From the IMG/VR virus record IMGVR_UViG_3300028887_000105: a DNA stretch of 13,417 nt; one strand, written 5' to 3'. Below, one piece after another: positions 1 through 13,417 of the stretch; positions within the stretch are counted from its first letter, which is position 1, and every line of letters begins with the position of its first letter. Under the pieces are notes generated by a model that saw nothing but the letters and a program-made list of their open reading frames with translations, made no database searches and was not told the origin of the DNA. The stretch is from a virus. Lineage: Duplodnaviria > Heunggongvirae > Uroviricota > Caudoviricetes. The position numbers and the translations under genes are program-made.

Positions 1-48
1 TAAGTATATAGGTTTTGAATATCAAATAATTAACAAAGAAGAATAAAT

Positions 49-237
49 ATGGAAATTAGATTTATTAATATTGAAAATGGTGGTAGAATATTAACTACCA
101 TAAGTCACCATATACCGAGTGTTAATGATATTATTTATATCAGTAATCGTAAATGTAAAGTTTCAAGCAGTGAAGTTCACTATAATTCATATCTTGGTAA
201 TGATTTTGCTGAAATAATTGTTAGAGAAATTGATTGA
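49..237 (+). CDS. Hypothetical phage protein (62 aa)
   Basis: ATG in AT-rich context, TGA stop, first of a tightly packed + strand gene run; no family recognised. Confidence 0.7.
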   Translation: MEIRFINIENGGRILTTISHHIPSVNDIIYISNRKCKVSSSEVHYNSYLGNDFAEIIVREID

Positions 238-239
238 TT

Positions 240-857
240 ATGGAAGATGTAATTGAGTACAGTGGTTACGTAGATACCACAAGCAAAGAAACAATTGAGA
301 TTAAGAATTTGGAAAATATAGATGGTGAGTTTAGAAACAAATACCTATCTAAGATATTGGACACTCCGTATTATATGGGCGTAAATTATCTATTCTCTTA
401 CAAAAAAATAAAAGAATTATTCAATAAATACAAAAAGAAGTACGCAGTAGAGATTGAAAACGTTGACGGTAATAAATACGCCGTTTACCGTGAATGGGAA
501 AACGGAGGAGTATCAGAAGTATATCTTAGTGATAAAATAGAGAAAAAAGAACTAGAAGAGAAAGTGTTCTCTGCAAGTATGTCGTTAGAAATTGACAACG
601 GAAAATCATATGATTCTACACCTTTATATAAAGTAGAGTTTTTCTCTTACAGAGAAAAGAAAGGTAACTTTTTTGGTAACATTAGTGTTAATAATGCAGA
701 TTTGGCTGTCACTGTATTAAAAGAGTTCACGGAATGTATAGAAGGATTAGATAGTCATGATGTTTTTGATACAATACACAAATTCTGTACTGAAATCAAA
801 GAGACGAGTTCTAATATAGATAAACTTAGAATGATACTAAATGAATCAATGAAGTAA
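240..857 (+). CDS. Hypothetical protein (205 aa)
   Basis: Long ORF; ATG at 240 (TTATG context) preferred over the TTG at 234 in the track; no motif recognised. Confidence 0.8.
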   Translation: MEDVIEYSGYVDTTSKETIEIKNLENIDGEFRNKYLSKILDTPYYMGVNYLFSYKKIKELFNKYKKKYAVEIENVDGNKYAVYREWENGGVSEVYLSDKIEKKELEEKVFSASMSLEIDNGKSYDSTPLYKVEFFSYREKKGNFFGNISVNNADLAVTVLKEFTECIEGLDSHDVFDTIHKFCTEIKETSSNIDKLRMILNESMK

Positions 858-879
858 TAATTAGAGAAATTTATTAATT

Positions 880-1110
880 ATGGAAGTCGAAGATAAAAAG
901 TTTGAGGATTACAAAATCCCTGATGGTGAATGGGGTGAAATTTTGACCCAAGAAAACACCCTTATTGAAATGTATAAATCAAATAAAAAGGCTTTTAGTA
1001 TTGGTAAACCTGGAAGAACAACGGTTGAAGATGTAATAAAATTATGTTTTGAAACTGGTTGGAGAGCAGGATGGAAAGCAAAATCTGATAGTATAAAATA
1101 TGGTTATTAA
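880..1110 (+). CDS. Hypothetical phage protein (76 aa)
   Basis: TTAATTATG start context; packed 2 nt from the next gene. Confidence 0.75.
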   Translation: MEVEDKKFEDYKIPDGEWGEILTQENTLIEMYKSNKKAFSIGKPGRTTVEDVIKLCFETGWRAGWKAKSDSIKYGY

Positions 1111-1112
1111 TT

Positions 1113-1595
1113 ATGTTTACAAAAGAAGATAGAAGTACATTTCCTTATTGGTTTGCGCACTGGTGTGCATTCCAGATGACAGCACTGAATTGCAAAGCCT
1201 GGAAGTTCAAGTACCTTTTCCATGATATGGAGAAGCCGTTCTTGAAACTATTCTTAGATTATAAAGATGTTCAAAGGTTTCATCGTAGGCATAATAAACA
1301 TCACCCTGAGTGGCTTGACAAACAGTTGTCACAGTACAATTATTTTACTGACGGTGAATCTGGCATTAAAGATGTATTGGATAGGTTTGACTTTGAAGCA
1401 GCAGCCATTGATTGGGAGTGCAGTAGATTCACTAAGTTAGCACAACCTTTGAACGCATACGAAGAGTGTTTACGTTTAACGGAATACAACAATTTCAAAG
1501 AGAAGTATCCATTTATAACAACATATTGTTATAAGGAGTTCTGTGAGAAAATGTTGAACACTATTGTAAAATTAGGTTTAATTAGAGATTATTAA
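1113..1595 (+). CDS. HD-domain-like putative metal-dependent phosphohydrolase (DUF5662-like, 160 aa)
   Basis: H16, H37-D38 (LFHDMEK), H57, H60, H63-H64 (HNKHHPEW) and D100 (IDWECSR) give an H..HD..H..HH..D pattern; family name from memory of the motif. Confidence 0.65.
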   Translation: MFTKEDRSTFPYWFAHWCAFQMTALNCKAWKFKYLFHDMEKPFLKLFLDYKDVQRFHRRHNKHHPEWLDKQLSQYNYFTDGESGIKDVLDRFDFEAAAIDWECSRFTKLAQPLNAYEECLRLTEYNNFKEKYPFITTYCYKEFCEKMLNTIVKLGLIRDY

Positions 1596-1597
1596 TT

Positions 1598-2032
1598 ATG
1601 GAAGATTATTCAGATAATTTTGAATGTAATAAAGATTTAAAAGTATCTTTAGAGTGGGAAGTAAAGGTGTATGCATATTCTGATACACATGAGTATGCAG
1701 GTGCAGATGGTAAATGGCACCATTCGGATCCTAGAAAAATGACACTAAACATAGATGATATTTTTTATTTTAGGGATCAAACAGACGAAGATCATTTATC
1801 AGACACAGTTACGACAATATTTGACACTACAATAATGCCAACAGACTGGTGTTTGATGGTTTATCACGATAAATGGGATAAGAAACAACATATTGTTCCA
1901 GTTGTCGGTAAAGCGGATATTATGAATAAACACCTTGATATTCTCAAGGATGCATATTACAGAAATACTGAAATTGTCAGAAAGTTGCATAACGACATGA
2001 AAAACTTATATTTGAATTATACAGAAGAATAA
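1598..2032 (+). CDS. Hypothetical protein (144 aa)
   Basis: TTAATTATG start, 2 nt after the previous stop; no family recognised. Confidence 0.8.
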   Translation: MEDYSDNFECNKDLKVSLEWEVKVYAYSDTHEYAGADGKWHHSDPRKMTLNIDDIFYFRDQTDEDHLSDTVTTIFDTTIMPTDWCLMVYHDKWDKKQHIVPVVGKADIMNKHLDILKDAYYRNTEIVRKLHNDMKNLYLNYTEE

Positions 2033-2037
2033 TTTTG

Positions 2038-2047
2038 TATATTTGTA
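2038..2047 (+). promoter_or_regulatory. Putative Bacteroidota housekeeping-sigma -7 box (TATATTTGTA)
   Basis: Matches TAnnTTTG in the 42-nt gap before the gene at 2075. The nearest upstream TTTG that could be the -33 box (2011-2014) is 23 nt away, longer than usual. Confidence 0.4.
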
Positions 2048-2074
2048 GTAAATGAATAATTAAAAGTTAAATTT

Positions 2075-2314
2075 ATGTTAATAGCAAAGTGTATTAATAA
2101 CATTGATCCAATCACGGATAAGCCAATTCCTGATTTAGAAGTTGGAAAAGAATACGTAGTAGACTACCTTAGTATGGGTCAGTCACACACCACTGTACAA
2201 ATTGATTTTGGTAATAGACATTTTCGACATTTCAATTCTATTCATTTTGATTTTTACGAAAATGGACGTAAAAAAAACATTTATAATAGTAAAAAATACA
2301 ATCCATATTCATGA
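2075..2314 (+). CDS. Hypothetical phage protein (79 aa), likely small beta-barrel
   Basis: ATTTATG start; LEVGKEYVV resembles an SH3-like hairpin; ATGA overlap with the next gene. Confidence 0.75.
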   Translation: MLIAKCINNIDPITDKPIPDLEVGKEYVVDYLSMGQSHTTVQIDFGNRHFRHFNSIHFDFYENGRKKNIYNSKKYNPYS

Positions 2315-2697
2315 AAAAAGAGCCGAAAGATATGCATTTTAACGATGTGTGGAAACTACCATTCAAAAGTGATCCATCAAAGTTATCTATATATGTATGG
2401 GATAACTCCAATCATGTTTGTTTTAACTATCTTGGTGGCGGTTATGATTTATACACCAGAATTATTGCACTATTGAACGGTGAAGAAGCAGAACCATTTA
2501 AGATGGTTGAAAGTAAAGGTGATTACATTTCTGTAAGTGAAATAGAAAATGGCCCAACAACACTTTTACCAGTTCTTATGGTCAGAGGATGGGGTCATCT
2601 TACTGGCTGTGGTGCGCTTCATTTGCCTGCAGAAGAAGCAAAACGTATACAGATGGAACTGGTTGATTACGCAGTTCAAAAATTACAAGGAAAGTGA
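2311..2697 (+). CDS. Hypothetical phage protein (128 aa)
   Basis: ATGA overlap with the upstream gene; distinctive VRGWGHLTGCGALHL motif; function unknown. Confidence 0.8.
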   Translation: MKKEPKDMHFNDVWKLPFKSDPSKLSIYVWDNSNHVCFNYLGGGYDLYTRIIALLNGEEAEPFKMVESKGDYISVSEIENGPTTLLPVLMVRGWGHLTGCGALHLPAEEAKRIQMELVDYAVQKLQGK

Positions 2698-3104
2698 TGG
2701 AAGAAAAAGAAAAGAAATATCAAATAACGCTAACAGAGGACCAGATGAGACTGGTATCTAACGCATTGGAAGATTGGAGCCGCTTTGTGGCTGGGCAATG
2801 TGAAATGGAATTTGCCACGAGTTTGGTTTATGATTCTCGTAAGGTAAAAGATATACTTCACGACCAGGTGAAGCCAGCAATGTTTCCTGAGTTAGCCCTT
2901 AATGAATCATATGGCTGGAGCGGTTCCACTTGTAAAAATGATTTTCAGCGTAAAGCGATTGCAATGAGTTATATGTTGTATCGTGAGATAATTCATTATT
3001 TAACAGTTAATAATGGCAAGGATATGTCCTGGAGTACGTACAATAGTCCAACACTTACCTGTCCAGAACAAGGTCCTTTGATCAAAATAGAAGAAGTAAA
3101 ATGA
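2697..3104 (+). CDS. Hypothetical phage protein (135 aa)
   Basis: ATG at 2697 (TGATG overlap) or GTG at 2694; ATGA overlap with the next gene. Confidence 0.8.
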   Translation: MEEKEKKYQITLTEDQMRLVSNALEDWSRFVAGQCEMEFATSLVYDSRKVKDILHDQVKPAMFPELALNESYGWSGSTCKNDFQRKAIAMSYMLYREIIHYLTVNNGKDMSWSTYNSPTLTCPEQGPLIKIEEVK

Positions 3105-3583
3105 GTTGGTATGACACATTAAAAGAATTTAAAGAACCACAAAGGTTAACAGACGAAGAACTTGATTTGTTATTAATCGATGTATCTGCAAGAATACCTT
3201 ACAATGTAAAAGCAAAATTTGAAGTTGATTGGGAGGATGATGACCCAGATAAACCAATTTGCGAAGATTTCATTGTAACTGCAGTAGATAAGCGTCATAA
3301 CAATTTGTTTTGGGCTGGTGGTATACAATTACAAGAGAAAGGTATGAAAGGTATTCCATTCGGGACAACAGATATTGCACCCGCAAATGAAACGTTTAAG
3401 CCTTATCTTAGGTCTTTGACTAATATGACCAAGAAGGAACAACAGGAACTACTTCAGTTAATGGGAAATGGTAATGATATTCAGAGAATGGATTTTTATA
3501 ATTCACATCATCTTGATATCCGTGGATTGATACCAAAGGGTCTTGCAATTGAAGCGCCAGAAGGAATGTATAACATTGAATAA
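3101..3583 (+). CDS. Phage protein of the KPYLR..MT family (160 aa), paralog of 8092-8568
   Basis: Blocks DVSARIPYNVK, FKPYLRSLTNMTKKE and HHLDIRGLIPKGLAIEAPEGMY are matched in the 8092 gene. Confidence 0.85.
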   Translation: MSWYDTLKEFKEPQRLTDEELDLLLIDVSARIPYNVKAKFEVDWEDDDPDKPICEDFIVTAVDKRHNNLFWAGGIQLQEKGMKGIPFGTTDIAPANETFKPYLRSLTNMTKKEQQELLQLMGNGNDIQRMDFYNSHHLDIRGLIPKGLAIEAPEGMYNIE

Positions 3584-3595
3584 AGTAAAAAAAAA

Positions 3596-3832
3596 ATGAA
3601 TAAAGTCTACGTTATAGAGGAAATGCTTGCCCCTGGTATATGGGTATTAATGTCAGATGTTTTTTATTCACAGTATGAAGTGAATAAAGAATTTGACGAT
3701 GCTAATGCTACATTTCATAAACTTAAACGTAATGTTAAATTACGAATTACAGAATTAAAACCTTCCAGATTTTTGGAGGAAGTATACAAAGAACAAAAAA
3801 CAAGAAACGAAGATAATGGAGATTGGCTATGA
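3596..3832 (+). CDS. Hypothetical protein (78 aa)
   Basis: ATG ends an A10 run; ATGA overlap with the next gene. Confidence 0.7.
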   Translation: MNKVYVIEEMLAPGIWVLMSDVFYSQYEVNKEFDDANATFHKLKRNVKLRITELKPSRFLEEVYKEQKTRNEDNGDWL

Positions 3833-4014
3833 CCGATAAAAAATGTTTTGGATGCAGATTTATGTCTGTTTTTGGCTACTGTTTGAATCCTATGAATGCC
3901 AGTATTGTTAAGGGCAAGATTCACCTGGTAGCAGTTTCCTCTGATCAAGACGCGTGCGTATATAGAGAGGAAGAAAGCGAAGAAGAAATTTTGAAACAAA
4001 TTAAAGAAAATTAA
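3829..4014 (+). CDS. Small Cys-rich protein (61 aa), possible Zn-binding
   Basis: ATG at 3829 (ATGA overlap) preferred over TTG at 3823; C-x2-C-x8-C-x24-C followed by an acidic tail. Confidence 0.7.
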   Translation: MTDKKCFGCRFMSVFGYCLNPMNASIVKGKIHLVAVSSDQDACVYREEESEEEILKQIKEN

Positions 4015-4018
4015 AGTT

Positions 4019-4219
4019 ATGAGTGCATACGAAAAAGAAATAAAGATTTATGCAATAAAGCACGAAGAATTAGATGACGAAGTATTGGTCCTTGCCGAAG
4101 ACATTGATGAAGCCGTCAGCAAGTTCAAAGGTTATTGTCAGGATAATTACTATTATTTACATTCTTCTGATGATATTGAATCTGTTAGTATAAAATATAA
4201 ATTTAATGTAATATGTTAA
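4019..4219 (+). CDS. Hypothetical phage protein (66 aa)
   Basis: AAGTTATG start; acidic, VLAEDIDEAVSKF motif; 7-nt overlap with the next gene. Confidence 0.75.
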   Translation: MSAYEKEIKIYAIKHEELDDEVLVLAEDIDEAVSKFKGYCQDNYYYLHSSDDIESVSIKYKFNVIC

Positions 4220-4464
4220 AGAATTTTAAAACAATTGCCAATAAGTGTATCAATGGTAAGATCAAAGGTATTTTTACTCTTGGTACTGGGGCTGAAATAG
4301 ATTCAGACCTGTTGGAATATAATGATAACGTTAACTCATGCGACAAGTATCCCTACGTTATTTCTGGGGATGTTAATATTGAATTGACTAACAATGGTAA
4401 AAACCATCGTTACAGTCATTCTGTATCAATGTTCGACGTTGTAGAATTTAAAAAAATAGATTAA
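4213..4464 (+). CDS. Hypothetical phage protein (83 aa)
   Basis: Packed between two neighbouring genes; no family assigned. Confidence 0.75.
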   Translation: MLKNFKTIANKCINGKIKGIFTLGTGAEIDSDLLEYNDNVNSCDKYPYVISGDVNIELTNNGKNHRYSHSVSMFDVVEFKKID

Positions 4465-4467
4465 GAT

Positions 4468-4788
4468 ATGGAAATGAATATTGATGGTAGAAAAGTAGAA
4501 ATTCATCCAATGACACACAGACTCCCTTCAATTGGTAGGGATGTTGTTTGTATTACTAAAGACGGTAAGGTTATCCAAGGTGTAATGGAAGAAACAATGT
4601 TGGGTAGTCATAAGAGCCTGTATCTTCACGATCTTGCTTTTAACGGCGGAAGAGACATAACAAGTGTTTATAAATGGTTCTATCTAGACGAATTTATTTA
4701 TGCACTAGAAGACGAAAGAGAACCTGGAGAAGAAGGATTTGAAGAAATAACTGAAATAACCCCAGAAATAAAGCATTATGGAAATTGA
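4468..4788 (+). CDS. Hypothetical protein, possibly DUF551-like (106 aa)
   Basis: HRLP..GRDVVC..KDG...SVYKWFYL resembles the DUF551 pattern (weak); acidic C-terminus. Confidence 0.7.
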   Translation: MEMNIDGRKVEIHPMTHRLPSIGRDVVCITKDGKVIQGVMEETMLGSHKSLYLHDLAFNGGRDITSVYKWFYLDEFIYALEDEREPGEEGFEEITEITPEIKHYGN

Positions 4789-5182
4789 AGAATTAAAAGA
4801 ACAAATTATAGAGGCTGAAGAAAAACTTGACAATCTCAGAAAACAACTTCGTAAAGAAGAAAACGAGAAATTCTTAAATGAAATGGGTGATTATGTCGGA
4901 AAGTATTATGAAGAATGTTCTCCTAGTCATCGAGATAAACTTGTATATGTTCAAAAGGCTAATCCTGGAAGCCAACAGTTTTTTGTAACTGACATAGAAT
5001 ATGATTCAATGTTAATTGGTAATAATTATGTTAGTATTTCTAACCATTTCGTTCATTACGCTTCTATTGTTCTTGGAAACCTAAAAGAAATTTCAAAAGA
5101 AGAGTTTACACGAAGGGCCACTCAATTACTTAAGTTTGGATTAGAAGACTTGAAAGAAACAACAGGAATAACAGTATCATGA
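4778..5182 (+). CDS. Hypothetical protein with N-terminal coiled coil (134 aa)
   Basis: Heptad-like EELKEQIIEAEEKLDNLRKQLRKEE; 11-nt overlap upstream, ATGA overlap downstream. Confidence 0.8.
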   Translation: MEIEELKEQIIEAEEKLDNLRKQLRKEENEKFLNEMGDYVGKYYEECSPSHRDKLVYVQKANPGSQQFFVTDIEYDSMLIGNNYVSISNHFVHYASIVLGNLKEISKEEFTRRATQLLKFGLEDLKETTGITVS

Positions 5183-5583
5183 GAGACATTGAATTTAGAG
5201 GAAAACGAGAATCAGACGGAGAATGGATTTACGGCTATCTGTCTGATATAAACGAAATATGCAACGTCAATGAAGTTGCTATGCCCCGTGAGGAAGTAGA
5301 TGAAGATTCCGTTGGCCAATGGACTGGACTTTATGATGCACATGATCAGAAAATTTACGAGGGTGATATTATCAGGACCACTGATGAATATCAAACCATT
5401 GGTTATGTTGTCTGGTTACGCCAGGCAATGGGTTTTTGTATTGTGTGGAAGAACTGTGATACCAGGCTTGGGCACCGTGCCCGTGGTGGAGGATACGATT
5501 GGGATAGTTCAATTGAAGTTATAGGGAATATGACTGACAATTTTGAATTAATTCCCTGGCTAAATAAAAAAGAGAAAAATTAA
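5179..5583 (+). CDS. yopX: YopX family phage protein (134 aa)
   Basis: Classic YopX motifs MRDIEFRGKR, GEWIYGYL, VGQWTGLYD...IYEGDII and IEVIGN. Confidence 0.9.
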   Translation: MRDIEFRGKRESDGEWIYGYLSDINEICNVNEVAMPREEVDEDSVGQWTGLYDAHDQKIYEGDIIRTTDEYQTIGYVVWLRQAMGFCIVWKNCDTRLGHRARGGGYDWDSSIEVIGNMTDNFELIPWLNKKEKN

Positions 5584-5591
5584 AAAACATT

Positions 5592-6332
5592 ATGAAAATT
5601 AAAAAAACAGCAATTTATGAATTTATTAACAACTCATTAGAATGTACATTAGAAGAAAATAAGAACCGTCTTGCTGACGCTATTATGGACATTATTGCCC
5701 CATTTATCAAGTCATATCTTGAAATGCAAGACGAACTTATTGAAATAAAAGCAAAATCAAAAAAGGTGGTTATTGTCGATTTTCCAGGGAAGGGAGAAGA
5801 ACTTCCTGGTGAACCAGCCCTTCAAGGTACTTTCTCGGATCCTGAAGACTGTAAAGAAGAAGAGTCAGTAGATACTCAAGATAAAGAATGTGAGAATCCA
5901 GATGAACCAGAATTACCACATTTTGAGCGTCTATATCCATATGTTGATGATGAAACATTTTGGAAGGAAGTTGACCGTATTAACTGGCGTTTTATCTGTG
6001 AAGACGAGGACGATAGGGTATACAAAGAGGTGAAGGAAGATTTGATAGAAAGATATGGTTCAAATGAAAAAGACCTAAACACAAAAATGTACCATTTTAC
6101 AAAGGCGTTGTTAGATCATATCGAAAGATATGTTGCAGCCAATTACAATAAAAAATGGATTAATTTCTGGAAAGATTGTGGTTTCGTACATGGTTTGTCC
6201 GATGATTCATTCTGGTATCTATGTACATTTATTGTAGGATGTGGAAAGAAGGAATACGATAGGGTAATGTTGGATCCGACCAGGGTTTCTGAATTTAAGG
6301 ATTACCAAGAAGGATTTGCTTACTGCTTCTAA
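5592..6332 (+). CDS. Protein with C-terminal DUF4240-like domain and acidic Pro-rich linker (246 aa)
   Basis: DDETFWKEVDR and LSDDSFWYLCTFIVGCGKKEYDRVMLDP resemble DUF4240 (FW..I; SDD.F.y....i..G...y...l.dP); linker approx. aa 64-110 is rich in E/D/P. Confidence 0.7.
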   Translation: MKIKKTAIYEFINNSLECTLEENKNRLADAIMDIIAPFIKSYLEMQDELIEIKAKSKKVVIVDFPGKGEELPGEPALQGTFSDPEDCKEEESVDTQDKECENPDEPELPHFERLYPYVDDETFWKEVDRINWRFICEDEDDRVYKEVKEDLIERYGSNEKDLNTKMYHFTKALLDHIERYVAANYNKKWINFWKDCGFVHGLSDDSFWYLCTFIVGCGKKEYDRVMLDPTRVSEFKDYQEGFAYCF

Positions 6333-6338
6333 TAAGAC

Positions 6339-6369
6339 AACCATCACCAGAACACGGTGGTGGTTTTTT
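6339..6369 (+). terminator. Intrinsic terminator
   Basis: Stem AACCATCACC (6339-6348) / GGTGGTGGTT (6356-6365) with one G-U pair, 7-nt loop, T run 6364-6369 and a further T8; starts 6 nt after the 6332 stop. Confidence 0.85.
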
Positions 6370-6413
6370 AATTTTTTTTATATAATTGTGTTGTATCACT
6401 AAATTGATCAAAA

Positions 6414-6668
6414 ATGAAAAAGATAACAAATGAAGAAGTAAAAAAGTATTTTAAAGGGGTCGGATACCGACTTTTGTACATTGGGTTTATCCTGTTGTGT
6501 ATATTCCTTATGTTTGGGGTAGGTAGTATAGTTTTGGCAGTAACATTACCATTGTGGCCATTTACATATTTGTTTTTGGGTGAACCAGCACCTTATATTG
6601 CTCATTATTTTGAATGGGAATTTGAATGGATGGAAAAAACATCACGTAAAATTAATGAAAAAATATGA
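6414..6668 (+). CDS. Small membrane protein (84 aa)
   Basis: Basic N-terminus followed by a long hydrophobic stretch (LLYIGFILLCIFLMFGVGSIVLAVTLPLWPFTYLFLG). Confidence 0.8.
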   Translation: MKKITNEEVKKYFKGVGYRLLYIGFILLCIFLMFGVGSIVLAVTLPLWPFTYLFLGEPAPYIAHYFEWEFEWMEKTSRKINEKI

Positions 6669-6835
6669 AAAGATTTATTTTAAGTCTTTTATGTACACTG
6701 TTAGCAGTGGGTTTGGTAATTGGTATTGTATGGGCTGCATTCTATAATCCAATGATTTTAGCATGGTTTGGCTTAGGACTTTTTGTTATAACGATATTTT
6801 TTGTATTTTACATTGAAGTATTTAAAAATTTATGA
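6665..6835 (+). CDS. Small two-TM membrane peptide A (56 aa), absent from the ORF track
   Basis: Hand translation: MKRFILSLLCTLLAVGLVIGIVWAAFYNPMILAWFGLGLFVITIFFVFYIEVFKNL; ATGA overlaps at both ends; fills the gap in the track. Confidence 0.85.
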   Translation: MKRFILSLLCTLLAVGLVIGIVWAAFYNPMILAWFGLGLFVITIFFVFYIEVFKNL

Positions 6836-7002
6836 AACGATTTATTTATAGTCTTTTAAGTGTATTTGCTTGTGTTTTGATCATATTTGGCGGAACCTGG
6901 CTTAGTTTAACATACCCGAAAATTTCATTAGGAATTGGAGTAGGTCTTGTTTTATTGTTCCTGTTTTCTATATTTTATTGGAACGTATATGGAGAAAAAT
7001 AA
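6832..7002 (+). CDS. Small two-TM membrane peptide B (56 aa), tandem paralog of A, absent from the ORF track
   Basis: Hand translation: MKRFIYSLLSVFACVLIIFGGTWLSLTYPKISLGIGVGLVLLFLFSIFYWNVYGEK; 20/56 identical to peptide A without gaps. Confidence 0.85.
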   Translation: MKRFIYSLLSVFACVLIIFGGTWLSLTYPKISLGIGVGLVLLFLFSIFYWNVYGEK

Positions 7003-7327
7003 AGAATATCCTTGGTATATCCAGCATTGGATGGAAGATCCAAATGAAAATACCCAGAAAATAATGGATGATGAAGCCAAGGAATTTCGTAAAATATTTA
7101 TGCCTTTATTTCGTGAACACGTTGGAACCAAGAAACTATTGAAAGATATTAAGAATTATCTTGAAACACACGAAATTAAAAGGAAAGATGATTTTAGGTT
7201 TCAATTAGTATGTATGTGGTGTGACCATATTCATTATTATCGGGACCTTCACAACATACCATTTAAAGCGGAAGATGTGTTTAAAATAAAAATCCCGCAA
7301 GTTATATTAAACGTAAAAGAAAAATAA
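6989..7327 (+). CDS. Hypothetical protein (112 aa)
   Basis: ATG at 6989 (MEKNKEYP) preferred; the track start at 6947 lies inside peptide B. Confidence 0.75.
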   Translation: MEKNKEYPWYIQHWMEDPNENTQKIMDDEAKEFRKIFMPLFREHVGTKKLLKDIKNYLETHEIKRKDDFRFQLVCMWCDHIHYYRDLHNIPFKAEDVFKIKIPQVILNVKEK

Positions 7328-7354
7328 GTATTAACTAAATAAAATTTTACAATT

Positions 7355-7747
7355 ATGGCAAAAGAAAAAAGAACAGTTCTAGAACCTTGGAAGTTCGTAG
7401 TAAACGAAGAAAAGAAAATCGTACTTTACACAGTAATCGCACACGGACATAAGTTCGTTGGTAAGGCTTCATGTAATGACAGTGATGAGTTCGATGTAGA
7501 AAAGGGTAAGGCAATCGCACAGATGCGTGCCGTTCTTGCACAGCGCAAGTTTGACCTTGAGTTGACCCGTGAGTTTATTGCTACATTACAGACAGAAATG
7601 ACCCGTGCTTGTGTTTTCAATCCATACGGTGCTGTATCACCTCATTACATGCGTTCTATCCAGACCGCTTGCGAAGAGGAAAAGGCTCAGTTGGCTCATA
7701 TTCGTGATTTGAAGAATCGTTTGATCGAACTTGGTTGTGTTGCGTAA
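7355..7747 (+). CDS. Conserved-type phage protein with G-x-A-x-C-x3-D-x-F-D-x3-G-x2-I-A-x2-R-A motif (130 aa)
   Basis: FVGKASCNDSDEFDVEKGKAIAQMRA followed by a helical C-terminus; motif familiar from phage hypothetical proteins, function unknown. Confidence 0.85.
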   Translation: MAKEKRTVLEPWKFVVNEEKKIVLYTVIAHGHKFVGKASCNDSDEFDVEKGKAIAQMRAVLAQRKFDLELTREFIATLQTEMTRACVFNPYGAVSPHYMRSIQTACEEEKAQLAHIRDLKNRLIELGCVA

Positions 7748-7748
7748 T

Positions 7749-8099
7749 ATGATACACATCAATTTTACAAAGAAGCAAATGTGGCACATCGTCTTTGACC
7801 TTGTGCTACTTGCTATGATTTTACCTGCCTGTATGTCTCCTGAACAGTATGAGGAATACAAAAAAGAGAAACAATCAGAATATCAGAATGAAATCCAAGA
7901 CGAATGTTATTTGATTGATTTAACTTTTGAGGGTGAGACACATCAATACGTGCTTTATTTACACGGTGAATATACTGATCATTCTCGTGGTTCTCTTTCT
8001 CACTGGGAAGGTTGTAAGTACTGCAAGGAACAAAAAGAAAAGGAAAAAGATAACGAGTTTAAAATAGACGAGAAATCGCCAAGTTGGTTCTATGACTAA
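7749..8099 (+). CDS. Membrane-anchored or lipoprotein-like protein with C-terminal His/Cys motif (116 aa)
   Basis: ATG at 7749 follows the previous stop; hydrophobic segment ends LPAC (possible lipobox, C28); C-terminal HQY..SHWEGCKYC. Confidence 0.7.
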   Translation: MIHINFTKKQMWHIVFDLVLLAMILPACMSPEQYEEYKKEKQSEYQNEIQDECYLIDLTFEGETHQYVLYLHGEYTDHSRGSLSHWEGCKYCKEQKEKEKDNEFKIDEKSPSWFYD

Positions 8100-8568
8100 G
8101 GAAGAAAAACAAGAATTTATTGAAGCATTATGTGGATACCTACCATTTGGTGTACGTGTACAGGGTGAAAAACATGGTATATCTGGCAAGTTGAACGATT
8201 TAAGATTGTTCCATAAGTACAATTTCACTAACATTGTTCACGAGACAGATGCCCTTGTTGACTTTTTCCACGATGGTGAATACGAGTTCATTACCAATTA
8301 TAAACCGTATCTTCGTCCGATGTCTACAATGACAGAAAAGGAAAAAGAAGAAATGCACAAACTCCTGTCTCCAAAAGGTACTGCACGATATGACATTGAT
8401 GGTATACGTACACCGATGTCCCATTACGGTGACTTCATTCCGTACGAATTTATGAACAGGATACTTAGGTATCTCAACCGACATATGTTTGACTATCGCG
8501 GTTTTATCGAAAAGGGATGGGCTTTACCGTCAGAGAACACGTACGGAGAAAACGACGAGGAGGAGTGA
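8092..8568 (+). CDS. Phage protein of the KPYLR..MT family (158 aa), paralog of 3101-3583
   Basis: ALCGYLPFGVR, YKPYLRPMSTMTEKE and HMFDYRGFIEKGWAL blocks. Confidence 0.85.
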   Translation: MTKEEKQEFIEALCGYLPFGVRVQGEKHGISGKLNDLRLFHKYNFTNIVHETDALVDFFHDGEYEFITNYKPYLRPMSTMTEKEKEEMHKLLSPKGTARYDIDGIRTPMSHYGDFIPYEFMNRILRYLNRHMFDYRGFIEKGWALPSENTYGENDEEE

Positions 8569-8570
8569 TT

Positions 8571-8840
8571 ATGAATAGTTTAGTAAATGAAATTGATTAT
8601 TTTTGGGAAACAACAGATGGAACTGATTCCAAACTTGATTATGAACGAATTGTTAAATGTGCTAAACATTTCATTGAGTGGGAAAGAAACCGTCAAGCCT
8701 TATGTGGCCCTCGTGGTAGATTAGGTGGTATTCCAGAAGATATAATGGCACGCGCTGAAGAATATGCTAACAAGTTGAACCCGCCATTTGACAGGGATGA
8801 TATTTGCAACGCATATGCAGTTGGTGCAATGGAAAAATAA
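8571..8840 (+). CDS. Hypothetical phage protein (89 aa)
   Basis: ATG at 8571 (ATTATG, 2 nt after the previous stop) preferred over the track start at 8517. Confidence 0.75.
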   Translation: MNSLVNEIDYFWETTDGTDSKLDYERIVKCAKHFIEWERNRQALCGPRGRLGGIPEDIMARAEEYANKLNPPFDRDDICNAYAVGAMEK

Positions 8841-8847
8841 ATAAGTT

Positions 8848-9057
8848 ATGATAGTAAATAAACACAACTCTACATTTTATCAATTTGAAGAAGAGGATAA
8901 AGAATTTATTAACAAACAGGTTCACGATGTAAGAGATCGTTTACACGAAGTTTACGGAGAAACACTTCCTCGCGAACTTGATGAACAAATCGGATACATT
9001 GTGAGTGAGACATTCAGACTCACAATGATGTATGCAAAAAAATACAAAGTAAAATAA
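8848..9057 (+). CDS. Hypothetical protein (69 aa)
   Basis: AAGTTATG start; helical-looking sequence; no family recognised. Confidence 0.7.
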   Translation: MIVNKHNSTFYQFEEEDKEFINKQVHDVRDRLHEVYGETLPRELDEQIGYIVSETFRLTMMYAKKYKVK

Positions 9058-9081
9058 TATTAATTTAAAACGTTTTTAATT

Positions 9082-9708
9082 ATGTTCGAAAACATTCAGA
9101 GTGCCTTTGATGGCATGTTTGGTAAGGTTGGTCCTGGTATGTGCCGCCTTACAATGAACGGCAACATTGCTGTTAAGTGTAGTAAGGGTTACAAGACCTA
9201 CAACGTATCTAAGGGTACATTGACAAATGTAACCAATTTCTGTTTTAATGTAGGCGATGAAATGTTCTTCATCATTCCTACCAATAAGGTAGAGGTTGGC
9301 GACATTATCCTTGTAGGTGGAAAGCCTAAGTGTGTAACTGAGGTCAACAAGAAGGTCATTACTGTTATCGACTATGAGAACAGTGAGGTACGTCAGGTTG
9401 TTCCTGAGCGCCACGTGTTCATGGGTAGCACTTACTTCTATGGTAAGATCGTATCTATGTTCGGCAACTCCTTCAAGAAGGGTAAGGGCCTTGGTAACAT
9501 CATGAAGATGATGATGTTCTCTCAGATGATGGGTGGTAATGGTTCCGCTAACAACGGCGGTATCGGCCAGATGCTTGCTATGTCCATGTTTATGGGTGGC
9601 AACAACTCCAATCCGTTTGAAGGTATGTTTGATTTCAATTTTGACGCTGGCCTTACAGAAGATGTAGAGGAAAGCGAAGATAAGGACGAAGAAACAGAGG
9701 AGGCTTAA
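9082..9708 (+). CDS. Unknown protein with beta-rich N-terminus, Met/Gly-rich repeat and acidic tail (208 aa); gene 1 of the vWA/PurA-like module
   Basis: KVEVGDIILVGGKPKCVTEV resembles an SH3/KOW-type hairpin; 11 Met in aa 141-182; all 16 Lys codons are AAG. Confidence 0.9.
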   Translation: MFENIQSAFDGMFGKVGPGMCRLTMNGNIAVKCSKGYKTYNVSKGTLTNVTNFCFNVGDEMFFIIPTNKVEVGDIILVGGKPKCVTEVNKKVITVIDYENSEVRQVVPERHVFMGSTYFYGKIVSMFGNSFKKGKGLGNIMKMMMFSQMMGGNGSANNGGIGQMLAMSMFMGGNNSNPFEGMFDFNFDAGLTEDVEESEDKDEETEEA

Positions 9709-9710
9709 TT

Positions 9711-10601
9711 ATGGGTGGTGGTAGTTTTACAACTAACAGTTACAAATCTTATGCTAAGACTATGGGTTATTCTTACGATAGTTCTAGTGGTAGAATTAGC
9801 GGACAGGAATATAAGGCCAGGAGACTGGACGAATCCCTTGATCCTAGCAAGTTCAAGATCCGTGAGTGCGTAAACAGTGATGAGCATCCTAATACCATTC
9901 CTGTTATCCTGGCATTGGATGTAACAGGTTCTATGGGTGAGGCTTGTCGTGAGACTGCAGAGGCACTTGGTGTTATTATGACAAACCTGTATAAGAAATT
10001 CAAGGACGTTGAGTTTTGTATTATGGGTATTGGTGACCTTGCATATGACGACGCACCTATCCAGATGAGCCAGTTTGAATCTGATGTCCGTATTGCGGAA
10101 TCATTGGATAAGATCTTTGTTGAACACGGTGGTGGTGGTAACGCTTTCGAGAGTTATACCGCAGCCTGGTACATGGGTCTTAAGCATACGAAGTTGGACT
10201 GCTATGACAAGCAAGGACGTAAGGGTATCATTATTACAATGGGTGATGAGCCTATGAATCCTTATTTGCCAGTGCATAACTTGAACAATGCAATTGATGC
10301 ACATGAACAGGCTAACGTTGAAACACGTCAACTTTACGAAGAGGCTTCAAAGAAGTTTGACATTTTCCACATTGCCGTGGACAGTCCTCACGACTGTTAT
10401 CATATGTACAAAAATGAGATAGAAAAATCATTTGGTCAACTCCTTGGCACCAGACTTAAGGTTTCAACGTTGAACAATCTTTCCAAGACAATCGAGGATT
10501 GTATTTGTGAATCTGTTGGTACCTGTGGTACTGAACTCCTTGTTGATGAGGTTAAGCCTGAGGTGAATACCGTTAATGAGAATGGTGAGATCATTTGGTA
10601 A
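9711..10601 (+). CDS. Stand-alone von Willebrand factor A (vWA) domain protein (296 aa)
   Basis: Beta-strand plus MIDAS VILALD70-V-T72-G-S74, loop GGGGNAFESY, and IIITMGD179EP. Confidence 0.85.
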   Translation: MGGGSFTTNSYKSYAKTMGYSYDSSSGRISGQEYKARRLDESLDPSKFKIRECVNSDEHPNTIPVILALDVTGSMGEACRETAEALGVIMTNLYKKFKDVEFCIMGIGDLAYDDAPIQMSQFESDVRIAESLDKIFVEHGGGGNAFESYTAAWYMGLKHTKLDCYDKQGRKGIIITMGDEPMNPYLPVHNLNNAIDAHEQANVETRQLYEEASKKFDIFHIAVDSPHDCYHMYKNEIEKSFGQLLGTRLKVSTLNNLSKTIEDCICESVGTCGTELLVDEVKPEVNTVNENGEIIW

Positions 10602-10630
10602 GTTAGTTTTTATTTTTTAATTTGTTATTT

Positions 10631-11716
10631 ATGTCGAAGCAAGCGAGAATCGTAATTGGAAGCAATTATGGTGATGAAGGTAAGGGTACAGTAGTGGCCC
10701 ATTACACAAAGAACAGTGTTGGTAGTGTTGTAAACATCCTTACAAATGGTGGTGCCCAAAGAGGACATTCTATTTTAACAGAAGGCGGTAGCATTACATT
10801 TAAACATTTCGGTTCTGGAACATTCCATGGAGCGGATAATTATTATTCCCGCTTCTTCATTTTGAATCCTATGCAGTTTGTTCAGGAATACGATAAATTA
10901 CTCGTTAAACCTAAACATATCTACAGGGATAGAAGGTGTCTGTGGAGTACACCTTATGACTCTATGGCTAATATGATCATGGAGCAAAAAATGGATAGAA
11001 AGGCATCTTGTGGTATGGGTATATGGAATACCATTAAAAGATACAGGGAAATGCAGACATTCCCATTTGATGATTTCCTCAATATGTCTAATCCTGAAAT
11101 ATATTTGTGTCATGTACGCAATTATTACGATAAGATACTTGGTGAAATTCCGAGAGAATGGAAAATGATGTGGAGTTCTCATACCTTGCAAATACATTTC
11201 ATTAACGATTGTTGGTTTATGTATCATAATACCGAGTTAATGAATGATCTTGGTAGTCTTGATTATGACAACTACATATTTGAGAATGGCCAGGGCCTGT
11301 TGCTATGTGACACAGGAAGAGATACATATGACACCACACCGTCCAATACTGGTAGCCTATATGCTGCAGAACTGTTGAAGGAATTGAAAGACGTAGAGGT
11401 TACCGCGCACTATGTTACGCGTCCGTATCTTACGAGACACGGTGACGGTGGTATCAATGGAACTTATGACGTTGGTAGAGATTTCATTTCTGAGGGTATT
11501 AAGGAAGATAGAACAAACCGATATAATGGGTTCCAGGGTAAATTCAGATATGGATTTTTGGATATTAATGGTTTGAAGGATAGAATTATTGATGACAATA
11601 AGGAAATGTTTAAGGTAGAATTGGAAGTTACGCATTGTGATGAAATGGATAGAATTAATGAATTTAAAAAGTCATTCCGCAATGTAAATACTTATGACAG
11701 TGCATTAATTAAATGA
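10631..11716 (+). CDS. purA: Divergent adenylosuccinate synthetase family (PurA-like) ligase (361 aa)
   Basis: GSNYGDEGKG, NGGAQRGH, FENGQGLLL, TTPSNTG, YLTRHGDG, FRYGFLD and VTHCD correspond in order to PurA motifs. ATG at 10631 preferred over TTG at 10622. The symbol marks family only; orthology is not shown. Confidence 0.88.
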   Translation: MSKQARIVIGSNYGDEGKGTVVAHYTKNSVGSVVNILTNGGAQRGHSILTEGGSITFKHFGSGTFHGADNYYSRFFILNPMQFVQEYDKLLVKPKHIYRDRRCLWSTPYDSMANMIMEQKMDRKASCGMGIWNTIKRYREMQTFPFDDFLNMSNPEIYLCHVRNYYDKILGEIPREWKMMWSSHTLQIHFINDCWFMYHNTELMNDLGSLDYDNYIFENGQGLLLCDTGRDTYDTTPSNTGSLYAAELLKELKDVEVTAHYVTRPYLTRHGDGGINGTYDVGRDFISEGIKEDRTNRYNGFQGKFRYGFLDINGLKDRIIDDNKEMFKVELEVTHCDEMDRINEFKKSFRNVNTYDSALIK

Positions 11717-11727
11717 TTTGGATCAGT

Positions 11728-11744
11728 TTGGCACGGTATTTGTA
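11728..11744 (+). promoter_or_regulatory. Sigma54-like -24/-12 element (TTGGCACGGTATTTGTA)
   Basis: Intergenic; perfect TGGCACG -24 box with GG-N10-GT spacing (canonical is GG-N10-GC). Confidence 0.45.
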
Positions 11745-11752
11745 GAGATAAT

Positions 11753-11795
11753 TGCGAGGGTGGATTGAATGTTTTACTCTCGCAGTTTTTGTTTT
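11753..11795 (+). terminator. Intrinsic terminator after the PurA-like gene
   Basis: Stem TGCGAGGGT (11753-11761) / ACTCTCGCA (11776-11784) with one G-U pair, followed by GTTTTTGTTTT. Confidence 0.75.
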
Positions 11796-11818
11796 AAAAA
11801 ATTTGTATTATCTTTGCA
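11788..11818 (+). promoter_or_regulatory. Bacteroidota housekeeping-sigma promoter (-33 TTTG, -7 TATCTTTGCA)
   Basis: TATCTTTG at 11809-11816 followed by CA; TTTG at 11788-11791 with a 17-nt A/T-rich spacer; about 28 nt upstream of ATG 11845. Confidence 0.75.
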
Positions 11819-11844
11819 ACAGAAAATTGAAAAAACTTATAATA

Positions 11845-12219
11845 ATGGAAGAAACAAACAAATATTTTAAAGTGATTGATCCTAATAATGAAATGAAAAA
11901 AGACATCATTATTATGATTAAACCTGAAGATGTAGACAAATCTATTTTGAGATTTGAGAATGCTGGTTATAAATTGAGAGAAACAGAATGTCCTAAAGAC
12001 GTAACTTTGATTTCTTTACCAGAAGAACGTCCGAAGATGCCAAATCTTGATGCATTAGATTGTTTTGATGCATTAGATTGTGATCCATTTTTAAACACAA
12101 AACACGAACGTTATAATGGCCCGTGTTGTGGAAGATGTGCAAACAGATTCAAACTATCTGATTTTTGCACTAATCATTGTCAATCAAGTAATTGTTATCG
12201 ATTTAAATTAGAAAAATAA
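11845..12219 (+). CDS. Hypothetical protein with C-terminal Cys cluster (124 aa)
   Basis: ATG at 11845; the 31-aa extension in the track reads through the terminator and promoter. C-terminal CCGRC-x9-C-x3-C-x4-C. Confidence 0.8.
   Translation: MEETNKYFKVIDPNNEMKKDIIIMIKPEDVDKSILRFENAGYKLRETECPKDVTLISLPEERPKMPNLDALDCFDALDCDPFLNTKHERYNGPCCGRCANRFKLSDFCTNHCQSSNCYRFKLEK
12047..12081 (+). repeat. In-frame tandem duplication, 18-nt period
   Basis: TTGATGCATTAGATTGT at 12047-12063 and 12065-12081, encoding LDALDC-FDALDC. Confidence 0.9.
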
Positions 12220-12223
12220 AATT

Positions 12224-12712
12224 ATGAAAAAATTTGTTTATCTTTTTTTGATTGCCATTTGTGCAATCTCTTGCGTTGAAAATGATACGCTGACCACTAT
12301 TAATTTTCCAGAGTTTCGTGCGCATACCAGTGACTTCGTTGGCATTACCGTAAGCGATATTTGTTATTGCTACGAGCACGAACCGTATAAAGACACTAAG
12401 GTTGATCACATAGTCTTTTTTTCAAAGGACTATTACAAGGGGATTGACTCGTCATACGTATATGCGTGTATTACTTACGGGTACACGGCAATACTCCATA
12501 AGTATACCATTGCTGAGTTTGAGAAGAACAGAAATCGGATATGTTTCGAGATCAATGATACTATCAATGATAGAATAGAAAGAACAAATATGAGAATTAA
12601 ATGTGCTATGTCTCGTATTCGTCTAAACGTTGATGATAGGGACTTTTTGAAATATACGGACATTAATATGCGCACTGATAACATTTATTTAAATGCAAGT
12701 ATAAAGAAATGA
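12224..12712 (+). CDS. Predicted lipoprotein (162 aa)
   Basis: MKK n-region, hydrophobic FVYLFLIAICA, lipobox-like AISC with C17, then acidic VEND. Confidence 0.75.
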   Translation: MKKFVYLFLIAICAISCVENDTLTTINFPEFRAHTSDFVGITVSDICYCYEHEPYKDTKVDHIVFFSKDYYKGIDSSYVYACITYGYTAILHKYTIAEFEKNRNRICFEINDTINDRIERTNMRIKCAMSRIRLNVDDRDFLKYTDINMRTDNIYLNASIKK

Positions 12713-12999
12713 CAGGAACAATTTATGTTAGCGGTTTGATTATTACCGCATTGATTTTAATTGGCTTTTTCATTTTTGCAAAGCCTGATACGTTAGAATG
12801 GCTAGACCTTGATTGTTTAGTAGATAAGAGTGACCCAACACTGGTATTTTTGATATTTGTTCTATCAATATGTTGGTTTATGTTCTGGGGTTTTGTTATA
12901 GTCATTCTTTCTTTAATACCATTATATTTGCTGTTTTATTACGGTAATAAAGGTTTTTACAATTTAAGAGAATACATACAAGAAAAAAGAAAAAAATAA
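12709..12999 (+). CDS. Membrane protein (96 aa), paralog of 13003-13332
   Basis: Two to three hydrophobic segments; ATGA overlap with the lipoprotein gene. Confidence 0.8.
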   Translation: MTGTIYVSGLIITALILIGFFIFAKPDTLEWLDLDCLVDKSDPTLVFLIFVLSICWFMFWGFVIVILSLIPLYLLFYYGNKGFYNLREYIQEKRKK

Positions 13000-13002
13000 G
13001 TT

Positions 13003-13332
13003 ATGGTAGTTTTATGGAGTTATGTTGCGGGCTTTATAACCACTGCAGTAGTTTTGGTACTTGTCTGGATGATTTGTACCCCTGAGACATTGGCAAAATC
13101 AGAAGTATTTAGTTTCCTGTCAGAAAGAAGGTGCGAAGTTGATCCTTGGGACGATAGTTTAAGCCCATTAGGTTATATTTTTTGGATATCAGTATTTTGG
13201 TTTTTTGTTATACCAGTTGCTTTATCAGCATTGATTGGTTGTGGTATAGTAGAAGCATTATATTCGTTGAGAAATGTTATCCAGGAGAATAAAACTGAGG
13301 AAAAAATAAGGAATTATTATAAAAAGAAATAA
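13003..13332 (+). CDS. Membrane protein (109 aa), paralog of 12709-12999
   Basis: YVAGFITTAVVL / TPETL / LYSLRNVIQE match YVSGLIITALIL / KPDTL / FYNLREYIQE. Confidence 0.8.
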   Translation: MVVLWSYVAGFITTAVVLVLVWMICTPETLAKSEVFSFLSERRCEVDPWDDSLSPLGYIFWISVFWFFVIPVALSALIGCGIVEALYSLRNVIQENKTEEKIRNYYKKK

Positions 13333-13334
13333 GT

Positions 13335-13417
13335 ATGGATAAAAAGGAATACGGCGAAAAAATTGTTAATGAGATAATCAATGACTATAAATTGTCAAAA
13401 GAGTTTCACGATGATGC
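13335..13417 (+). CDS. Partial CDS truncated by the window end (MDKKEYGEKIVNEIINDYKLSKEFHDD...)
   Basis: ATG 2 nt after the previous stop; open to the edge of the window. Confidence 0.65.
   Translation, partial: MDKKEYGEKIVNEIINDYKLSKEFHDD

Follow-up and report, generated by a model that had tools for sequence, protein, structure and literature searches.

A conserved three-gene cassette of a rumen jumbo phage pairs a vWA protein with a predicted third clade of PurA-family enzymes

Enzymes of the PurA fold are, to our knowledge, thought to have two roles: they make adenylosuccinate or, in PurZ phages, a precursor of 2-aminoadenine. Here, we analyzed a window of 13,417 nucleotides (the whole stretch of DNA under study, IMG/VR record IMGVR_UViG_3300028887_000105) from a cattle-rumen jumbo phage, in which a PurA-like gene follows a vWA gene and a gene encoding a Met/Gly-rich protein. 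The first-pass annotation of this DNA had proposed that the three genes form a dedicated system for the ligation of a nucleotide to an amine. This raises the question of whether the three genes belong together and, if so, whether their enzyme has one of the two roles above or another one.

Limits and conservation of the cassette

The three genes are all on the + strand. Gene 1 (positions 9082 to 9708) encodes the Met/Gly-rich protein of 208 aa, gene 2 (9711 to 10601) the vWA protein of 296 aa, and gene 3 (10631 to 11716) the PurA-like ligase, with 361 aa when counted from its ATG and a TTG at 10622 as alternative start. The gap between the first two genes is 2 nt (TAA-TT-ATG), and 29 nt separate the stop of gene 2 at 10601 from the ATG of gene 3. 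The GC content is 0.37-0.43 across positions 9001-11500, versus 0.29-0.37 in the flanks. On the 3' side, a scan for terminator-like sites and the sequence itself point to a hairpin of 15 pairs followed by a T-run (TTTGTTTT) at 11750-11787 on the + strand, which is the best such site between 8700 and 12300. The layout described earlier, i.e., three co-oriented genes with gaps of 2 and 29 nt, a GC content above that of the flanks, and a hairpin with a T-run at the 3' side, was recovered in full. We also identified a sigma-54-like -24/-12 element at 11729-11743 on the + strand (TGGCACGGTATTTGT, motif TGGCACG-N4-TTGT); no other site of the window matches TGGCAC-N5-TTGY exactly. Its sequence predicts that the next transcription unit begins here, which would set the 3' boundary of the module. 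Because the hairpin lies just 3' of this element, it may be the terminator-like end of the module or a part of the leader of the next unit.

The largest other ORF in the window has at most 246 aa. Therefore, a purB, a MoxR, or a PurZ partner gene cannot be in the window, as the first-pass annotation had stated. A domain scan of the flanking genes of the window gave no MoxR, PP2C, or active-kinase domain, the scanned ORFs of the window had no match to a Pfam family of the DatZ, MazZ/DUF550, or DpoZ type, and there is no NrtR-like ORF within the window. The defence models of PADLOC-DB v2 did not match the proteins of genes 1, 2, or 3 at E<=0.1. Error-free contigs from bovine RNA libraries span both the junction between gene 1 and the vWA gene (9616-9766) and the one between the vWA and the PurA-like genes (10462-10817); these contigs cover gene 3 only in part and may include carried-over DNA.

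The idea of a joint system had been staked on the co-occurrence of the three genes in other genomes, and they do co-occur. The trio is found in the same order in 79 of the 80 closest IMG/VR phage loci, and this order also holds in Vibrio and Rhizobium phages. When 36 de-replicated phage loci were compared, only the three genes were shared, the next most frequent neighbour being found in 5 loci, and the flanking genes vary between lineages. Of the 107 loci with a measured distance between gene 1 and the vWA gene, 84 have a gap of -4 to +3 nt. The median identity to the proteins of the window is 58% for gene 1, 55% for the vWA protein, and 37% for the enzyme. The three genes are one conserved, self-contained cassette. 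We considered the ORFs that lie between the vWA and the PurA-like genes in some loci (L020, L025, L030, L037, L045, and L084) as a fourth subunit and rejected them, as they are unrelated small or mobile-looking inserts.

The vWA and PurA-like genes are also direct neighbours in 76 of the 80 loci from bacteria or MAGs, and this adjacency holds in phages of Rhizobium, Vibrio, and Mycobacterium. The universal core of the cassette is a MIDAS vWA gene directly upstream of a gene of a distinct PurA-family clade. Among the GenBank phage records alone, 219 have a homologue, and the module is found in large phages whose hosts are of the Bacteroidota, Firmicutes, Vibrio, Rhizobium, and Mycobacterium types. 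Our literature search returned no paper that connects a PurA-like gene to vWA, J-domain kinases, or NrtR, and no published function of the cassette.

The PurA-family enzyme

The protein of gene 3 matches PF00709 (E 1e-18; 67.8 bits for a cut-off of 27) over positions 1-312 of the 416 of the model. It keeps GDEGKG with Asp15, His46, Gln221, and THCD. In the clade alignments A2 and A4, its residues D15, K18, H46, and Q221, which align to Asp13, Lys16, His41, and Gln224 of PurA, are invariant or nearly so, as are Q43, C127, H270, T295, N296, Q302, and R306. The Pfam match and the retained catalytic Asp, His, and Gln could point to an ordinary, if divergent, adenylosuccinate synthetase whose role is to raise or restore adenine-nucleotide pools, e.g., after deaminase defences such as RADAR, with upstream genes that are unrelated in function; homologues are indeed annotated as adenylosuccinate synthetase in deposited records. 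Several results make this very unlikely. The protein reaches only 45.9 bits with the PurA equivalog NF002223 and 37.5 bits with TIGR00184, for cut-offs of 402 and 395.6, respectively. The aspartate site of PurA (Thr300, Thr301, Arg303, and Arg305, within GATTGRxRR) is absent and corresponds, in the sequence alignment, to N-G-F-Q-G-K-F-R. Across the clade, an invariant F-Q-G-x-x-R stands in place of the TTGRxR loop, and Q302, N296, and R306 are invariant. The changes of N38 to Q43, T129 to C127, and V273 to H270 add to that of TTGRxR to FQGKF-R. Furthermore, purB is absent, with no ORF in the window large enough to encode it, and a strict adjacency to a vWA gene across phyla is unexpected for a housekeeping enzyme. 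The equivalog score and the replaced loop bear out the earlier view that the ligase is not an ordinary PurA. The rescue of adenine pools after RADAR, which had been listed among the possible outputs of the system, found no support, because the route from IMP to AMP needs the lost aspartate site.

One might also have expected a PurZ or PurZ0 in a phage with 2-aminoadenine (Z) DNA, since the best PHROG match is phrog_1211 (E 2.8e-35), named '2-aminooxy adenylosuccinate synthetase', and the protein is short like PurZ. Yet, PurZ has a Ser in place of Asp13 in all the 147 phage sequences analysed in a recent study (PMC12884076), and a Ser or a Gly at this position is the criterion for PurZ and PurZ0 taken from that study, whereas GDEGKG is retained with its Asp in gene 3. 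This diagnostic rules out the identity with PurZ or PurZ0. The NCBIfam PurZ model NF038379 gives 11.9 bits for a cut-off of 300, the clade profile A4 matches solved PurA with an E of 5e-39 and solved PurZ with one of only 2.5e-6, and the families of the Z pathway were not matched by the scanned ORFs of the window (see above). The probability that we assign to this explanation is close to nil. Judging from sequence, the product of gene 3 is a ligase of the PurA family that depends on GTP and falls into a third clade, distinct from both PurA and PurZ, and the alignments indicate that this clade has the PurA aspartate loop and part of the 5'-phosphate pocket swapped for equally invariant residues.

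The vWA protein and the proteins of the third slot

The protein of gene 2 is predicted with confidence to have a MIDAS vWA fold (AF2 pLDDT 90.9). Foldseek matched the model to integrin beta I-like domains (E 5e-7), to collagen VI and VWF A domains (E about 1e-6), and to AFDB VWFA clusters, with 367 PDB chains at E<=1e-3. Its sequence had no match in Pfam, including the vWA models, and belongs to phrog_2971 (E 2.9e-53), whose function field in PHROG reads unknown. Among 41 sequences, D70-V-T72-G73-S74 and D179 of the MIDAS show no variation, and T160 is kept in at least 90%; gene 2 carries the MIDAS motif, and metal binding is predicted. QFExD and GGGGN are other invariant motifs of this family. 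At 50% identity, the family falls into 2241 clusters, of which 842 have an E<=1e-30.

The N-terminal extension of the protein is family-specific, folded in the model, and begins with MGxGxW. Position 2 is a glycine in 110 of 112 distinct N-termini, a glycine at position 4 and an aromatic residue at 6 are likewise conserved, and nearly all of the best 150 vWA representative clusters align from residue 1. These observations, together with the loss of the free-aspartate pocket and the constant pairing of the enzyme and vWA genes, would fit the conjugation of a nucleotide, via C6, to a protein amine, which could be the N-terminal glycine of the vWA protein after Met cleavage or a host lysine held by the MIDAS. 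We find this rather improbable. The first 60 residues are predicted to be folded, with a helix at 8-18 and strands (block pLDDT 82-97 in AF2), which leaves no free tail. Moreover, the MGGG start is kept in P0294, a relative with a C-terminal U-box whose next gene encodes a helical protein and not a PurA-like one, on a contig of only 2.5 kb. Both results weaken the idea of the N-terminal glycine as amine donor. The U-box of P0294 is the sole Pfam match among the five longest of the best 150 vWA representatives; considered as a 'Rosetta stone' among vWA domain fusions, it was rejected, as it has no explanatory value for the phage module. The prediction of a complex between the vWA and PurA-like proteins (alignments A3 and A4; score 0.00, ipTM* 0.11-0.22, no controls) speaks neither for nor against their interaction.

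The protein of gene 1 has an N-terminal helix, a beta domain, a low-complexity region rich in Met, Gly, and Asn, and an acidic tail. In the AF2 model, residues 63-125 form an SH3/KOW/Tudor-like barrel inside the beta domain, and the pLDDT is about 90 for residues 20-125 and under 60 in the tail. The low-complexity region holds two short helices and the motifs IMKMMMFSQMMGGN and FEGMFDF, the richest window of 40 residues has 10 Met, and the acidic C-terminal end is EDVEESEDKDEETEEA. We found 4338 homologues at E<=1e-3. In Vibrio phage pv27 and Rhizobium phage RHph_Y65, a homologue of gene 1 precedes the vWA gene. The protein matched none of the families in Pfam, PHROG, NCBIfam, or PADLOC, and in the ESM Atlas it matched unnamed viral clusters only. 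The top fold matches are HEX-1 and the N-domains of eIF5A and EF-P (best Z 5.7-6.2; Foldseek E>=0.02); as SH3/KOW/Tudor-like matches of this kind are generic (Z 5-6), we rejected them as a functional lead.

In mycobacteriophages and many bacteria, a J-domain/kinase-like protein stands in for gene 1 beside the vWA/PurA-like pair. Its gene immediately precedes that of the vWA protein in 37 loci, and likewise in phage I3, and the protein has no acidic tail. Gene 1 is the phage-type third subunit, in the same slot as the J-domain/kinase-like protein of the bacterial and mycobacteriophage versions. A BLAST match between gene 1 and the kinase-like protein of phage I3 (E 2.2) was rejected as chance.

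Proposed function and relation to known systems

The J-domain/kinase-like proteins are one of two links that go beyond the first-pass annotation, the other being the presence of NrtR and NAD genes beside the cassette in other genomes. An NrtR-like gene (Nudix and wHTH) lies beside the module in 51 loci, i.e., in 23 of 34 MAG loci of the gene-1 type and in 28 of 46 of the J-kinase type. NAMPT or NMNAT genes are found beside the cassette in some other genomes. In one locus (L019), a NAPRTase-family gene (PF04095) is located 67 nt downstream of the module, and four more loci have homologues. The annotation of Rhizobium phage RHph_Y65 has phosphoribosyltransferase-like and NMNAT/Nudix genes 3-5 kb upstream of the module. 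Among the 80 closest IMG/VR phage loci, none has an NrtR-like gene and only 2 have a NAPRTase-family gene adjoining the module. The NAD link is weak in the lineage of this phage.

These genomic contexts bear on another explanation, in which the enzyme makes a non-canonical (e.g., N6-substituted) purine nucleotide before replication, for phage DNA or RNA, by a logic similar to that of PurZ with another amine, the vWA and gene 1 proteins being only assembly or regulatory factors. PurZ provides a precedent, as a PurA paralogue with which phages rewrite the nucleotide pool (PMC12884076), the activation chemistry appears to be kept with a new amine pocket, and the carriers are large phages with a rich nucleotide metabolism. 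However, the module is not accompanied by genes for dATP removal or a dedicated polymerase, and its flanks are not conserved. Its presence in bacterial chromosomal contexts under NrtR-like regulators is hard to square with a modification of virion DNA, and the altered ribose and phosphate pocket gives no sign of deoxy-specificity. We thus regard this explanation as unlikely.

The reading that we favour, tentatively and with slightly less than even confidence, is that of a GTP-driven ligation of a 6-oxopurine nucleotide to an amine other than aspartate, in a complex that the vWA protein would organise and within the NAD+/ADP-ribose or purine economy. The residue patterns suggest that an IMP-like nucleotide would be phosphorylated on its 6-oxo group at the expense of GTP, and that the activated nucleotide would then be joined to an amine other than free L-aspartate. 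This would take place inside the complex, where the metal of the MIDAS probably binds an acidic ligand, the obvious candidate being the acidic tail at the C-terminus of gene 1. What speaks against this candidate is that the J-domain/kinase-like proteins found in place of gene 1 lack such a tail. A chaperone-like or client-holding role is suggested by the Met/Gly-rich tail of gene 1 or, in other lineages, by the J domain. The product is probably an as yet unknown purine-nucleotide conjugate. Because NrtR-type regulators, which respond to ADP-ribose, and sometimes NAMPT or NMNAT genes lie beside the cassette elsewhere, the most likely link of this product is to the economy of NAD+/ADP-ribose or purine nucleotides during infection, with a plausible role in counter-defence.

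A more specific proposal, possible but doubtful, is that the cassette encodes a nucleotide-conjugating machine, in which a GTP-driven PurA-type ligase would couple a purine nucleotide, via C6, to a protein or to a metabolite derived from NAD/ADP-ribose. The ligase would be held and directed to its target by the MIDAS vWA protein as adaptor, together with a chaperone-like subunit. The chaperone-like subunit would be the Met/Gly-rich protein in phages and the J-domain pseudokinase in bacteria. In bacteria, the machine would be turned on via NrtR as a sensor of ADP-ribose, and large phages would deploy it against NAD-depleting or nucleotide-targeting immunity.

The third clade of the PurA fold is very common, and it appears to combine a conserved activation chemistry with a different but invariant amine pocket and an obligate protein partner. 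The identification of its product would bring a new reaction into nucleotide biochemistry, and the association with NrtR-type regulators and NAD salvage could reveal a new move in the conflicts between phages and hosts over NAD+ and nucleotides. The system is directly testable, since there are culturable carriers, i.e., Vibrio phage pv27/Va1, Rhizobium phage RHph_Y65, and the cluster C mycobacteriophages.

How does the cassette compare with known systems? Phages reconstitute NAD+ by two pathways, NARP1 (Adps and Namat) and NARP2 (NAMPT and NMNAT). The likeness of the cassette to these pathways and to NrtR regulons is one of genomic association only, through NrtR-like, NAPRTase-family, and NMNAT/Nudix neighbours. 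In contrast with NARP, the three proteins have no homology to the NARP enzymes, and the window and the 80 closest loci are devoid of NrtR. We know of no NAD-related reaction of a PurA-type enzyme.

Gene 3 shares with PurA (EC 6.3.4.4; 1ADE and 1CG0 of E. coli, 3HID of Yersinia) the fold, PF00709, the GDEGKG P-loop with the catalytic Asp, the His in GH(T/S), the Gln of FEGAQG, and the (T/S)SNT phosphate loop. The Asp of the guanine-specificity motif is also shared (TKLD in PurA, THCD in gene 3). Unlike PurA, the clade has N-x-F-Q-G-x-x-R instead of GATTGRxRR, and it has lost K18 and has Q, C, and H for N38, T129, and V273 (PurA numbering), changes that are conserved within the clade. In addition, the C-terminus of gene 3 is shorter by around 70 residues, and the enzymes of the clade are always encoded after a vWA gene.

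PurZ and PurZ0 (6FM1, 7ODX, and 7VF6) are also phage-borne, shortened paralogues of PurA, and they set a precedent for a changed substrate. The NAR paper of 2026 reports that PurZ keeps aspartate as the amine and sets it apart from 'other PurA homologs', which were not studied there (PMC12884076). Unlike PurZ and PurZ0, the clade of gene 3 keeps the Asp, loses the aspartate site, and has an obligate vWA partner, and no Z-pathway partner genes were found among the scanned ORFs of the window.

Known systems with vWA partners are the MoxR-vWA pairs and the TerY-P triad of a vWA protein, a Ser/Thr kinase, and a PP2C (analyses of the Aravind group). As in TerY-P, a MIDAS vWA protein is encoded together with a kinase-like protein in the bacterial and mycobacteriophage versions of the module. 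In contrast with both systems, the conserved neighbours of the module include neither an AAA+ MoxR nor a phosphatase; the enzyme partner of the vWA protein is a PurA-family ligase, and gene 1 takes the place of the kinase-like protein in this phage.

Layout, boundaries and expression of the module

The window is made of small phage genes running in one orientation, and the sampled stretch was complete in one run only, a bovine gut metagenome. The module comprises three ORFs on the plus strand: gene 1 (9082-9708, 208 aa), gene 2, which encodes a vWA protein (9711-10601, 296 aa), and gene 3, which encodes a PurA-like enzyme (10622-11716). The most likely start of the latter is the ATG at 10631, which gives a protein of 361 aa beginning with MSKQARIVIGSNYGDEGKG, because this position agrees with the starts of its homologues. 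The intergenic gaps of 2 nt and 29 nt reported in the first-pass annotation were borne out by the sequence. The GC content of the module is 0.37-0.43, against 0.29-0.37 in the adjoining DNA. When the 23 ORFs of the window were scanned, the only Pfam matches over the gathering cut-off, besides the PurA-like gene, were to PF09643 (a YopX-family protein at 5179-5583, E 2e-12) and PF14024 (a DUF4240-containing protein at 5592-6332, E 1.6e-6). A small protein at 1113-1595, considered as an HD phosphohydrolase candidate, had no Pfam match at E<=0.01.

A sigma-54-like -24/-12 element, TGGCAC-N5-TTGY (TGGCACGGTATTTGT), lies at 11729-11743. It begins 13 nt past the stop of the PurA-like gene, is the sole exact match in the window, and stands just 5' of a terminator-like hairpin of 15 pairs followed by a T-run (11750-11787). 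Since both elements are found at the end of gene 3, the 3' boundary of the module is real. The first-pass annotation had the module closed by a terminator: the hairpin and its T-run are present, but the sigma-54-like site makes a leader role possible too. Hence, the hairpin could be a terminator, the leader of the next unit, or both, and it may be part of a promoter element together with the sigma-54-like site.

Contigs on all three genes were found in four metatranscriptome runs of bovine origin, each from a different study, and error-free RNA-library contigs bridge the junctions between gene 1 and the vWA gene (9616-9766) and between the latter and the PurA-like gene (10462-10817). No RNA-library contig from these four runs fell on the upstream flank (8800-9007). 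These contigs, which come without strand, ends or level and could include DNA carry-over, fit co-transcription of the trio.

Conservation of the cassette in phages and bacteria

The three genes had been proposed to form one system, and they do co-occur elsewhere. A scan of IMG/VR with the vWA alignment gave 80 loci (vWA identity 49-72%), and gene 1, the vWA gene and the PurA-like gene have the same order and strand in 79 of them, the sole exception being truncated by the contig end. Among 36 de-replicated phage loci, only the trio genes were common to all, and the next commonest neighbour cluster was present in 5. This is the behaviour of a self-contained cassette. Enzyme homologues were present in 219 GenBank phage records (201 Mycobacterium, 10 Rhizobium, 6 Vibrio, 1 Mycolicibacterium and 1 gut phage), and, in the phages taken to represent each group, the gene immediately 5' of the enzyme gene, or one small ORF away, is a vWA homologue. 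Gene 1 homologues are found upstream of the vWA gene, directly in Vibrio phage pv27 and with one small gene between in Rhizobium phage RHph_Y65; they have in common an N-terminal motif, a VGD(L/I)I strand and IMPMML(F/M)SQ.

The proximity of vWA and PurA-like genes in some bacteria, put forward in the first-pass annotation, was also found: a PurA-like gene comes next after the vWA gene in 76/80 genome or MAG loci. Gene 1 is retained in the closer loci (L085-L118). In the distant ones, its slot is filled by a J-kinase, a protein of around 340 aa that combines a J domain (HPD) at the N-terminus with a kinase-like domain. It is carried by, among others, Clostridium drakei, Acetobacter malorum, Competibacter, Acidobacteria and Patescibacteria. 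In phage I3, gp270 occupies this slot and has a protein-kinase domain. The two slots are equivalent, and their occupants are alternative third subunits of a conserved cassette.

At 50% identity the vWA family falls into 2241 clusters, of which 842 have E<=1e-30. In 84 of 107 related loci, gene 1 and the vWA gene are separated by -4 to +3 nt, and the two are usually translationally coupled. Across these loci, gene 1 has a median of 58% identity to the window, the vWA protein 55% and the enzyme 37%. By this measure the enzyme diverges much faster than its two partners, the reverse of what is expected if it were the constrained housekeeping part. Inserts of 0.75-1.1 kb with unrelated ORFs split the vWA gene from the PurA-like gene in six loci (L020, L025, L030, L037, L045 and L084), and look like mobile insertions dividing the operon; the insert ORFs of L025 and L037 have in common a Cys-rich N-terminus, GYNLKNGNTTSCGC.

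The vWA protein and gene 1

Gene 2 had no match in Pfam and is a member of phrog_2971, a family of unknown function. Its MIDAS is invariant in the family alignment at D70-x-T72-G-S74 and D179, with T160 at least 90% conserved, and further family motifs are QFExDxRI and GGGGNxxESY. AF2 gave a confident model (pLDDT 90.9), with integrin beta I-like domains as top matches among solved structures. From motif and model, gene 2 encodes a vWA protein with an intact MIDAS.

Of 112 distinct N-termini of the family, 110 start with M-G; further along are G4 and, at position 6, an aromatic residue. One member, P0294, on the 2.5-kb contig L165 (258-1487; E 1e-86 to the family profile), starts with MGGGRF and is fused to a C-terminal U-box (PF04564, E 2.7e-14); the next gene encodes a helical protein that is not PurA-like. 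The same fusion is found in the AFDB cluster representative A0A2A4U119. The enzyme might join a nucleotide to a protein amine, for which the N-terminal Gly of the vWA protein would be an example. This alternative is weakened, since residues 1-60 are folded in the model (helix 8-18 and strands) and the MGGG start also occurs in the U-box fusion, where there is no PurA-like neighbour.

Gene 1 had no match in the family libraries searched and has thousands of metagenomic homologues. Residues 20-125 are confidently modelled as a beta domain, within which residues 63-125 form an SH3/KOW/Tudor-like barrel of generic type. The remainder is of low complexity, rich in Met, Gly and Asn, with an acidic C-terminal end and the conserved motifs (I/M)MK(Y/M)MM(L/F)S(Q/E)MM and FDGMFDFD.

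The PurA-family enzyme and its proposed reaction

Gene 3 matches Pfam PF00709 (E 1e-18) and phrog_1211. Against cut-offs of 402 bits for the NCBIfam PurA equivalog and 300 bits for the PurZ model, it scored just 45.9 and 11.9 bits, respectively. A profile built from 45 family members gave E 5e-39 with solved PurA, compared with E 2.5e-6 with PurZ. Judging from sequence, gene 3 encodes an enzyme of the PurA family, but not PurA or PurZ itself. The PurZ alternative is refuted because Ser replaces Asp13 in PurZ enzymes (PMC12884076) and the Asp is retained here. An ordinary PurA would accord with the activation residues, which are intact in the gene 3 clade: the P-loop GDEGKG with the catalytic Asp (D15), Lys18, the catalytic His46, Gln221 of FEGAQG, the (T/S)SNT loop, and the Asp of TKLD, as THCD. 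However, the amine and phosphate pocket is rebuilt. Residues binding the 5'-phosphate and ribose in PurA are replaced (N38 by Q43, T129 by C127, V273 by H270), and the aspartate-binding GATTGRxRR becomes N296-x-x-x-x-F-Q302-G-x-x-R306, all replacements being equally invariant. As these non-PurA residues are strictly kept at an overall identity of about 30%, the pattern points to a defined alternative substrate and not to decay.

A GTP-dependent ligation of a 6-oxopurine nucleotide to a non-aspartate amine, in a complex organised by the vWA protein, is a general reading that we hold tentatively, at slightly less than even confidence. The enzyme would activate the nucleotide with GTP and then pass it to an amine other than free aspartate, inside a complex arranged by the vWA protein. 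One candidate ligand of the MIDAS is the acidic tail of gene 1; chaperone-type client handling is suggested by its Met/Gly-rich tail or, in other lineages, by the J domain.

The product of such a ligation would be linked to NAD/ADP-ribose or purine homeostasis in infection; a rival explanation is a modified-nucleotide pathway serving phage nucleic acids. A gene for an NrtR-like regulator, with a degenerate Nudix domain and an NrtR winged helix (NCBIfam 'ADPR responsive transcriptional repressor', E 1e-36), adjoins the module in 23/34 MAG loci of gene 1 type and 28/46 of J-kinase type, in none of the 80 IMG/VR loci and nowhere in the window. A NAPRTase-family gene (Pfam PF04095) lies 67 nt past the module in L019 (7129-8355), a complete phage contig of 424 kb. 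Homologues are near the module in L017 (7134-8420), L099, L104 and L108, assigned by phmmer with the L019 protein only (E 4e-68 to 8e-90). Rhizobium phage Y65 has annotated phosphoribosyltransferase-like and NMNAT/Nudix genes 3-5 kb upstream. Because such genes are near the module in these other loci, the NAD/ADP-ribose link is real across the family; it is weak in the lineage of the window's phage. The NrtR-like gene is upstream of gene 1 in L094, L098, L100 and L102, and downstream of the PurA-like gene in L088, L101, L110, L112, L115, L117 and L118. The gene-1-type trios flanked by it are on Firmicutes-associated rumen or gut contigs (phage or chromosome), whereas phage loci of Bacteroidales type are without it.

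Our literature search on the pairing of vWA and PurA-like genes found no paper, and the most relevant one sets sequences of the gene 3 kind aside as 'other PurA homologs' (PMC12884076). There is a real chance that the module is categorically new; we class it as a PurA/PurZ-type ligase whose vWA partner is obligate.

Follow-up and report, generated by a model that had tools for sequence, protein, structure and literature searches.

The adenylosuccinate synthetase superfamily (PF00709) has so far been treated as containing two activities, i.e., those of PurA and of PurZ/PurZ0. In bacterial PurA (EC 6.3.4.4; TIGR00184/PRK01117; PDB 1ADE/1CG0 series), residues D13, K16 and H41 carry out the phosphoryl transfer to O6 of IMP, with D13 acting as the base that takes the proton from N1. 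The purine base and the 5'-phosphate are bound by Q224 and T239, the IMP site is completed by R143 of the neighbouring subunit, and V273, T300, T301, R303 and R305 are responsible for the recognition of L-aspartate. PurZ/PurZ0 (NF038379; PDB 6FM1, 7ODX, 7VF6) is the succino-amino-deoxyadenylate synthase of Z-genome phages. PurZ has a Ser at the position of D13, still uses aspartate as the donor and is accompanied by DatZ, MazZ and DpoZ. In a different setting, i.e., the MoxR-vWA and TerY-type modules, a vWA gene with a metal ion-dependent adhesion site (MIDAS) lies beside the gene for an NTPase, a kinase or a phosphatase. The locus described below shares features with each of these systems.

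The DNA analyzed here (the window) is a stretch of 13,417 nucleotides from a virus of the Caudoviricetes (IMG/VR record IMGVR_UViG_3300028887_000105). It is a block of small phage genes on one strand, with a GC content of 0.29-0.42. According to the contig record, it belongs to a 254-kb rumen jumbo phage sampled from a bovine gut. An HD protein encoded at 1113-1595 was considered as a candidate DatZ and was rejected, as it had no PHROG match and was not a conserved neighbour of the genes studied. Three consecutive genes form the module of interest, and the last of them encodes a PurA-like ligase. The features to which we refer are the following (window positions; residue numbers are those of the window proteins, with E. 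coli PurA equivalents in brackets).

9082..9708, plus strand: third module gene, encoding a 208-aa Met/Gly-rich protein; 2 nt separate its end from the vWA start
9711..10601, plus strand: gene of the vWA/MIDAS partner, 296 aa, immediately 5' of the PurA-like gene (phrog_2971, E 3e-53)
9918-9932, plus strand: MIDAS residues D70-x-T72-x-S74 of the vWA partner (alignment)
10128-10157, plus strand: GGGGN..ESY of the vWA partner, invariant (alignment)
10242-10253, plus strand: GDEP of the vWA partner (alignment)
10631..11716, plus strand: PurA-like ligase gene, 361 aa, last of the three-gene module (ATG at 10631, stop at 11716)
10670..10687, plus strand: P-loop GDEGKG with the predicted catalytic Asp D15 (D13) (translation; 143/143 members)
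10745..10768, plus strand: NGGAQRGH with the predicted catalytic His46 (H41), and Q43 in place of the IMP-phosphate ligand N38 (translation, alignment)
11006..11026, plus strand: loop SCGMGIW at the site of the IMP loop TTGRGIG, with Cys127 in place of T129 (translation, alignment)
11282..11296, plus strand: ENGQG with the predicted base-contacting Gln221 (Q224) (translation; E and Q in 143/143)
11336..11350, plus strand: TPSNT with Thr236 (T239, a 5'-phosphate ligand in PurA) (translation; T in 143/143)
11426..11443, plus strand: YLTRHG with His270 in place of PurA V273 (translation; His in 143/143)
11513..11563, plus strand: remodelled, putative amine-donor loop TNRYNGFQGKFRYGFLD, with T301 replaced by Q302, R303 deleted, R305 replaced by F and T300 by an aromatic residue (translation, alignment)
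11630..11641, plus strand: THCD at the site of the guanine-specificity motif TKLD, the Asp kept and the Lys lost (translation, alignment)
11729-11743, 3' of the PurA-like stop: perfect sigma-54-type element TGGCACGGTATTTGT

A TTG at 10622, upstream of the ATG at 10631, is a less likely start of the PurA-like gene.

The PurA-like protein is a member of the adenylosuccinate synthetase superfamily, with a similarity far beyond chance. Its Pfam PF00709 match covered residues 7-318 (E 1e-18; 67.8 bits vs a gathering cutoff of 27), and it also matched PHROG 1211 (E 3e-35). The AF2 model, built on 62 relatives, had a pLDDT of 95 and was matched by Foldseek to solved bacterial PurA with a TM score of about 0.72 (E 1e-17), while the TM scores against the PurZ0 and PurZ structures were 0.64-0.69. 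When the family profile was compared with the PDB, bacterial PurA gave an E-value of 6e-35, archaeal PurA 1e-16 (N-terminus only) and the PurZ0 and PurZ structures only about 1e-4. Bacterial PurA was the best match in both sequence and profile, at an identity of 17-20%, and has in common with the PurA-like protein the fold, a GDEGKG motif with the catalytic Asp, the catalytic His, the Q224/T239 ligands and the order of the motifs. The features shared with PurZ/PurZ0 are a phage-borne gene, a shortened protein, the superfamily and the PHROG 1211 match.

The first-pass annotation had placed this protein outside both PurA and PurZ, and the curated HMM cutoffs, the phylogeny and the coexistence with canonical PurA in host genomes all bear this out. 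In the NCBIfam equivalog models for PurA, the protein scored 45.9 bits (PRK01117; cutoff 402) and 37.5 bits (TIGR00184; cutoff 395.55), and in the PurZ model NF038379 it scored 11.9 bits (E 0.09; cutoff 300). A maximum-likelihood tree of 73 family members, five canonical PurA and one PurZ, from which archaeal PurA and PurZ0 were left out, placed the PurA-like family on one side of a branch with support of 98/93, apart from both canonical PurA and PurZ. Canonical PurA formed another branch (100/98), PurZ was on a long branch, and the window copy fell inside a gut-phage subclade. In 9 of the 10 cellular genomes that carry the module, a canonical PurA of 540-641 bits was also found, compared to 86-176 bits for the PurA-like copy. 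Thus, the PurA-like gene is an extra paralog and not the housekeeping enzyme.

The family is large. Its matches amounted to 4785 clusters at 90% identity and 4614 representatives at 50%, of which 917 had E-values < 1e-30. Almost all of them are unnamed or named adenylosuccinate synthase. GenBank phages with the gene include about 200 Mycobacterium cluster C phages, Rhizobium T4-like phages, Vibrio phage Va1 and one faecal phage. No DNA nearly identical to the window was found in the phage collection, our literature search found no publication or functional study on the vWA-partnered PurA-like family, and neither the NARP3 paper nor the dZ metagenome preprint is concerned with it. The database name, together with an intact catalytic core and with the presence of PurB, which finishes the pathway, in all five module-bearing cellular genomes searched for it, would fit an auxiliary metabolic gene, i.e., a true, if divergent, adenylosuccinate synthetase with which the phage would raise AMP synthesis in the infected cell. 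We consider this very unlikely, given that the scores were about one ninth of the equivalog cutoffs, that the family is a separate clade, that AMP synthesis involves no protein such as its obligatory vWA partner and that the Asp-site residues are all replaced in 143/143 members.

These replacements were found in an alignment of 143 family members with E. coli PurA, three other canonical PurA and phiVC8 PurZ. All the motifs listed in the first-pass annotation were present at the positions given there when ORF 10631-11716 was translated in full, and the residue equivalences to E. coli PurA given there held against the E. coli sequence. The donor loop was also found, and only its start needed correction: the loop occupies 11513-11563, and the start at 11507 had taken in two extra residues, D-R. 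Further analyses revealed that the pattern first noted in the window copy, i.e., a kept catalytic core and rewired aspartate recognition, is a property of the family as a whole. The Mg-NTP P-loop G12-D13-E14-G15-K16-G17 (E. coli numbering, as in the remainder of this paragraph) was kept in 143/143 members, save for one Ala at E14, and K18 of the window copy aligns with K16. The H41, E221, Q224 and T239 positions were likewise kept in 143/143. In the remainder of the IMP site, N38 was replaced by Q in 142/143 members, T128 by S in 133/143 and T129 by C in 135/143, and R143 was without an alignable or conserved counterpart. At the aspartate site, V273 was replaced by H in 143/143, T300 by F, Y, H or W across the family, T301 by Q in 143/143 and R305 by the hydrophobic residues L, F or I, and R303 was deleted in 143/143. 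G298 was replaced by N in 141/143. Thus, in contrast to PurA, the PurA-like family has every one of V273, T300, T301, R303 and R305 replaced or deleted. At the NKxD site of PurA, the family has TH-x-D/N: K331 was replaced by H in 126/143 members, and the D333 position was N in 85 and D in 58 of the 143, including the window copy. The window copy had all the clade markers, i.e., Q43, C127, H270, Q302 and no residue in the R303 column.

The residue pattern over the 143 members suggests that the chemistry and a purine-nucleotide acceptor site are kept and that the aspartate site is replaced. The catalytic core and some acceptor ligands are conserved throughout the family, and the former L-aspartate site would be a neutral, partly aromatic pocket. 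Given that R143 has no counterpart and that T129 is a Cys, the acceptor may not be a plain 5'-monophosphate. The short C-terminus without S-T-G-P reported for the window copy was confirmed. It is a trait of the gut-phage subclade, truncated relative to PurA, and not of the whole family, since more distant members keep S-x-G-P-T-R.

A PurZ-type enzyme for 2-aminoadenine (Z) DNA is suggested by the PHROG 1211 label, which is "2-aminooxy adenylosuccinate synthetase," and by the short C-terminus, as PurZ is also short at this end. The alignment and the scores argue strongly against it. The D13 column is occupied by S14 in the phiVC8 PurZ sequence, in agreement with the first-pass annotation, and by Asp in 143/143 PurA-like members, which gives no indication of Z-base synthesis. 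The family has lost the Asp site on which PurZ still depends, the 11.9 bits in NF038379 are to be compared with a 300-bit cutoff and the profile E-value of about 1e-4 to PurZ structures with 6e-35 to bacterial PurA, DatZ, MazZ and DpoZ are neither among the window genes nor among the conserved neighbours, and the companion of the PurA-like gene is instead a vWA gene. A role in Z-DNA synthesis is thus extremely unlikely.

The strongest clue to the PurA-like enzyme is its obligatory partnership with a vWA/MIDAS protein, together with a third gene. The first-pass annotation contained neither the vWA gene directly upstream and the third gene nor the link to NrtR and NAD salvage in other lineages. 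The vWA gene adjoins the PurA-like gene in all of the 83 loci found via the enzyme, and thereby in all of the 80 IMG/VR loci found with it. When GTDB was searched with the vWA protein alone, 80 loci were obtained, and the PurA-like gene was adjacent in essentially all of those with enough sequence. No other window neighbour of the PurA-like gene was conserved in any of the 83 loci. In Mycobacterium phage I3, Rhizobium phage RHph_TM30 and Vibrio phage Va1, the PurA-like gene is immediately preceded by a homolog of the vWA gene. The two genes are therefore inherited together across about 160 loci of unrelated phages and bacteria, spanning Mycobacterium cluster C, Rhizobium, Vibrio and gut phages as well as bacteria. 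Encoding behind a vWA gene, like the coexistence with true PurA in cellular genomes, distinguishes the family from PurA.

The AF2 model of the vWA partner (pLDDT 87.5) showed a vWA domain of the integrin beta-I type (Foldseek). In the family alignment, M1-G2-x-G4 and Y14 were invariant and the MIDAS was intact, including D179. The product begins with MGGGSF and ends with the tail GEIIW in the window, and in partners of the gut clade a disordered C-terminal tail terminates in ..I-x-W. The partner had no match in Pfam, NCBIfam or PADLOC, and phrog_2971 was its only PHROG match. AFDB clusters named VWFA matched it from residue 1, the top cluster with an added U-box. Prediction of a complex between the PurA-like enzyme and the vWA partner gave a score of 0.00, which is no verdict and counts neither for nor against an interaction.

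The third gene, that for the Met/Gly-rich protein, was found upstream of the vWA/PurA-like pair in 119 of 164 loci, and its product is the best conserved of the three module proteins. In the 208-aa protein, a conserved N-domain rich in beta structure precedes the Met/Gly-rich segment, and the tail is acidic. It had no family match in Pfam, PHROGs, NCBIfam or PADLOC, and the ESM Atlas returned unnamed viral clusters only; PADLOC had no match for any of the three module proteins in the window. Very distant versions of the protein occur in the Rhizobium and Vibrio phages. In 22 loci, the place of this gene is taken by that of a J-domain pseudokinase, in which a J-domain (HPD) and a kinase-like domain are fused, the latter without conserved aspartates in HRD and DFG.

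A MIDAS vWA gene beside an NTP-using enzyme, with a kinase-like protein in one variant, resembles the MoxR-vWA and TerY-type modules. By analogy with the MoxR-vWA pairs, the PurA fold might have been reused as a regulatory GTPase that acts on the vWA protein as an NTPase switch or as a chaperone. Such a role would be consistent with the typical pairing of vWA/MIDAS proteins with NTPase chaperones, with the J-domain, an Hsp70 co-chaperone signature, in the alternative third gene, and with the Met/Gly-rich tail, which recalls the tails of chaperones in general. The NTP-using partner is, however, a PurA fold with a retained nucleotide-acceptor site and not an AAA+ ATPase, and the module has no MoxR, PP2C or Ter genes. 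The acceptor-contacting D13, Q224 and T239 would be dispensable for GTP hydrolysis, yet they are invariant (143/143), and the putative donor pocket is lined by new invariant residues. We therefore regard a purely regulatory GTPase as improbable.

The partnership may also be read in terms of the substrate. A ligase directed at protein would use a protein amine as the donor, most simply the Gly2 alpha-amine of the vWA partner after removal of Met, and would join the nucleotide via C6 to the N-terminus of the partner or of a target that it presents. The start M-G-x-G-x-[W/F/Y] was found in all of about 160 loci despite an overall identity of ~30%, the enzyme and vWA genes are strictly co-inherited, and a peptide would fit a donor pocket from which both carboxylate-binding arginines have disappeared and in which neutral and aromatic residues are now found. 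The AFDB cluster that fuses the same vWA fold to a U-box, a protein-modifying domain, points in the same direction. It should be noted that the vWA N-terminus may instead be kept for folding, MIDAS capping or stability, and that a small-molecule product is the simpler reading in NAD-linked operons. Modification of a protein amine is in our view unlikely. Quite unlikely, too, is its most specific form, in which GTP-driven activation of C6 would be followed by coupling to the vWA N-terminal glycine or to a host protein presented by the vWA partner, creating a new N6-linked nucleotide-protein modification in a conflict centred on NAD/ADP-ribose.

In the window, gaps of 2 and 29 nt lie between the three module genes. 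The sigma-54-type element listed above and a 15-bp hairpin both lie 3' of the PurA-like stop, which indicates that the PurA-like gene ends its transcription unit. A scan for sigma-70 promoters gave nothing above shuffles. In four bovine-gut RNA libraries, contigs matched all three module genes, and some of them spanned both junctions with 0 differences. This is no more than a hint that the three genes are co-transcribed, as contigs from RNA libraries can contain DNA. Parts of the 3' half of the PurA-like gene were without cover in the four runs.

Outside the clade of the window phage, the module is often found near genes for NAD metabolism. NrtR, an ADP-ribose-responsive repressor of NAD genes, or PncA, PncB, NadE or NadV was encoded within 6 kb (<=6 kb) of the module in 55 of 79 GTDB loci. 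Clustering of all flanking ORFs identified NrtR (Nudix + NrtR_WHD) as a fourth frequent neighbour, in 53/79 GTDB-derived loci, with PncA, PncB, NadE and NadV scattered among these loci. The gene order was pncA, nadV-like, J-kinase, vWA and PurA-like in one isolate Clostridium locus, and NrtR, J-kinase, vWA and PurA-like in the Pyrinomonadaceae and Desulfosporosinus loci. In Rhizobium phage RHph_TM30, NAD-salvage genes are found 4 kb upstream. Among the 80 IMG/VR loci closest to the window phage, only 6 had a NAD gene nearby, and none was found within 10 kb of the module in the window phage genome. Thus, the NAD link is real for the family, i.e., for its bacterial and Firmicutes-phage copies, and is clade-dependent. 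In the window phage, a weak Tad2-like match was observed 3.7 kb downstream.

With a probability of roughly 0.5, we propose that the PurA-like protein is a PurA-type ligase that uses an amine other than aspartate, has a role related to adenine nucleotides or NAD and serves as the catalytic subunit of a mobile, previously undescribed module of three genes. We infer its activity, NTP, acceptor and amine from residue conservation. In this proposal, the enzyme would phosphorylate the C6 oxygen of an IMP-like nucleotide, and an amine would then displace the phosphate. The NTP could be GTP or ATP, and the Asp of NKxD kept in the window copy favours GTP. The amine would be a neutral, non-aspartate donor, and His270, Gln302, Asn296/299 and an aromatic residue would form the putative pocket around it. 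With such a donor, the product would be an N6-substituted or directly aminated adenine-type nucleotide rather than adenylosuccinate. Its obligatory partners would be the vWA protein and the third protein, which may serve as scaffold, substrate presenter or regulator. Because NrtR and NAD-salvage genes adjoin many of the bacterial and Firmicutes-phage copies, the module may serve adenine-nucleotide or NAD-related metabolism in the contest between phage and host. In the window phage, it appears to be part of an accessory, early-type gene block.

The PurA-like family is thus a third, very large branch of PF00709, with thousands of phage and bacterial copies from gut, rumen, soil and marine sources, and annotation pipelines wrongly call it adenylosuccinate synthase or PurZ. 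The Mycobacterium smegmatis cluster C phages and Vibrio phage Va1 are tractable systems for its study. Knowledge of the reaction would extend phage-host metabolism by a new nucleotide or nucleotide-protein chemistry and might uncover a new participant in the struggle for NAD+ and adenine nucleotides.

Among the three proteins of the module, the Met/Gly-rich protein (window 9082-9708) evolves most slowly: it shares 91% identity with its counterpart in the 374-kb relative, and the vWA protein and the enzyme share 75% and 71%, respectively. Its architecture, in which a globular domain is combined with a G/N/M-rich linker, the motif F-x-G-x-F-D and an acidic tip, is reminiscent of SSB-type tails. 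At other loci of the family (L001:2478-3608, L049, L069, L076, L081 and L146-L162), the alternative third gene encodes a fusion of a J-domain (HPD) and a kinase-like domain. Because HRD and DFG aspartates are not conserved in the kinase-like domain, the protein is classed as a pseudokinase. In the family tree, the loci with the J-domain pseudokinase are mostly basal, and the crown clade is composed of loci of the Met/Gly type.

In the gut-phage clade, the vWA partners have a conserved G-E-I-x-W at their extreme C-terminus (window 10584-10598; alignment A2 of the vWA partner proteins), which is preceded by a variable disordered linker. Other C-terminal ends are found in the distant members of the same alignment. 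The G-E-I-x-W end looks like a docking tail. It should be noted that AFDB cluster A0A2A4U119 contains a 526-aa protein with the exact vWA fold of the partner plus a C-terminal U-box domain; its identity to the vWA partner is 27%, with the alignment starting at residue 1.

Translation with table 11 shows an early interruption of the PurA-like frame in the IMG/VR loci L034, L036, L037, L045 and L073. This could mean that the phages concerned recode a stop codon, or that their copies of the gene are broken. In the window, two features follow the PurA-like gene:

11729-11743, sigma-54-type -24/-12 element TGGCACGGTATTTGT, a perfect match
11750-11787, 15-pair hairpin with a T-run, downstream of the sigma-54-type element

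The element and the hairpin (together 11729-11787) begin 13 nt past the PurA-like stop codon and mark where the transcription unit of the module ends. Contigs of four bovine-gut metatranscriptome runs matched the module stretch 9082-10817 at 92-100%, for which DNA carry-over is a possible source. Three of these contigs, which may also be DNA carry-over, span the junctions 9708/9711 and 10601/10631 with 0 differences.

Besides the module, the only annotated genes in the window are two with precomputed Pfam matches on the longer contig of this phage:

2075-2314, Phage_T4_Y07B protein
5179-5583, YopX protein

Outside the window, a 70-aa gene with a weak Pfam Tad2-like match is found at 14766-14978 of the longer contig, ~3.7 kb past the PurA-like gene. 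Tad2 is an anti-Thoeris sponge family. The whole block around the Tad2-like gene is composed of small unannotated genes, a pattern seen in accessory or counter-defence regions.
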